A DNA stretch of 64,000 nucleotides from a phage. Location: the NCBI GenBank assembly GCA_016658885.1, contig GCA_016658885.1_4807.1; one strand, given 5' to 3'. Of the stretch, positions 1 through 64,000 are shown piece by piece (position 1 is the first letter of the stretch; each line of letters begins with the position of its first letter). Made by a program: the position numbers and the translations under genes. Under the pieces are notes generated by a model. The model did no database searches. It worked only from the letters and a program-made list of their open reading frames with translations, and had not been told where the DNA came from.

Positions 1-1
1 T

Positions 2-1930
2 TATCCCGTTTCATTGGCAGGCGTGCTTGAAGTTCAACAAACAGCTGTCACAGGGTCTGCAGGTTGCGTTCAAATTTATACCACATACTTCAACCTTGAG
101 ACTTACAAAAGGTCTTATTACAGCGGCAGCTGGTCGCCTTGGAGAAGGTTGTTTCATAATCGAGATGTAATCCCTGTAGCAAACGGTGGGACAGGGCAAA
201 CTACCATTCAGGGCATGAAGTCCGCTTTTGGATTTGGACCTGTTGCTGATCAAAGCATCGTCCCAACTTCCATGGGCGGCACAGGATCAGCAGACAATGC
301 TCAAGCTTGGCTAAATATTCGTCCACAAGGGTCAACTCCGCTGGCTGGCGACCCTGTGGACGATTACGATGCTGCAACTAAGCGTTGGGTCGAAAACTTA
401 GTTAACACAGGCACCGTTGGCCCAAGCATGAACGGTGTCATGAACTATGGCGTTGGTGATTTTCACTTACGCGACAGTCGTGCATATATTCAACCGTATG
501 AAGTCGTTGCTGATGGGCAGTTATTAAACCGCGCTGACTGGCCTGAACTTTGGTCATATGCGCAGATGCTGTCGCCTATTGCAGATGCTGACTGGCTGGC
601 GGACCCGCAAAAGCGCGGAAGATATTCCTTGGGGAATGGCACCACCACATTCCGAGTGCCAGACCGCAACGGCGTCCAGACAGGGTCAATAAAAGAGCTT
701 TTCTGCAGAGGTGATGGCGGCAACCCGACAAACGATGGAATGGTGTATAATGCTGCTGCGCCTAACATACTTGCCTATACGCCTCACACAGTGCTCACCG
801 CTGCCAGTACAAAAGGCCAAGTGGCCACTGATGGGTCTTTCACATCAACGACATCCACTAGTGGTGTTTGGCCTACGTCCGGTGGCGAAGGTCTGTATGC
901 GAATATCCGTTTCGACGCTTCCCAATCATCTCCATTGTATGGTCGATACGGAATCGTGGACAACCTGATACCAAAGAACTTTATTGGCGTTTGGGTGATT
1001 CGTGCATCTGGTGGATTTGTTGCCGCGAATACGTCTTGGAGTGTCATTAATGCTGACTCCGTTCGCCCAGCTTCTGGAGTCAAGGCATCATCAGGACAGG
1101 TAAAGGCCCAATACAAAATTGGTACTGTTCTTGAAGCAGATGCTGGATTGCGATGTGATGCATACATGGATGGGCTTTATTATGCAATCCTGTCTGTATA
1201 CAATAAAACAAAAGGGGTGACGAAAGACCTTGCTTTTGATGATGCAGGCACCCTGAGTAGCGACCGATACGCAGCAAGATACGGAAGTCTCATGTCTTGG
1301 AATGAGACTGGAACAAGAATCGGTACTTATGCAACGGTGAGGCAGTCAATAGGTCAAAACTATGCATTCAACAGCCTTTTCAGCGGCGGTCAACAAGTAG
1401 ATACAGGGTATGCAACTACTCTTCATCACGGCTTGATTCATAATAATAACGGTAGTTTTGCGCAGGGGACTTGGCTTGTTGTTGGTGATGACAACGCTCA
1501 GTACAAGACAAGGATGAATATACAGCCTAACTCTCATGATGTATTTTTCTCTGTGTCAATTCTTGGATCAGATAGCTTTTACACTCTTCAGAAGAATGCC
1601 ATCTCTGATGAGAATTTAAAGCATGACATACAGCCAGGAACGGTAGAAAAAGCATGGAGCAACCTTTCATCGCTGGAGTATGTAACGTTCATCTACAACA
1701 ATGATGAAAAGGAGAGGGTGAGAAGGGGCATCATCGCTCAAAAGGCAGAGATAATCGACCCGTTGTATGTAAAAACGGTGAAGTTTTATCCAAGTGAAGG
1801 TGTAGAGGTTGAGCAAAAGCAACTCGACACAACGCCTATGCTTTTGGATACGATGCACGTGGTGCAGGAGTTGATGAAGAAGGTCGAGTCACTAGAGGCA
1901 GAGATAGCCGCGCTAAAAGCAGCAAAATAA
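2..1930 (+). CDS. tail fibre / tailspike protein with C-terminal intramolecular chaperone (peptidase S74-like) domain; 5' end runs off the window
   Basis: Reading frame open to window edge (no in-frame stop upstream of the TTG at 14); GGTGQT / MGGTGS motifs; C-terminus SDENLKHDIQP...RRGIIAQKAEIIDPLYV...LEAEIAALKAAK resembles autoproteolytic chaperone domains of phage fibres. Confidence 0.75.
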   Translation, partial: YPVSLAGVLEVQQTAVTGSAGCVQIYTTYFNLETYKRSYYSGSWSPWRRLFHNRDVIPVANGGTGQTTIQGMKSAFGFGPVADQSIVPTSMGGTGSADNAQAWLNIRPQGSTPLAGDPVDDYDAATKRWVENLVNTGTVGPSMNGVMNYGVGDFHLRDSRAYIQPYEVVADGQLLNRADWPELWSYAQMLSPIADADWLADPQKRGRYSLGNGTTTFRVPDRNGVQTGSIKELFCRGDGGNPTNDGMVYNAAAPNILAYTPHTVLTAASTKGQVATDGSFTSTTSTSGVWPTSGGEGLYANIRFDASQSSPLYGRYGIVDNLIPKNFIGVWVIRASGGFVAANTSWSVINADSVRPASGVKASSGQVKAQYKIGTVLEADAGLRCDAYMDGLYYAILSVYNKTKGVTKDLAFDDAGTLSSDRYAARYGSLMSWNETGTRIGTYATVRQSIGQNYAFNSLFSGGQQVDTGYATTLHHGLIHNNNGSFAQGTWLVVGDDNAQYKTRMNIQPNSHDVFFSVSILGSDSFYTLQKNAISDENLKHDIQPGTVEKAWSNLSSLEYVTFIYNNDEKERVRRGIIAQKAEIIDPLYVKTVKFYPSEGVEVEQKQLDTTPMLLDTMHVVQELMKKVESLEAEIAALKAAK

Positions 1931-1939
1931 TTCACTCAA

Positions 1940-1965
1940 GGCGCTGAAAAGCGCCTTTACTTTAT
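1940..1965 (+). terminator. rho-independent terminator after tail fibre gene
   Basis: Hairpin GGCGCTGAAAAGCGCC followed by TTTACTTTAT. Confidence 0.6.
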
Positions 1966-1999
1966 GCGCTATTAAGTTATACTCATTATACGTTAACAA

Positions 2000-2221
2000 G
2001 TGAGGTGTATTATGGAAATTAAATTATTGTCCGATTTCGTAAAAAGTATTGAAGCCAAAGGCATGACGATCAAGGCAAAGAAAGGTGGCATTGTCTGCAT
2101 CGATAAACAACAAAGTGATCAGAGCATATCTCTTGATGATATCAAAACTATGCAAAAGCTCAATAAGAAAGGCGCGTTGCACGAGTTCTTAACTGATATT
2201 GGGGCGGTGGACAATGGATAA
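2000..2221 (+). CDS. hypothetical protein (73 aa)
   Basis: ORF track; ATG start; no motif recognised. Confidence 0.4.
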   Translation: MRCIMEIKLLSDFVKSIEAKGMTIKAKKGGIVCIDKQQSDQSISLDDIKTMQKLNKKGALHEFLTDIGAVDNG

Positions 2222-2312
2222 AGAATCACGACGCTTTGCATTTTGGGGAACGGTATGTATTGGCGCGCTATTTGGAATTGCTTATGCAATTGTTTACGCT
2301 GCAGCGGCATGA
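2214..2312 (+). CDS. possible small membrane protein (32 aa, MDKESRRFAFWGTVCIGALFGIAYAIVYAAAA)
   Basis: Hand-translated ORF below the 60-aa cutoff; GGTGGA 6 nt upstream of ATG; one hydrophobic helix; fills the gap between neighbouring genes. Confidence 0.25.
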   Translation: MDKESRRFAFWGTVCIGALFGIAYAIVYAAAA

Positions 2313-2315
2313 ATC

Positions 2316-2711
2316 ATGATCATCGATATTGAAAAGGCGCTTAAGCGCGAACTGACGCCAGGTGCGACTCCTGGCGAAGAAGCCTATTATCGACCCAAGT
2401 CGCAGCGCAGCAATGATATTCCGGTCGTTAAGCGGACAGTGAACAAGAACGGTCAGCGGTCGCGACCGCGCTCAATCCGGTCCGGTGAAAGGCTGAAAAC
2501 GATTCGCCAGTGTCTACAACGACTCGAAATCATGGGTTGTCGCGCTTATATCGACCCTGATGGAAAGGTCATGGTGAGAATTGGCAATAGTACACAACTA
2601 CAATACGGATTGCCCTGCGGCGAATCCAGACCAATGGCAAAGACCGACCGTGTGGCTACTGGCCGCGAGATTGAGGAAAGTTGGTTGGGTGCTTTCTTAT
2701 TAAAATATTGA
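2316..2711 (+). CDS. hypothetical protein (131 aa)
   Basis: ORF track; no motif recognised. Confidence 0.45.
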   Translation: MIIDIEKALKRELTPGATPGEEAYYRPKSQRSNDIPVVKRTVNKNGQRSRPRSIRSGERLKTIRQCLQRLEIMGCRAYIDPDGKVMVRIGNSTQLQYGLPCGESRPMAKTDRVATGREIEESWLGAFLLKY

Positions 2712-2718
2712 GGTTAAC

Positions 2719-2967
2719 ATGAATAAAAATGAATCAGTAGCATTCTTGCAATGGCTGGAAGGCGTGGTGGAGTATCGCGCGACAAGCGACCGTTTCATCT
2801 TTCAAGGCAAAAGCTTCAAGCGCAAAGGACAAGCCCAGAAAGCAGCGCGTAAGTACTGGAAGGAAGTTTATTCAGAGTTCTTTCAGCAGATGGGCATCAT
2901 TGGCTCGACCGTATCCGGCGACACAGCACAGGTGGTATCGATTGATGAATCCAATCGTTACAATTAA
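2719..2967 (+). CDS. hypothetical protein (82 aa)
   Basis: ORF track; starts 8 nt after previous stop. Confidence 0.45.
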   Translation: MNKNESVAFLQWLEGVVEYRATSDRFIFQGKSFKRKGQAQKAARKYWKEVYSEFFQQMGIIGSTVSGDTAQVVSIDESNRYN

Positions 2968-2982
2968 CAAACCGATTTGAAT

Positions 2983-3004
2983 GCCGCGCCATGCGGCTTT
3001 ATTA
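2983..3004 (+). terminator. rho-independent terminator
   Basis: GCCGC-gccat-GCGGC hairpin followed by TTTATTAT. Confidence 0.5.
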
Positions 3005-3035
3005 TAATTCAAGTTAATCACCCTTATGAAAGGTA

Positions 3036-3431
3036 ATGAAAGGTAATGATATGTCAAATAAGAATGATTCTATTCACAACACATATACTAAAGGCAGCGG
3101 AATGGCCTTTGGTGGCAGAATCAAAATTGACGTTCCAGCCTGCGATTCTGATGGGTTGGAAGTCGGCAACCGAGACTTAACATGGGTTTTACGTCGCCAA
3201 TCTGATTTAGAAGAGAAGCTGGAAAATATTGAGCGTTCTCTCGAAAGTTTGCGCGACCAGCTTTTTGGTTGTCCTGAAGATGATTCAAAACCTGGACCAT
3301 ATGCATCCAATCATGGTTTGATTGATAATATGCTTGCTATTACCGCTCGATCAATTGGTAAAACTGTGTCCATTGAATCATTGATCAGCCAGATTGCGGA
3401 TGGCTTTGGTGATGCCCATAAGAGCGAATAG
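3036..3431 (+). CDS. hypothetical protein (about 126-131 aa; start may be ATG at 3051)
   Basis: ORF track; no motif recognised. Confidence 0.45.
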   Translation: MKGNDMSNKNDSIHNTYTKGSGMAFGGRIKIDVPACDSDGLEVGNRDLTWVLRRQSDLEEKLENIERSLESLRDQLFGCPEDDSKPGPYASNHGLIDNMLAITARSIGKTVSIESLISQIADGFGDAHKSE

Positions 3432-3509
3432 TGGGTGGATGTCGCTTTAACCGTGAATCGTGGGTCGTGGGTCGCTTAGGGCGGCCCTTTCTTTTGCCTG
3501 CCGCGCAGG

Positions 3510-3775
3510 AGTGTACTGCAAATTTCCTGTGGGTACAAAATAGTACGGTACTGTCTAGGACTTTTTCTTTGAAAAGTTAGTGGGCAAATGTGTCGTATTT
3601 TGATTAGTGTACTGCAAATTTCATCAAGTACCAAAACGCACCAAAAGACCCATGCCATAAAAACCACACGAACGCAATAATCAATCGCCGTTACAGTTTC
3701 CAGCGTTACAATTCGAAAGCGAATGATTCGAAGCATAATAATATGAAGCATAATGATTCGAAAGCGAATGATTGC
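3510..3775. repeat. cluster of short direct repeats in a non-coding stretch
   Basis: AGTGTACTGCAAATTTC at 3510 and 3606; ATTCGAAAGCGAATGATT twice near 3711 and 3754; GAAGCATAAT twice near 3730 and 3746. Confidence 0.55.
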
Positions 3776-4090
3776 GTGTAGGATAATATCGGTGGGGATT
3801 ATTCTAGATGCGTGTAATTTCGCATGCGTACTATTTTCGGGCGAAGGGTCGGCATATTTATCGTTTTAGTTCGGAACGAAGGGAAAGTTTTGCGCCTTTA
3901 TAAAACAACGACTTACGCGACCCTCCCTAACGGTCCGATATAGGTGTCTATATAAAACAAGGACTTACGCGATGTTTTCCATTTAACGTAATACCCGTTA
4001 TGCGAACTAAGGCGCATCTCGACGAAGATTATGCGACGACGAAGGGAAGGATAAAGGAGTTTTCGCGGAGAAGCGCATCGAGATAGGGAC

Positions 4091-4116
4091 GAAGAAAAGC
4101 CGCGACTAAGCGCGGC
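4091..4116 (-). terminator. rho-independent terminator downstream of 4137..4427
   Basis: On minus strand GCCGCGCTTAGTCGCGGC hairpin followed by TTTTCTTC. Confidence 0.55.
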
Positions 4117-4136
4117 CTATTAGTAACGGAAGGGTA

Positions 4137-4427
4137 TTATAAGGAGACGATTTTAAAGAAAGAGTAACGGCCTTCGCCTTCGGATAGCGCGAGATATTCG
4201 CCGCCGAACTCCGTAGCAAAATAAACCTTACCTTCGATAGTAACGCGGAAGGTAGTAATATCTTCCTCTTCGAGTTCCGTAAATTCGCTAAAATCGATAG
4301 GACTATGAAGCTCTTCGATAGTTGCATCTACGTTAAAGAGATAAACGTTTTTAAGTTTTTCGCCAAATACGTTAGAGTTTTCGGAAGTTTCGACGCGAGC
4401 GGAACGGATAGCGGCTAAAGTAATCAT
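4137..4427 (-). CDS. small acidic protein (96 aa), island paralogue candidate
   Basis: ORF track; start context CTAGGAGAATATTATG shared with three neighbouring island genes; Asp/Glu-rich. Confidence 0.5.
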   Translation of the reverse strand: MITLAAIRSARVETSENSNVFGEKLKNVYLFNVDATIEELHSPIDFSEFTELEEEDITTFRVTIEGKVYFATEFGGEYLALSEGEGRYSFFKIVSL

Positions 4428-4451
4428 AATATTCTCCTAGTTAGTCGGGAG

Positions 4452-4472
4452 GGTAGCGACCTATTCGCTACC
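4452..4472 (-). promoter_or_regulatory. 5' leader RNA hairpin GGUAGCGA-AUAGG-UCGCUACC
   Basis: Perfect 8-bp stem and 5-nt loop, 24 nt upstream of the ATG at 4427; covarying copy at 5017..5037. Confidence 0.5.
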
Positions 4473-4494
4473 TCATCCCCTCTCGATATAAAAC

Positions 4495-4525
4495 ATTATA
4501 GTCTTAGTGTACGAAGAAGTAAAGC
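4495..4525 (-). promoter_or_regulatory. sigma70-like promoter for 4137..4427
   Basis: Minus-strand CTTTACTTCTTCGTACAC...TATAAT; same element repeated at 4894..4923 and 4965..4993. Confidence 0.45.
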
Positions 4526-4534
4526 ACTTTTTCG

Positions 4535-4837
4535 TTATTCTGCGATAAAATATTTATAAGCTTTATCGCCTTCTACGTCGATATACTCGACGATAATTAA
4601 CGCTTCGCCGCGAGGCGTAACCGTCTCGATAAGGGTAACGGCTTCGTCGTCGGTCTTCGCGAAGCGGATGGCGCTACATTCGGCGTACTTCATATCATCG
4701 AAGGAAAGGCCGATGAAGGCGACCGCGCGGACCTTAATGGCGCTAGATTCTAGTTCCGCGTTAACGGCGGCGATAAGAGAGCGAACGGTTAAGCGGTCTT
4801 CGTCGTAAGTAAGGATGGAAGAGATTAAAGTAGTCAT
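4535..4837 (-). CDS. small acidic protein (100 aa), island paralogue candidate
   Basis: ORF track trimmed to ATG at 4837 preceded by GGGAGCTTTATTATG; acidic composition. Confidence 0.5.
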   Translation of the reverse strand: MTTLISSILTYDEDRLTVRSLIAAVNAELESSAIKVRAVAFIGLSFDDMKYAECSAIRFAKTDDEAVTLIETVTPRGEALIIVEYIDVEGDKAYKYFIAE

Positions 4838-4893
4838 AATAAAGCTCCCGATGCTAGTAGAAGAAAGGGCCATCGCCCGTCTCGATATAAACA

Positions 4894-4923
4894 AGTATAC
4901 GCGAGTGTACGAAGAAGTAAAGA
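4894..4923 (-). promoter_or_regulatory. sigma70-like promoter for 4535..4837
   Basis: Minus-strand CTTTACTTCTTCGTACACTCGCGTATACT, followed by TGTTTATATCGAGACGGG as in the 4495 copy. Confidence 0.4.
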
Positions 4924-4964
4924 AAAAAGATAAAATAATTTATCGCATTTTTATCGAAAAAGTG

Positions 4965-4993
4965 CTTTACTTTTTTCTACACTATATTATAAT
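4965..4993 (+). promoter_or_regulatory. sigma70-like promoter for 5062..5376
   Basis: CTTTAC, 17-bp spacer, TATAAT; near-identical inverted copy of the 4504-4531 element. Confidence 0.45.
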
Positions 4994-5016
4994 GTACTCA
5001 TATCGGGACGGGATGA

Positions 5017-5037
5017 GTTAACGAATAGGTCGTTAAC
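5017..5037 (+). promoter_or_regulatory. 5' leader RNA hairpin GUUAACGA-AUAGG-UCGUUAAC
   Basis: Same loop and inner stem as the 4452..4472 hairpin with compensatory outer-stem changes; 24 nt upstream of the ATG at 5062. Confidence 0.5.
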
Positions 5038-5061
5038 GCCTCTCCCAACTAGGAGTTTATT

Positions 5062-5376
5062 ATGGCTATCGTTACCCGCTTTACCCTCGAAAACGCAACC
5101 GCCGAAGTCCAGGGCGTTACGCTTACTTACGGCGAAATTCTCGCGAAATTCTCCGGCGTTCGCTTAGGCGAAGAAATTAACGACGCGACGGTAATCGAGC
5201 AACTCGCTGCTTCTCGCTTAGAGCGCGACGAAAACGGATTCTTCGAAGTCGATGCGGAATTAAATTTATGCGGTAAAACGGCGTTTATTAACGAGTTCGA
5301 ACTCGCCGTTTTAGTTAATTACGATAGCAAAGCTTACGCCTTCGCCCTCGAATTAATCGAAGACGACGAAGAGTAA
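5062..5376 (+). CDS. small acidic protein (104 aa), island paralogue candidate
   Basis: ORF track; AGGAGTTTATTATG start context; ends IEDDEE. Confidence 0.55.
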   Translation: MAIVTRFTLENATAEVQGVTLTYGEILAKFSGVRLGEEINDATVIEQLAASRLERDENGFFEVDAELNLCGKTAFINEFELAVLVNYDSKAYAFALELIEDDEE

Positions 5377-5456
5377 GAGAGGATTTTTAGAGCGTCGTGC
5401 GCGGCGCTTTAATAAAATTCTTTCGCGCCTAGCGCCCTAACAAATAGGAGTTTATT

Positions 5457-6083
5457 ATGGTTAGCTTAAATCGCTTTTCTACTAGCGGCGACGTTATCGC
5501 AACTAAGACCGCCGACCTCGTTGCATTCTATAATGCAAATTCCGGCTCAAAACCGATTAAGAAGTTTGCGGACCGCCGGACCGCCGAGACTCGCGTAATC
5601 GCGTTAATCGAGTCCTTAAACGCGCTCGATGCGCCGTCCAACGAATCGCCCATCCCCGACGCTAAGCCGCGCGAGGAAGTGTCCAGCGATGTAAAAACGC
5701 ATAAGGCGCGTGCGGTCGTTAAAAAGGCTGAGCCTACCCAGGAAGAACTCGACGCGATGACCGACGAAGAATATGAAGCCTTCGTTAAGAGCGGTTTAAA
5801 CGATAGTGCAAATTGCGTAGTGCAAAATGGAACTCCTTCCCATCGCCGTTCGAATAGCGAAGGTATTGCAAAAAGCTGGGATAATAAGGAAGTGGCGCAA
5901 AAGCGTCTCACCCGTAACGGCGTTATGGTCGAGGGTGTAGGCGAGTTCAAATCGGTCCGCGTAGCGTTCGGCGCGCTGGGATTACCGGATAGCAAGCACA
6001 TTCGCTTCCGCATGAAGCTTAAGGAAGCTGGGCGCTTGAACTTCGAGTTCGGCAACAAGTCCTACACCTTCCAGATTATCTAA
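5457..6083 (+). CDS. hypothetical protein (208 aa)
   Basis: ORF track; identical AGGAGTTTATTATG context; carries two ATAGTGCAAAT-type motifs internally. Confidence 0.5.
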   Translation: MVSLNRFSTSGDVIATKTADLVAFYNANSGSKPIKKFADRRTAETRVIALIESLNALDAPSNESPIPDAKPREEVSSDVKTHKARAVVKKAEPTQEELDAMTDEEYEAFVKSGLNDSANCVVQNGTPSHRRSNSEGIAKSWDNKEVAQKRLTRNGVMVEGVGEFKSVRVAFGALGLPDSKHIRFRMKLKEAGRLNFEFGNKSYTFQII

Positions 6084-6089
6084 TCGAAT

Positions 6090-6113
6090 GGCGGCCCTTC
6101 GGGGTCGCTTTTC
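6090..6113 (+). terminator. rho-independent terminator
   Basis: GCGGCCC-ttcg-GGGTCGC hairpin followed by TTTTC. Confidence 0.55.
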
Positions 6114-6511
6114 ATAGTGCAAATTGGTGGCTTATGAATACTCTCATTCTCATCGCTACGTTGTCCATCGGAAGTGGTCGCACCTTATCCCTTTATGATC
6201 ATAGTGCAAATTGCGCTTACCCAACGCGCGTTGCGGCAATAGTTAATAGTGCAAATCGAATGCTATTCGAGACTTGTTGGCGGGTCGATAACGAGAAAGG
6301 TCGGGTAGTCTTAGGTTATAGTGCAAATCTGCTGGTGGAGTCGTTCGATTGGACGGTTGAAGGTCGTAAATTGTTACGGAAAGTGACTAAAAGATGACTT
6401 ATAATAATACACTTTCTAACGCGTTTATGGTTGTAACCTTCCCCATCGTATTACCGATGGCCCTAGAAGTGGAGAAAATGTGTTCTAGGGCCGTTTTATA
6501 GTGCAAATTGG

Positions 6512-6985
6512 CTAGTGGCGGGAGAATTGCTCACCTTCTTTGGCCGCCTCTCCAAAATCCTTGTAGAAATCGTCCATAGAACGGCCCATTTTACTATTGC
6601 CGTTTTCATCAATCATCGTGATGCCGTAGATGATATTCAGTTCACGAATAGCATTAAGCTTGGCTGATGCCGCGACTTCTGGATCACGCACAAGCTTGAC
6701 CAAATTGTGAATTGCACCTTTTACGCTCCATAAATCCTTGAGTGGCATTTCTTCCATACGCTTTTTGAAGCGCATTTTGTAGTACGGATTGCGTTGTGCG
6801 CAAAGGATTCGCTGGCCAGTGTAGTTATCCGTTGCAACTTCCATTCCAAATACTAGTGCAAAAGCTGCGCGCATGTCATGGCCCTGAATAACAAGGTCAA
6901 TGAACTCATCGAATAAAGCCTGATTGTGCTCTGCAAATCGCGGGTCTTCAAAGTCTTCAGGCATCGCTACATAATCTTGACTCAT
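6512..6985 (-). CDS. hypothetical protein (about 157 aa)
   Basis: ORF track trimmed to the MSQDY start; no motif recognised. Confidence 0.45.
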   Translation of the reverse strand: MSQDYVAMPEDFEDPRFAEHNQALFDEFIDLVIQGHDMRAAFALVFGMEVATDNYTGQRILCAQRNPYYKMRFKKRMEEMPLKDLWSVKGAIHNLVKLVRDPEVAASAKLNAIRELNIIYGITMIDENGNSKMGRSMDDFYKDFGEAAKEGEQFSRH

Positions 6986-7221
6986 AGTGCAAAATCCCAT
7001 AGTGCAAATTAATAGTGTGAATTATACAATGGATGGACATTATATTCAAGTGCAGATTGATGTTCATTATGGCTATAAACGTACACAAATCATAGTGCTG
7101 AATGGATAACGGACCGTGGTGCGTGGTGTACTGTTTGATACGAATAAAAGAAATCCATCCCTTTCGCCGCTTGCTATGCAAATCAAAGACTTAGCCGCTG
7201 CTGGCTGGTTGAAGCGTATCA

Positions 7222-7590
7222 TGACGTATCATCCGTATTGCCGCAAGTCTTTGTTTTTACTTATATATTACGGATGATACGTTAAATATATAAATTAACA
7301 TAAGTATGAGGATGTAGAAAAAAATTAATTTAAATTAATTCAAAATGGAGTTAATTAATTTTTCAAATTATATATATAACGATGCCCAGTTTTATCCGTA
7401 TCATCCGTAAGATTAATGTACAAGCCAGGCGCGGCAAGGGCTGTACACTGATACGGATAAAAAACCATGACGTATCATGACGTAAGGGTGTACCAATTTG
7501 GAAAGGATGAATCCAGGAACGGCGCGGCCTGTAGCCATGATACGCTTAATTTTTAACCGTATTTTAAGCGTATCAAATGTGTTCAAACAC
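7222..7590. repeat. iteron-like repeat region with AT-rich core (origin-like), copy 1
   Basis: Direct and inverted copies of ACGGATGATACG / CGTATCATCCGTA flanking an AT-rich block at 7310-7380; similar to 60190..60462. Confidence 0.6.
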
Positions 7591-7816
7591 CACGTTTCAC
7601 GACACTAAAATTTCAATCCATAGATATAATCTAACAAACATCACGGACCAATAGACACGACCTATGAAATATATTTCTAAATATTTCCGCACAATCAATA
7701 AATAAAACACAACCTCATAATCATTCCATCGCAAAACACGACCCAAACAACAAAAGGCCGCATAAAGCGACCAATTGCACACATTCCATTCTTCAAAACA
7801 CACAAATCAATGTTCT

Positions 7817-8353
7817 TTATCCGCTGACCTTCCAGTCACCATTCCTTTTATCACGCTTCTTTAACTCCGTTTTAATGACATTATTATCCACAATAACTCC
7901 TAAACGGCGCAATTCACACATGACCTTGTGGCGATATTGTCGAAGCTTTTTGACGTCCATTGTGCTCCTTGAATAAGATAATACCATAAAAATAATATCA
8001 TCATTCATCTTGTAGCGCATACAAGTTTTATAATGCCTTTTGAAAATAGCATTAACGGCATCTGTTTTCAGCAATTCATCCATTAATTCTTGATTCCCTT
8101 CACAGACGTTAATGACCCATTCATCCCTTGATTTTGCCGCTTTCAATCCCCTTAGAGTTAATAACTCATATAATGCCTTTCTGCACTTAGAGCAATCACC
8201 AATTGTCAAACTTGATTCCATTTCTTGAGCATCGGTCAACTCTGTATTGCCTTTGCTGAATTTACCGCACAAGCTGATTTGCTCGCCGTCGTCAAAGTAG
8301 TGGGCAAGTTTTGAGTATCGCGGCTTGCCCCATCCTGCAACGTTACCCATCAC
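7817..8353 (-). CDS. hypothetical early protein (178 aa)
   Basis: ORF track; first gene of packed minus-strand array. Confidence 0.5.
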   Translation of the reverse strand: MMGNVAGWGKPRYSKLAHYFDDGEQISLCGKFSKGNTELTDAQEMESSLTIGDCSKCRKALYELLTLRGLKAAKSRDEWVINVCEGNQELMDELLKTDAVNAIFKRHYKTCMRYKMNDDIIFMVLSYSRSTMDVKKLRQYRHKVMCELRRLGVIVDNNVIKTELKKRDKRNGDWKVSG

Positions 8354-8775
8354 CCCTCCTTAACGACCCGATAAGCAACAATCTTTGCACCAGTCGGGCT
8401 TGTGACTTTATCCCATGTCAAACTATCCGAAGGAACGGCCTCTTTTGATTTATAACCGTTGAGTAATTCAAACTCAACCATCTTCCCAGGCACCGGATTC
8501 TCTCCACCACGCCACACGGTCCACGCTTCATCCTGCTTTTCGCAAGCATCAACATCCACGCCTATAGTGGAAACGACGTCATGTAACTGCTTAACGAGCG
8601 CCGACGCATCACGGACCTGTGAGCGTAATGCAACCAACTCGCGTTGCGCTTCGCTATATTTCTCTTCCAGCGCGGCGTAGTCCTCATATTCAACGTAGCC
8701 GCCTTCATTATCCTTTACAACTTCGCAAGTGCAAGCGTGCTGCGTGCAATAATCAACATCGTAACGTTGTATCAT
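8350..8775 (-). CDS. hypothetical early protein (141 aa) with conserved C-terminal module
   Basis: C-terminus NPVPGKMVEFELLNGYKS...SDSLTWDKV...IVAYRVV is paralogous to the C-terminus of 9924..10430. Confidence 0.5.
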   Translation of the reverse strand: MIQRYDVDYCTQHACTCEVVKDNEGGYVEYEDYAALEEKYSEAQRELVALRSQVRDASALVKQLHDVVSTIGVDVDACEKQDEAWTVWRGGENPVPGKMVEFELLNGYKSKEAVPSDSLTWDKVTSPTGAKIVAYRVVKEG

Positions 8776-9266
8776 TCTAACTTCTCCAAAATTTCAATGG
8801 CAATCTGCGTTTGCTTCTCAAGCGCGAGACGCAACATGTCAATTTGCAAGTCACGATGGGCCAGTTCAGCGGCGATGTCTGACTTGCTGTAAAGTCCTTC
8901 ATGAGTCATGGCATAGATGTGGCGCGTATAATAGCCGCCCTCGTCGAGTTGCTCGATGTCACGTTGCCCGACTGCATATTGGTTATCGGTCGATGGCGCT
9001 TGGTCCTGAATTTTGATTGCTGCCACTTCCTTTAATGAATCGCGTGATGCGGGTCTGTTCTTTTCAAGCATCTTCACTTGGTCGATGCGCTCGCACCAAA
9101 CTGAACCACAGGCTTCATACAACCACTGGCCGCGCCGCTCTTCCCATACAGGTTTTCCCTCATACAACCAAATGCTGCCATTGGAATCGCGCGCAACGAA
9201 TCGCGCACGAGCGTCTATTTCGTATTCTTTACCTTCAAAATTGATGCGCTGCGTTTTGTTAGTCAT
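8772..9266 (-). CDS. hypothetical early protein (164 aa)
   Basis: ORF track; stop/start overlap with neighbours. Confidence 0.5.
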   Translation of the reverse strand: MTNKTQRINFEGKEYEIDARARFVARDSNGSIWLYEGKPVWEERRGQWLYEACGSVWCERIDQVKMLEKNRPASRDSLKEVAAIKIQDQAPSTDNQYAVGQRDIEQLDEGGYYTRHIYAMTHEGLYSKSDIAAELAHRDLQIDMLRLALEKQTQIAIEILEKLE

Positions 9267-9586
9267 TCAAATTTCTCCGTTTCTTTAATACACTGTAATA
9301 CTTCTTCGATGCCAACTTCAACTTGCACATCGCTTTGACGCATCTCATCAATGAAATCATCTTCACAACGTATCGGGTTATGCATCGTTAATATTTCAAA
9401 CACCTCAACGTGACTGACCAGCGGCAAAAGGTGCTTCCTTACTAATTTGATTAAAACGTCGTGCGAGTCCTTGTCTTTTATTTCTGATTCAATATTATTT
9501 TCTTCACAGAAAAGTGACACTGTGTCACCATCCATGAATCCGAACTTAGATGCAAGCGATTGCGCGTGCAAGTGAAGAGTTTTCAT
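9263..9586 (-). CDS. hypothetical early protein (107 aa)
   Basis: ORF track; overlaps neighbours by 4 nt. Confidence 0.45.
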   Translation of the reverse strand: MKTLHLHAQSLASKFGFMDGDTVSLFCEENNIESEIKDKDSHDVLIKLVRKHLLPLVSHVEVFEILTMHNPIRCEDDFIDEMRQSDVQVEVGIEEVLQCIKETEKFE

Positions 9587-9924
9587 TTAACCTTCTCCAA
9601 TTGGAATCTTGTTTCTGGAAAGCCTGCGACAAACATATCACGGCCCTCGACATCACGCTTCACGAACCAACGCATTCCGCTGACTACCGTGAAGACAATT
9701 TGCCTTCCGTCAATAATAAGTCCTTTTGCCTCATAAAGCAAATAGGTCTGACCGACCTTGAAGCTTGACAGTTCTTTGCTTGCGCTGGTGCACTTGAGCC
9801 GCCACTGGGTGAGATTGGATTCGCTCGCCTCGATGTCAACAATCTTACCGCGCAGCGGCGATGTGCGCTGAAGCTCTTTCATTTGCTCGTCGAACGTTAG
9901 CTCACGGCCTTCTTGCTCTTCCAT
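9583..9924 (-). CDS. hypothetical early protein (113 aa)
   Basis: ORF track. Confidence 0.45.
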   Translation of the reverse strand: MEEQEGRELTFDEQMKELQRTSPLRGKIVDIEASESNLTQWRLKCTSASKELSSFKVGQTYLLYEAKGLIIDGRQIVFTVVSGMRWFVKRDVEGRDMFVAGFPETRFQLEKVK

Positions 9925-10430
9925 TATTCCTCCACGACGCGATAAGCGATGATGTCGTCCCCAAAAGGTCTACCAACAATCTCCCATGTCATACTATCCG
10001 AAAGTGCAGGCTTTCTTGATTCATAACCGTCTCGAAGCTTATACATAACCTTCTTGCCTGGTACTGGATTCGAGTCGCTGCCGTCCCATTCAATCCAACC
10101 GTCAACCGTCTTCTTCTCCTTCAAGTGCTCATGCTTCTCACCGATGTGGGCGACAGGTTGACGGCTTCCGTAATAGAATGCCAGGGCGACATCATAGCTT
10201 GGGTGAGTATTCGAAAGACAGATGTCATCACACCAAAGCTCCATGGTGCGCGACTTAAGGGTCATGATATTGATATACCACTCGATGGTGTAGTGGTCGT
10301 TAAGGTTGCCGACGATATAGAAGTTGCGACAAAACACCTTATCGCTATCTGACTTCTCGCGGCGATAGCTTTTGATTGCGCCAGCCTTTACAGCCATTTC
10401 CAGTACTGCTTCGAGTTGTTCTATTTTCAT
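9924..10430 (-). CDS. hypothetical early protein (168 aa) with conserved C-terminal module
   Basis: C-terminus NPVPGKKVMYKLRDGYES...SDSMTWEIV...IIAYRVV paralogous to 8350..8775. Confidence 0.5.
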   Translation of the reverse strand: MKIEQLEAVLEMAVKAGAIKSYRREKSDSDKVFCRNFYIVGNLNDHYTIEWYINIMTLKSRTMELWCDDICLSNTHPSYDVALAFYYGSRQPVAHIGEKHEHLKEKKTVDGWIEWDGSDSNPVPGKKVMYKLRDGYESRKPALSDSMTWEIVGRPFGDDIIAYRVVEE

Positions 10431-10663
10431 TTCTTTGCTCCGAGTTCAATTTGATAGCCGATTGACAATTCATTTTCGCCGATGGTGAATGCATCGACTG
10501 GCTGCGACATCACCGCTTTTAAATAGACCTTCTTGCGTCGCTTCGCCTTGTACAAGCAACGGTCGCCGCTGCGGTTGTAAATATTAAGCCAGGTGCGCTT
10601 ACTAATCTTATACGGCACATGCGGCTTGATGAATAATAAACGGGCCTTAAGATTTGATGTCAT
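10427..10663 (-). CDS. hypothetical protein (78 aa)
   Basis: ORF track. Confidence 0.4.
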   Translation of the reverse strand: MTSNLKARLLFIKPHVPYKISKRTWLNIYNRSGDRCLYKAKRRKKVYLKAVMSQPVDAFTIGENELSIGYQIELGAKK

Positions 10664-10955
10664 AATATTTACCTCCAGCCATATTCTCTTTAATTTCTTT
10701 TAATGCCGCGCGACCTGCTTTTGTCATCACCACGGATGAATAGCGCGTCGGGTCTTTCTCCCCTGGCACCGCCCAATCAACAAGGCCCAACCGGAATAAG
10801 ACAGGGATTGACGGCGCATTGATGTCGTGGAACAGTGATGGCCGCTTTTCATAAGCCTTCTTGCGGTCGCCGCGCAGCATGTATGGCGTTCCATCTTCCA
10901 TTCGGTACAATGTTTGAATTTGCGCTAGGCTTAGTCTCATTGTTGTCTTCTCCAA
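10647..10955 (-). CDS. hypothetical protein (102 aa)
   Basis: ORF track. Confidence 0.4.
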   Translation of the reverse strand: MEKTTMRLSLAQIQTLYRMEDGTPYMLRGDRKKAYEKRPSLFHDINAPSIPVLFRLGLVDWAVPGEKDPTRYSSVVMTKAGRAALKEIKENMAGGKYYDIKS

Positions 10956-11122
10956 ACTGCGTGTAATGTTTTCTGGTCGAACTTGGACAGCGTTTCACGC
11001 TCCGATGCTTTCAGGAAGCGTGTGCCAAAGAACAACATTCCTTGCGGCGTTTTAACGAGCGACACGCCTTTGTTACGGTAAAAGCTTACCAAGGCTGATG
11101 CGTTGTGGACTTCGGTACTCAT
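10937..11122 (-). CDS. hypothetical protein (61 aa)
   Basis: ORF track. Confidence 0.35.
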   Translation of the reverse strand: MSTEVHNASALVSFYRNKGVSLVKTPQGMLFFGTRFLKASERETLSKFDQKTLHAVWRRQQ

Positions 11123-11430
11123 AACTTCCCTCCAAATGTTGCAACACGGATGCCGCGACGCTCGAACGTTAACATCGGGTTAAGGCCGTCAGCGCAAGTG
11201 ATAAACAAATCATCAACGATAAGCTCATATCCGCCAACGTAAAGGATGAACGGGTCATCGCTATTCTTTAAAAGCATGATGGCTGCAATTCCATTTTTGT
11301 TATTGTTAAATCCGTGCACCGTCACTTCACCGACGTTCCTTTCTGTGAACGTTTTAATGGCACCACAGTTCACGGCTTCTTGCAAAGCGTTCAAAACCTT
11401 TTTCTTCATCGCTTCGGTACTCATAATCAA
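11119..11430 (-). CDS. hypothetical protein (103 aa)
   Basis: ORF track. Confidence 0.45.
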   Translation of the reverse strand: MIMSTEAMKKKVLNALQEAVNCGAIKTFTERNVGEVTVHGFNNNKNGIAAIMLLKNSDDPFILYVGGYELIVDDLFITCADGLNPMLTFERRGIRVATFGGKL

Positions 11431-11723
11431 ATCTCCTTAAAAACAAATCCGCTGATAATAGATTGATAGTGTGTCACGCCGCGTATTTCTACGACCTTGC
11501 AACGATGCGCCTGGCCCTTGTATTCTATCCACCATACTTCCATATCAGGAAGGTTGTTTGGTTGCGTAATCCATCCGTGAAACAATTCGTATGTCTCACC
11601 GACCTTAAACGGCTTGAGCACGCCGTAAGAATCATTTCTCAATACGCAGACGACATCTTGGCTGTCTTTGTATACAGCATCATGAAACAGCCCGCTTCTG
11701 CCAAACCTTTCGTCGTAACTCAT
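11427..11723 (-). CDS. hypothetical protein (about 98 aa)
   Basis: ORF track trimmed to internal ATG (MSYDERF) preceded by AAGGAG; the upstream extension is translated repeat DNA. Confidence 0.45.
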   Translation of the reverse strand: MSYDERFGRSGLFHDAVYKDSQDVVCVLRNDSYGVLKPFKVGETYELFHGWITQPNNLPDMEVWWIEYKGQAHRCKVVEIRGVTHYQSIISGFVFKEI

Positions 11724-11770
11724 AATCAATTCTCCTTTGCTTGATGAACTAAGTATAATACAGGCAAATA

Positions 11771-11800
11771 AAAAGGCAAGCATTTAGCTCACCTTTTTGA
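11771..11800 (-). promoter_or_regulatory. conserved 30-bp intergenic element (terminator-like hairpin), copy 1
   Basis: AAAAGGCAAGCATTTAGCTCACCTTTTTGA identical to 13274..13303; about 50 nt upstream of the next minus-strand start. Confidence 0.45.
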
Positions 11801-11801
11801 A

Positions 11802-12062
11802 TTAAATATTCTTCGCCTCTTCGTGGAGGCCGACCGACCTTAGTTTACGCCGCAAGTAAGCTTTCTTCTCGCTTTCCCGTCCGGCTGGAGTAACGCGCCA
11901 GCGTAATGTGTTCTCCAGATTCTTGCGTCGGTTGTGCTCGTCGAGTAGCTCTACCAGTGCCTTTGCATCGTCGAGTGTTAACACCACGGGCCGCGACCCA
12001 TTAACGGCTTGTCGAAGCTTCCGCGCGGCAACGGCCAGCTTAGTCATCGGACCCTTGTTCAC
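11802..12062 (-). CDS. hypothetical protein (86 aa), basic
   Basis: ORF track. Confidence 0.45.
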   Translation of the reverse strand: MNKGPMTKLAVAARKLRQAVNGSRPVVLTLDDAKALVELLDEHNRRKNLENTLRWRVTPAGRESEKKAYLRRKLRSVGLHEEAKNI

Positions 12063-12442
12063 GGCAACTCCTTATTCATCGGCGTTATGGACAGCACCTT
12101 CACTTCAGTGATGTCACGGTTGTATTCGCGCTTGATTTGTAGAATCTGGGATTGGATGCGCGCGATAAAGTGCCACGTGATGCCTTCCTTAACGTTAATC
12201 CAATCCGCAAGTTGAATTGAGTCGATTTCACTTCTCAATGTCATCGGTCTGTAAGCAGCACTTGGTGCACCATAAGCAGGCTGTGTATCGTAAGCTGAAT
12301 ACTTGAATGACACCAAGAACATTCTTTCTTCAAGCTGACTCTCGCTATTAGGATTCTTATCACAATTAGCCATATGCTGCACGAACTCTTCATGCGGAAG
12401 ATGCATCACATCGTGGCAATACGGACAACGTTTCATTCTCAT
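12059..12442 (-). CDS. hypothetical protein (127 aa) with putative zinc-binding motif
   Basis: CPYCHDVMHLPHEEFVQHMANCD Cys/His cluster. Confidence 0.45.
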   Translation of the reverse strand: MRMKRCPYCHDVMHLPHEEFVQHMANCDKNPNSESQLEERMFLVSFKYSAYDTQPAYGAPSAAYRPMTLRSEIDSIQLADWINVKEGITWHFIARIQSQILQIKREYNRDITEVKVLSITPMNKELP

Positions 12443-12675
12443 TTTGCATACTCCATAGCATATTGCTGCAGCTTAAATGCAGCCTTTTGTAATTGTTTAC
12501 GACGCTCATTCAATTCTTTCCATTCTTCTTCAGGGCAATTTAGAGAGTAGGCCTTGTTTGCAATCTTGATTAGTGATAAATGCGTTTGTTGAAAGCGCGA
12601 CACCATGCGCAGCTCGTTACGCTTGTTGAATGACAACTTACCCAGCGCGGCATTCATAATTGCACCTCGACACAC
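12439..12675 (-). CDS. hypothetical protein (78 aa)
   Basis: ORF track. Confidence 0.4.
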   Translation of the reverse strand: MCRGAIMNAALGKLSFNKRNELRMVSRFQQTHLSLIKIANKAYSLNCPEEEWKELNERRKQLQKAAFKLQQYAMEYAK

Positions 12676-12971
12676 GATTCACTAGCCTCGAAGCTCCAGC
12701 CTTCCAGACCGACTTCGCCGCTGCAGCGCACCTTTGCGCAACCAGTCATCAGCCATTGGTGATACTTTTCGAAGTATGTCGGCTTTTCTGAGTAACAATG
12801 GACAAGGCCATCATTGTCAATGGCAACGTAACGCGTCCAAGGTGCAACGGGTACAACTACGTCGGGGTGCGCCTCTGGCCAAGGCTTGATGTGTACAGCT
12901 GTGTTTAATTCTACGTTTAACACGCTTCCTAACCGCTCGTCTTGTTCCTGGTCGATGCCTAAGTAAATCAT
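12654..12971 (-). CDS. hypothetical protein (about 105 aa)
   Basis: ORF track trimmed to ATG at 12971 preceded by AAGGAG. Confidence 0.45.
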   Translation of the reverse strand: MIYLGIDQEQDERLGSVLNVELNTAVHIKPWPEAHPDVVVPVAPWTRYVAIDNDGLVHCYSEKPTYFEKYHQWLMTGCAKVRCSGEVGLEGWSFEASESCVEVQL

Positions 12972-12973
12972 AA

Positions 12974-13222
12974 TCACAACTCCTTGAAAATAGCCAATGC
13001 GCCTGAATCTGGCTGGCAGTGACGCTTCAAAATGTAGAAAAGACCGCTTGGAGCTTTCCAAACGTCATAAGTGACGTGGTTCTTACTTCCTTTTGATCCA
13101 AATTCAATCCAAAAAGTATCTTTGTATGGATAATCAGATTGACAGATGACATATTTACTTCCTTCTACAGCCTCATTCAATCCTGCACTGATCAAGCACT
13201 CTGCATTTACATAATGTTCCAT
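12974..13222 (-). CDS. hypothetical protein (about 82 aa)
   Basis: ORF track trimmed to internal ATG (MEHYVNAE) preceded by GTGAGG. Confidence 0.45.
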   Translation of the reverse strand: MEHYVNAECLISAGLNEAVEGSKYVICQSDYPYKDTFWIEFGSKGSKNHVTYDVWKAPSGLFYILKRHCQPDSGALAIFKEL

Positions 13223-13273
13223 AATAACCTCACTTGTTCGCCTTGATGAAAAGAGTATAAGTATTGATAAAAG

Positions 13274-13303
13274 AAAAGGCAAGCATTTAGCTCACCTTTT
13301 TGA
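13274..13303 (-). promoter_or_regulatory. conserved 30-bp intergenic element, copy 2
   Basis: Identical to 11771..11800. Confidence 0.45.
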
Positions 13304-13306
13304 TAT

Positions 13307-13639
13307 TCATTTTACATAGTGGAGTAGGTCAATCTCTATCTCGTGCCTTGTCCTTGTTATCTTTGTATCACCCGTCCGGTGAGAGAATTGATAGAAGAAA
13401 GAGTCTTTGTGAGCACCTCGTTCAAACATCACACTGGCAATTCTGCAACCGCATATTGCATCAAGCTTCGCTCCGTTAGACAAAAGGTTGAATGTCAATA
13501 CAGTGTTATCCATCTTTGCGTTTTGCTTGATGCACTTCTTTAAGAAGTAATAAGAATCAGCAAAGGCATTGGCCTTCTTCCATACTTCTTTTATCAATCC
13601 ACGCTCATGCGCGGCGAGTATCTGATCACGGGTCACCAC
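13307..13639 (-). CDS. hypothetical protein (110 aa)
   Basis: ORF track. Confidence 0.45.
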   Translation of the reverse strand: MVTRDQILAAHERGLIKEVWKKANAFADSYYFLKKCIKQNAKMDNTVLTFNLLSNGAKLDAICGCRIASVMFERGAHKDSFFYQFSHRTGDTKITRTRHEIEIDLLHYVK

Positions 13640-13872
13640 TGCACCTCTGTTATTCCGGTTATACGAACGATTACGGTGTCATCCAAATTGAACTGCTGCC
13701 GCGCGACGCGCTTGATGTCGTCCTTAAGGTCCGCAATCAACTCCCTTGTTAACACTGTACGCTCTGAAACGTCATATTGAACGTCAAAGGTATACTCGCC
13801 ATAAAATACCGCGCCATTGGGAAGTTGTACGACATAGAATGCCATGTACATCGCATTGATATAATCTTCCAT
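13633..13872 (-). CDS. hypothetical protein (about 79 aa)
   Basis: ORF track trimmed to internal ATG (MEDYINAM) preceded by GGAGA. Confidence 0.4.
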   Translation of the reverse strand: MEDYINAMYMAFYVVQLPNGAVFYGEYTFDVQYDVSERTVLTRELIADLKDDIKRVARQQFNLDDTVIVRITGITEVQW

Positions 13873-14150
13873 CACACATTCTCCGACTCTTGGTGATATT
13901 TCACAAGCCATTTTTGATATCGAAATAAGCAATCGCAAGCCTTTTTATTGCTTTTAAATCTTTCTAAGAAAAGAGTGTCAACTCCCATTATTAATGCATC
14001 GTCAAAGCTCGAACGACCTACCAGCCACAAGCTATAAGTCTGAATGTCCAAACCGTAATTTCTATCAACATTCAAACGTACTTTTAACGGCCTTTCACCT
14101 TGCTCTTTTTCAAATTTCGCCAATCTTTCGTTGAAGGTATCTTTATTCAT
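13872..14150 (-). CDS. hypothetical protein (92 aa)
   Basis: ORF track. Confidence 0.45.
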   Translation of the reverse strand: MNKDTFNERLAKFEKEQGERPLKVRLNVDRNYGLDIQTYSLWLVGRSSFDDALIMGVDTLFLERFKSNKKACDCLFRYQKWLVKYHQESENV

Positions 14151-14504
14151 TTACACATTCTCCACGGGTCGACGAATGAGTTTGCGTAATCCTTCGGGCC
14201 AGACCTTCTTAATGACGGCCTTTGCTGGGCTGGATGAAAGCTTCTTCAGCTTCAATAGGACACATCCTTCATCATCGTTCGGTTGCACCTGGATAACGAC
14301 TCGCGCTTGTCGGTCGATGACCATGACATCCCCAACGCGAATGTCTTTCACCAACACGCCCATCTCCTTCGTGCCGGATACGCCAATCACGTGGTCGCAG
14401 CGGACTCGCGGCGGTAGCAATGTTCCGCCTTCAGCCATCTCACGCACACGCTTCTTGATCTCTGCGCCATACAGCGTTTCATCTTTAACATGAGCCATGG
14501 TCAA
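14151..14504 (-). CDS. hypothetical protein (about 115-117 aa)
   Basis: ORF track; TTG at 14504 or ATG two codons in. Confidence 0.45.
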   Translation of the reverse strand: MTMAHVKDETLYGAEIKKRVREMAEGGTLLPPRVRCDHVIGVSGTKEMGVLVKDIRVGDVMVIDRQARVVIQVQPNDDEGCVLLKLKKLSSSPAKAVIKKVWPEGLRKLIRRPVENV

Positions 14505-14656
14505 CCTCTGATTTGTGACACAAAACGTTTATAATGTTCTTTGGCTAAGACGCGTGCACGCTCTTTTGTATGGCCGCTGGCTTCAAGTACGCGGCGAAGC
14601 TGCTTGATTGCGTCTGCTTTACTGATCTTGTTATCTTTGAACTGAAATTTATTCAT
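14501..14656 (-). CDS. possible small basic protein (51 aa, MNKFQFKDNKISKADAIKQLRRVLEASGHTKERARVLAKEHYKRFVSQIRG)
   Basis: Hand-translated; ATGA overlap with the upstream gene stop and 4-nt overlap with the downstream start. Confidence 0.35.
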   Translation of the reverse strand: MNKFQFKDNKISKADAIKQLRRVLEASGHTKERARVLAKEHYKRFVSQIRG

Positions 14657-14874
14657 GCTTCGCAAGCTGCCTTAATTTGACGTGGAGTAACGATGACCAC
14701 TTCACCAACCAGTGACTTGTCATCTTCTTTTACCGTATCGATTCGAACGCGATAGTGATTGCGACCACGCGAATCAGTAAGGTATTGATCCAGCTCAAGG
14801 ATGGTGCCTGCGCGCATATTCTGTCCTGACATCCAACGGATGCGGTCCCCAGCCTTAAGAGTTTTCTTTCTCAT
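14653..14874 (-). CDS. hypothetical protein (about 73 aa)
   Basis: ORF track trimmed to internal ATG; the longer form overlaps 14882..15160 out of frame and is Arg/Cys-rich. Confidence 0.4.
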   Translation of the reverse strand: MRKKTLKAGDRIRWMSGQNMRAGTILELDQYLTDSRGRNHYRVRIDTVKEDDKSLVGEVVIVTPRQIKAACEA

Positions 14875-14881
14875 CTTCAAC

Positions 14882-15160
14882 TCACTTATAGTATTTAAAC
14901 ATTGCCGCGCAAAAGTCTTGCATGGCATTCTTAATCTGCTTCTTGAACAACGGGTCATGCATCGTTTCAATATTCGTCTTAATCCGAACGTGACCGATAA
15001 CATCAAACGCAGTCGCTGGCATCGGCTCATAGATTTCATGATCGTTCAAGATTATATCTAGCTTTGACTCAGAAATCACGGGATAATTCTTGCCAGCAGT
15101 AAATTGGTCATCAATAGATGATGTGCACTTGACAAAGAATACTTTGTATGTAGTAATCAT
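14882..15160 (-). CDS. hypothetical protein (92 aa)
   Basis: ORF track. Confidence 0.45.
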   Translation of the reverse strand: MITTYKVFFVKCTSSIDDQFTAGKNYPVISESKLDIILNDHEIYEPMPATAFDVIGHVRIKTNIETMHDPLFKKQIKNAMQDFCAAMFKYYK

Positions 15161-15366
15161 AGAGAATCCTTCGGGCCGCAGTAGCGCCCGTCCAGGTAGC
15201 GGTCATATTGGATTAAAGCAAATGTTTTTAGCGAAAGGTTACGGCGCTTAAACAGATGACCAGTTGCTGGATTCTGCTCGTGCGCCGTTGGATAAAGGCG
15301 TGACAGGTAGTGGATGAGGACTTGTAAAGCCCTACGTTGATTTGTTATTCTCCCCTGTGTATTCAT
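15157..15366 (-). CDS. hypothetical protein (69 aa)
   Basis: ORF track. Confidence 0.4.
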   Translation of the reverse strand: MNTQGRITNQRRALQVLIHYLSRLYPTAHEQNPATGHLFKRRNLSLKTFALIQYDRYLDGRYCGPKDSL

Positions 15367-15556
15367 GGCTGAATCTACCCTCTGTCAATATCCGGTCATG
15401 GATGACTATACCAGTGCAGCGCAAGCGGTTGGCATTGCTTCGCGCCTTTGCTGCTTGATGAGGATTGAACAAGCCAAACAAACTAGCCTTAAAAGCAAAC
15501 TGGTAATATTTGATTAAGGTACTAAGTGCTAACTCAATCCTGTCTAAATTAATCAT
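15332..15556 (-). CDS. hypothetical protein (74 aa)
   Basis: ORF track. Confidence 0.35.
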   Translation of the reverse strand: MINLDRIELALSTLIKYYQFAFKASLFGLFNPHQAAKARSNANRLRCTGIVIHDRILTEGRFSHEYTGENNKST

Positions 15557-15595
15557 AATATCACCTCGTCAGAAAAGCAAATATTTTGATGATAA

Positions 15596-16243
15596 TTATC
15601 CTGTGGCCTGCATATTGCGTACATACTTCTGCTCTAATGAATAGATGAAGTCGGCGACCGTAAATCCCTTTGTGTGCCATTCATACATGGTGAAGCCTGT
15701 ATTCAGGAAATAGCCGCGCACCTTGTCCATCGCTTCAGCTTCCTCCATGGAAGCCATCAGCGCGGCGACGTTGTCATAAGAAGGCACAAATCCCTTCTTG
15801 CGTAGCGCATTGCGCAAATCTTTAGTTCTGAATCCAATCTTGCAAGGGTCATCGCGCCCAGTGGATGATGCAACCTTCGGTAGCGCAAGGAACTCTTTAA
15901 GGAACATCGCAATGTTCAAGTCGCCTGCGTCATCAAGCTTCTGGATTCGGTTGCGACCGCGCCCCTTGAATTCACTTGCACGAGGGTGAGCGCCAAAACA
16001 GTGCGCCCCTTCCAGTTTAGGGTCGATGATCATTACATCTTTACCAATGCGCAGCTCTACGTAGTAAAGATAAGACTCATCGACAAGCTTTGTGCGCTTG
16101 CAAGTGATTGAGTCCTTATCATAACCAAAGCCGCGCAACACGGTTGAAATCATCCGGTTCATTTCTTCGCCGTGAACATCACTTTCTTTGTTCAGTTCAC
16201 CAAGATGTTGAAAGAATTTAGCGATGTTGATTGCTTTATTCAT
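15596..16243 (-). CDS. hypothetical protein (215 aa)
   Basis: ORF track; immediately upstream of the primase-helicase gene. Confidence 0.5.
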   Translation of the reverse strand: MNKAINIAKFFQHLGELNKESDVHGEEMNRMISTVLRGFGYDKDSITCKRTKLVDESYLYYVELRIGKDVMIIDPKLEGAHCFGAHPRASEFKGRGRNRIQKLDDAGDLNIAMFLKEFLALPKVASSTGRDDPCKIGFRTKDLRNALRKKGFVPSYDNVAALMASMEEAEAMDKVRGYFLNTGFTMYEWHTKGFTVADFIYSLEQKYVRNMQATG

Positions 16244-17913
16244 CAGAATTCATCCTTATCTCTTCCCAAAGAACGTTTACGCTCAATAACCTTCTTCAAG
16301 AATTCAATATCTTCAGGGTCAGACTCATCGCGGATAAGATACGCTAAGATGGTCATCAAGTCAGAAATGTATTCCCCTGCTTCATTCTTAATCAGCGGCG
16401 TAAAGTAACCGCGCTGGTTGCGATAGGTCGCAGGCTCAAAGCCAAGCTTTGACATGTGCGGCGCAAGGGTACGAGAGAAAGGCGACTTGCCGCACTTCGC
16501 TCTGAATCCCATAGCGATAGCACCACTGGTGATGTGCCAGCGTCCACTGTGATGTCGGTCATAAGGCGCGGTGATGACGACTTCAACAAGGTCGTTGTCA
16601 ACCATCTCATCACGGATAACGCCGCGTGCACGTTCCATTTCGTTCTTGCTGAACTCAGTAAGCATGCGAGATGTTTCACCAACAAAAGCGTTATAGCCTG
16701 CTTCGCCGTGCTTCTCCATCCACGCAGCGCACTCAGCCATAAGCTGCCAAACATCTTCTTTCAAAGTGGAAAGGTCAGCTTGGAAGTCTTTAGACCAGTT
16801 CGGTTGCCCGTCCTTGTCAGCAAGTTGGCCAACAAAGATAGGGTAAACACGACGGTTGCCCGTATCGTCACGCTGCATGCCTGCGTATTCGTTGCCGTCC
16901 ATGATCGCAATCCACTGGCGTGGTTTAACCTGCGTGTCTTCAAATTTGAAGTCCAGGTCATCTTCCGTCTTAGTCAGGAATGCTTTCATGTTTTCGATGT
17001 CGGCCTTTTTAAAGCCTGTCATCTCGCCAACGTTCGCGATAATTGAGCGACCCGTAATAGCTCGCAAGAACGGGTTGAAGTTTTGCGCGGCCAAGTTCAA
17101 CGGAATCGGTGTTGCGTGGCGGTCATTCATAATAGCTTCGCAAAGCAGCTTACTAAAATAACTCTTCCCTGCGTTCTGGCCGCCGATTAGCGCAATGGAG
17201 ATTGGCGCTTGACAGCCAGGGTTGGTCAGGCGGTTATAGAGCGATAGCCAAAAATACACACCGATTTGTCGGTTTAACTCTGTATCGAACGGTCGGAATA
17301 GCTCGATAAGGTATTTCTCAATGCGCGCAGCACCGTCCCATTCAGGCAGCTTCTTGTAGAAGAAGTCCATCAGGTCGTCGCGCTGATAACGCATGGCCCA
17401 TTCCTTATAGGATTGAGCGACCTGCCGTGAGTTTGGGTTGGACAGGCCTGCTGCGTCGACAGCGGCAACTATCTCTGTGACTTCCAACGTCCGGTCGGTG
17501 AATGTTTCGCCGCGATGGTCGACTAAGCGCCCACGAAAAGTATCTTTGTGAGGGAATGGAACAACGCCGCTTCCCTTATCAAACAACGCGTCGAAAACCG
17601 CATAACGGTTCATGTCACTCGTACGGTCCGCCTGAAGAACAAAATCATCTTTCGTCGGTTTATAATGAGGGAACTTGATTACCTGAAGTGAGGCGAGCAA
17701 ACGTGCTCTTTCAACCAAGTCTTCTTCACCGTAGCATTCCATGCGCTCTGAATCTTTTTCAACGGCTTTATGTTGAAGGCTGATTTTAGCTCTGGTGCCT
17801 TGCTGCTCTGCTGCCTGCATTTCTTCCGAAACGCCTGCATCTTGAATTTCGTCAAAGATTGCACCAAATTCATCACCTGTATCCTCTGGAAGATTGTCAT
17901 TATTAATTGACAT
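16243..17913 (-). CDS. DNA primase-helicase type P-loop NTPase (VirE / D5-like)
   Basis: Walker A IALIGGQNAGKSYF, downstream Walker B-like hydrophobic-acidic stretch, 556 aa. Confidence 0.65.
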   Translation of the reverse strand: MSINNDNLPEDTGDEFGAIFDEIQDAGVSEEMQAAEQQGTRAKISLQHKAVEKDSERMECYGEEDLVERARLLASLQVIKFPHYKPTKDDFVLQADRTSDMNRYAVFDALFDKGSGVVPFPHKDTFRGRLVDHRGETFTDRTLEVTEIVAAVDAAGLSNPNSRQVAQSYKEWAMRYQRDDLMDFFYKKLPEWDGAARIEKYLIELFRPFDTELNRQIGVYFWLSLYNRLTNPGCQAPISIALIGGQNAGKSYFSKLLCEAIMNDRHATPIPLNLAAQNFNPFLRAITGRSIIANVGEMTGFKKADIENMKAFLTKTEDDLDFKFEDTQVKPRQWIAIMDGNEYAGMQRDDTGNRRVYPIFVGQLADKDGQPNWSKDFQADLSTLKEDVWQLMAECAAWMEKHGEAGYNAFVGETSRMLTEFSKNEMERARGVIRDEMVDNDLVEVVITAPYDRHHSGRWHITSGAIAMGFRAKCGKSPFSRTLAPHMSKLGFEPATYRNQRGYFTPLIKNEAGEYISDLMTILAYLIRDESDPEDIEFLKKVIERKRSLGRDKDEF

Positions 17914-17971
17914 TTAATCCTCCTGATACGGCTTTGTTATATTGTTGCATGGATATATCCTTTCAGGGTGC

Positions 17972-17999
17972 GGTAAATAAACGCCAGAAATCTGGCGTT
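17972..17999 (-). terminator. possible terminator or attenuator hairpin
   Basis: AACGCCAGA-aat-TCTGGCGTT with weak T-run on the minus strand. Confidence 0.4.
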
Positions 18000-18049
18000 G
18001 TATATTAATATAGTAAAACTCAATTTAAAGCAATATAACTGGTGAACTA

Positions 18050-18340
18050 TCAGCAAGGAAATTGGTCAGCGTATGCCTTTCTCAATTTGTTTACTGATTG
18101 AACAGCATGAAGGTATTGGCAATCGGTGAAGATGCGGCGCAAATGATCCATAGAAGACAGGTCATCGTTAGTAACCACCAGAATCTCTTCCGAAGGACAG
18201 CCAGCTTCTTTGACAATCTCATTGAGATTTGCGCCACTAATTTCTTCAACACGTTTCACCTCATCGATACCGTAAACATCAACGGCAACTTCGATGTCGT
18301 CATCGCTGATATTTTCACCATAAAGAATTACAATATTCAT
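18050..18340 (-). CDS. hypothetical protein (96 aa)
   Basis: ORF track. Confidence 0.45.
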   Translation of the reverse strand: MNIVILYGENISDDDIEVAVDVYGIDEVKRVEEISGANLNEIVKEAGCPSEEILVVTNDDLSSMDHLRRIFTDCQYLHAVQSVNKLRKAYADQFPC

Positions 18341-18459
18341 TTACTCACCCCTGCCAAATAATATGCCATATCCAATACATATAATAGACCCAGGATGATA
18401 ACAAGGGAAATGATTAATGTGTATTTCTTTACGGCTTTCATAAGTATCTATACCTAAAT

Positions 18460-18723
18460 TTACTGTTGAGGATCACCAATGGAGTCTGTCGCATCCCATT
18501 CAACGCGTGCTTTGCGTTCTGCTGGTGGGCAACCTTCGCCAGCGTAAAGCTCCACAACACCTTCATGAGAGCAGCACCGGCACTCTACAAGGTCGCCATC
18601 TTCCCAGGCACCTTCCTCCGCGTTGCGATGCTGCCGCACCTTGATCACATCGCTCGCACAGTTAGGACAAGTCGAGAGATTGCTGGTAACGTTCCAAATG
18701 AACTCGTTACGGAAGGCGCCCAT
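18460..18723 (-). CDS. hypothetical protein with zinc-ribbon-like Cys motifs (about 87 aa)
   Basis: CPNCASD...CRCCSHEG; trimmed to internal ATG to remove overlap. Confidence 0.4.
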   Translation of the reverse strand: MGAFRNEFIWNVTSNLSTCPNCASDVIKVRQHRNAEEGAWEDGDLVECRCCSHEGVVELYAGEGCPPAERKARVEWDATDSIGDPQQ

Positions 18724-18724
18724 G

Positions 18725-19015
18725 CTACACCTCTTGATCTCTTTGCTGCTGAATCGCGGCTGAAGCTTCGTCAAAATTGACTGGCTCAACGGTGAACGTT
18801 GCACTGACCGTAAGATTTTTAATAGTCAGCAGCGTGTTGAATCGCTCGGCCTGAAGATTCATAGCCACGTGCGTGGATACGTTAAGGATTGCACCAACAA
18901 CTTCCTCAACTGCGTAACCTGCAAACAAGGGAAGAATCTGGTTGACAAGCTTAAGCTCGTTTTCAACGCGAAGATTTTGCGCTTCTTCAACAGTCATCAT
19001 TTTTGGTTCGTTCAT
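18725..19015 (-). CDS. hypothetical protein (96 aa)
   Basis: ORF track. Confidence 0.45.
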   Translation of the reverse strand: MNEPKMMTVEEAQNLRVENELKLVNQILPLFAGYAVEEVVGAILNVSTHVAMNLQAERFNTLLTIKNLTVSATFTVEPVNFDEASAAIQQQRDQEV

Positions 19016-19021
19016 CTTTAT

Positions 19022-19165
19022 TCCTTAACAAATTCAGAGTAGTATTGGGCCGCAGCCGCTTGATGGTGAGCCATGACGCCTTGAAGGGTCGGAAGCTCTA
19101 CTGGTTTAGGTTCTAAAAACTTTAACAGACCTTCAACCTCGATGTTCAATTCTTCGCTTTGCATA
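19022..19165 (-). CDS. possible small protein (about 47 aa, MQSEELNIEVEGLLKFLEP...)
   Basis: Hand-translated; GAGGTG before ATG; fills an otherwise empty 200-bp gap. Confidence 0.3.
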
Positions 19166-19222
19166 AATCACCTCTGCTTCAGTTCATAAAATGATTATAG
19201 TTGCTATAAAAATAAAAGCAAA

Positions 19223-20305
19223 CTATTTTATGCCACCTGCACGACGATTTATCATGTCAAGTTGATTCTCAATATAAGGCATTACGATTGCTTCAACAAA
19301 AGCGGTCCAACCTTTCTTGCCTTCCCCTTTCCGGTGACAGTCGTGGGCGCAACCGAACACAAACTCATGTTCTGCACCAGGAATAGGGCCGCGAAAGTAA
19401 GCGCCATACGGGTCGCCGTTGGTGTGCTCTTCACCCCAAGGACATATTATGCGACACTTGCCTGACATGTTCTCGATGACGTCGCCATCAGACCCTTCAC
19501 CCATCTTGTTGCGCGCAAGAATTTGCTGGGCTATTTTATACCAAACAGCATCATACTTGTATTCATCGACGTCAATTTGAATCTCACGCTTTTGCGGCAT
19601 TACAACGTGAAAGCCAAATGCCTGGCAGATGTCTTCGATGGTGTAGCGCAAGGAGTAGTCTGCATGGACAAGTCGGCAGCGGAACGGGTCGCCGTTCTCA
19701 TCGACATATTTATAGGGGCCGTCGTGAGTCACACGCTTATTGTTGATGCATCCAGGAACACGGCCCACGCGCGTTACGTCTTTAATCGTGTTGTCGCCGC
19801 CCTTCTTGAGTACCATGTTAACGAAAGACCCAAGGAACGCTTTGAACTGAATAAGATGGTCAATCGGTTCTTTAAAGAAGTACCAAAGCTGGTGGTTGTT
19901 CGGTGAAGTCTCGACGATGACAGTCGGCTTCAGTCGCTCAAAAAAGAATTCCAAATCTAAATCGCCTTTGGACCCTTTACCGTGACCGATGTCGTCGACC
20001 ATCATCGCCATGCCGTGACCAAAGGCCGACTCTGTACGCCAGTATCGCATCTCACCCGTCTTTGGGTTGGGAGACTTACGCATTGAACTGATGCAAGCAT
20101 AGCCGTTTTGGTGCTGCATGAGCGGCTTGCCCAACTTCCAAGGCTTAGGCCAGAAGCTGCTGTTAATCTTCTTGCCGCGCTCGTCAGTCTGCACCGTTGC
20201 TTCAGGAGCAAACACCGTCATGACGCGCTCATCTTCTGGGATGCCTCTCTGGAGTTCTGTTAAAAACTCTTCAATTATTTTTGCTTCTTCTCTTAAACTA
20301 GCCAT
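19223..20305 (-). CDS. putative DNA primase (primase-polymerase-like) with C-terminal Cys/His zinc-binding cluster
   Basis: Acidic MVDDIGHGKG...DLDLEFF segment and CRIICPWGEEH...FGCAHDCH cluster; adjacent to the primase-helicase gene; assignment tentative. Confidence 0.4.
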   Translation of the reverse strand: MASLREEAKIIEEFLTELQRGIPEDERVMTVFAPEATVQTDERGKKINSSFWPKPWKLGKPLMQHQNGYACISSMRKSPNPKTGEMRYWRTESAFGHGMAMMVDDIGHGKGSKGDLDLEFFFERLKPTVIVETSPNNHQLWYFFKEPIDHLIQFKAFLGSFVNMVLKKGGDNTIKDVTRVGRVPGCINNKRVTHDGPYKYVDENGDPFRCRLVHADYSLRYTIEDICQAFGFHVVMPQKREIQIDVDEYKYDAVWYKIAQQILARNKMGEGSDGDVIENMSGKCRIICPWGEEHTNGDPYGAYFRGPIPGAEHEFVFGCAHDCHRKGEGKKGWTAFVEAIVMPYIENQLDMINRRAGGIK

Positions 20306-20465
20306 CTTTCTTTCCTTTGGTGATCAATACCTGCAGTATAATATTGAGTGATACAAAGTCAACAATATTTACCATTTAGTTCACAATTTCGATTTACTTT
20401 GCTTTATACTATATCTGCAATTATACTATCAGAAAATATTTCCGCACTAACAAAGGTCGCCTGAA
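20306..20465. promoter_or_regulatory. divergent promoter region between minus-strand early and plus-strand replication modules
   Basis: AT-rich 160 bp with several TATAAT/TATACT-like hexamers; strand switch point. Confidence 0.45.
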
Positions 20466-20792
20466 ATGAACGAAAAAGAGACGAAGCAACGCGAACGTGC
20501 AACGCACGTCGGAATCGTTGAGTCCTTCCTTAATACAAGATTGAATTCAAGCCTAACAATCATGCGATTCCTGGGTCAACCAGACAGAATCAAATTTATT
20601 TTTGCCGCAAATCCGGTATCACTGTACATCCCTGTTGAATCCATGGCGTACTTAGTGCGCGACGAGAAAGGATGGAAGATACCAAACACAACTGTTTTCT
20701 TCAGCCATGTTGATGGTGAGATGTTTGAACGAAAAGAAGATTGCCATTTTATTCCAGTATATCTGGACCTTGAAAGCGTAGTGGAGTTATAA
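20466..20792 (+). CDS. hypothetical protein (108 aa)
   Basis: ORF track; TAATG overlap with the helicase gene. Confidence 0.5.
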   Translation: MNEKETKQRERATHVGIVESFLNTRLNSSLTIMRFLGQPDRIKFIFAANPVSLYIPVESMAYLVRDEKGWKIPNTTVFFSHVDGEMFERKEDCHFIPVYLDLESVVEL

Positions 20793-21976
20793 TGAACATT
20801 ACAGAATTTAATGATGAGCCAGTGATTCAGTTTAACGCGCAACAAATCGACGCCATCGAGAAAGCCGTTGCATGGTACAAGCGATTGCAGGACGGTAAAA
20901 CGACGAAGCGCGTGTTTTTCATCGCTGGCTATGCAGGAACAGGTAAAACCTCTATTGCGCGTGAGATTGTGCGCCGTTGTGTCGGTGAGTACGGTGCCAT
21001 TTATATTGCGCCGACCGGAAAGGCAGCCAGCCGATTGAAGCAGAAAGGGTGCCGTGGCGCTAAGACCCTTCACCAGTTCATCTATAACGTGCGCGGCGTT
21101 AACGATGACAATGAACCAATATTCGCAAGAAAGTCAACTCTTGATGAAAGGCCGCATCTTGTCGTCCTTGATGAAGCTTCAATGGTCGGTGAGTGGGACA
21201 CAGAACGCCTTCTTGATCACCGCATCCCTGTTCTGGCATTAGGCGACATTGGACAAGTCCCTCCGGTAAAAGCCGCAGCCTACTTTACTGAAGATGCCGT
21301 CGACGTACTGTTGACCGAAATCATGCGGCAGGGGAAAGAGTCCAACATAATCCGCGCTTCCTTCTTCGTGCGACAGGGCAACCGACTTCCTCCGCGTGAA
21401 TACGATGACGTGAAGGTGTTGGCTGAATCGCCGCGCGTTACCGCTCTGAAGAAATTTATGGGCGAAGATGATCAAATTATTTGCTCTTATAATAGCACCA
21501 AAGATAAATGGAATTCATTATTGCGGCAAGTGAGCGGACGTATAACGCCAATGCCAGGAATCGGCGAGAAAGTTATTTGCACATTCAACCAACACGGGCC
21601 AGGATTCTGTAATGGCGAGCAAGGGATTGTTATTAGCTATGAGCCAGTGCCGGACTTTGAAAGGGATGAAGATGAGTCCAATGAAATAATGTATGTCAAT
21701 TTGCGCTCGCTTACCGATGGCAAAGATATAAAGGTGAAGATAAATCCTCTTTCCTTTTCTACTGATCAGGAAGTGCGCAAAGAGGCCCAACGCTCTGTTG
21801 GCGGCATGGACTATGGCTATGTCATAACGGTGCACAAATCGCAAGGCAGCGAGTGGGACAATGTGTGCGTGCTGGAAGAAATCTTGCGCGGCGTTCCGTA
21901 TGCCAAGATGATGTACACCGCTATTACCCGCGCTAAGAAGAATCTGACCGTGTACCGTGATTTGAAAGCGCGTTAA
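20792..21976 (+). CDS. superfamily 1 DNA helicase (Dda / RecD-like)
   Basis: GYAGTGKTS Walker A, VVLDEASMV, GDIGQVPPV, VITVHKSQGSEWD, YTAITRA. Confidence 0.85.
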   Translation: MNITEFNDEPVIQFNAQQIDAIEKAVAWYKRLQDGKTTKRVFFIAGYAGTGKTSIAREIVRRCVGEYGAIYIAPTGKAASRLKQKGCRGAKTLHQFIYNVRGVNDDNEPIFARKSTLDERPHLVVLDEASMVGEWDTERLLDHRIPVLALGDIGQVPPVKAAAYFTEDAVDVLLTEIMRQGKESNIIRASFFVRQGNRLPPREYDDVKVLAESPRVTALKKFMGEDDQIICSYNSTKDKWNSLLRQVSGRITPMPGIGEKVICTFNQHGPGFCNGEQGIVISYEPVPDFERDEDESNEIMYVNLRSLTDGKDIKVKINPLSFSTDQEVRKEAQRSVGGMDYGYVITVHKSQGSEWDNVCVLEEILRGVPYAKMMYTAITRAKKNLTVYRDLKAR

Positions 21977-22032
21977 TGTTGACGTAAATTTACGAAAAAT
22001 AAAACTGAAAATCAGTTTAATTAAAGTGGCAT

Positions 22033-22067
22033 CGCCGCCAGAGTTTTTAGTTGCTACTGGCGGCGAC
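22033..22067 (+). promoter_or_regulatory. inverted repeat upstream of 22136 gene
   Basis: CGCCGCCAG...CTGGCGGCG arms. Confidence 0.35.
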
Positions 22068-22135
22068 TGAAGGCATAATTAAGTTATCCCAAACGGGGAA
22101 TATAAAATAAACTAATTTATTTAAGGACTGTGAAC

Positions 22136-22975
22136 ATGGCCGAAGCAATCAAAGTATTATCTAAAGAAGAAAAACAAGCAGCTGCAGCAGAACGTCGTCG
22201 CGTGGCTGAAGAAAAACGTCTGGCTAAAAAGAAAGAAGCCGAAGAAAAACGCCAGAAGCGTGAGCAGGAAAAACAAGCCAAGCGTGAAGAAGCTGCGCTG
22301 AAACGCAAGCAGGCTGCTGATGAGAAGGCTCAGAAGCGTGCTGAAGAAGCAGCTAAGAAAGCTAAAGAGCGTGCAGAAAAGGCTGCTGCTAAGAAAGCAG
22401 AGCGTGAAGCTGCTAAAGCAGCGAAAGAAATCGAAAAGGCAAAGGCTAAAGAAGAAGCCAAGCGCCTGAAAGCTGAACAAGCTGCTGCTAAGAAAGCAGA
22501 GCGTGATCAAGCACGTGCTGCAGCGAAGGCCGAAAAAGAGAAGGCCAAAGAAGAAGCTAAAGCGAAACGCAAGGCAGAGCGTGAAGCTGCTAAGATTGCG
22601 GCTAAAGAAGCTGCAGAACAGCAGAAAGAACAGCGTAAGAAAGAAGCTGAAGAACGTCGCAAAGCCATCGCAGAACGTAAGGCTGCTAAAAAGGCAAACG
22701 GTCAGCGTCGTGCAAAAGCAACCCACTTCATCTACACTGGCAATGGCCTGAGCCAGCCGCAAGAGCATTCCACCCGTGGACGCGTTCTGGCTGCGATCAA
22801 AGAAGGCGAAGTTGGCGTGGCGCAGTCTATCGATGAGCTGGGCGAAAAAGTTAAAGATCAACTGTTTGGCGCTTCCGTTCGCTCCTACCTGAGCAAGCTG
22901 GAAGAGATGGGCCACATCGAGTTTGTCGATGTTGAATCCAACGAAGATGCCGAAGACAGTGATCAAGCGGAATAA
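22136..22975 (+). CDS. Lys/Glu/Ala-rich low-complexity protein with globular C-terminal domain (possible DNA-binding protein)
   Basis: About 190 residues of AEEKR/KAEREAAK-type repeats, then a non-repetitive C-terminus; ATG at 22136 after AAGGAC. Confidence 0.6.
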   Translation: MAEAIKVLSKEEKQAAAAERRRVAEEKRLAKKKEAEEKRQKREQEKQAKREEAALKRKQAADEKAQKRAEEAAKKAKERAEKAAAKKAEREAAKAAKEIEKAKAKEEAKRLKAEQAAAKKAERDQARAAAKAEKEKAKEEAKAKRKAEREAAKIAAKEAAEQQKEQRKKEAEERRKAIAERKAAKKANGQRRAKATHFIYTGNGLSQPQEHSTRGRVLAAIKEGEVGVAQSIDELGEKVKDQLFGASVRSYLSKLEEMGHIEFVDVESNEDAEDSDQAE

Positions 22976-23002
22976 CCTTAGGACGGTTATACAGCGGTAA
23001 TT

Positions 23003-23029
23003 GACCCACACTTGTTGTGGGTCTTTTTT
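23003..23029 (+). terminator. rho-independent terminator
   Basis: GACCCACA-cttg-TTGTGGGTC followed by TTTTTT. Confidence 0.7.
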
Positions 23030-23107
23030 CATCTGTACTAAATAAAATGACTTGTTGCTGTAAAATAATTTAGCTATTATACTTCTCATATCACCCACAA
23101 AGGACAA

Positions 23108-24103
23108 ATGAACATGAAACAACCTGTAATGATTATCGGCGGCGGATTGGCAGGACTTATCACAGCGTGTCACTTCCCGAACTCTATTGTGTACGAAGCA
23201 GGGGAGCGAGCGCAACAGCACAAGGCGCTGCTACGCTTTCGCGGCGAAGAAGTAAGCCGTATTACCGGAATCCCTTTTAAGGCCGTGACAGTTGACAAGG
23301 CTGTGTATTTTCGCGGCAACTACTACCACGACCATTGCCCAATCAACCTTGCCAATATGTATTCCATGAAGGTCACCAATCAATTTGGCAGCCGTTCAAT
23401 CATGAAGCTTAAGACTGCAACGCGTTATATTGCGCCTGACGACTTTTATGATCAGCTTGTCGACAAACTGGGTGACCGCATATTCTTTAATACTCCGGTC
23501 GATACTCTTTGCGGCTATAGCGAGACGCCAATCATCAACACGTCGCCGCTGCCAGTCATGATGAAGCTGGCTGGTATTGATCAGAATCTTGACTTTTCAT
23601 TCGATAAAGCAAACATTCGCGTTTACCGCTTTAAGATTAAACGTAAGTGTGAACTTTATCAAACCATTTACTTTCCTGACTACTCCGTCAGAACTTACCG
23701 CGCTTCAATCACTGGCGACACATTGATCATTGAAACAATTCCTTTGGTTAGCGTAAGTGAAGCCGCAGTTGAAGCCGCTGGCGGCATTACTCGTTACCGT
23801 GACATTAAGTTGCGTGCAGAAGTTGACGAAGTGTTGACGGCCTTTGGTCTATCATGGAGTGACATCGCTCTCGAAGAAGTTGAGAAGGTCGACCAGAAGT
23901 ATGGCAAGATTGTCGACATTCCGAAAGACTTGCGACACGCTCTACTCCTACAACTTACCATGGATTTGAACGTGTTTAGTGTCGGTCGCTTTGCTACCTG
24001 GCGAAACATTTTGCTTGATGACGTTGCTCATGACCTTGTTGAAGTTGAAAAACTCATCAAAGCAAATAACTATCAAAAATTTGCTTATATTGCTAATAAA
24101 TAA
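23108..24103 (+). CDS. FAD/NAD(P)-binding Rossmann-fold oxidoreductase (possibly UDP-galactopyranose-mutase-like)
   Basis: N-terminal VMIIGGGLAGLITA dinucleotide-binding motif; C-terminal FSVGRFATWRNILLDDV resembles the UGM C-terminal GRLAEYKY segment (from memory). Confidence 0.5.
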   Translation: MNMKQPVMIIGGGLAGLITACHFPNSIVYEAGERAQQHKALLRFRGEEVSRITGIPFKAVTVDKAVYFRGNYYHDHCPINLANMYSMKVTNQFGSRSIMKLKTATRYIAPDDFYDQLVDKLGDRIFFNTPVDTLCGYSETPIINTSPLPVMMKLAGIDQNLDFSFDKANIRVYRFKIKRKCELYQTIYFPDYSVRTYRASITGDTLIIETIPLVSVSEAAVEAAGGITRYRDIKLRAEVDEVLTAFGLSWSDIALEEVEKVDQKYGKIVDIPKDLRHALLLQLTMDLNVFSVGRFATWRNILLDDVAHDLVEVEKLIKANNYQKFAYIANK

Positions 24104-24169
24104 TTTGCTTTCTGCTTCAATGGGCGTATACTTTAATCATTGAAGCAGAACTCATAAGAGGAAACGAAA

Positions 24170-24616
24170 ATGAAACGCATCACTGGAATCGCTCTTGCCG
24201 CAACTGCTATTCTCGGCACCATGTATATGGAAGCGACTGAAGCCGCTGTCCGTACTTCCGATTCAATCGCCGTGTATGATTGCGAAGCGATGGACGGTAA
24301 AACCGCAGCAACCACTGGCGCAACTATCACGGCTTACATCGGCGTGAACGAGCAAGAAGGTCTGAATATTCAGATTCAAGGATTCACAGGGAAAGGTGCC
24401 AACCGTACTCCGTGGATGCAGCGTTTCACTTTCGTTCAGCCTCGTTCAACTGGCGGCTTTATCAACTTGATTGGTGAAAACCGTTCTGGTGCAGAAATCT
24501 TTACATCAATGAGTTCTAATAATGAACCAAAGAAAAGTTTTCAGTTGCTTTATAACGCACAATTCGTTTATCATTGCACCTTCTCTGGTGATCAGCAACT
24601 AGTGAATTACCGTTAA
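24170..24616 (+). CDS. secreted/periplasmic protein (148 aa)
   Basis: N-terminal signal-peptide-like MKRITGIALAATAILGTMYMEATEAA. Confidence 0.5.
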   Translation: MKRITGIALAATAILGTMYMEATEAAVRTSDSIAVYDCEAMDGKTAATTGATITAYIGVNEQEGLNIQIQGFTGKGANRTPWMQRFTFVQPRSTGGFINLIGENRSGAEIFTSMSSNNEPKKSFQLLYNAQFVYHCTFSGDQQLVNYR

Positions 24617-24629
24617 TAGGATAATTAAA

Positions 24630-25433
24630 ATGAAAGTTGAATTAATTCGATACACCCAAGATGCACTTGACCTTTTGCTGGAAACAAAGAACACGCGCAT
24701 GACTGGTAAGCCCGTCTCTGAGATGACAGAATCAGAGAAGCAAGAGCACTGGCGCTATATGCTTGACACCATCAAGTCACCTTTTGACTTTGTGGACTAT
24801 ATCTTTGATATCACTGATGTATCAAAGAACATGACCCATCAGATGGTACGCACACGCACAGGCGCATATCAAGAACGCACCAGCCGCGCGCAGGAGTCAT
24901 CTGCTTTTGATGCGATTCGTCCGAAAGCGTTTGAGTATGACGACCCTGACAGGGTTATCGGCGAGCGAATCGACGAGCAGCGTTTGAAGTTGGCTAACAC
25001 ATGGGACGACGCCATGGCGACCATTGACGCCCTATACCAAGAACTTCGCGCGGCTGGCGCAGAGATTCAAGATGCACGTGCCGTTTTGCCTTCTAATATG
25101 CAAACTCATATCATGGCAAAGTTCAACTTGCGCACGCTGCAACAGATGGCGTCAAACCGCTTGTGCACGCGCACACAAGGCGAGTATCAAGAAGTATTTC
25201 GCGCAATGGTTGCGGAAGTCCTCAAGGTGCACCCGTGGGCTAATCCTTTACTACAGCCGCAATGCATCGGTATGGGTAAATGCGCGTTTCCTCGTCACGG
25301 CAAAGCCCATTGCCCTTGGTATCGTGATTGGATGGATACTACGGCACAGCAAGAAGAGTTGCGCATCCAGTTTTGGAATGCGATGCCAATCACCAACAAT
25401 CCAGTTGCTAAAGATGGAGTATCAAAAGGATGA
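24630..25433 (+). CDS. ThyX-family (flavin-dependent thymidylate synthase-like) protein with variant active-site motif
   Basis: MKVELIRYT start; VRTRTGAYQERTSR aligns with ThyX RHRxxSYxExSxRY; ARAVLPSNMQT...NLRTLQQMASNR...EYQ parallels the ThyX C-terminal block. Confidence 0.65.
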   Translation: MKVELIRYTQDALDLLLETKNTRMTGKPVSEMTESEKQEHWRYMLDTIKSPFDFVDYIFDITDVSKNMTHQMVRTRTGAYQERTSRAQESSAFDAIRPKAFEYDDPDRVIGERIDEQRLKLANTWDDAMATIDALYQELRAAGAEIQDARAVLPSNMQTHIMAKFNLRTLQQMASNRLCTRTQGEYQEVFRAMVAEVLKVHPWANPLLQPQCIGMGKCAFPRHGKAHCPWYRDWMDTTAQQEELRIQFWNAMPITNNPVAKDGVSKG

Positions 25434-26302
25434 GCATTAAAAACAGCGAAATCTTAAACGTATTCGACCTTGACGGAACGCTGTTTGATGATCGTTGGCG
25501 CTTAGACCGCATTAAGGTGGCAGGTCCGTTGTCAGACTATGATGATTATCACAGCGGTATTGGTTATGATCAGTTCTATCCTCACATTGCATCAGCAGTA
25601 GAGTCGGCATCTCTTCGCGGTGAGGCGGTTGAATATTGGACTGCAAGGCCAGAAAAATACAGACAAGTGACTTTTGAACGTCTGGACAATGTTTTTCCTT
25701 TTGATGAATTTACAATCAAGATGAGAGACTATGGCGACAAACGTACATCAACTATTATGAAATCTGCATGGCTATCGCACGCTTTGCGGCACGGCGATTA
25801 TCGAATCATCAATGTATTCGACGACCGACAAGACGTACTCGCGCGGATGCAAGATGAAGCATTGTATTATAATTCCGTTGCTCAAAATAAAATCGCTTTT
25901 ACATTTAATCTTTGCAAGGCAGGTGAAGTGGTGCAACAATTAGCAATTGATCCAAGCGCAACAGGGCAAGAAGAGACTAAGGCTGTGGAAGTTGAACAAT
26001 CTCCGGCAACTGCCGCCGATATTCTTGATGCAATGGCAGCAACCTTCCGTGAGCGCAACGCTGTCTATGGCGATAACGCTGTGATGGTAGGTCAGGTTAT
26101 GCAAGTGCTTTTCCCTAATGGCGTGACGTTGAAAACGCCGGAAGACTACCACATGTGGCATCTGTTCGAGCTTAAGATTGTCAAGCTTACACGCTTCGCA
26201 ATCAGCGGCCTGAAGCACGAAGACTCTATACACGATGATGGTGTTTACAGCGCCATGTGTGAACGTCTTGTTAACACCCATAATATTAATTTCAATAAAT
26301 AG
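25430..26302 (+). CDS. HAD-superfamily phosphatase fused to an uncharacterised C-terminal domain
   Basis: Motif I VFDLDGTLFDD, later VFDDRQD; C-terminal 110 aa (AADILDAMAATFRERNAVYGDN...) unassigned. Confidence 0.55.
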   Translation: MSIKNSEILNVFDLDGTLFDDRWRLDRIKVAGPLSDYDDYHSGIGYDQFYPHIASAVESASLRGEAVEYWTARPEKYRQVTFERLDNVFPFDEFTIKMRDYGDKRTSTIMKSAWLSHALRHGDYRIINVFDDRQDVLARMQDEALYYNSVAQNKIAFTFNLCKAGEVVQQLAIDPSATGQEETKAVEVEQSPATAADILDAMAATFRERNAVYGDNAVMVGQVMQVLFPNGVTLKTPEDYHMWHLFELKIVKLTRFAISGLKHEDSIHDDGVYSAMCERLVNTHNINFNK

Positions 26303-26348
26303 TTTACTTGTGCGTTTCGATGAGTTATATTTATCTCATCGAAACGAA
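26303..26348 (+). promoter_or_regulatory. sigma70-like promoter with conserved downstream motif
   Basis: TTTACT, 17-bp spacer, TATATT, then TCATCGAAACGAA; same architecture at 33602..33648. Confidence 0.5.
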
Positions 26349-26367
26349 GTCCAAAAAGGATAAATAA

Positions 26368-27051
26368 ATGAAAAAAGTAATTGTTGTAACTGGCTGCAAT
26401 TCCGGTCTTGGTAAATCCATTTTTGACACCCTTGGCGCTTACGGTCATGAAGTTGTCGGTATTGATTTGGAGAACGGCTATGACATCCGTAACGCGAAAC
26501 AGATGAAAGAGCTTCTCTCTCAATACGACGTAGAAGGCTTGATCAACTGCGCTGGCGTCAACTCCAACAACTGGTTCGAAGATGTTAACTACGAAGAGTT
26601 CAATCGCGTTATGCACACCAACGCCTTCTCTTTCGTCAACACGACTCAGGCCGCGCTGAAAAGTCTTATTGACAACAAAGGTTTTGTGATCAACATCGTT
26701 TCCAACGCTGCGCATATTCCTATGACGTCCAGCTTGTGTTATAATGCTTCCAAGGCTGCTGCGCTCATGATTAGCAAGCAGATGGCTCACGAGCTTACGC
26801 CTAAATACGGGATCACGGTATTCTCTATTAGTCCTAACAAGCTACGTGGTACTGGCATGTCCAAACAGATTGAAGATGCTGTTTGCGCGACTCGCGGCTG
26901 GACTCCTGAATACGCTGCTGAATACCAGAAAAAGGCACTGATGAATGGATTGGAGACTGAGCCGCAAGTAATTGCTGACTTCATTCGCCATATCTTAATT
27001 ACGGGCGCATGGCGCTTTATGTCTGGTACTGATATTCCATTCGGTAAATAA
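26368..27051 (+). CDS. short-chain dehydrogenase/reductase (SDR)
   Basis: VVTGCNSGLGKS cofactor motif, NCAG, catalytic YNASK. Confidence 0.75.
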   Translation: MKKVIVVTGCNSGLGKSIFDTLGAYGHEVVGIDLENGYDIRNAKQMKELLSQYDVEGLINCAGVNSNNWFEDVNYEEFNRVMHTNAFSFVNTTQAALKSLIDNKGFVINIVSNAAHIPMTSSLCYNASKAAALMISKQMAHELTPKYGITVFSISPNKLRGTGMSKQIEDAVCATRGWTPEYAAEYQKKALMNGLETEPQVIADFIRHILITGAWRFMSGTDIPFGK

Positions 27052-27147
27052 ATCACGAAAATTTGAGGTTGTCACACCCGCTCCTGAAAAGAAACAGGAC
27101 GAAGACGACACAGTAATTAATCAATAATATTTAATTAAGGAAACAAA

Positions 27148-27699
27148 ATGCCACATTTTAAAATTGAACAAATCGCCCTGTCAATTCCAGGTGCTCAGCG
27201 CGCACAGAATTTCCTGGCTAAAATCGGCCTGACAGAATGGTTCCATGATCACGTTGTTGCTACTGGTCGCGTATTTGAAGCTGATGTCTTTAAGGGTCAG
27301 CGCGGCGATTGCACCAACGAAGCTGACTTGCGCTTCAACTATCAGGCTGGCAACGGCACCGATGGCGGCGCTGGTAAGCCTCTTGAGCTTGAAATTCTTG
27401 ACTATACAAAAGGTTGCAACTGGATTCACGAAAACATCGAATACATCGATGCGCACGACAATCAGGTTAGCCATCTTGGTATGCACGTGACTGCCGCTGA
27501 ACTTGCTGAATGGCGCAAGTTCTTTAAAGAAGAAGGCATTCAGGTTGCGCAGGAAGTTGTGACCGACTCTCACACCAACCCAAACATTGCTGGTCAGCGT
27601 CGTTACAACTATGTAATCTTTGATACTCGTGAAATCATCGGTGTCGACCTTAAATTCATCGTACGGTTGAATCAAGACGGTACTCCGTACACTGTATAA
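27148..27699 (+). CDS. hypothetical protein, possibly glyoxalase/VOC-like fold
   Basis: ORF track; weak beta-alpha-beta pattern only; tentative. Confidence 0.35.
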   Translation: MPHFKIEQIALSIPGAQRAQNFLAKIGLTEWFHDHVVATGRVFEADVFKGQRGDCTNEADLRFNYQAGNGTDGGAGKPLELEILDYTKGCNWIHENIEYIDAHDNQVSHLGMHVTAAELAEWRKFFKEEGIQVAQEVVTDSHTNPNIAGQRRYNYVIFDTREIIGVDLKFIVRLNQDGTPYTV

Positions 27700-27715
27700 C
27701 GAATCGTGAATCTGT

Positions 27716-27741
27716 GGCCGTCCTAATGGGCGGCCTTTTTG
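27716..27741 (+). terminator. rho-independent terminator
   Basis: GGCCGTCC-taat-GGGCGGCC followed by TTTTT. Confidence 0.65.
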
Positions 27742-27753
27742 TAGGAGGCCAAT

Positions 27754-28296
27754 GTGTTATTTCTCCCTTATGACTTCGAAACAACCGGATTAACCGTGCA
27801 CCCGAAAGCGCCGCTTGGGATGCAGCCGCGCCCTATTGAATTTGCAGGTCTGTTGACAGACGGCAAAGAGATTCTTGAAACTTTTGAGTTCATAATTAAT
27901 CCTGAAATTGTGATTGAAGAAATCATCACAAAGATTACCGGATTAACAAATGAAGACCTTGAGTGCAATCCACCATTCATCAATTTCGTTCCGCAGCTAA
28001 AAGAAATATTCAAGAAGACGGATGCAACTATCGCGCACAACCATGCATTTGATAAAAACATTCTTGATTATGCACTACAGCGCGAAGGACTTACACTTGA
28101 TGATGTTAATTTCCCAGAAATAAACATCTGTACAGTTGAGCAAACCTTGCCTATTTTTGGTCGAAGAGTTAAGCTTCAAGAGCTGTATGAATTATATTTC
28201 GGAAAATATGAACAGAAGCACCGTGCATTAGACGACGTAATATTACTGCACAAAGTCTGCCAACAAATTGGCGTATATGACATCTGGAGTAAATAA
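27754..28296 (+). CDS. DnaQ-like 3'-5' exonuclease (DEDDh)
   Basis: YDFETTG, HNHAFDKNIL, HRALDDVILL; GTG start after AGGAGG. Confidence 0.75.
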   Translation: MLFLPYDFETTGLTVHPKAPLGMQPRPIEFAGLLTDGKEILETFEFIINPEIVIEEIITKITGLTNEDLECNPPFINFVPQLKEIFKKTDATIAHNHAFDKNILDYALQREGLTLDDVNFPEINICTVEQTLPIFGRRVKLQELYELYFGKYEQKHRALDDVILLHKVCQQIGVYDIWSK

Positions 28297-28757
28297 TGCT
28301 TGACATAGACTATTTGCACGAGCATTTCGATTATTTTGATGGCCAGCTTATAGTCAAAAAGAAGCCCTATAAATATAGAACTCAGGTTGGTGAACCAATA
28401 GGCTATCTTCATGGAGATAGATTGAGATGTAATCTTCACGGAAGGAAATGGTTTGTTCACCAGTTGATATTCTTCTATCATCATGGCTATTTGCCAGCTT
28501 ATGGAATCGACCATTGGGATAGGAATCCACTAAATAACAGAATCGAAAACTTAAGACCTTGTGACGCATCATCAAATGCTCAGAATATCGAAAGGTCTGA
28601 TGAAGTAGGAATAATCTTGACAATCAGCGGCACTTGGGAAGCGTCCATATCAATTAAAGGCAAAAAGAAGTACCTTGGAACTTTCAAGGAAAAGCACGAA
28701 GCCATTGAAGCGAGAATACGTGCAGAAAAAGACCACTACACCCACTACTGGAGGTAA
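28296..28757 (+). CDS. HNH homing endonuclease with AP2-type DNA-binding domain
   Basis: H..DRNPLNNRIENLR...NAQN HNH core; C-terminal SISIKGKKKYLGTFKEKHEAIEAR. Confidence 0.7.
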   Translation: MLDIDYLHEHFDYFDGQLIVKKKPYKYRTQVGEPIGYLHGDRLRCNLHGRKWFVHQLIFFYHHGYLPAYGIDHWDRNPLNNRIENLRPCDASSNAQNIERSDEVGIILTISGTWEASISIKGKKKYLGTFKEKHEAIEARIRAEKDHYTHYWR

Positions 28758-28758
28758 C

Positions 28759-31659
28759 ATGTCATTTCCACAACTAAGAGTTAGAAGCGGATATTCATTT
28801 AAAGAAGTTTACGGAAGGATGCCTGAAATTTGCTCGCGTCTAATTCAACTTAATTGTCACGCGGCAGCGATAGTTGATAACAATACTTGGTGTCACGTTC
28901 GCTGGGAAAAGGAATGCCAGAAAAATGATATTAAGCCTATGTTTGGAATGGAGATTCCAATCATCGACCCTGATGCGGACCCGAAAAAGGGATTCAAACC
29001 GAAGGCTTGGATATTGGCCCTTGACCTGAAATCCTTTTACAATGCGACCACGCTTGCAACACAGCGCGGCGGATTGACCCGTGCAGAGTTCGGGGCGCTC
29101 GATGGCGTCGTTAAATTCTGTGGCGGGGCCGTGGAGTTGCTGCGGCCAGAGGACTACGATTATATAGACGTCAACCCATCATCGTTCCTTTTGGCCAAGC
29201 GCCAGGTATTGGCTCACCGCAGCAACGGAAGGCCGCTGGTTTTAACCGGATACAATCACATGCCTTCACCTGAGCACGTTGACTTTGCTTATGCGTGGGA
29301 AGTTCGCGACACGGTTAAGCCGCACTGCATCGTTGACGCGGAAGACTTGCGCAAACAGCTTAAAGGAATCTTAACCGAAGATGAGTTGAATCAAGCAACT
29401 GCCAATGCGGTTGACATTGCAAATGGAATCGTTGGGCTTGACCTGAAGCTGCGCAAGGCGCCGATTATCCACCTTGCTGGTGACATGGTAAAACTTGCTC
29501 GTGAGGGTATGGAGTACCGCCTTAAGGCAGGTCACATCAAAGAATGGACTCAGGAATATGAGGACCGATTCAACGAAGAGATTCATCAGATTCAGCTAAA
29601 AGATTTCGACTCATACTTTCTTGTTGTAGCGGACCTTGTACGATTTGCAAAAACAAAAATGCTCGTCGGACCTGCTCGCGGCTCATCGGCTGGTTCACTG
29701 GTTTGTTATTGCCTCGGCATCACGGAAGTTGACCCAATCCCGTATAAGCTGCTATTTGCCCGATTCATCGACGTAAGCCGCGCCGACCTCCCTGATATTG
29801 ATATTGACTTTGAGGACACCAAACGCTATATGGTGTTTGATTACCTTAAAGAAAAATACGGCGAAATGAACGTTGCAAAGCTTGGCAACATCAACACGCT
29901 TAAGGCCAACTCAGTAATGGCTCAGGTTGGTAAGAAGTTCAACATTGGATATCACGAAACGGCCAACATTAAAAACGCATTGCTTGAATACTCATCTGGT
30001 GACGCCCGTTATGGTCACGGTCTGGAGGATACCTTTGCAACAACGACCACGGGCCAAGAGTTTGTGGCTAAATATCCCGATGCCGCGCGTTGCATGGGTG
30101 ACCTTGAGATTCACCCGTCCCACACAGGTGTTCACGCAGCGGGAATTATTGTGTGTAATGACCCAATCTCTGATTACTGTACGGTAACAGCGGAAGGGAT
30201 TGCACAAATTGATAAGCCTGACAGCGAATACCTTAACCTTTTGAAGCTTGATGCGCTGGGCCTTCGTACCCTCGGCATCATTTCTGATACTGGCGTGATA
30301 GATGCTGAAACGCTGTACGGCATAAAGCTTGATGATCAAAGCGTCCTTGACATCCTTAACGAAAACAAGATGTCAGGCATCTTCCAGTTTGAAGGCGATG
30401 CTGTACGCTCAGTGACCAACTTTGTGCACGTTGATAACTTTAACAAAATCGATAACCTGACAGCACTTGGTCGACCTGGCCCGTTGTCATCCGGTATGGC
30501 CCAGAAATACATTGAACGCGCGGCAGGGCGTGCGCCGATTGAATACGACGTGCCGCAGCTTGAGCCGTACTTAAAAGAGACTTACGGCGTGTTTCTTTAC
30601 CAAGAGCAAATCATGGCCGTGGTTAAAGAGATTGGTTCATTCGACTGGGCGAAAACATCCGCTGTACGCAAAGCGATGTCAGGCCGTAAGGGTGAAGAAT
30701 ACTTTAACAAGCTTGGCGAGGACTTTGTTGCAGGCGCAATCAATAACGGCGTACCGGAAGCGGACGCAAGAAAACTTTGGCAAGCGATGGCAACGTTCGG
30801 GTCATGGGGCTTTAACAAGTCACACTCCGTGTCATACGCGGTCGTGACCTACTGGACCTTGTGGCTTAAGCGACACTACCCGTTGGAATTTGCCGCAGCC
30901 TGCTTACGCGCTGCTAAGGACGAAGACCAGACGATTGCGATACTACGTGAACTTGCGAAGGAAGGCGTGGATTATGTGCCAATCGACCCTGATCACTCTT
31001 CAATGAACTGGACCATCGCGAACGGAAAGCTAATCGGCGGCATCATGAACGCGAAAGGATACGGAATGGTGAAGGCAATGAAGTATATCGAAGCGCGTGA
31101 AGCCGGAACCTTAACGCAAAAGCAAAAGGACGCATTGGCCAATGCTGAAGTCAAATACGGCGACCTTACAGAGATGCACACAAAGTTCGGCTGGGCGTAT
31201 AATGACCCGTATCTGATTGGCGTGACTTCCGGCGCTTCAATACGCCAGATGAAGGAAGTCGGTGATGACGAGCGTGCAATAGTAATCGGCAAGTTGACAA
31301 AGAAAGTGCTTGCAGACGAGAACGAAGCGACACGCATCCGTAAACGACTTGAGCGCGGCATCTATACAAAGCACGGCAAGCTTAAAAAAGGTCTTCAAGC
31401 TGATGGCCGCTACGCCGAGTTTGACCAGTACGGGAACAAGCTTGAGACTCAGTTCATCGACCTTATGTGCAAAGACGACTCGACAGACTCGCCAATGCGC
31501 TTCAGGATTCGTCCAGAAAAGTTCCAGAAGTACGGGAAATACATTGCTGAAAACGTCGGTAACGGCGCATTCTTCCTGATGAAAGGTCGTAAGCTTGAAG
31601 GCATTGACATGTTCATCGTCGACGTTATCAAACAGGTGTATCCAGATGGCAACAAATAA
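28759..31659 (+). CDS. dnaE: DNA polymerase III alpha-subunit-like replicative polymerase (DnaE family, PHP domain)
   Basis: GPARGSSAGSLVCYCLGITEVDP...LPDIDIDFE catalytic block; start set at ATG 28759 after GGAGG. Confidence 0.8.
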   Translation: MSFPQLRVRSGYSFKEVYGRMPEICSRLIQLNCHAAAIVDNNTWCHVRWEKECQKNDIKPMFGMEIPIIDPDADPKKGFKPKAWILALDLKSFYNATTLATQRGGLTRAEFGALDGVVKFCGGAVELLRPEDYDYIDVNPSSFLLAKRQVLAHRSNGRPLVLTGYNHMPSPEHVDFAYAWEVRDTVKPHCIVDAEDLRKQLKGILTEDELNQATANAVDIANGIVGLDLKLRKAPIIHLAGDMVKLAREGMEYRLKAGHIKEWTQEYEDRFNEEIHQIQLKDFDSYFLVVADLVRFAKTKMLVGPARGSSAGSLVCYCLGITEVDPIPYKLLFARFIDVSRADLPDIDIDFEDTKRYMVFDYLKEKYGEMNVAKLGNINTLKANSVMAQVGKKFNIGYHETANIKNALLEYSSGDARYGHGLEDTFATTTTGQEFVAKYPDAARCMGDLEIHPSHTGVHAAGIIVCNDPISDYCTVTAEGIAQIDKPDSEYLNLLKLDALGLRTLGIISDTGVIDAETLYGIKLDDQSVLDILNENKMSGIFQFEGDAVRSVTNFVHVDNFNKIDNLTALGRPGPLSSGMAQKYIERAAGRAPIEYDVPQLEPYLKETYGVFLYQEQIMAVVKEIGSFDWAKTSAVRKAMSGRKGEEYFNKLGEDFVAGAINNGVPEADARKLWQAMATFGSWGFNKSHSVSYAVVTYWTLWLKRHYPLEFAAACLRAAKDEDQTIAILRELAKEGVDYVPIDPDHSSMNWTIANGKLIGGIMNAKGYGMVKAMKYIEAREAGTLTQKQKDALANAEVKYGDLTEMHTKFGWAYNDPYLIGVTSGASIRQMKEVGDDERAIVIGKLTKKVLADENEATRIRKRLERGIYTKHGKLKKGLQADGRYAEFDQYGNKLETQFIDLMCKDDSTDSPMRFRIRPEKFQKYGKYIAENVGNGAFFLMKGRKLEGIDMFIVDVIKQVYPDGNK

Positions 31660-32068
31660 CCGTGAGCAGAAATACATATTCGTGCCTTTGAAGAAGCATT
31701 CAGAATCGGTATTGAAGCTTCAACGAATCGAGTCGATGACTGGTGATGGCGTGCCGGACGTAATCGGCACCAACCGGAAAGGGCGCGGCTTTTGGCTTGA
31801 AATGAAGTTCTTTGAATCGTGGCCTGCAAGGGCCACCACTGCACCTTTCAGAAATGCATTTGAGAAAGGCCAATGTAGCTTCCTTTCGTCTTGGAATGAT
31901 TGGCGATACCCATCATTCGTTTTACTCAAAGTTGATGCTGAGAAGATGTTTTATTTAGTCCACCCTTCTATTGAATTAAAGCGTTATAATACTGCAGACG
32001 TTCAACGTGAGATAATCGTGAAGGGAACTATTCATCACATCATCAAGTATTTAGAGGAATTGTCATGA
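31646..32068 (+). CDS. VRR-NUC domain nuclease
   Basis: DGVPDVIG...GFWLEMKF PD-(D/E)xK-like core; immediately upstream of SNF2 helicase. Confidence 0.6.
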   Translation: MATNNREQKYIFVPLKKHSESVLKLQRIESMTGDGVPDVIGTNRKGRGFWLEMKFFESWPARATTAPFRNAFEKGQCSFLSSWNDWRYPSFVLLKVDAEKMFYLVHPSIELKRYNTADVQREIIVKGTIHHIIKYLEELS

Positions 32069-33588
32069 AAACACAAGGAATGCGCCACCAATTATTGGCG
32101 CTTGATAAAGCAGGCCGCAGAAAATACTTTGCTTATTTTATGGAACAGGGTCTTGGCAAAACATGGACCGCTTTGGCAGAGTTTGAAAAGCATTTTACCG
32201 CTGGCGCATTTGATGCCATGGTTGTCATCGCTCCTAACGGTGTCCACTCGAACTGGATTCGTCGTGAAGCACCAGAACACCTTTCCATTAAATGGATTGG
32301 TCACTACTGGCGCGGCAATGACAAGATGAAGACTAAAAAGGGTAAAGCGCTTTGGGAGAAGATGTTTGCTGATCACTATCCTGAAGGTGAAGTGCCTGCG
32401 CGCATTTTCTCATTTAACATTGATACGGTGAATACGCCAGTCGGTTATCAACACATTGAGTCTGTCTTGAAGAAGTACCGCTGTTTGATGATCATTGACG
32501 AATCGACGCGTATCAAAAATAACACAGCCAAACGCTCCATAAAGGTTGTAGAATTGGGACGGCTGGCAAAGGCCCGTCGAATCCTTTCTGGCACTCCGCT
32601 GCCGCGCTCGCCTGCTGATATTTACATGCAGTATCATTTCCTTGAAGCTGGCTTGCTCGGCACCAAATCATTCCGTGCATTCAACTCTGAATTTACAGTG
32701 CTTCTTGAAGCGCACGACCCAGAGATGCAGGCCATTCTCAAGAAAATTGGCGGCAATGGTCATGGTATTCCGCAAGTGCCGCGCAAGGACCAGTTTGGCC
32801 GACCGATGTACAAAAACCTTGACAAACTTATCCGGTTGATGGAACCGCACTATTTCCGCGCCACAAAAGCGGAATACTTGCCGGACCTTCCAGAGAAGGT
32901 GTACAAGTTTATCGACTTCGAGTTGTCGCCTAAGCAGCGCGATGTCTACGATGAACTCAAGAATGAGTACAACTATCTTATGGAGTACAAAGGCGAAGAA
33001 GAAAACGTTAAGTTTGAGATGATCGCATCTCGCACTAAGATGAAGCAGGTGACATCAGGCTTTGTTAAGGTGTATGATGAGATGGTCTACATGGAAGACA
33101 ACCCACGATTCACGGCCTTTAAGGACTATGTGGAAGGGGTGCTGGAAGACGACCCAGAGCGCAAATTCATTGTTTGGGCCATCTTTAAGGAAGAGATGAA
33201 CCAGATTAAGGACTGGCTTGAGTCTGAAGGCGTGGTCACTGGTGTATACAACGGTGAAACATCAAAAGAGCAGCGCGAGTTCTTGATTGATGACTTCCAA
33301 AAGAACACAGTTGAGAACGGTGGAACGCAAGTCTTAGTTTGTCACGCTGCAGCGGCAGGCATCGGAATCACGCTTACCGCCGCCGACTTGGCAATCTATT
33401 ATTCTTGCAACTATGACAACGAGTTGCGCAAGCAATCCGAAGACCGAAATCACCGCATCGGCACCAAATCAAGCGTGTTGTATGTTGATTTTATTGGTGT
33501 TGATACCATCGACGAAGAAATTCAGCGTTCACTAAGTATGAAGTCTATGCTTGCTGATCACATCCTCGATGGCAAAAAGATGAATTAA
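32065..33588 (+). CDS. SNF2-family DNA helicase / translocase
   Basis: QGLGKTW motif I, LMIIDESTRIKN motif II, C-terminal QSEDRNHRIGTK. Confidence 0.8.
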   Translation: MKTQGMRHQLLALDKAGRRKYFAYFMEQGLGKTWTALAEFEKHFTAGAFDAMVVIAPNGVHSNWIRREAPEHLSIKWIGHYWRGNDKMKTKKGKALWEKMFADHYPEGEVPARIFSFNIDTVNTPVGYQHIESVLKKYRCLMIIDESTRIKNNTAKRSIKVVELGRLAKARRILSGTPLPRSPADIYMQYHFLEAGLLGTKSFRAFNSEFTVLLEAHDPEMQAILKKIGGNGHGIPQVPRKDQFGRPMYKNLDKLIRLMEPHYFRATKAEYLPDLPEKVYKFIDFELSPKQRDVYDELKNEYNYLMEYKGEEENVKFEMIASRTKMKQVTSGFVKVYDEMVYMEDNPRFTAFKDYVEGVLEDDPERKFIVWAIFKEEMNQIKDWLESEGVVTGVYNGETSKEQREFLIDDFQKNTVENGGTQVLVCHAAAAGIGITLTAADLAIYYSCNYDNELRKQSEDRNHRIGTKSSVLYVDFIGVDTIDEEIQRSLSMKSMLADHILDGKKMN

Positions 33589-33601
33589 TATCAAAAATAA
33601 T

Positions 33602-33648
33602 TTGACTTGTCACGGAAGATGAGTCATAATTACTTCATCGAAACGAAA
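33602..33648 (+). promoter_or_regulatory. sigma70-like promoter with conserved downstream motif
   Basis: TTGACT, 17-bp spacer, CATAAT, then TCATCGAAACGAA. Confidence 0.55.
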
Positions 33649-33662
33649 TAGAGTAATACAAA

Positions 33663-33926
33663 ATGGTACGCATCCTTGAACGTTACAAAAATGAAGCTAC
33701 TGGCGCAATCGCGTTCAAACGTCTTTTGGTCAAAGAAATTGACGGTCTGTTCCGCGTTGTAAAAGAGTTTGATTATGGCAACGTTGCTGGGGTGAATACC
33801 GTCATTATGCCTGGCATCAAGGCATATAAAACCTTAAAAGGCGCTGAGAAGGCTTTGGCGGCTTGGAAACCTGAACGTTATCAAATGACCCGTGTTGAAG
33901 GTCTAATGCAAGAAGGTAAAATATGA
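33663..33926 (+). CDS. hypothetical protein (87 aa)
   Basis: ORF track. Confidence 0.5.
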   Translation: MVRILERYKNEATGAIAFKRLLVKEIDGLFRVVKEFDYGNVAGVNTVIMPGIKAYKTLKGAEKALAAWKPERYQMTRVEGLMQEGKI

Positions 33927-34480
33927 GTAATATTAATTGGGAAGATGATTTGCCGCAGGTCGCTCCTGAGAGCATTCAAGAGCGCCTTGCGCGCTTAGTG
34001 TCTGAACTGGCAGAACGCCAAGAAGCTTTGACAAAGCTTGAAGATGAAGCTGATGTGCAAAAGCAGCGCATCAGTGAAATCAAAACTGTTCTGCTTCCTG
34101 GCGTTATGGATGAGCTTGGCGTGTCTGAAATCAAGCTTGAGGACAAGACCAACATCAAAGTCGAGTCAAAAGTTAATGCTTCAATTAAGAAAGAAAATGA
34201 ATTGAAGGTATTCGATTGGCTTGTCAACAACGGTTACGGCGGCTTGATCAAGTCCAGCGTCACAGCTGAGTTTGGTCGCGAAGAAATCGAGCAAGCGCAA
34301 GAGATTGTTGCCGCGCTGCGTGAAGACGGTGTTGAAGCCACGTTGAAACAAGGCGTTCATTCTGCTACACTGAAGTCATTTGTAAAAGAACAGCTGGAAG
34401 CGGGTAATCCAGTTAGTGAATATATTAGCGTTTTTGAGTATAAAGAAGCTAAAATAACCTTGCCTAAAAGCAAAAAGTAA
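33923..34480 (+). CDS. hypothetical coiled-coil protein (185 aa)
   Basis: ORF track; heptad-like charged N-terminus. Confidence 0.5.
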   Translation: MSNINWEDDLPQVAPESIQERLARLVSELAERQEALTKLEDEADVQKQRISEIKTVLLPGVMDELGVSEIKLEDKTNIKVESKVNASIKKENELKVFDWLVNNGYGGLIKSSVTAEFGREEIEQAQEIVAALREDGVEATLKQGVHSATLKSFVKEQLEAGNPVSEYISVFEYKEAKITLPKSKK

Positions 34481-34539
34481 TTTAACCTTTATCTTGAAAT
34501 CAGGTTGCCACGAAACTTGATACTATAGGAAAACATCAA

Positions 34540-35400
34540 ATGTCTAAGAAAGAAACTACCGAAGTTGCAGTGAAAAACACCCAGATGTCCGCTATGGCTG
34601 ATTTTGTCGATATGACCGATTTTGGCGCTGGTTTTGAAGGTGCCGATGCCGACGCTTATGCCATTCCTTTTATCGTCGTACTGCAAAAGATGTCTCCGAT
34701 GGTCGACGAAGATGATCCAAAACACGTGCCTGGCGCAAAAGCTGGTATGTTGTACAACACCGTTACTGGTGAATTGTATGACGGCAAGAAAGGTGTGCAG
34801 ATCATCCCTTGCGCATTCAAACGCACCTTCATTCTTTGGGGCGGTCGCGAGTCCGACGATAAAGGCTTTAAAGGTGAATTCACCAAAGAGCACGTTGATG
34901 CAGAAGTCGCGGCAGGCCGCGCTGTTGAGATCAACGGTAAGGTATTCGTGCCGGACGAAAACGGCAAGGTGCACGAGAAGAAATCTCCTTACTACGCAGA
35001 TACACGTAACCACTTCGTGATTCTGTTGAACGAAGAAACTGGTGAATTTGGTAGTGCAATGCTGTCTCTGACTTCTTCCATGATCAAGCCGTCTCGCATG
35101 CTGATGACCGCTCTGCAGCAGAAGAAAGTTCAGACTCCGCAGGGTCTGAAAACTCCGCCGACCTTTATGAACATCGTTCGCATGGGTACTGCGTCTCAGT
35201 CCAAAGACGGCAACACCTGGTCCGTCCTGAAGTTTGAGCTGGAAGGTCTGGTGCAGGACAAAGGTCTGTATGAAGTCGCCAAGGCATTCCACAACGACGT
35301 AGTTGGCGGTAACGTTAACATTGACCGCAGCAAGCAGGAAGAAGCAAGCGGTGCCGCTGGTCCTGTCAATGAAACTCCGACCGACGCAGAAGAGTTTTAA
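34540..35400 (+). CDS. putative single-stranded DNA-binding / annealing protein
   Basis: Acidic C-terminal tail ending DAEEF, as in SSB-type tails; position within replication module; tentative. Confidence 0.4.
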   Translation: MSKKETTEVAVKNTQMSAMADFVDMTDFGAGFEGADADAYAIPFIVVLQKMSPMVDEDDPKHVPGAKAGMLYNTVTGELYDGKKGVQIIPCAFKRTFILWGGRESDDKGFKGEFTKEHVDAEVAAGRAVEINGKVFVPDENGKVHEKKSPYYADTRNHFVILLNEETGEFGSAMLSLTSSMIKPSRMLMTALQQKKVQTPQGLKTPPTFMNIVRMGTASQSKDGNTWSVLKFELEGLVQDKGLYEVAKAFHNDVVGGNVNIDRSKQEEASGAAGPVNETPTDAEEF

Positions 35401-35419
35401 TCGACAATCAAATCAACAA

Positions 35420-35446
35420 GGCTGCCGTTTGGCGGCCTTTTATTTA
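35420..35446 (+). terminator. rho-independent terminator
   Basis: GGCTGCCG-ttt-GGCGGCC followed by TTTTATTT. Confidence 0.6.
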
Positions 35447-35457
35447 TCTGGTGCATC

Positions 35458-35973
35458 ATGATAGAAAGAATTGTACCGCTACTGAAGATTCTGGCCCTTG
35501 TTGGCGCGTTCGCCGCTGGATCATACGTTGAAGACCTTCAGCAAACCAACGCATCACTGGTCAAGGATAATCAATATCTGACAACGCTTAATGAGCGTAA
35601 GGACAAGATAAATGCACTCGAAGAGCAAATTGCATCTTTACAGGTTGAATCGGCATCGGCATATGAGAAGGGTCGCCAGGAAGCGCAACTGGTTGCTGAT
35701 GACACTATTGCTCGTTACAAGTCTGGGAATATCAAGCTGCGCGAGCAACTCAGCTGCTCCCGTGAATTACTCAGGAGTATGCCCGACTCTGCGACCACTG
35801 GACGCCTCTCTATCCCAGAAGGAAACTGTGGACTATCAGAAGAGGATGTCAGATTTCTTGTTCAGTTCGCCGCAGAAACAAATCGATTAAAAGAGAAAGT
35901 TAATAGCTTGATTGATACTTATAATCAGGCTAAAATAAAAATCGATCAATTCAATGCATCAAAGGAAAAATAA
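35458..35973 (+). CDS. i-spanin (Rz-like)
   Basis: N-terminal TM helix, then coiled-coil; contains embedded +1-frame lipoprotein ORF. Confidence 0.6.
   Translation: MIERIVPLLKILALVGAFAAGSYVEDLQQTNASLVKDNQYLTTLNERKDKINALEEQIASLQVESASAYEKGRQEAQLVADDTIARYKSGNIKLREQLSCSRELLRSMPDSATTGRLSIPEGNCGLSEEDVRFLVQFAAETNRLKEKVNSLIDTYNQAKIKIDQFNASKEK
35699..35890 (+). CDS. o-spanin (Rz1-like outer-membrane lipoprotein), embedded
   Basis: MTLLLVTSLGISSC signal with lipobox Cys; Pro-containing mature part; wholly inside 35458..35973. Confidence 0.55.
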   Translation: MTLLLVTSLGISSCASNSAAPVNYSGVCPTLRPLDASLSQKETVDYQKRMSDFLFSSPQKQID

Positions 35974-36597
35974 ATGAACCAGATTTATGCAAACATTCGC
36001 CAGTGGGCTTCTGACCGTAACATCATCCAAGGTTGCGACCTTAAGGACCAATACCCGAAGCTTATCAGCGAGTTTGGGGAGTTAACCGATCACGTTGATC
36101 AACTCCATGACCTTGTGTTCTTCGACCCTGAAATTGGATATACAGAGCAGGCCATCTGTGACTTGCAAGCTGCAATCAAGGACGACATTGGCGATTGTCT
36201 TGTTGTGTTGACCATCCTGGCGGCGCAAAACGGTACTGAAATCGAAAACATTAATGGCGGCGGTTGTGCTGATAAAGGCGCTCACCCTCATTCATTCATC
36301 CTTCGCCTGGCAAAGACTCTCGGACGGCTTGGTGATGCTATTGCTAAGAATCAGACCATGGATATTGACGTCACCATCATGGCCGCAGTCGATTACCTTT
36401 CCGGCGTAGCTCATGATTATGGCCTTCGCTTATCCGACTGTGCGCAAGCGGCCTACGAAGACATCAAGGACCGCAAAGGTGTCATGTACAACGGAACGTT
36501 CATCAAATCTACTGATCCAGCTTATGAGCACTCCTGCAAAATGGTAAAGAAGCTGGAACTTGAAGACCGTGTGATCAGAGAAGTTACAGGACAATAA
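35974..36597 (+). CDS. MazG-like nucleoside triphosphate pyrophosphohydrolase
   Basis: EFGELTDHV and DDIGDCLVVLTILAAQNG helical motifs. Confidence 0.5.
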   Translation: MNQIYANIRQWASDRNIIQGCDLKDQYPKLISEFGELTDHVDQLHDLVFFDPEIGYTEQAICDLQAAIKDDIGDCLVVLTILAAQNGTEIENINGGGCADKGAHPHSFILRLAKTLGRLGDAIAKNQTMDIDVTIMAAVDYLSGVAHDYGLRLSDCAQAAYEDIKDRKGVMYNGTFIKSTDPAYEHSCKMVKKLELEDRVIREVTGQ

Positions 36598-36599
36598 TT

Positions 36600-37562
36600 A
36601 TGACAGCATTAAAACCAATGAAGGGTTGCCAACGTAAGCAGATTATCGAGCGCGGCGAGGACGTGCCGCTGCCTTGCGGACTGTCATTCAAGGTTGATGG
36701 CATACGTGCAATGGCGTATGACAACTTGCCAATGGGCACTTCCGGCATGCCGTTGCGCAACGTTCAAATCAAAAAAGAGTTCCTCTTTTTGGGTGAACTA
36801 ATTCACGGACTTGATGGAGAGCTAATCGACGGCAATCCAAATGATAAGAACGTCATGCAACAGGCCTATACTGCATGCATGAATACTGATGCAATCACTA
36901 ACTTTACATGGTGGGTGTTTGATGACTTCAGCGACCCTGATTTGCCTTTTGAAAAGCGTTATGCAAACTATCGCGCTAGAGTTGCTGAAGTCAATCAGCA
37001 CCTCATCAACCATGGTCGACGCCCATTCCTTCGCGCTCTCGAATATCGAAACATCGAAAATATGGAACAGTACGCGGCGATGCAAATCGAAGCAGACCAA
37101 CTTGGCTATGAAGGCTTGTATGGCAAGTCTTGGACGGGCAAATACAAGCATGGCCGCGCGACGCCAAAGTCACGTGATGTGTGGAAGGACAAGCCGTGGA
37201 CCGATGAAGAAGGACTGATCATAGACTTCGTTGAGATGATGGAGAACAACAACGAAGCATTCATTGATGAGTTGGGTCGCACTAAGCGTTCGAAAGAGGC
37301 TGAAGGCTTAGTTGCAAAAGGATACCTTGGATCATTTGTGGTTGTCAATCCAAAATATGTTGATGAGAAAGGTGAAATGATTCCTTTCCGCGTCTCCGCT
37401 GGTTCAATGCCTATGGCAGAGAGAAAAATGCTTTGGGAGAATCGCGAGAATTATCGCAACAAGTATCTGACATATAAATTCTTCAACTTTGGCATCGTTG
37501 ACGTGCCGCGCTCTGCCTTGTATAAATGCTTCCGTGATATTACCGATATGGAGTATTTTTAA
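36600..37562 (+). CDS. ATP-dependent DNA ligase
   Basis: Adenylation motif SFKVDGIRA (KxDGxR) about 40 aa from N-terminus. Confidence 0.65.
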   Translation: MTALKPMKGCQRKQIIERGEDVPLPCGLSFKVDGIRAMAYDNLPMGTSGMPLRNVQIKKEFLFLGELIHGLDGELIDGNPNDKNVMQQAYTACMNTDAITNFTWWVFDDFSDPDLPFEKRYANYRARVAEVNQHLINHGRRPFLRALEYRNIENMEQYAAMQIEADQLGYEGLYGKSWTGKYKHGRATPKSRDVWKDKPWTDEEGLIIDFVEMMENNNEAFIDELGRTKRSKEAEGLVAKGYLGSFVVVNPKYVDEKGEMIPFRVSAGSMPMAERKMLWENRENYRNKYLTYKFFNFGIVDVPRSALYKCFRDITDMEYF

Positions 37563-37636
37563 CACACTGGATAAATAATTGGTGCGTATAATCTATCGCG
37601 CCGTTTTCTAGAATTTAATATACAGTGTATACATAA

Positions 37637-37664
37637 AGCCGGAAATTTCCGGCTTTTCTTTTAT
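37637..37664 (+). terminator. rho-independent terminator
   Basis: AAGCCGGAAATTTCCGGCTT palindrome followed by TTCTTTTATTT. Confidence 0.7.
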
Positions 37665-37738
37665 TTACCTTTCGCCTTATTTACTTTCAAAACCTTCGGC
37701 CTATACTATTAATATTCGTAATCAAAAGGTGAATTATA

Positions 37739-38281
37739 ATGAAATCGAAAACTTTAAAGATTGTTTTGATCACCATCATGGCTATGCTGACAGTCTTGTT
37801 CTTCACCAAAAGTGCAGCGGCTGAAAGTATGTTTACGCCGCCAAATAGTAATGCCAAAGTGTTAACGAGATATTTTAACAACGGCCAATCGTTCGAATTT
37901 TGCTGGAATAAATATGATGTGATAAAGGAAAGGTTTGACAAGGAAAAGATGTGTGTAATGAATGATCGCGGTCGCCAAGTCGTGTCGTTTGTGTTCGGAA
38001 TGTCAATGGTAAAAGTTGATGCCCCTGAAATCGTTGTCAGGTATAATACATTGGACAGCGGCCTTGTCGACAAGACATACCCTGTTGCAGTAGACAGCAG
38101 GACAGGCGGCGCACTAATACTCACTCCAGAAGATAAATCAGATGTCGTTAACATGCTCATCAACAGCAAAGACGTAATCGTGTTTTATCACATTGAAGGC
38201 GTATCAGACTACCAAATGGCCTACTATCCACTGCCCTTGAGAGATGCTTCAGGTAATGTTAAGACACAGGAAGTGCGTTGA
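37739..38281 (+). CDS. secreted/periplasmic protein (180 aa)
   Basis: Signal-peptide-like MKSKTLKIVLITIMAMLTVLFFTKSAAA. Confidence 0.5.
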   Translation: MKSKTLKIVLITIMAMLTVLFFTKSAAAESMFTPPNSNAKVLTRYFNNGQSFEFCWNKYDVIKERFDKEKMCVMNDRGRQVVSFVFGMSMVKVDAPEIVVRYNTLDSGLVDKTYPVAVDSRTGGALILTPEDKSDVVNMLINSKDVIVFYHIEGVSDYQMAYYPLPLRDASGNVKTQEVR

Positions 38282-38508
38282 CATGGGTGGTAGTTATGCA
38301 GAAAGATTTGGAAGAAAACAAAAGGCTGAAAAAGGCTTTGACGTCTCAAATCTTATCCCTGTTAGTAAAGCTTATTGGGGAGTCAATTAGCAACAAGGTG
38401 GCACGGGCCGCGATTGTGGGTGCAATTGGTATGGCGGGGTATTATTTCGACTTACCAGACATTGATACAAGTTCCGCTCCGCCCGTCCAAGTTGAAGCCG
38501 TAAAATAA
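38278..38508 (+). CDS. small membrane protein, candidate holin
   Basis: Hydrophobic segment AAIVGAIGMAGYYF; convergent with endolysin gene; tentative. Confidence 0.35.
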   Translation: MTWVVVMQKDLEENKRLKKALTSQILSLLVKLIGESISNKVARAAIVGAIGMAGYYFDLPDIDTSSAPPVQVEAVK

Positions 38509-38510
38509 AC

Positions 38511-38535
38511 AAAGGCCCATATGGGCCTTTTTCTT
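38511..38535. terminator. bidirectional rho-independent terminator
   Basis: AAAGGCCCATATGGGCCTTT palindrome flanked by A/T runs between convergent genes. Confidence 0.7.
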
Positions 38536-39178
38536 ACATAACTGCTAGTGCATCTTTGTAACGCTTTCTTCGCAACTCACCGTGGTTTGCTGCGTTCGGC
38601 GCGGCCCCGTTAATGCGCTTAACGGTTGAATCAAAATTTCCTGCATCCGCAAGAGGAATACAGCCGCTATTCTTAAAGAACCATGCCGCGCTGTCAGCAA
38701 TGTATTTTGGTTCAGTCAGAATATCAGGATTGTTCAATGCATCATAACCTGATTGACGCGTATATTCCGCATAGTTCGCCTTACCAGTCAGCTGAATGGC
38801 ACCACGGCCACGGTACTTCCAACCGTCGCCAGATGCTACTGAACCGTTGCCCATGCGGTTTGCATATGTATTATTGGCGATTTCCACAGGTTTACGGGCA
38901 ATCGACAGTGCCAATGAGTTCGGGGCACTTCCAGAGCGACCGTTGACGCTGTAACGACTAGGCCATGTATTGGCAAGACCTTGAGCGGAATAATTCAGAT
39001 TTTCCACAAAGGTCTTCAGACTGCCTGTTTCCACTCCTACGTTTGCAAGCAGCGCCGCGACGGCATTCTTGCTTTTGATTCCGTAGTGCTCACAAGCCTT
39101 CTTGAAGGGGTCGACCCATTTTTCAGCAACATCCATGCTGCATCCGGTCCCTTTAGATATTACGTTTGCATTAATCAT
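38534..39178 (-). CDS. endolysin, glycoside hydrolase family 19 (chitinase-like)
   Basis: NYSAQGLANTW, YRGRGAIQLTGKANY motifs. Confidence 0.7.
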   Translation of the reverse strand: MINANVISKGTGCSMDVAEKWVDPFKKACEHYGIKSKNAVAALLANVGVETGSLKTFVENLNYSAQGLANTWPSRYSVNGRSGSAPNSLALSIARKPVEIANNTYANRMGNGSVASGDGWKYRGRGAIQLTGKANYAEYTRQSGYDALNNPDILTEPKYIADSAAWFFKNSGCIPLADAGNFDSTVKRINGAAPNAANHGELRRKRYKDALAVM

Positions 39179-39186
39179 AAATCACC

Positions 39187-40971
39187 TTATGCGCTTCTGT
39201 ACCAGCCGTTCAAGACGACATATCGCGGCAGAGTTGAAACAGCCGTCGGCACGGACTGTCCTGCATCGCCAGTGTTACCGACCACATCGTGAGTGTGAGC
39301 GGGAAGTGTATAGCTGTGGCTGTGATTGCCGGAAAATTGAATATTCAAGCCATGGGTGTGTGAACCAGAAGATTGAATATTGTGGACATGGTTGCCGTTA
39401 GTTGAAGTGTTGAATTTGTAGTTATCATAATCCGTCTTTCTGCTTCCAATGTTGTTGTTTGTTCCATCATAAACTCCGTATCGAGCTTGGTCGGCAAACG
39501 CCTCGCCCCATCCGCTGTCGTGATGGTGGTTACCAGCTGCATCCATACCGTGAGAGTGAGCACCGTTTTGGCTTGTATCACCTATGTGGTTATGGTTGCC
39601 TGCGTCTCCAGTGGTATTTGACCATGGACCACTTTGTCGCGTGGTAATGTTCACGCTGTGATTGTGGAGTGGAAGCATTGCAGCGGTAAGGGTAACAGAG
39701 TCTGCACCGCCAGTATCAAGACCGTTTCGCGCCGTGCCAGACGTGCGAATCACCATGTTATCAGGCAACCTTGTCCATACCTGACCGTAAGCGCCCAGTT
39801 TAGTATTTGGGTTAGTCCCGTTGGTAAGGAATCGAGTCTCACCAACTTCGAATACGTCGCCCATGGTAATCAACTTCGCGGCAAGCGCGTCAAGTTGCCT
39901 TTTGGTAACAAACTGCTGCGGCTCCGTAGCATCAACGCCGATTTGCGCCGCGCCGAATGCCTGAAGAAGACGCCAAACAGTGCCGTCATAGATGATGGTG
40001 AATGGCAACAGGCCTACGATAGCGCCAGCTGGCAACTCGCCGCCGTCGAATCCAAGGACGGCAACTTTGTTTACACCAATGGTCACGGTGACAGGTCCGG
40101 TAGTCGTTACATCATTGACGATTGTCAGGCGACTACCTGCTGACGGAGGCCATGAATAACCTGCTGGGACGGTAAGGATTATGTCTTGCGCTCCTTTGCC
40201 TGATGCAAGATTCGGCGTTCCAATTTGCACGTCTTGAACAGTGGCATTTTGAATCCAAGCACTCCAAGCACCAGAAGTATAAGAGCGAGTAAACAAATAG
40301 CCATTCATTGATGTATATTGCTGCAAGGCAAAGGTCTGCGCATCGACCTGCCAAGCGCAGACCTGCAGCCGACCTGCAACCTTCGTTGCGCCAACCGCAT
40401 TCGGGATGTTAGAGCACAGAGCGGCGACGGAATCGGATTGAATCACGATAGTTGTGGAAGTCGTGATATTATCGAAGTCCACAAAGCTTGAAATCAATCC
40501 GCGAACGAAGTACGGGTTTTGCGCATCGCCGCCAGCAGGCATCGGAATGTATTTTCGCGCTTCGCTGGGCAGTGTTAATTCCTGCCAAGATTCCGTTTCT
40601 CCGTTGGCTGGGACGGCGCTGGTGTTGCCGTCAACCACGCTCTGGAAAATGCGCCACTCAGGCGCTGAAGGAGTTCCAGAGTTGCTTACTACGATGGCGT
40701 TTTTTGGGTATCCATCCGGCTTCAAGTCAGACGAGAAATACTGTTGAGCGCCGTGGTCCTGGATGAACATCAGGTTGTCGGTGATCAGATTCAACAACCA
40801 GTTCATCGACTCACGTTCAACCGCTTTCGCGGCGACGTTTCCAGCTTCCAGAGCAAGTGCATAGTCAGGGGTGTAGCCGCGCTGGAAGTTCACATAACCG
40901 CTTGGGCTTGCATCCGGCACCACGGATACATCACCGCTTTGCGCGAAAGGTCTGTTAATAAGTGTTGGCAT
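39187..40971 (-). CDS. tail fibre protein with His-rich C-terminal region
   Basis: Repeated HxH (HNHIGD, GNHHHD, HSHSY, HTHD) near C-terminus; start trimmed to ATG 40971 after GAGGAA. Confidence 0.6.
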   Translation of the reverse strand: MPTLINRPFAQSGDVSVVPDASPSGYVNFQRGYTPDYALALEAGNVAAKAVERESMNWLLNLITDNLMFIQDHGAQQYFSSDLKPDGYPKNAIVVSNSGTPSAPEWRIFQSVVDGNTSAVPANGETESWQELTLPSEARKYIPMPAGGDAQNPYFVRGLISSFVDFDNITTSTTIVIQSDSVAALCSNIPNAVGATKVAGRLQVCAWQVDAQTFALQQYTSMNGYLFTRSYTSGAWSAWIQNATVQDVQIGTPNLASGKGAQDIILTVPAGYSWPPSAGSRLTIVNDVTTTGPVTVTIGVNKVAVLGFDGGELPAGAIVGLLPFTIIYDGTVWRLLQAFGAAQIGVDATEPQQFVTKRQLDALAAKLITMGDVFEVGETRFLTNGTNPNTKLGAYGQVWTRLPDNMVIRTSGTARNGLDTGGADSVTLTAAMLPLHNHSVNITTRQSGPWSNTTGDAGNHNHIGDTSQNGAHSHGMDAAGNHHHDSGWGEAFADQARYGVYDGTNNNIGSRKTDYDNYKFNTSTNGNHVHNIQSSGSHTHGLNIQFSGNHSHSYTLPAHTHDVVGNTGDAGQSVPTAVSTLPRYVVLNGWYRSA

Positions 40972-40981
40972 TGCCGTTCCT

Positions 40982-43720
40982 CTACACGATGTATTTAATT
41001 TTTGATAAAAGGGTCGACGCCCAATCACCAGTTAAGTCAGTTATGTTCATGCTTGAAACATAACCGCCAGCAGCACTTCTTGGAAAGTTTACTGTTGCTA
41101 CAACGTCACCATTCGAAGCAATCAATTGAACTCCAGTGGCAAGTGATCCTGGGTTTTTGATGTATATAGAAGTTGCAGTTTTCTTTGCAAAGTCTTCGCT
41201 TGTTGAAATCGCAAGCGCATTCATCGTATCTCCAGACACAAGCATCAAGCTTAAAATATCAAGTTCAAGAGTCGTGCCAACTTCGGTCGGCAAGTCTTTT
41301 CCTGATATCAATCCGATGCTGATGCCGCCTGTTGATCCATCCCAGTTAGCTCCTGCCACAATCTCAGCGGCAAGGTCAATCTCAATGCGCTGTAAATCAC
41401 CAACACCGATGTTATAGAATTTAGGGATATAGCCGCCCATTCCATCCGGTACAGTTACAAAAAGCTTCTGCCCGTTAACCGTGTTGTTTTTGACTATCGC
41501 AATGAATGATAAAGGACCAGTAAGCGTTCCAGTATATTTTGTTGCGAGAACGGCGCGTGCATAACCGGACGTTGGCACAGTCCCTATTGTAGCGGAAAGC
41601 TTGAATGATGGGAACTGGTTGGGCGCTCCGCTTATTGGCGTTGCCGTCACTGTGTTTGCACCATCCTTGACGATGTTACCAAATGAAGTTCCATCATTCG
41701 GCTGAGTATAGCGCCAATAGTTTGTGATGGCTGCACGCGGAATTTCACGACCAAAGTCATCGCGAGAAGCTTTTGAGATTGAATAGTCGTTGACAAGAGC
41801 GCCATCTACGACTTGGTTCACACCTTTCAAAGATTCAAGCTGGCGTATGACGCCGTTGAAGTTGTTAAGCGGCCATTCGTTAATGCCGCCAACTCTGATG
41901 ACGCCATCAGTGTTAATCCACGCAACGCCTTCCGTTTCAAATCCTACTCGCGTGTCCGTTATGTCGCTGACAGTCAAATCAATATCAGATAAGTCTGCGA
42001 CTTCTTGGTAAAGCTGCCAACGTATTCCGGCATTTGCTGGCAAGAATCCTTCATTCCTGTCGCCAACTAGCGTCTTAAAGTTGTCTGACAGGTTGTTGGC
42101 GAAATAAGGTCCGATGACGTATTCCATGTAATAGTCGGCGGTCGGCGGCGGCGGTACTCCATCCAGCCTGCTAACGTTCCATGAGCGTCTGATTCCATCA
42201 GTCTCTGCAATCAATGTGGCGTTCCCTGGGTACGGGTAGCCGCCGATTGAGCCAGAGTATGCAAGTGATGAGCCAGGTTGCATGAATGACTCTCCAACCA
42301 CGCCGTTTCTTGTCGTCAGCGGCCCGTTCGCACAGGAGATGTTATTGAGCGTTCCCGCCGTTACAGACAGGATTGCTGTTCCGTCAGAAGGAGGGTTTTG
42401 CGTTCCATAAAAATAAGGCTCAGGCCCATTAGGGTTTTGAACAGGGTCGCAGACGCAAATCGAGTATCCAAATAAAAGAGCATCAGACCCTTCAGGCAAT
42501 TCACGAGTTTGAGTTGATCCAGCGGCAGTGGCCTTCAACTCTATTGAAAAGCTGGTACTTACTCCAGAAGCAGCGGTTGCCGTCTGCTCTACAATCCAGA
42601 TTCGATACCAATCGCCGCCGATTGCTTTTATGCCACCACGGCTTGATTCCCTTCTTACTCCATCAAATTTTCCTGTAATGAAGTAGCTCAAAGACGGGTC
42701 CAAGTTGAACTGTCCAGTGACGGGATCAAACAGCTTTCCATTACTCGATGCATCACTATTCTCTGTAACAGAAACAGAAGCGACGTTTTCAGAAAGCACC
42801 TTTATGTAGAAGCTATAGCAAACGTTGACGCCAGCCTGCGAAGGAAGCGAAATTGATTTGGCACTTGGATTATTGGCCAAAGAATACACAGGCTCACCGC
42901 TTGAAGCCGTCTTGACTACCCTTACTGCGTTCGCAAAATTCTCTATGGCCTCGCCTGGGTAATCACCACACAACTGTCCATAGTAATCAGGACCACCATA
43001 CTGTCTAGTGTCGCCGCCGACAAGGCCTGTGCCGGAACCATTCCCCCATGAGTACCAATCTGGGTGCGCCATACGTGACACGGTGCCTGACACTCCGCTG
43101 ATGGTAAGTCCTGCGTTGTTGCCATGGCTTAAAAGTATCTGCTTATAATCGTGCTGAATCTCAGTTGACCCTTGCCAGTCGTACAGAAGGAATGAGCCAT
43201 TGGTTGATTCAGACGAAGACACCGCGCCTTGAGTATTGTCGGTCACATATGCGTAGCGTGATGAAGAATAATCCCAAGCCTCTCCACGGTTGAAAATCCA
43301 CTTAAGCATGCGGTTGATGCTTTCGATGCGGCCATCACTTGTAAGCGTCAGATAACGAAGCTTAAGAAGTATGCGCGCTTCTTCGATATTCTTTACAACC
43401 TTCCCGCCAGCACCAAAGAAGTTGCCGCCGATGTTGTCAGCACCTTCAAAGTTGTCGCGCGTCGGTCCGAACGCCCAGTTGTGCTCATAATTGCTTAAGT
43501 CCACAAAGTCTCTTGGTATGCAAAGAATGTCGCACCAAATATAAATGCCCATTGCATCACAAGTGTCAATGTTGAAAATGTTGTTGTACCAGTCAGTCCA
43601 AAACTGATCTTGGTATCTTTCATACCAGTCACTTTTCTTTTGCACCAAAGACGTGATGTTTGGCGCATTGTTCTGCATCCACTTAAGGTTTTGCAACAGG
43701 TTTGTGTCAAACTTTTGCAT
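40982..43720 (-). CDS. large baseplate wedge / tail fibre-associated structural protein (912 aa)
   Basis: Position between baseplate J-like gene and tail fibre; no specific motif. Confidence 0.45.
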   Translation of the reverse strand: MQKFDTNLLQNLKWMQNNAPNITSLVQKKSDWYERYQDQFWTDWYNNIFNIDTCDAMGIYIWCDILCIPRDFVDLSNYEHNWAFGPTRDNFEGADNIGGNFFGAGGKVVKNIEEARILLKLRYLTLTSDGRIESINRMLKWIFNRGEAWDYSSSRYAYVTDNTQGAVSSSESTNGSFLLYDWQGSTEIQHDYKQILLSHGNNAGLTISGVSGTVSRMAHPDWYSWGNGSGTGLVGGDTRQYGGPDYYGQLCGDYPGEAIENFANAVRVVKTASSGEPVYSLANNPSAKSISLPSQAGVNVCYSFYIKVLSENVASVSVTENSDASSNGKLFDPVTGQFNLDPSLSYFITGKFDGVRRESSRGGIKAIGGDWYRIWIVEQTATAASGVSTSFSIELKATAAGSTQTRELPEGSDALLFGYSICVCDPVQNPNGPEPYFYGTQNPPSDGTAILSVTAGTLNNISCANGPLTTRNGVVGESFMQPGSSLAYSGSIGGYPYPGNATLIAETDGIRRSWNVSRLDGVPPPPTADYYMEYVIGPYFANNLSDNFKTLVGDRNEGFLPANAGIRWQLYQEVADLSDIDLTVSDITDTRVGFETEGVAWINTDGVIRVGGINEWPLNNFNGVIRQLESLKGVNQVVDGALVNDYSISKASRDDFGREIPRAAITNYWRYTQPNDGTSFGNIVKDGANTVTATPISGAPNQFPSFKLSATIGTVPTSGYARAVLATKYTGTLTGPLSFIAIVKNNTVNGQKLFVTVPDGMGGYIPKFYNIGVGDLQRIEIDLAAEIVAGANWDGSTGGISIGLISGKDLPTEVGTTLELDILSLMLVSGDTMNALAISTSEDFAKKTATSIYIKNPGSLATGVQLIASNGDVVATVNFPRSAAGGYVSSMNITDLTGDWASTLLSKIKYIV

Positions 43721-43726
43721 AGTTCC

Positions 43727-44998
43727 TCACACAAATTTAACGTTGATGAAGCCGCGCATAGTATTAGCCTTATCCCAAGGATTGGCAATCCACTCGCTGC
43801 CGTAATCGGATGGATAATTTGGCGCTGCCTGTCCGCTTTTTACTGCTGCAATTTTGCAATCTTTAATATACAAGCCTGGATACTCGCAAGACACTGCTGA
43901 AGCAATTTCAAAAGAAGATTGAGATTGACCTACTGTATATCCTTGCTCACCGTTAAAATTTCCATTACCGTAATTCAACACAGCGGCAATAATAGATTCG
44001 GCATCGGCGGTTGCGGTGCCTCTTACAACAGTAATGTCGACATACAAGTCATATATGACAGCAGTGTTGAACTTTACGAAATAAGACAGTTGCGATTCTT
44101 CGTCGACAACTTCTATTCCATCAGGCGAGTTGACTGGATCACCCTGGTTGGTGGCACCAAAGTCCCACGGCTGGCCACCCATCTTTGCCTTGAAAATAGT
44201 CTCAGCAAAAACTTGCTTATCGAACGTTCCGCTTGCGCACACCCAGACACCGTTAGGCGTTGAAAAGGTGATGCCGCGCACCGTTCCAGGCAATCCAGTG
44301 TCATTCTCCACGACCATCACCGATTCCACGCCGTCGACCGACATGGCGCGAGCGCGAATAGCACCAAGCGATGCAACGCCCTGCTGGTAAAGGCGCTTAA
44401 CGCGAGCGGCCTTTAACGCTCCGTCGCCCATGTATTGCGTACCTGGTACGGTCGTCGTTGCTGATGTTGAATACGTTCTTGACCATCCGATGACGTCATA
44501 TCCTTGCACCACGGTGAACTCTTCATCAGGTGCAACAGTAAATGAGCCATACTCTTTTGATGCAAGAGTCATGTTGCTTGTCTTGCCAGTCGAAGTGATT
44601 TGAACGTCTTCAAGAACATACCAGTATGTACCGTTTGAATCCGTTAGCAAACTTCCAGCAGGAATTTCCAACAGCGGCGTTCCTTCTGCGGTAATTCCTT
44701 TCAACATCGTGCTGATGTTTTTCGTTCGCTCAATACCAAGCAACGCCGCGATGGCATCAAGGTATACGCCATATGAATAATTAGGGTTGATGAGACTTCC
44801 CAGCTCGGCGTTGTTCTTCATGACTGAAGTTCTTGCCAAAGTCTCTGTCGCGATTAGGGTGCCTTGCGGTGTCGAGGCATCAACGTCAAGCCCGACCCCT
44901 AATGACTCAATCCATTCACTTTGAACATCAGCCAGCAAATCGGCTGTGTCGATGGTTATTACACCAGTGCTTACTATGTAAGAATATTGTGCACTCAT
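43727..44998 (-). CDS. baseplate J-like protein
   Basis: Size and position; resemblance judged from memory only. Confidence 0.5.
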   Translation of the reverse strand: MSAQYSYIVSTGVITIDTADLLADVQSEWIESLGVGLDVDASTPQGTLIATETLARTSVMKNNAELGSLINPNYSYGVYLDAIAALLGIERTKNISTMLKGITAEGTPLLEIPAGSLLTDSNGTYWYVLEDVQITSTGKTSNMTLASKEYGSFTVAPDEEFTVVQGYDVIGWSRTYSTSATTTVPGTQYMGDGALKAARVKRLYQQGVASLGAIRARAMSVDGVESVMVVENDTGLPGTVRGITFSTPNGVWVCASGTFDKQVFAETIFKAKMGGQPWDFGATNQGDPVNSPDGIEVVDEESQLSYFVKFNTAVIYDLYVDITVVRGTATADAESIIAAVLNYGNGNFNGEQGYTVGQSQSSFEIASAVSCEYPGLYIKDCKIAAVKSGQAAPNYPSDYGSEWIANPWDKANTMRGFINVKFV

Positions 44999-45747
44999 TC
45001 TATCATATCCCCAGTTCTGTTTCCAGGTCCGTTACCTATGTGACCGTGAGTGGATACATTTGTGCCGCCGATTGTTGTGCCAGTCGGAAGCGTTGCCGTC
45101 GTTCCTTCTTTCCCTTCTATACCACCATTGAATGTCGCCTTTCCATTCACTATCAATTGTTGTTCGATAGTGGTAATTGGTGTTTTTACGTTTACCCCAG
45201 CTGATGCGGTTATGTTTATCGAGTCATCACTTAATGCGATTCGGACAGCGCCGCTGAGTGACTGGATTACCATTGAGTCTGCATCTTCTCCGCTTATAGT
45301 GTATTTTCGGAATACATCCGGTATGAACAGTCCATCAGCGAAAGTTTTCACGCGGCCATTGGTAGGCGCGGTCGGCTTCAATTCTTCAAGGAATGTCGAC
45401 AACTCGCGGTCGCCAGCGAATATCCAGCCCAAATCACCTTCTTTCAAAGGGAAGTTGATTACGAAGCCGCCGCCGCCGATTGCCAATACAGGAATTGACA
45501 CCAATGGTTGACGCTCCACTGGTTTATCATCAAGACTTACGAAATGAATAACAGGCTTTATGACTGCTAAATTCTGTTTGCGGTCATAAGATATTACTTG
45601 TGCAGGAATCATGCCGTCAGTGGTATACTTTCCACGGTCCAGCATTCCCTGCAGCGCGGCAAACATACTTGATTTGTCAGTTTGGTTGGGGCTTGTAAGT
45701 TGGGTTAACTTTTCTGCCATCATAGACTCCTTATATCTGATCAACAA
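44995..45747 (-). CDS. baseplate protein (possible spike/hub component)
   Basis: ORF track; position in baseplate block. Confidence 0.4.
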   Translation of the reverse strand: MLIRYKESMMAEKLTQLTSPNQTDKSSMFAALQGMLDRGKYTTDGMIPAQVISYDRKQNLAVIKPVIHFVSLDDKPVERQPLVSIPVLAIGGGGFVINFPLKEGDLGWIFAGDRELSTFLEELKPTAPTNGRVKTFADGLFIPDVFRKYTISGEDADSMVIQSLSGAVRIALSDDSINITASAGVNVKTPITTIEQQLIVNGKATFNGGIEGKEGTTATLPTGTTIGGTNVSTHGHIGNGPGNRTGDMIE

Positions 45748-45780
45748 ATTATAATCTATAAGGAGTCTATAAGCAATATT

Positions 45781-46302
45781 TTAGCGATTTGACTTTGATT
45801 CTTTAATGGCAGCTTCGTTTGAGTAGGCTTCATTAAGTGATTTTGCTATTAGTCCATCAAACATAGCGAATGCATCACGCAATGAATAATATTCTTCCAA
45901 CTCCTTTAAAGAGGCAAGGCCGTTATTTATTAGACTTGCAACCATTGGCTCAAGATAATTAGGCTCTACTGTCGGTGCATCCGCCAAGAATCTATTTGGA
46001 ATCTTGGTGCCTTTCCAATCGCTAAGGAATCCAAAGTTGTGCTTTTTAACGGCTTCCATTAATACTTTCAACACAAGATTAGGCGGCAAGTGATTAGGTA
46101 TGCTTTTCACTTCCTCACTAATTACTTTTTCAGAATTAAGCCTTACTTTGGACCCGTCATATTTGATGACATAACATTCACTCAATAATTCAAGTGGAGT
46201 TAATATGCTTATGTCGTCCACCATTTCGAATGCATCTATTGCGCTGAATTGATGAATTTCATAAGTAACGCCAAACAAGTCAATTACTTTATTCTTTCTC
46301 AT
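45781..46302 (-). CDS. hypothetical structural protein (173 aa)
   Basis: ORF track. Confidence 0.4.
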   Translation of the reverse strand: MRKNKVIDLFGVTYEIHQFSAIDAFEMVDDISILTPLELLSECYVIKYDGSKVRLNSEKVISEEVKSIPNHLPPNLVLKVLMEAVKKHNFGFLSDWKGTKIPNRFLADAPTVEPNYLEPMVASLINNGLASLKELEEYYSLRDAFAMFDGLIAKSLNEAYSNEAAIKESKSNR

Positions 46303-46304
46303 AT

Positions 46305-47177
46305 TTATGCCGATGGTGCAACGCCGCCCGTCACCGTAAATATATCATCACGACTTGCTAAATCATATTCAAGTTGCATGATGACAAATGTGGTGTCGTT
46401 CAAGCTTGGGTTTAAGACTGATTTGAATTTAACACCTTGTGCAAGCTTCAAATCTGCGTTATACATACAAGTGAAGTCTGCACCCCACTCGTTCCACATC
46501 GGTATTCCGACAAATTCCTCAATGACCGTAATCTGGTCTGGATTTAGAATTTTGTCTTTATCCTTGACAATTAACGTATCGTCATCAATGTATGCCGCGA
46601 TGGAGTTGCGTTGATAGTTCTGGATCTCAAGCAGCAGCGCAGCAGCAACATATGTCGTTCTTCCTGGATTCACAAGTCGCTGATTGTTAATCGACGTATC
46701 ACAAATAACAGTATCGATGTCCATTTGTTTTGCAGACCATTCCACAAACTCTTTGAAAGTCGGGTTGGATGGCGCAGCTTGAGTGATGAACTTAGTTCTG
46801 TTTATTTGGTTGGTGTAGCAAGTGATTCTGATGACAATATTCGGCGGCGGCGCTGTTATCTCAACTGTCGTCACCTGTCCCTTGTATACCAAGTTGCTGC
46901 TGATGACATTCCCTTCTCTGTATCCAGCTTCAATAGTCACGTTGACGTAGTTCGCCGCCAGCTGGCCTTGATCACGCAGACGTTTGTTGAATGCCGTGAA
47001 GTTGGAAAGCAGGTACTCTCTCAAGTACCCTGTTAATCCTGCGACTTCAATCGTGGCCTTATTCTGAACGGAAAGTGCTGCCTTTTTGATTCGGCATCTA
47101 AGCATCAATCCTTCGTCAAGCACTTGGCTTGTGCCATCCGGCATGGATAAGGTGACTTTAAGGATTCTCTTTTTCAA
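46305..47177 (-). CDS. baseplate hub / tail-associated protein (290 aa)
   Basis: Directly downstream of tape measure gene. Confidence 0.4.
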   Translation of the reverse strand: MKKRILKVTLSMPDGTSQVLDEGLMLRCRIKKAALSVQNKATIEVAGLTGYLREYLLSNFTAFNKRLRDQGQLAANYVNVTIEAGYREGNVISSNLVYKGQVTTVEITAPPPNIVIRITCYTNQINRTKFITQAAPSNPTFKEFVEWSAKQMDIDTVICDTSINNQRLVNPGRTTYVAAALLLEIQNYQRNSIAAYIDDDTLIVKDKDKILNPDQITVIEEFVGIPMWNEWGADFTCMYNADLKLAQGVKFKSVLNPSLNDTTFVIMQLEYDLASRDDIFTVTGGVAPSA

Positions 47178-47181
47178 ATGA

Positions 47182-49362
47182 TCACCACTTCAAAGGTGTA
47201 GCAGTAAGGTTGTTTATGTCGTTGATATCATCTTGTTCAAGCACGCGCTTAGTCTCAATAGCCGTGCTTCGTGGGTCTTGAGCGCCGTTGACGTTGATGA
47301 CAACGTTTTTCTGACCCATAGTAATATCACGCCCACCAGGTCGACTATTCGCGGAGAGGTCGCCGCCGTATTTCTGGAACGCCTCAAGCTGGAATGCGGC
47401 AAGACGAGCATTCTTCATCGCTTCGGCCTGAATGTTCGGCCTTACACCTGGAGTTGAAGCCAGCTGCATATTTTTAATATAATCCCTTTGCGTTCCAAGC
47501 TTAAGGTAAGTTTGAGCAAAGTCAATATCACCTTTGTTGACTTGTCCCTGCATCAACTGCTCAACTGGTACGTTCAGGTATCCTGCAATGGCTTCTTGCA
47601 ACTGCCTGTATTGCACCGTTTGGCGCGATTGACCTTGTACTGGTGCATAACGGCCCTTTGGTGCTTCCGCTCCGCTACCGCTAAGTACTGGAGTAACTGG
47701 TGCACCTTGCGGCGCTGCCGTGGCATACTCACCATTGGATTGTCGGTCGAGAGCGGCCATGACCTTTCCAGGATAAGCGCGTGTATTCTTGCCCCAGCCG
47801 CTGCGGTCGTAGCCACCGTGATACATCGTCAGCGCAAGATTCCAATCGCCGTTGGCAGCGTTTAAATACTCTTTCAACAGTTGAGCGCCGCCCATAATGT
47901 TTTGTCTAGGGTCGTTGCCGTCTGTGATACCAAGACCCTTGAAGTTGGAAGGCATGATTTGCATCAGTCCGGTCGCACCTGCTCCGCTTACGGCATTGGG
48001 GTTGAATCCAGATTCGACTTCTGTTACGGCCTTCATCATCGCAACAGGGATTCCATAACGCTTGGATGCTTCCTCATAGATTGAGTCGTAAGCGGTCGGA
48101 TTGCCTGATCCCAAGTTGTTGCCTACGGTCGCGCCAGTACTTAGTGCTGGTGTTCCAGGCATGGCAGATTGACCTGCGCTTCGTCCTATTTCACCAGCCC
48201 ATGCAGCCCATGCTTGTCGCTCATCAATGACGCCAGCAAATGTTGAAACGGCGCTTGAAAACAGGTTTATATCGCGAGTGAAAAGTGCTTGCGCAGAACG
48301 TTGTTCAGCTGCGTTTTGCTCCTGGTTCCTCTGGCGTTTCACATCGCCTTCGGCCATCTGCGTGATCCATCTATCAACGGCACGCTCGTGACGCTCGTTA
48401 ACAGCTGCCTGTTTATCAAACGGGTGTTTCAAGTCAGCAATGAAATTGTCGACAAATTCGCTCCATCCGTCAGACATTCTTTGGAACATCATCTGGAATC
48501 CTTCGACTGTATCGGCGGTTTTGCTGACAAGCGTCGAGAATGCAGGCATAACGTTTTCACCGATGACCAATTCAATACGTCGCCAATCTTCTTGAATTTG
48601 CCCCATACTATTTCGTATAGTCTCAAGAGCAGCTTGTTGACGCTGCAGCTTTGCCGTTTCCTCATCGCTTATGCGTGTGCTTTCTTTCACAGACTGGTTG
48701 CGCTCGCGAAGGGCGCGGACTTCATCGGCGGTAAAACCTGCCAGAGCACCAATGGCACGAGCTGTTTGCTCATTAACACTTCTCAGCTTTGTTCCAATTT
48801 CATCAAGCAGCTGATTCGTGTCTTTGATGCCGCCGTTACTGTTGAAAGGACTTGTCCCCATCTTGTTCAACAACAAGTTGTCCTTGTTCATCACATCGGG
48901 GTTGGTGTATGCATTGAATGCCAGATTAGAAGCTTTGCTGATTAAGTCTCGCGACCCCTGTGCGCCAAGGATGCCACCTGAACTTTCATTCAACTGTCGT
49001 TGTAGTTGTTCGACACCCATTGGAGAGAGTCCGGCTTCAAAACCAAGCTTTCTTTGCGCTTCGTATTCTTTTCGAACATCAACGATGGATTTGACGACGA
49101 CTGCCAATCCTGCGACAACAGGGACGAGCGCGGCAAAACGATATGTCAGCCGCGCAAGTATTCCGTCAATTGACCCTAGCTCACCAGTAAGCGGCTTTAG
49201 CTCGCCAAAAACATCTTTGAATGCTCCAGAGAAATCTTTGCCAGCGGATGTTGCCTTTTTGTTTGTCTGATCAACCTTATCTTGCAATTGCTCAAGACGA
49301 TTGATGGACTCTTTCAAGTCCACCGTATATTGAAGCACAAATTTTTCTAATGAGTCAGACAC
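47182..49362 (-). CDS. tail tape measure protein with lytic transglycosylase (SLT) domain
   Basis: EVESGFNPNAVSGAGATGLMQIMP SLT core; N-terminal hydrophobic segment; 726 aa. Confidence 0.7.
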   Translation of the reverse strand: MSDSLEKFVLQYTVDLKESINRLEQLQDKVDQTNKKATSAGKDFSGAFKDVFGELKPLTGELGSIDGILARLTYRFAALVPVVAGLAVVVKSIVDVRKEYEAQRKLGFEAGLSPMGVEQLQRQLNESSGGILGAQGSRDLISKASNLAFNAYTNPDVMNKDNLLLNKMGTSPFNSNGGIKDTNQLLDEIGTKLRSVNEQTARAIGALAGFTADEVRALRERNQSVKESTRISDEETAKLQRQQAALETIRNSMGQIQEDWRRIELVIGENVMPAFSTLVSKTADTVEGFQMMFQRMSDGWSEFVDNFIADLKHPFDKQAAVNERHERAVDRWITQMAEGDVKRQRNQEQNAAEQRSAQALFTRDINLFSSAVSTFAGVIDERQAWAAWAGEIGRSAGQSAMPGTPALSTGATVGNNLGSGNPTAYDSIYEEASKRYGIPVAMMKAVTEVESGFNPNAVSGAGATGLMQIMPSNFKGLGITDGNDPRQNIMGGAQLLKEYLNAANGDWNLALTMYHGGYDRSGWGKNTRAYPGKVMAALDRQSNGEYATAAPQGAPVTPVLSGSGAEAPKGRYAPVQGQSRQTVQYRQLQEAIAGYLNVPVEQLMQGQVNKGDIDFAQTYLKLGTQRDYIKNMQLASTPGVRPNIQAEAMKNARLAAFQLEAFQKYGGDLSANSRPGGRDITMGQKNVVINVNGAQDPRSTAIETKRVLEQDDINDINNLTATPLKW

Positions 49363-49365
49363 AGT

Positions 49366-49782
49366 TTACCCCTTGTTTGGAGTCTCGCCGCTGAGGAATG
49401 GCGCGATTAATCGCATCGATTCGCCGATGAATGCTGCAGCCATTTCGCCGCCAGCTTGTTCCCAGTAGCCTTCACGCTCGGCGTGAGTATCTGGGTTTAT
49501 ACCGTTCTCCATGAGGACTGCTTCGAAGACTTCTTTAAGGTTTTCCCAGTCACCAAGATGGTTGTCAATTAGTGCACCAGTACTTAATGGGATTTCTTGG
49601 CCCACATCAAGCTCGACTTTTGCGAAGCTCAACACTTCCATCGTATACTCTGAACGAAAAGCAGGGTCTTTCGACATTGCAAATTCGACAAAGCGACGCT
49701 GAATATTCCAGCCTTCCATCGCAGTCATTTTGCTGATTTTAATTTCTACTGTACGACCAGTTTGTTTGTTGGTGATCTTCAT
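49366..49782 (-). CDS. hypothetical protein, possible tail assembly chaperone
   Basis: Position between tube and tape measure genes. Confidence 0.35.
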   Translation of the reverse strand: MKITNKQTGRTVEIKISKMTAMEGWNIQRRFVEFAMSKDPAFRSEYTMEVLSFAKVELDVGQEIPLSTGALIDNHLGDWENLKEVFEAVLMENGINPDTHAEREGYWEQAGGEMAAAFIGESMRLIAPFLSGETPNKG

Positions 49783-49783
49783 T

Positions 49784-50344
49784 TTATATTCCTACTGTTG
49801 ATTTTATTTTATTATATAACGAACTCACAGTTGTAGTCAAACTGACTGGTTCTTTAATAGCAACACCATTTGATGATTCGTCTGCAGATTGTTTAGGGTC
49901 GAAGCTTCCTTGAATGCTAAATGACGTTTGCTCGAAGGTTATTACTATTGAAACTCCATTCAAGTTTTCTTCTGACTGGGTTATTTCAACGTCGGACATC
50001 GACATTTTACTGGCAATGATGCTTCGTGAAGTTATTGAAAATGTGACTTCGTCATCATCAAATGAATTTATGATATTTTCAATTGTAGACTGGTCATTGC
50101 AAATTACGTTTAACGCCATATGGGCTGGCATTACAACCTTTGCCGCCTGTAGATTGCTTACTGAGGATGTGCTTGATACTTCCACCACCTGCATTGCCGT
50201 TCCAGCAAGTGGAAATTGAGTGGTTTCTGCTGGTGATGTTATTTCTGCAGATACTGGAGAAAGCTTTGTCCATACAGGAATCCCTGTTGACTCATTCGTT
50301 ATGGTCAAAGATTGACCAGAGAGCAGAATCGAAACAAAGTCCAT
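49784..50344 (-). CDS. hypothetical tail protein (186 aa)
   Basis: ORF track. Confidence 0.4.
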   Translation of the reverse strand: MDFVSILLSGQSLTITNESTGIPVWTKLSPVSAEITSPAETTQFPLAGTAMQVVEVSSTSSVSNLQAAKVVMPAHMALNVICNDQSTIENIINSFDDDEVTFSITSRSIIASKMSMSDVEITQSEENLNGVSIVITFEQTSFSIQGSFDPKQSADESSNGVAIKEPVSLTTTVSSLYNKIKSTVGI

Positions 50345-50877
50345 CAGAACATCCCCTTGATGCCATTCATCACCTTTGTTGCAACGCCAGTGACGCTGGC
50401 AGTGGTTTCTTTTATATAAGCTATGCCGCGCTCGATGACAGTTGAGTCGGCTGCTTGCGCTGTTTGAATAGACACATCCTGCTGTGTTAATATTTCGTGG
50501 AATACCAGTTGTATGGGTTGTGAAGTTATATTGTCAGCATCTTGGCTGAAATTGTTATTTTGCAGCACCATACGTTCAAATATTAGCCCACGAGAATTTA
50601 TTGTGTATATCGTGGACCTGTTTTGCAACATCTTTGCGATTGCGTCGGACGCGCTTTTTGTCTGTGCTATTACAGTCACAGTCAATATTCTAGGCATTTT
50701 GACTCTGCCATCGACGATATAGCTTCCGTCTTCCCTTTGGTTTTTGAATATCTTTGCTTGGAGTCTTATTTTAACGTTAACAATCGCCCAACCAAGCGTT
50801 GACACTTCCCCAAGGTTGAAGCTTCTTATTGTGAAGCTTCTGTTGGAAAGACTATATGACAATAAATCGATAGCCAT
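50344..50877 (-). CDS. hypothetical tail protein (177 aa)
   Basis: ORF track. Confidence 0.4.
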   Translation of the reverse strand: MAIDLLSYSLSNRSFTIRSFNLGEVSTLGWAIVNVKIRLQAKIFKNQREDGSYIVDGRVKMPRILTVTVIAQTKSASDAIAKMLQNRSTIYTINSRGLIFERMVLQNNNFSQDADNITSQPIQLVFHEILTQQDVSIQTAQAADSTVIERGIAYIKETTASVTGVATKVMNGIKGMF

Positions 50878-51374
50878 TAAATTGACCCCAATATGCTCTG
50901 CACCACGCCTTTTGCAATTTGCGATGTGCTCTGTGCGCCGCCGTAGCTGGCAAACACGAATGTGTATCTGTTTGTCTTACGACGACCGGACTGCTCAATG
51001 GAGTCGCCAAGCGGACCGCTGATGATGGTCCCGTTCGAAAACGCCACTCTGCCGCCATCAGGATATGTAATAAGCATTGATGTGACATCCTGGATAGGAA
51101 GCCACTTGAATCCGCCTTTACGAGCGGAAAGCAAAAGCTTTAGGTTTATGTCGTCTTCAGTGTTTGGGATCACTGCAATGGATACGCGAACGACGGCGGC
51201 CTTGTCATAAATACAAATGCCGCCGTCATAAGTAAGTTGATAGCCTACTGATTCAACTTCCTCAATAATTAGCGAATCCTGGTCATCAGACAAAGAACTG
51301 ATATTCAGCCCAACAGGGAAAGATTGGAGAGCGACAATTCTAATGCTTGTGCCAAATCCACTAATATTGACCAT
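50877..51374 (-). CDS. tail tube-like protein, paralogue B
   Basis: MVNISGFGTSIRIVA... paralogous to 52325..52792 along its length. Confidence 0.55.
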   Translation of the reverse strand: MVNISGFGTSIRIVALQSFPVGLNISSLSDDQDSLIIEEVESVGYQLTYDGGICIYDKAAVVRVSIAVIPNTEDDINLKLLLSARKGGFKWLPIQDVTSMLITYPDGGRVAFSNGTIISGPLGDSIEQSGRRKTNRYTFVFASYGGAQSTSQIAKGVVQSILGSI

Positions 51375-51376
51375 GT

Positions 51377-51643
51377 TTACTCCGCAGATGCAGATTTAAC
51401 TGCCGCAAGAATTTCATCCTTATAAGAAAGACCTTTGATGTCAATCTCATGTTCCTTTGCATAAGCCTTCAATTCAGAGACGCTCATTGAATCAAAATCA
51501 ACTTTCGACTCTACTGGCTTCTCTTCTACCTGTTCTTTCTTTTCCGCAACAGGCTTTGAAGTCTTGTTAAATAATTCCGATGCGTCTTCAAATTTTTCGC
51601 CAAATTTCATGACGCCATTAGCAAAATGAATTACTTGTGCCAT
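51377..51643 (-). CDS. hypothetical protein (88 aa) with SAP/HeH-like C-terminal motif
   Basis: MSVSELKAYAKEHEIDIKGLSYKDEILAAV. Confidence 0.4.
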   Translation of the reverse strand: MAQVIHFANGVMKFGEKFEDASELFNKTSKPVAEKKEQVEEKPVESKVDFDSMSVSELKAYAKEHEIDIKGLSYKDEILAAVKSASAE

Positions 51644-51999
51644 TATTGATTACTCACCTTTATACGTTCGCCATAAATAGTCACCACTTCAGCGGTAAAT
51701 CCAAGAATACCGTTTTGGATGGTGACAGTCAATGAGTCGATTCCGGCAACGTCTGCTTTCTTCAGAATAGCATCTGCAATCGACTTTCTCGCACCGTCTT
51801 CATCAACGGGCGATTTGAAAACAGTGCCTAAATAATCGACTCCGTTTTCAACATCGTACAAGTCTTCACCAAGTCGCATTTGATGCGCCGCCTTGATAAC
51901 TTGTACCATGGCCTTTTCTCCTGACAGAATATTCAAATTTCTTCCATCAGGCAGAAACAGGTCATTGTTATCATTAACTTCAATCGTTAGAGTTGTCAA
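51643..51999 (-). CDS. hypothetical protein (118 aa)
   Basis: ORF track. Confidence 0.4.
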   Translation of the reverse strand: MTTLTIEVNDNNDLFLPDGRNLNILSGEKAMVQVIKAAHQMRLGEDLYDVENGVDYLGTVFKSPVDEDGARKSIADAILKKADVAGIDSLTVTIQNGILGFTAEVVTIYGERIKVSNQ

Positions 52000-52325
52000 A
52001 TTGCAAACTCCGCTTCAGCAGTTTTCTGGAATTCAGCCAACTCAGATTCTGACATGTAATATAAATTACAGCCGCCAGAGTTAAAATGCTCATAATCGGG
52101 TACGCTGTCAAAAATAAAGTTGCCGTACCCAATCATGAGATATTTATAAGGCACCATTGGTATACCACCAAAACAACGTACCCCCTGAATCAACAATTCG
52201 CCATTGCGGTAAACATCTGCGCACATGTGCTCAATTGCGGCGAATATGTGCAGCTGCCAATAAGCACCGTCAACGTTAAAGCTGATATTCTGGTTAGGTA
52301 CGCTGTCAAGTGGTATTTGATACAT
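51996..52325 (-). CDS. hypothetical protein (109 aa)
   Basis: ORF track. Confidence 0.4.
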   Translation of the reverse strand: MYQIPLDSVPNQNISFNVDGAYWQLHIFAAIEHMCADVYRNGELLIQGVRCFGGIPMVPYKYLMIGYGNFIFDSVPDYEHFNSGGCNLYYMSESELAEFQKTAEAEFAI

Positions 52326-52792
52326 TATAAAATCTCTTGGTTGCTCACGCCAGTTTTGACTACGTTCTCAAACTTAAAGCGATATTGACGTGTTTTTACA
52401 CGACCCTGAGACTGGATGCCAGGAATCACTGAACCAGTCGTCAAAGTTCCCTTGTTCAGTGTGATGACCATGCCAGAAGGGTAGGTCAGAATAAGGGTGA
52501 TCACGTCTTTCGCAGAGTTCTTGCGCTTGCCTACACGGTTAGCCGCTGCCAGAACATCTAAGTTTACATCGCTTTCAGAAGTAGGGATGATGTTGACGCC
52601 TACTTCAAGAGGGTTGGCACGGTTCCAGACTACCAAGTCACCGTTCAATCCCATTGCCGCTTCAGAGATTTGAAGATCAGGCGCGTCAATCGGATCAGCA
52701 TCATCTGCGAAATCAGAAAGAGTTACACCATTTGGAAAAGTGTTTGATGCCACTAAACGAATCGAAGCGCCAAAACCGGAAACGTTAATCAT
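52325..52792 (-). CDS. tail tube protein, paralogue A
   Basis: MINVSGFGASIRLVA...; immediately downstream of sheath gene. Confidence 0.6.
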   Translation of the reverse strand: MINVSGFGASIRLVASNTFPNGVTLSDFADDADPIDAPDLQISEAAMGLNGDLVVWNRANPLEVGVNIIPTSESDVNLDVLAAANRVGKRKNSAKDVITLILTYPSGMVITLNKGTLTTGSVIPGIQSQGRVKTRQYRFKFENVVKTGVSNQEIL

Positions 52793-52839
52793 TACAGATT
52801 CCTCTCAGAGAGATGGCCGCCAGTTACGGCGGCAATTAT

Positions 52840-54378
52840 TTAGATAAGGACGTCACGACCTTCAACGCGACGCACAGCATCATCTTTAGAGTAGATTAGC
52901 GTGTATGTTGCATAGTATTCGGTGCGCCCATCGGAAGTGGTTTCAGTATCAAAATCTACAGTCAGCCAGTAACCGATAGTTTCAACCTGCCGCCAAGCAG
53001 TGTTGTCACCGGAAGTTTGCGTGATGTATTGTTTCTGAATCTCAGTCAGCGCCTTGCCAACAGAGATGGTGCCGTTAACCTTCGCATTGTCAACAGCAAC
53101 TTGAATCATGGCTTGTACAGTAGCTTTACCTTCTTCGTTTGCAGGCACGCGACCAAGATTCAAGAACATGCTGAACAGCTGAGAAGTGATAGCAGATTTA
53201 AGCCACATCTCGTTGGCATAAGTATTCATGTCAACTGCTGCGGTAGACCCGCCCATCAGAACGCCACGCTGGAAGAATGCGAGCGTTTGACCAGCTTGCT
53301 GAGTAGCGCCGATATAGTTTGCACGGTTTTGATCAGCAGTATCTGCGCGTGAATCAGTCGATACAGTCACATTTCGCGTTTCAAACTGATAATACATGTA
53401 GTTTTGAGTTGCGTTTACAGTATTATAGTTTGTCGCCGCGAGAATTTCAGCAGGTGCCTGGTCGATGTAATCATTCGCGAGGTTGGTTGCACGGATCATC
53501 ATGCCAACGCCTGAGTAACCTTTCAGCGCGGTATAGTATGAGCCGATGTTGGCGAATGCAGTCGAGAACAGATACATGTACATATTGTTCTGCGAGTGAG
53601 TCCAAGCTGCAACAGCTGTGATTTCTTCCAGCGTTCGGTCTGCTCCAGCGAAAAGGAATGAGCCAAAGTTGTTGGAAATCTCTACAGATGCCGCGATGGC
53701 TTCTACCGGACTTGCTACACCCTGACCAGCGACCGTAACGGTGCCAGTAGTCGTCCAACCAAGCGCCTGAGATGGGTCTGTCGGTTGACCTGTTACGTTA
53801 ATCGAAAGGTTTCCAGCACCAGCGGTGGACGGTGCGGCTTCTAAAGTGAACTGCTGGGTGTTGGCGTTCCAATACACTTCTGCATCAGCAAGTGCAGGCA
53901 CAGACGTGCCACCTTCTGCTGCAAACTTGGTATTAATTGCCGTTTCCAAAAGTTCCGCTACGTTGGCAAGGCTTGTTGCCGCTGAAAGGTTGATGGCGTC
54001 AGTCAGGTAGTCTGTGCCGTCATAAGTGATGCTTAGGATAGCGCCAGTGAATGCCTGAAAAGTAGCAAGCGTTTTAGGCTCAGTATCGCCGATAACCATT
54101 GCAGGAATCGCCGTGGATACAACGCGAGAAAAGCTGATTGAATCAGGCGAGTTGATTTGCTTGCTGATGAATCCAAAATACAGTGCTGCGCGCTTGTATT
54201 CTTCGGAAGAAAAACCGAAATATGATCCAACGGCATCAGCAGTTGAAAATTCTGCTACAATGCCTGGCGGCAGAACTGTATTGGAAGTCATGATGCGAAG
54301 CGACAGTTTGCGAACTGCAACAGCCGCGCCTGCTCCGACCCCTGATACAATTTTAATATAACGAGATTGACTGATCAC
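52840..54378 (-). CDS. tail sheath protein (putative)
   Basis: 512 aa, directly upstream of tube gene; no explicit motif. Confidence 0.55.
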   Translation of the reverse strand: MISQSRYIKIVSGVGAGAAVAVRKLSLRIMTSNTVLPPGIVAEFSTADAVGSYFGFSSEEYKRAALYFGFISKQINSPDSISFSRVVSTAIPAMVIGDTEPKTLATFQAFTGAILSITYDGTDYLTDAINLSAATSLANVAELLETAINTKFAAEGGTSVPALADAEVYWNANTQQFTLEAAPSTAGAGNLSINVTGQPTDPSQALGWTTTGTVTVAGQGVASPVEAIAASVEISNNFGSFLFAGADRTLEEITAVAAWTHSQNNMYMYLFSTAFANIGSYYTALKGYSGVGMMIRATNLANDYIDQAPAEILAATNYNTVNATQNYMYYQFETRNVTVSTDSRADTADQNRANYIGATQQAGQTLAFFQRGVLMGGSTAAVDMNTYANEMWLKSAITSQLFSMFLNLGRVPANEEGKATVQAMIQVAVDNAKVNGTISVGKALTEIQKQYITQTSGDNTAWRQVETIGYWLTVDFDTETTSDGRTEYYATYTLIYSKDDAVRRVEGRDVLI

Positions 54379-54390
54379 GTCGGTGTCCTC

Positions 54391-54876
54391 TTATTTAATG
54401 ACTTGGCTGCTGACAGATTGCCACATAAGGCTGGTGTGAATCAAAGGCTTGTCGAATCCCTTCACACGTACAGTATATCTGGCGTTTGGCTGCCACGGTC
54501 CGTTTTTAATTGATTCGACAATCTTTGCTTCCATCGCAAGCCCAATTTGACCCAATGCCTGTCTAGCGTCTATTTTACCGGAAAAAATTTTTTTAGCAAT
54601 TTTATTCTCTATTTCACTGCGCTCACTAACGAATAATTCATAGGCGTATCTCATGAATGGTCTGGGTGGCACTTCTACCCTGACTGGTCCTTGTCCAAAG
54701 TTCAAAACGGCTATGTGACCAAATTCATTAAGCCGCGCAACTTCTGACACCAGAATACCTTCTCCACCAGTTTCTGAAGGGTATCTGGTAGAGTCAAACC
54801 ATCCTGCCTCAACAGTAAGACCCTTCATTGATTGAAGCGCCTTTATCTGTTTTTCTATCATTTTTGATTTTGTCAT
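54391..54876 (-). CDS. hypothetical virion morphogenesis protein (about 161 aa)
   Basis: ORF track trimmed to internal ATG. Confidence 0.4.
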   Translation of the reverse strand: MTKSKMIEKQIKALQSMKGLTVEAGWFDSTRYPSETGGEGILVSEVARLNEFGHIAVLNFGQGPVRVEVPPRPFMRYAYELFVSERSEIENKIAKKIFSGKIDARQALGQIGLAMEAKIVESIKNGPWQPNARYTVRVKGFDKPLIHTSLMWQSVSSQVIK

Positions 54877-54877
54877 A

Positions 54878-55459
54878 TCACACCGGAATATCGCCCAAAT
54901 CGTTATTAACAGCTCTTGCAACAGCAGGCGTGTCAATTGAAATTGCGTTTCTGTGAAGGATTACCAAATCAAAAGAAGGGAATGATTCAAACTGCGACAT
55001 GTCGTCATAGAACTTTTCATTGTTGTTCATGTCGACTCTATATACTGAAGCCTGATGCTTTTTAAACCAATCCCTTAAATTAGCCTTGTGGGTTATGAAT
55101 CTTGCCAAATAAGTCAAAACGTCATTAGCCGTAGGCTTTTCTGGATTGCCAGGGACTTCTGGGAATAAGCCACTAATTTGAAAACGTGTTGCGTATATCT
55201 GATCTTCAATATCTTTAAATTTGCCATTAACGAATTGAGATTCATCATTGACAAATTCATTCTTTCTCATCGACCAACCGAATGGAACTGAGAATAAAAG
55301 GTTAAACCAAATTTGGTCACCAGTCGGAATACCCTGTTGAGTCGGTTGATACTTTTTCTGGACCGGAACAGCAGAAAGGTCTGCACGACTATACGCCGCC
55401 AGACCTTCTTCAATTCGCGTTGCCAGCATGTCAATCAGGTCGACATCTGTCATATACAC
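54878..55459 (-). CDS. hypothetical head-tail joining protein (193 aa)
   Basis: ORF track. Confidence 0.4.
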   Translation of the reverse strand: MYMTDVDLIDMLATRIEEGLAAYSRADLSAVPVQKKYQPTQQGIPTGDQIWFNLLFSVPFGWSMRKNEFVNDESQFVNGKFKDIEDQIYATRFQISGLFPEVPGNPEKPTANDVLTYLARFITHKANLRDWFKKHQASVYRVDMNNNEKFYDDMSQFESFPSFDLVILHRNAISIDTPAVARAVNNDLGDIPV

Positions 55460-55460
55460 C

Positions 55461-55847
55461 TCAAGTAGACACTGGAAAGCTTTGTTTTATTTCCACGGCA
55501 AGGCAAGTCGTCCAACCATCTTGTTCAAACCATGTCGTTTCATCTTCCATTTTATACGTTTTCCCACCAAACACAAAATAGTCGCCGGAAGCGTCGCGGT
55601 CAAGGTCAACGATGTCTTTGTCCACCCAGATTTTGACATAGTTCTTTTGAAGCTCTAATCCAAGCTCGACGTATTGGTTTCGAAGTACAGCCTGCACCGA
55701 AGCAAGTAGAGTGATTGGTTTTTCATAAGTGGTAACATAGTTGCGCATCTTATCAAGGGCGCGCCCCTTGTACATGTAATATTGAATCGGTTGGCGACCG
55801 ATGACCTTTGTCGCAACTCGATATAAGTTTACGCCAGGAATCCTCAC
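55461..55847 (-). CDS. hypothetical protein (128 aa)
   Basis: ORF track. Confidence 0.4.
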   Translation of the reverse strand: MRIPGVNLYRVATKVIGRQPIQYYMYKGRALDKMRNYVTTYEKPITLLASVQAVLRNQYVELGLELQKNYVKIWVDKDIVDLDRDASGDYFVFGGKTYKMEDETTWFEQDGWTTCLAVEIKQSFPVST

Positions 55848-56308
55848 CAGAATACCCCACCAATTTTACGAAATCCTTCGCGCTCTGGAAGACCGCCAAA
55901 CGACAAGCCGCCGACAGCCAGTGCTTGCAGAAGCGCCCAAAGCGCCATGCCATAAGGAGTGCTTGAAAGCCAGTATTCCCAGCCATCACTCGCAGGCGGC
56001 GCGACTTTATTCACTGTGATGTCACCAATTGTTGCGCCAGTCACGAAGCCGCCTTGTTCAACTCCGTCACCAGAAGACACGGACACCTGTTGGTCTGTGG
56101 CTATGCATAAAAGATGAGCCGTCATATATTCCAATGCCAGCTCCAATTTACTGCCATTTAAAACACGACAAGGACTGTCTTGTGATTCAATAAATTCACA
56201 TGCCATGTCATAGAATACTTGAAGCGTTGTGTCAGGGAATTTTACCTGATCAGCAAACTGTGGAAATTTTATTCTGAACTTTTCGTAATCTAATGACATG
56301 GCATTCAC
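55844..56308 (-). CDS. hypothetical protein (154 aa)
   Basis: ORF track. Confidence 0.4.
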   Translation of the reverse strand: MNAMSLDYEKFRIKFPQFADQVKFPDTTLQVFYDMACEFIESQDSPCRVLNGSKLELALEYMTAHLLCIATDQQVSVSSGDGVEQGGFVTGATIGDITVNKVAPPASDGWEYWLSSTPYGMALWALLQALAVGGLSFGGLPEREGFRKIGGVFW

Positions 56309-56313
56309 CTTAT

Positions 56314-56778
56314 TTAAACGCGGAACAAATCATCTTCTTGTTCGCCGCTCAATTTAACCTTGATGCGCTTGTCAGCCGTCTCACGCGTCATAGGTGCGAA
56401 CGGGTCATCTGACATGCCGCGCACTTCTTTAGCGACAGCTTTATGATTGCCAACGATGTCGTGGTTAACCACTTTAACCAGACCTTTTTCAAGGTGCTGC
56501 TTGAATACGTGATGATCTTTTAAATGTTCAAAATCAGCATCGCTTACAACGGTGACGATTCCTTCAGGAGTCCACAAAGGTGCACCATCAGCGCCTTTTG
56601 CCATTTCACCAAAGCCGGAAGTTGCCGAAGTAAGACCAGCACCGCCCTTGATCAGAATCTGTTTGCGAATATTTGGAAGAGCGCCTGAACCAGCTTTTGC
56701 ATTCGGGTTTTCTTTCACTTCCGTATAGAAAGTGTAGTTGACTGACATAGACATAGTTGAAACGATGTATTTTGGCAT
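56314..56778 (-). CDS. hypothetical protein (154 aa)
   Basis: ORF track. Confidence 0.4.
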   Translation of the reverse strand: MPKYIVSTMSMSVNYTFYTEVKENPNAKAGSGALPNIRKQILIKGGAGLTSATSGFGEMAKGADGAPLWTPEGIVTVVSDADFEHLKDHHVFKQHLEKGLVKVVNHDIVGNHKAVAKEVRGMSDDPFAPMTRETADKRIKVKLSGEQEDDLFRV

Positions 56779-56893
56779 TTTGTAGTCCTATTTATATAAG
56801 CCTCAGATAAGCCCCTACAGCCCTTGAGGTCTATTGATATGGGGCGAAGCCTTTCGACCACGCCCCATGTGTTTTACTGTGTAATCACAGCAA

Positions 56894-58033
56894 TTAAATA
56901 CCAGTCATACGGACGACTGCGAACGGACGCTTGAGCAGAACGCCTGCTGTTGCGTTTGCGTAGTCTTCAACGTAGCTCTTAGCACGCTTTTCAACGCCCA
57001 GAGTCATGAACTTGGTTTGAACCAGCTGACTGAATACGGAACCATCATCGCTTGAACCATCGATTGAGGAATCGATGTGATCAGCGTACAGGTATGCCAC
57101 GTTCAAGAAAGTCGGGTCGCTGCCAAGTGCGCCGTTGAGTTCCGGTGCAGACTTGATCTTCATCTTCGGATAAGTCTGGGTGATCCAGTCACGTACAGAA
57201 ATACCGAAGTCAGTGGTGTTTGACAGCCAATCGATAGAGTTGGTCGGCAGCGCCAGAGTCATGTCAACCTTCTCTGGATCAATCTGGTCCTGAGAGTTCA
57301 CACGAATTTGACGAACCATCAAACGGATGTCTGCAGTCACCTGTTGGAAGGTCGCAGTAGCCCAGCCGGAAGTGGTGTTGGAAGTCATCGCCGCTGGCAG
57401 GTTTGGATCATTCAGGAAGCCGAACGTGCGGTTGTTCCCGTTGTACCAACCATAGAAGCCGATTGCGTTACGCATGATTTCCAGAGATACAGCAGCCTGC
57501 TGGCGCTTGGTTTCTGCGGAGTTCAGACGCATCGCAGACGCGCGGCCTTCTTCCAGCATACCAACTGCCATACCCATTTCGCCACGAACGATAGAGCGAC
57601 GTTCAAAGTTTACGTTCCAGCTTGCAAGAGGAATAGCGGTGAAATCACCATATTCAACTGCGGTGCCAGCTGGTTCAACGATGCCCTGAACGATTTCTGC
57701 ATCTTCCCACTGGCCAACGGTATCAATACCAACCAGCTCGTCGATTTTACGAGCGGCGGTCATGATTTTGACGAAGCCAGGCAACCACTGCTGCAGGAAC
57801 TGCAACGGGGTCGGGATTGACGGAGTGGTCTGCGGCGCAGTAAACGCGGCATCACCTACGCGGAAAGCGCCTGCACGGTTTAAGTGCTCAATCTGATCAC
57901 GCACAATCGCGGAATCAAACACAATACCGATACGAGCAAGCTGGGAAACAGCCGCGTCGGTTACGGATTGCATATCAAAAGGACGCACCTTGCTCGCTGG
58001 GAGGCGAGAGTGTGTTTGGCTAATGCGAGTCAT
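56894..58033 (-). CDS. major capsid protein (putative)
   Basis: 379 aa, downstream of protease/scaffold gene. Confidence 0.55.
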
Positions 58034-58047
58034 TATTCACCTGCCTA

Positions 58048-58665
58048 TTAACGAGTCAATTGTGCAATGGTATAAGTGGAAGACTGGACGCTTGGGCCGG
58101 AAAGGGCAATAGCAGTCGGGTCAATCACGATACCGCCTGGAATGGCAACCATGCCAGCTGGCAGTGAGCCAGTATAGGCGATAATTGCACCAATAGGCAA
58201 GTTGTTCGGGTTGTCCGTGCTGGAGATGCCTTTAGGTACATAAGCGAGCAAATCGCCGTAGTTCAACGTCTGCGGGCTGGTGCTTGGGTTGAATACTTCA
58301 ACTACGAGGCCCGTGCACATATCGTAGAACTCGCCTTCGCTATATTGAGGCAGGACCATGCTGGCACCCAAAGGACCAGTAGAGTTGCCATACAGCGCGT
58401 AACGCTTGCTATTGCCGAGGATGCCGTAGTAGTTGGTGCCGCCAAGCTCAACTTCAAAGTCCTGCGCGCCCAAAGTTTTGGTTTGACCAGTACCCATTAA
58501 GGATACGTCAGCCTTAAAACCGAACACACGGCTGATGGCGTTTACGTTTGCGCCTTCGTTGGCGTTGGCAATTCGGCCTGGCTTCCCACGCTGTGGGCCG
58601 TCGCGAACGATGTCGCCAGGAAAGCCAGTTGTATATTGACGGCCTACACTAGTTTGGAAAGTCAT
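58048..58665 (-). CDS. hypothetical head protein, possible decoration protein
   Basis: ORF track trimmed to ATG 58665 after AAGGGG. Confidence 0.4.
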   Translation of the reverse strand: MTFQTSVGRQYTTGFPGDIVRDGPQRGKPGRIANANEGANVNAISRVFGFKADVSLMGTGQTKTLGAQDFEVELGGTNYYGILGNSKRYALYGNSTGPLGASMVLPQYSEGEFYDMCTGLVVEVFNPSTSPQTLNYGDLLAYVPKGISSTDNPNNLPIGAIIAYTGSLPAGMVAIPGGIVIDPTAIALSGPSVQSSTYTIAQLTR

Positions 58666-58667
58666 GT

Positions 58668-60086
58668 TTATTCCCCTTTCAACCAAGCTTCAAATGCTTC
58701 GTCAGTTGCTGCAGAATCCGCAGCGGCCTTTTGTTTTGCGACTACACGCTGTTTTTGACCGTGTTCAACGCCGCGTAGATAATTATCCACCACGTCAAAC
58801 TCAGCACCATCAACGCACTTCAAGCCTAACTTTTTAGCGCCATATTTCGCTACGGACTTGGAGTCCATAGTTGCATGATCAAAGGCACCAACAACTTTAG
58901 ACAGGCGCTGGTAGAGGCTATTCTTACGAGCAGAATCAGCGTAGAAAGCAGCAACTGCTGAATCAGATGCCATTGAGTGTTCCCCTTTTGCTGGACCTGG
59001 CGACGCTTTCGCCGCTTTTGTCGGTTTGTCATCTTTTTCGACCGAAGCCCCCTTTACGTTGCTGTTTTGCAGGCCGCTAACCACATCTTCAGCTTTGTCG
59101 CAAGGTGATACATCTTCAGCCTTGACTTCAACTTCTTCGTCTTTGACTTCGGCTTCAACTTCTTCTTCATCACCTACCGCGCCACCTTTCAGTTTTGCAA
59201 TAAGTGCTTCGATTTGGCTGATCAGTTGCGGAAGCTCGCCGCCAGCGTGAGATTCAGTTTCAACTTCAAACTTCTCTTCACCTTCTGGAGTCTCTTCAGC
59301 TTCTGCTTTGACTTCTGGATCAACCATCACTTCTTCACGTTCTTCGGTTGAATCCTTCTCTTCTGCTTTCACTTCAACTTCGTCCTGATGAGCAGCTTCG
59401 GTGCTCTCTTCATTCAGAAATTGTTCGAGCGCAGGGATCAGTGATTTCAGCTGTTCAACAGCATTATCACGCGCTTTACCTTTTAACGGTTTTGGCATGT
59501 CTAAATCCTCGTTGGATGGTGTTACAGTCGTCAAACAAAGATGGTCAAAGCAACGACCATCCAGCACCCGTGCACCTGGTACTCGACCAACGTCCACGAG
59601 AGCAATGTGGTTGCCGCGAAGAGTTGTTTGTACCACTTCATACGGCTGCCCGTCAAACTCTCCAGACTGTATGATGAATTCACAGTCATAGCCCAAAGAC
59701 AAGTCAACCTTTCCAGAATCGATGGCCTTCTTCAGACGACGGCTAAAAACTTTAAGGTCGCCGCGCATCCATGGCTTGTCATAATAAACATTGCCAGTTA
59801 GAACGCCATCAACGCCATACTCTTCGGGTGCTGTGTTATCCTCATCACCTTCGAATCCAGAAAGCATTTCGTGATTGTCGATGAAAGGGATATTTTTGAA
59901 TGAATCTATCGCTTCGGGGTCTTTCACCGCTGACTCTGGGCGATAAACTTTTACGATGCGATTCGGATCACCATCAAGTCCAACCTGACCTGCAGAATAA
60001 TCAAAAATGCCAAATGACGAAATGGGACAACCCACAATCGTCAAGAATCCATTTTTGTCAATTTCGCGTGCCGTTTGCATTCGCAT
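58668..60086 (-). CDS. prohead protease / scaffold-like protein
   Basis: Globular N-terminal domain followed by highly acidic EEVEAEVKDEEVEVKAED region. Confidence 0.5.
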   Translation of the reverse strand: MRMQTAREIDKNGFLTIVGCPISSFGIFDYSAGQVGLDGDPNRIVKVYRPESAVKDPEAIDSFKNIPFIDNHEMLSGFEGDEDNTAPEEYGVDGVLTGNVYYDKPWMRGDLKVFSRRLKKAIDSGKVDLSLGYDCEFIIQSGEFDGQPYEVVQTTLRGNHIALVDVGRVPGARVLDGRCFDHLCLTTVTPSNEDLDMPKPLKGKARDNAVEQLKSLIPALEQFLNEESTEAAHQDEVEVKAEEKDSTEEREEVMVDPEVKAEAEETPEGEEKFEVETESHAGGELPQLISQIEALIAKLKGGAVGDEEEVEAEVKDEEVEVKAEDVSPCDKAEDVVSGLQNSNVKGASVEKDDKPTKAAKASPGPAKGEHSMASDSAVAAFYADSARKNSLYQRLSKVVGAFDHATMDSKSVAKYGAKKLGLKCVDGAEFDVVDNYLRGVEHGQKQRVVAKQKAAADSAATDEAFEAWLKGE

Positions 60087-60189
60087 CCACCCTCAAATAA
60101 GTATTGTGTATTATATCTAATGAAAAAAACTTAGGCAAACAATAATTATGGTTTGAATATGTATAACAACCGATATAGCCGCGCCTTAA

Positions 60190-60462
60190 TTAGTGTGATA
60201 CGGATGATACGGATAAAATGAGGCGTATTTTTATCCGTATCGGTGTATAAGCCGCGCTATCACTGGTGTGCTACGGATGATACGGATGATACGGATACTT
60301 TTCATATATAAGAGTTTATAAAAAAAATAAAATTAAATTAGATATATAATTTTAAATTAATTTATTTGAATTCCTATAAAGTATCGCGGCAACGCGTATC
60401 ATCCGTATCATCCGTAAGATTCTTTTGAAAACAACTACTTACTTGATACGGATGATACGTCA
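60190..60462. repeat. iteron-like repeat region with AT-rich core (origin-like), copy 2
   Basis: GATACGGATGATACGGATA, CGTATCATCCGTATCATCCGTAAGATT and AT-rich 60300-60370 block; mirrors 7222..7590. Confidence 0.6.
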
Positions 60463-60713
60463 TTATACGCGTGAAATCCTGCGGCAATCCATTGCCAGGC
60501 GATTCAGTGAATATTAAATAGCACTCCTGCAACTAAAACGCCAATCAGCATTGAGTCATAAACAGCCCATTTCCAAGAAAGCAAAGAGTTGCAATTAATA
60601 TTTCGCACTTTAACATAACGTGACTGAATAATCTTTTGCATAACTTCCTCTTTAGTTCATATCAAATTAATAATTGCACAGTTTAAATTGCGCTTATTTA
60701 CAACTATCTTAAT

Positions 60714-61565
60714 TCAGATAATTGGTATTTTCCTGCACTTGCAGTGTATTGCCCATCCAGGAGGACCGATGTCACCCTTTTTGAACTTCAATTCGCCGCC
60801 AACTTCCCATAGGCGCTTGTCATCAAGTTTGAATCTCATTCCGTCGACGTGTTCATGAGAGATTCGCGGCTCCTTTCCTGCTCCTGAGTGCGCCCACTCA
60901 AATTCTTCGACTCCATTCTGGCGCATCCTTTCATCGCTTAGAACGCAATACAATTTGCTTGTCTGGTCTTTAGCGATTAAGTCGACTCTCTTTGCAGAGA
61001 AGTGCTTTACGTTTCGCAACGCCGCCTGAATGCCTGACGTGCCTTGCTGGGCTGGGTCAGGCGAAGTCAGCGAAAGCATGACTGCTTCGTACACTCTGTT
61101 GTGAATATCCTCGCCGACCTTAGTAACTAGAGTCGTGTTAAACGTCTCGCTTGTTCTAAGAGTGTTCTCAACGAATTTGTTATATGTGGCCTTTGGCGCT
61201 TCTATGCCTGCGGACTTAAGGCTTGCGAATGTAGCAGAAGTGGCACCCTTTTCGACCGATTTGATAAAATCAGCGGCAATCTTCGACCCAACACGTGCAA
61301 ATGCCTTTGCCCATTTCAGTTGCAGCCGTTTCATAAGGGTCTGGAATGTCGAATCAGCAGAGTCTTGCGCAAAGAACTTCTGCACCTGCTTCTTTTCAAG
61401 CCACTCTGAAATTCCTGCCTGATAGTCATCAATCATCGCATAGCAAAGACCTTTCATCTCACGACGGTAGGCCATCGCAATAGCGTTTGATGGGATTATC
61501 GGACTGCCGCGCCCGATTCTATCGGGTGAGCGGCGTTCACGTTTTTTCGAAGCTTTAAAAGCCAT
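60714..61565 (-). CDS. minor head / head morphogenesis protein (Mu F-like)
   Basis: Start trimmed to MAFKASKK; position directly after portal gene. Confidence 0.5.
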   Translation of the reverse strand: MAFKASKKRERRSPDRIGRGSPIIPSNAIAMAYRREMKGLCYAMIDDYQAGISEWLEKKQVQKFFAQDSADSTFQTLMKRLQLKWAKAFARVGSKIAADFIKSVEKGATSATFASLKSAGIEAPKATYNKFVENTLRTSETFNTTLVTKVGEDIHNRVYEAVMLSLTSPDPAQQGTSGIQAALRNVKHFSAKRVDLIAKDQTSKLYCVLSDERMRQNGVEEFEWAHSGAGKEPRISHEHVDGMRFKLDDKRLWEVGGELKFKKGDIGPPGWAIHCKCRKIPII

Positions 61566-61566
61566 A

Positions 61567-63942
61567 TCAACCTTGCTTCGGTGAATTAGTAGGATTATTG
61601 AGCGCTCCGTATGCTTGAGAGCAATCACCCTTCAACCACTCCTTGAATGAGTCTACATCTAATTCGTGGATTGAATCGAATCCATTCCAACCGTTACCAA
61701 ATGACGCCTGATAAGCTTCTTTAGCTTCTTCTGCTGAATCGAATCCAAGCATGCATTTGTGTTCATCAAATTCGCCAGAATAATTATCATTTTGGTTAAC
61801 GATGAATACTTTAGGCGACTTCATATTTGGTCCAACAAAGCAGTCGACTTCATCACCATCAGCACCCTTGGTGCCTTTGATGAATCCGTAGTGGTGCGCC
61901 ATTTTGACTGCCCATTCACCATCAAGACTGTTACCCCTGCGAATGCTGTTGCGAGGATTCTCGATGCCAAGAATCATCCCGTGCAACTTCATCTTAGGCA
62001 GCGACGCTGCATCCATCTTCCCTACGTTGTGTCGCAAGTTGACGACATTTCCTTTTACGCTTGGAATCGTGGACGGTTGCACCGACCTTGCATCTTTTTG
62101 AGGGTCAAAATCCACATCCTGACCTTCTTTAAGGTAATAGTCAGCAATACCCTCCAGACCTTCTTTCAGTTGCGTTAGGACATCAACGTGATGGCTTGAT
62201 TCGTCATCGGTATCATCCATGTTAATCTCAACTGGTGCCCTGTCAGGGTTTTCTGCCAACTCACCACGCGCGGCACCTTCCGGCATTATACCAGTCTCGC
62301 TATAGAACTGGCCGCTCATCTTGACAACATCAGCCTTGGCCTGTTCAATATCGGCCTTACCTTGCAGAACTTCACCAGCAGACTTGCCAAGCAATGCCAT
62401 ATTCTCTGGAGACATCCCTGGGGTTTCTTCTGCTGCTTCTTCCGGCAAACGGTTGTAGCCGCTGTTTTTGTCGTCCTTGATGCGGTCGCGCTCTTCATCA
62501 GGGGAGATTACGCCAGCATCGATGAGAGTCTTACCAGTATTCGCTCGTTTGTCGTTAATCTCTGCAAGCTGAGTAGCAGTAAGTGAACCAACTGGCTCCC
62601 ATGCCACTTTAACGTCGACTTCCACGCCTTCAGATTTCAAAAGGATTTTATAGTGACGGTCCAGAATCTTCGTCAAATCGTGCTGCTGACAAGTTTCCAA
62701 TTCTTCGTGATAGCTGACCATCTCGAACTCACCAGTGGCGTTAAAGCCTTTAGGTGACGTCCCTAACAGTTTTGTCGACGGCACTTTTGCGATTGCGGCC
62801 ACCAGCTGGTACTGGTTCATGATGATGCTGTCGAAGTCTGACAAGTTGATGTCGAACTGGTCCATTTCTTCTTTCTGACCAAGCACTTTGACTGCATAGT
62901 TGTCGCGGTACTTGATCCACATCATCAGACGTTCTGCAAAAGACCGCTCATTGGCAATAGCCTTGTCAACGTCGGTCCGCAGCGTCGTTGTACGCTTGGA
63001 CATCGCCAGCAATGGCGCTTCGTTAGCGGTACGTTCAGCGGCATAGATGCGTTCATAAATCTGCTGAGTCAGAGGAATGCCGCCGTAAATATAAGTCGGC
63101 TTGAGAATATCAGCTGGCTCATCGTTGCGCAAGATTATGAGGTGGCTGCGATGATAACGTTGTCCGCTGATTACCCAATATTCTGGGTCATAGAAGTGCT
63201 GTGATGCAGGGTCTGCTGTGTTTTCAGACGTCAGAAACGGCATCATCCAATAAGGGTCAACCTGAATGATTCCCTTATAAGACCCCTTTGTCACACCATC
63301 AATGTTAAAAGGCTTGCTGTAATATTCTGGGTCATCGCTACGCACATCAAATATGATGACGCGGATACCAAAAATATTTTTGAATCGTTCGGCTTCAACT
63401 AAGTGCTCTTTGATATTAAATTCTTTATCAATTTGCTTTAGGCGTTCGCTTGCCTGTACTGACAATTCTGACTCAGAACTGGATTTAACTTCCCAACCTT
63501 TACGGACCGCATCGCGGCCTACCATGGAACACGCCTTGTTCACCAGCCAATGCTGTGCGATGATGGCACAAGCTTGATAGCCGATGAATGACTGTGACAA
63601 ATACCAGTTTTGAAGTTGAATAGGTACTGTGTATGGGTTGACTTGCCCTTCTGAACTGATGTTCTTTAAGGCATTATCCATAACCTTTTTGGATACTGTT
63701 GCGGAATCGACTGAACGACCTTTTATGATTGCAACACCATCGCCATTAATATCAGGCTCATATAAAGGGAAGTCATCAACCGTTTTAAAGGTCGGTCGAT
63801 TGCTTTCAGTCTTTTCCCAGCGTTGACCGCTGCCGCGCCTTGCAAGGCGTTCAAACGGTGCCAATGGGTCGCCTGGCGGCATCTCCGCTGGTTCGGCTTC
63901 TGGTTGCGTCTTCTCCCAGAGTTTTATGCCAAGAATTTTCAT
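61567..63942 (-). CDS. portal protein with C-terminal inorganic-pyrophosphatase-like extension
   Basis: About 790 aa; start ATG 63942 after AGGTGG; C-terminal HYGFIKGTKGADGDEVDCFV resembles PPase NYGYI...DGDPVDVLV. Confidence 0.55.
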   Translation of the reverse strand: MKILGIKLWEKTQPEAEPAEMPPGDPLAPFERLARRGSGQRWEKTESNRPTFKTVDDFPLYEPDINGDGVAIIKGRSVDSATVSKKVMDNALKNISSEGQVNPYTVPIQLQNWYLSQSFIGYQACAIIAQHWLVNKACSMVGRDAVRKGWEVKSSSESELSVQASERLKQIDKEFNIKEHLVEAERFKNIFGIRVIIFDVRSDDPEYYSKPFNIDGVTKGSYKGIIQVDPYWMMPFLTSENTADPASQHFYDPEYWVISGQRYHRSHLIILRNDEPADILKPTYIYGGIPLTQQIYERIYAAERTANEAPLLAMSKRTTTLRTDVDKAIANERSFAERLMMWIKYRDNYAVKVLGQKEEMDQFDINLSDFDSIIMNQYQLVAAIAKVPSTKLLGTSPKGFNATGEFEMVSYHEELETCQQHDLTKILDRHYKILLKSEGVEVDVKVAWEPVGSLTATQLAEINDKRANTGKTLIDAGVISPDEERDRIKDDKNSGYNRLPEEAAEETPGMSPENMALLGKSAGEVLQGKADIEQAKADVVKMSGQFYSETGIMPEGAARGELAENPDRAPVEINMDDTDDESSHHVDVLTQLKEGLEGIADYYLKEGQDVDFDPQKDARSVQPSTIPSVKGNVVNLRHNVGKMDAASLPKMKLHGMILGIENPRNSIRRGNSLDGEWAVKMAHHYGFIKGTKGADGDEVDCFVGPNMKSPKVFIVNQNDNYSGEFDEHKCMLGFDSAEEAKEAYQASFGNGWNGFDSIHELDVDSFKEWLKGDCSQAYGALNNPTNSPKQG

Positions 63943-64000
63943 TGTTAACGCCACCTGACAGTGAAAGGGAATCAATCTATATTATAAATATTCATGTGTT

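Follow-up and report, generated by a model that had tools for sequence, protein, structure and literature searches.

A divergent pyrophosphatase-like InPase domain on the portal protein of an Escherichia coli Wifcevirus, a candidate virion-carried hydrolase

We identified, in a 64,000-nt stretch of phage DNA (the window), a portal protein whose last ~130 residues are a divergent family I pyrophosphatase (PPase)-like domain of the InPase family (PF18823), an assignment that is based on profile matches, fold, and conservation. The phage, a myophage of E. coli, belongs to Wifcevirus and is kin to the Pseudomonas PB1-like Pbunavirus phages. The portal-InPase architecture itself is already known, as it was described in 2017 and has entries in Pfam, PHROGs, and UniProt. 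In our best reading, to which we give an even chance, the domain would be a metal-dependent phosphoanhydride hydrolase that is packed in the virion and acts early in infection. The open reading frame (ORF) is made of four parts, namely an N-terminal arm, a Phage_portal_3 core, an acidic linker, and the InPase domain:

61567..63942, minus strand: portal-InPase ORF, 791 aa plus TGA stop, 88.7 kDa; phrog_4660 match at aa 16-777
63951..63956, minus strand: Shine-Dalgarno sequence AGGTGG, 8 nt upstream of the ATG at 63942, read from the sequence
63625..63942, minus strand: N-terminal arm, aa 1-106, poorly conserved, low-confidence prediction (pLDDT 31-47)
62293..63624, minus strand: portal core, aa 107-550, Phage_portal_3 fold; its last part is the barrel helix (aa ~512-550), into the head
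62014..62292, minus strand: linker, aa 551-643, ~95 aa, acidic and variable, from alignment and structure prediction
62137-62202, minus strand: predicted linker helix, aa 581-602, confident (pLDDT 71-89)
61618..62013, minus strand: InPase domain, aa 644-775, shortened family I PPase-like OB fold
61840..61860, minus strand: DGDEVDC (D695-C701), family I PPase metal-binding signature DxDxxD, aligned with E. coli PPase D65-D70
61567..61617, minus strand: C-terminal tail, aa 776-791, plus stop; variable, low-confidence prediction
60714..61565, minus strand: MuF/SPP1-gp7-like minor head protein, 283 aa, PF04233 and phrog_324 (head morphogenesis), a neighbour outside the portal ORF

The initial annotation had proposed a portal ORF of about 790 aa at this place, longer than typical portals, and both points hold. 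The ORF, for which that annotation gave no strand, lies on the minus strand; it starts with the ATG at 63942 and ends with a TGA (61567-61569). Its excess length amounts to ~240 aa past the portal barrel and ~100 aa at the N-terminus. The TTG (63975) that would give an 802-aa form is not used as the start in the annotations of homologues. The deposited Wifcevirus portals are 98-99% identical to that of the window, and tblastn recovered the portal-InPase sequence as one unbroken piece in all Wifcevirus genomes. The extension is also found in homologous portals: in all of the 120 best homologues (47-98% identical), portal and InPase lie in one continuous ORF. We considered that the long ORF might be an assembly or sequencing artefact fusing the portal to a separate downstream gene. 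The only support found for this was that two database records show two annotated features under the match; however, tblastn gives a single uninterrupted piece in these two records as well, gp19 of the related Pbunavirus phages is 765 aa long in its PDB deposits, and peptides from both halves of the protein have been recovered from virions (see below). The artefactual fusion was thus rejected and is, in our view, next to impossible; no frameshift or stop separating two genes, as the initial annotation had envisaged, was found. An internal start yielding a free InPase was also rejected: the Shine-Dalgarno-like AGGGA lies only 2 nt from the ATG of M643, and M651 and M656 have no Shine-Dalgarno sequence. 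M643 is present in 46 of 112 aligned sequences, and M651 and M656 are likewise unconserved.

Judging from the sequence matches, the InPase domain is fused to a genuine portal protein. Pfam detected PF06381 (Phage_portal_3, the former DUF1073) at aa 122-468 with 295.9 bits (cut-off 33.8, E=4e-88), while TIGR01555 remained below its cut-off (92 vs 196 bits). Solved structures matched by the portal were E217 gp19 (8fvh, E=1e-188), Pa193 gp19 (9b41, E=2e-250), and the Pam3 portal (E=1e-14). The N-terminal arm is conserved only at ~aa 21-30 and ~aa 51-60, and a Pfam search of this arm and of the linker gave no match at E<=5. Downstream of the portal are genes for the MuF-like protein, whose ATG is one base past the portal stop (TGAtATG), a DUF2213 protein, a cement protein, and the major capsid protein, and the terminase is just past the window end in collinear genomes (vB_Eco4M-7_33). 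Pbunavirus phages share this head module (MuF-like protein, DUF2213/gp24, cement protein, major capsid protein). It should be noted that the DUF2213 neighbour is a 'head maturation protease' in PHROGs and a 'scaffolding protein' in PDB 9b40.

The peptides IENPRNS...DGEWAVKMAHHYGFIKGTKGADGDEVDCFVGP, which had led to the suggestion of a C-terminal PPase likeness, are present at aa 660-705. This likeness, which greatly exceeds what chance would give, stands at the level of family, fold, and conservation, but the PPase fold is shortened here and the domain does not count as a canonical PPase. A domain-level profile search matched PF18823 at aa 649-771 (profile positions 12-135 of 135) with 158.2 bits (cut-off 26.8, E=1.4e-46), whereas the classical PPase profile PF00719 stayed below threshold (15.6 vs 23.5 bits, aa 679-704 only). 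The domain was modelled by AlphaFold with a pLDDT of 89.7, and PPases made up 30 of the 34 weak matches of the InPase-family profile to the PDB, so that structure prediction and fold comparison agree with the profile search. Aligning the InPase profile to E. coli PPase with hhalign gave a 90% probability for the 27-column YGYI..DGDxVD core only; outside this core, residues were mapped by sequence, secondary structure, and motif order rather than by superposition. DGDEVDC is the single match, in the six frames of the window, to D[SGDN]D[PE][LIVMF]D[LIVMGAC], the family I PROSITE signature. A match was obtained in 24 of 20,000 shuffles of the portal-InPase protein, and the signature is kept in 97 of 120 fusion homologues. 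PADLOC gave no match for the InPase domain.

The active site of E. coli PPase consists of E20, K29, E31, R43, Y51, Y55, D65, D67, D70, D97, D102, K104, Y141, and K142. Clear InPase equivalents were found for E20, K29 (as R), Y55, D65, D67, D70, D102, and K104, and, from the sequence, Y744 and K767 are possible counterparts of Y141 and K142. In sequence alignments, E31 and R43 have no clear conserved equivalent and the D97 position is D or N. Because of these missing equivalents and the score below the PF00719 threshold, PPi is perhaps not the substrate of InPase. The core residues present in the window's protein are E661, R668, Y685, D695-x-D697-x-x-D700, D726-E727-x-K729, Y744, and K767, which include all acidic metal-binding residues of the family (E661, D695, D697, D700, D726/E727). 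Eight of them (E661, R668, Y685, D695, D700, D726, E727, and K729) are invariant across 112 portal fusions in which the linker is variable, and D697, at the presumed general-base position, is D or E across homologues. More broadly, conservation of the eight invariant residues stands at 95-99% when 163 domain instances are compared, taken from the best-scoring 150 cluster representatives of a family that has more than 12,000. InPase shares the OB-fold architecture of E. coli Ppa (PF00719, EC 3.6.1.1) but is ~130 aa long instead of 175 aa, is 13-20% identical to family I PPases with a TM-score of 0.40-0.48, and is here fused to a structural protein, whereas family I PPases are free hexamers. According to Iyer et al. 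2017 (PMC5512222), the InPase family lacks the beta-hairpin insert of solved PPases and has four conserved acidic metal-binding residues.

The linker that carries this domain begins with ~30 residues (aa 551-579) modelled at pLDDT 30-40, which are probably disordered. It is 82-160 aa long and A/G/P-rich in homologues, and aa 531-643 have a net charge of -12.

In published work, virions of vB_Eco4M-7 and ECML-117, two 99%-identical phages, were purified on CsCl and analysed by mass spectrometry; the data place both halves of the protein in the particle, with portal peptides spanning aa 12-789. The InPase peptides are LHGMILGIENPR, MPHHYGFIK, GADGDEVDCFVGPNMK, VFI(I/V)NQNDNYSGEFDEHK, CMLGFDSAEEAK, and GDCSQAYGALNNPTNSPK. 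Every virion peptide is fully tryptic, and portal crown, linker, and InPase are all represented, with 439 of the 559 spectra mapping to aa 644-791; the N-terminal arm is represented by aa 12-32 and 45-53, and the C-terminal tail by aa 772-789. In Pa193, by contrast, the first 93 portal residues were undetected by LC-MS. The cryo-EM models of E217 and Pa193 gp19 cover residues 94/97-528, the N-terminal 93-96 residues being invisible and residues 529-765 (237) being without density. Since the C-terminal barrel of the E217 portal projects into the head, InPase would be located inside the head, a position that follows from the E217 structure rather than from direct observation. The loss of density past residue 528 fits twelve flexible copies in the head, and, as the portal ring has twelve subunits, twelve InPase copies would be enclosed with the DNA. 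The unmodelled mass then comes to roughly 312 kDa (12 x 26 kDa). Ghost-particle proteomics of Pbunavirus SCUT-S1, reported as 59% coverage without peptides, is mute on the arm after DNA release.

A PPase module on a portal had been thought unusual, which turned out not to be the case for this lineage: the fusion is present in ~350 deposited phage genomes, among them those of E217 and Pa193, whose portal structures have been solved, and it was explicitly described for BcepF1 (Iyer et al. 2017, PMC5512222). BcepF1 gp124 (YP_001039808.1), from a Burkholderia phage, has the same PF06381, linker, and PF18823 order and is 53% identical over 97% of the query; it is longer (862 aa) and comes from another host and genus. 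The Pbunavirus gp19 proteins are ~52% identical over their full length and have a near-identical HHYGFIKGTKGADGDEVDCFVGPN block, and the PPase domain is mentioned in neither the E217 nor the Pa193 structure paper. Our search of the literature on InPase/PF18823 and on portal- or Pbunavirus-linked PPases retrieved no InPase assay, the only relevant work being the computational study of Iyer et al. 2017.

In searches that included the BFVD fold library, most InPase domains were within virion-type polyvalent proteins of 2,000-6,000 aa. Overall, InPase occurs in thousands of non-portal contexts, either in such giant proteins or as stand-alone genes by baseplate or nucleotide-modification genes. The stand-alone genes that we checked for portal adjacency had mixed contexts (a nucleotide/sugar-modification cluster, a terminase/structural module, and a baseplate module), which lends weak support to a virion association; one of them adjoins genes for PPi-producing QueC and asparagine-synthase-like enzymes. 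Five close portal homologues with a syntenic head module bear an extra C-terminal ADP-ribosyltransferase (ART) exoenzyme domain on the same arm. ART enzymes require NAD+ and host targets, and these relatives support the reading of InPase as an early-acting hydrolase.

In that reading, the portal C-terminus would be a cargo arm composed of an inward barrel helix, a flexible acidic linker, and a 130-aa InPase. Once detached from the ring of portal subunits, the InPase would go into the cell after the DNA and there, at the very start of infection, cleave pyrophosphate or some nucleotide-like molecule that contains one, in a Mg2+-dependent reaction. We consider catalytic activity likely; that the domain leaves the portal and enters the host falls slightly short of an even chance. 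An 'early-phase effector' logic has been set out for polyvalent proteins, with virion packaging and injection proposed for the BcepF1 orthologue (Iyer et al. 2017, PMC5512222); consistent with this logic, the window's InPase is fused to a head component and InPase peptides are found in virions of 99%-identical phages. T4 Alt, P1 DarB, MuF-toxin fusions, and N4 vRNAP-type polyvalent proteins, which are injected effectors packed in the virion, likewise put an enzyme in the head by fusing it to a head component or associating it with one, and a T4 Alt-like ART domain is what close relatives of the window's portal have added to the arm. These carriers are, however, free internal or minor head proteins, whereas the carrier here is a portal subunit that is kept in the capsid.

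Because portal subunits remain in the capsid after ejection, delivery of InPase would require the linker to be cut. An attached arm could not reach the cell, since by our own estimate ~140 unfolded residues of ~3.6 Å each extend roughly 500 Å and the Pa193 tail is ~1,300 Å long. Pfam detected no peptidase domain in the portal-InPase protein, and no cleavage site could be inferred when the DUF2213 neighbour was considered, as a prohead protease, for the release of the arm. Polyvalent proteins as described by Iyer et al. 2017 (PMC5512222) combine two to fifteen effector domains in a single chain, frequently together with a peptidase for processing. With a single effector-type domain and no peptidase domain, the window's portal falls outside this definition, and the relatives carrying both InPase and ART come nearer to it. 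Copy number, at just 12 per virion, counts against an effector hydrolase.

The domains might instead stay in the head and serve there in a structural or ion-binding capacity, which we regard as unlikely but the best placed of the alternatives. Roles of this kind could be Mg2+/phosphate binding at the packaged DNA or at the DNA end above the barrel, genome organisation or retention, or sensing of head filling. This would fit an arm that is covalently joined to a capsid-retained protein and whose linker is covered by virion peptides, as well as the adjacent barrel of E217, which is folded only with DNA present; moreover, the active site of family I PPases is a Mg2+/phosphate-binding pocket. A role in organising DNA at the portal makes no sense, however, for the thousands of InPase domains in non-portal contexts, and the retention of D697 as D or E, with the whole polar constellation, suggests catalysis and not binding alone. 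The arm is also acidic (net charges -12 and -8) and so ill suited to DNA contact, and the relatives put a toxin domain on it. Very improbable is the view that InPase is a catalytically dead relic serving as mere bulk or spacer on the portal. It draws on the score below the PF00719 threshold and on the absence of some classical active-site residues, but twelve polar residues are conserved at the 95-99% level, in the same 150 best-scoring cluster representatives, while the linker drifts.

InPase could also do its work in the cell that makes the phage, ahead of assembly or while it proceeds: late in infection it would clear PPi or a nucleotide by-product, and it would end up in the virion only incidentally. 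On free or procapsid-bound portals, such an activity would favour DNA synthesis or maturation. This scenario, rather improbable in our view, finds backing in the stand-alone InPase gene beside QueC, and PPi clearance was given as an alternative by Iyer et al. 2017 (PMC5512222). Against it, the host already has an abundant and efficient PPase, fusion to the inward-facing end of the portal shuts InPase inside the shell, and InPase is systematically tied to virion-packaged proteins. The terminase motor, as is textbook knowledge, releases Pi and yields no PPi.

A more specific form of the early-acting hydrolase, which we consider a long shot, is that the phage arrives with an anti-defence enzyme already loaded on its portal arm: twelve clipped InPase domains would enter with the first DNA and break down a host signal or substrate that has a pyrophosphate linkage. 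Such a target might be an ADP-ribose-derived or other nucleotide immune messenger, and in the ART-carrying relatives InPase might process ADP-ribose adducts. If this were true, the portal itself would be an effector delivery vehicle, for which there is no demonstrated precedent in any phage.

The fusion in this phage adds no new kind of element. It is borne, among others, by therapeutic phages of Pseudomonas (E217, Pa193, PB1-like) and by phages of E. coli O157. Delivery and activity of the domain, if true, would represent a new route of effector delivery, probably along with a new activity in anti-defence or host takeover, while a negative outcome would point to an unrecognised internal role of portal C-terminal arms.

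The long portal ORF proposed in the initial annotation was borne out as a 791-aa reading frame, whose ATG follows a Shine-Dalgarno sequence (AGGTGG) 8 nt upstream. Homologue annotations do not use the TTG that would extend the reading to 802 aa. Pfam detected Phage_portal_3 (PF06381) at aa 122-468 (E=4e-88) and the InPase domain ("Inorganic Pyrophosphatase", PF18823) at aa 649-771 (158 bits, cut-off 26.8, E=1.4e-46). The match to the classical pyrophosphatase (PPase) family PF00719 was weak (15.6 bits, below the cut-off of 23.5). The PHROGs family phrog_4660 matches aa 16-777, so the portal-InPase fusion is a catalogued family in its own right. Based on a 112-sequence alignment, a full-length AlphaFold model, and solved homologues, the protein was divided into five parts, listed here with the linker helix and a neighboring gene:

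61567-63942, minus: portal-InPase ORF (791 aa), ATG 63942 to TGA stop 61567-61569
63625-63942, minus: N-terminal arm (aa 1-106), poorly conserved, low model confidence
aa 107-550: portal core, strongly conserved, barrel helix (~512-550) at its end
aa 551-643: linker, variable (82-160 aa among homologues), A/G/P-rich
62137-62202, minus: linker helix (aa 581-602), predicted confidently (pLDDT 71-89)
aa 644-775: InPase domain, compact (pLDDT 85-96)
aa 776-791: C-terminal tail, short, variable
58668-60086, minus: DUF2213 protein, name varying by source

Two stretches of the N-terminal arm (~aa 21-30 and 51-60) are better conserved. In the linker, confidence was very low for aa 551-579 and low elsewhere outside the helix, which bears a conserved L..L...L pattern and, as modeled, could be an interaction or oligomerization element of the arm formed by linker and InPase. 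The net charge of aa 531-643 is -12.

The peptides initially quoted as pyrophosphatase-like were located at aa 660-705, and the C-terminal domain is indeed pyrophosphatase-like, but divergent. The family I signature, which we take to be D[SGDN]D[PE][LIVMF]D[LIVMGAC], has a single match across all six reading frames of the window (DGDEVDC, 61840-61860); of 20,000 shuffled versions of the protein, 24 contain it. A confident InPase model obtained from a 32-sequence alignment (pLDDT 89.7, pTM 0.83) supports the likeness. PPases accounted for 30 of the 34 weak PDB matches to the InPase family profile (best 1ygz, E=0.003), and an hhalign comparison with E. coli PPase (verified sequence) reached 90% probability, limited to the YGYI..DGDxVD core. 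By sequence comparison, the putative E. coli equivalents are E20 for E661, approximately K29 for R668, Y55 for Y685, and D65/D67/D70 for D695/D697/D700, while D726-E727-x-K729 would correspond to the E101/D102/K104 region. These residues and the also conserved Q717, A740, Y744, and K767 are invariant or nearly so across 112 portal fusions and 95-99% conserved in 163 domain instances (150 best-scoring cluster representatives); the catalytic-type residues are under strong constraint. No clear conserved InPase counterpart was found for E31 and R43 of E. coli PPase, and the D97 position is D or N. According to Iyer et al. (2017), the InPase clade is without the beta-hairpin insert seen in solved PPases (PMC5512222). 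The conserved and missing residues together indicate that InPase retains the core for metal binding and catalysis, whereas part of the phosphate-binding site appears to differ. This pattern fits an active phosphoanhydride hydrolase, with a substrate that is not necessarily free PPi.

The last 14 kb of the window are 95.5-96.1% identical in DNA to the best-matching Wifcevirus genomes, the E. coli/Shigella myophages WFH, ECML-117, FEC19, vB_Eco4M-7, and Bas98-101, whose "portal" or "minor head protein" shows 98-99% identity to the 791-aa protein. Full-length homologues occur in Pantoea phages Kyle and PA1 (66-69% identity), Burkholderia phage BcepF1 (53%), and the large genus of Pseudomonas PB1-like Pbunavirus (~52%). 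A check of homologous portals for the extension found PF06381 and PF18823 in 120/120 best full-length homologues from a metagenome-scale protein collection; an artefactual fusion is refuted. In a phage genome collection, 471 records carry InPase and ~350 the full fusion. Two genomes, OP172789.1 (ECO71P1) and PV464738.1 (RCIP0319), have two annotated "hypothetical proteins" beneath the portal match, and the tblastn alignment is unbroken over 791 aa; this is probably an annotation inconsistency.

Four head genes lie downstream on the same strand, encoding a MuF/SPP1-gp7-like minor head protein, the DUF2213 protein, a cement protein resembling E217 gp24, and the major capsid protein. The MuF-like gene most likely starts at ATG 61565 (minus; MAFKASKK..., 283 aa), one base past the portal stop (TGAtATG), rather than at the GTG 61628 of the mechanically listed 304-aa ORF, which runs into the portal 3' end; the junction suggests translational coupling to the portal. 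PHROGs calls the DUF2213 protein "head maturation protease", the annotation of vB_Eco4M-7 has "capsid maturation protease", and PDB 9b40 (Pa193) has "gp24 scaffolding protein". It should be noted that phrog_30637 matches both portal and DUF2213 protein, a hint of fused versions elsewhere. ARAGORN found no tRNA/tmRNA genes in the 64,000-nt window. Across 2-kb bins, GC content lies at 41-49%; the skew switches sign near 6-8 kb, ~20 kb, and ~40 kb, consistent with blocks of opposite gene orientation.

In the cryo-EM portals of Pseudomonas phages E217 and Pa193, residues 97/94-528 of 765 were modeled and density is absent for 529-765. The E217 C-terminal barrel points into the head, so that the arm begins inside the capsid, and unfolds once DNA is ejected. 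The portals of vB_Eco4M-7 and ECML-117 share 99% identity with the one in the window, and LC-MS/MS of their CsCl-purified virions (PMC7048862, supplementary files 3 and 4) yielded peptides from all portal parts: the N-terminal arm (aa 12-32, 45-53), the core and crown, the linker (aa 550-559, 569-605, 631-637), InPase (aa 653-664, 681-689, 693-708, 712-741), and the C-terminal end (aa 772-789). Mature particles thus contain the domain, nominally in twelve copies, and it is encoded in one polypeptide with the portal core; a flexible or non-symmetric InPase would explain the missing density. Spectra are strongly skewed, with 439/559 in aa 644-791 vs 39 in the 430-aa core (file 3, mapped), possibly owing to poor digestion of the core and exposure of the arm. 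All portal peptides are fully tryptic, which is compatible with an attached or a detached arm. In Pa193, the equivalent 93 N-terminal residues were reportedly undetected by LC-MS and may be cleaved, whereas Wifcevirus N-terminal arm peptides were detected. An N-terminal peptide of the major capsid protein, ISQTHSR, in virions suggests that this terminus is untrimmed.

Five closely related portals (P0056, P0060, P0112, P0116, and P0140; locus L004, 8001-11966; 50-53% identical) extend the arm with an ADP-ribosyltransferase (ART) exoenzyme domain (PF03496, E=1e-15 to 1e-18), in the order portal, linker, InPase, K/A/E-rich spacer (~250-370 aa), and PF03496. The surrounding module is syntenic (terminase, portal, MuF, DUF2213), with a 142-aa ORF without Pfam match directly downstream. 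In P0056 and P0060, the two sequences read, InPase is followed by an EHPRxxNGQFG motif. Portal P0063 (1088 aa) has ~290 additional residues ahead of the portal domain and P0100 (1038 aa) ~240 past InPase, with weak ParB-like/VapB-like matches; the arms of this family thus seem to accept further modules. InPase also occurs as a stand-alone gene in diverse viral settings. Its neighbors in L001 are QueC, a gene resembling asparagine synthase, and genes for sugar/methyl transfer; in L002 it follows a 1,279-aa protein containing a glycosyltransferase, within a terminase/structural module; in L003 it lies beside baseplate genes. The family is represented by at least 12,237 clusters (50% identity), and most top matches sit within 2,000-6,000-aa proteins. 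Its contexts in BFVD and PHROGs include "mega", DarB-like, "type I restriction enzyme"-annotated, and "large polyvalent protein".

We propose that InPase would be an active metal-dependent hydrolase that may be released from the portal and act host-side at the start of infection. This effector reading is supported by the company InPase keeps with virion-packaged polyvalent proteins and by the ART added to the same arm. ARTs require NAD+ and macromolecular targets, which are absent inside the capsid, and T4 Alt is the classical example of an injected ART. However, ejection leaves the portal ring in place, and no cleavage site or peptidase for delivery was identified. By our estimate, a tethered arm of ~140 unfolded residues spans ~500 Å (~3.6 Å per residue), and the Pa193 tail is ~1,300 Å long. 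Weighing this support against the difficulties of release and reach, we consider InPase likely to be catalytically active and its delivery into the host a serious, if slightly doubtful, possibility. Alternatively, InPase might be retained inside the head as a DNA- or ion-binding module, or scavenge PPi in the producer cell. In view of the residue conservation, a dead relic is very unlikely.

The initial observation and its interpretation were correct. InPase was defined by Iyer, Burroughs, Anand, de Souza, and Aravind (J Bacteriol 2017), who noted the portal fusion in BcepF1.124 and proposed that InPase is injected, to degrade infection-induced nucleotides or to clear PPi (PMC5512222). Our literature searches returned nothing later on the domain, and pyrophosphatase goes unmentioned in the E217 and Pa193 papers. 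With the architecture described and catalogued, and the phage 98-99% identical to deposited genomes, the feature is already known; its remaining interest lies in the biochemistry of InPase and in the deliverability of a portal-tethered enzyme.
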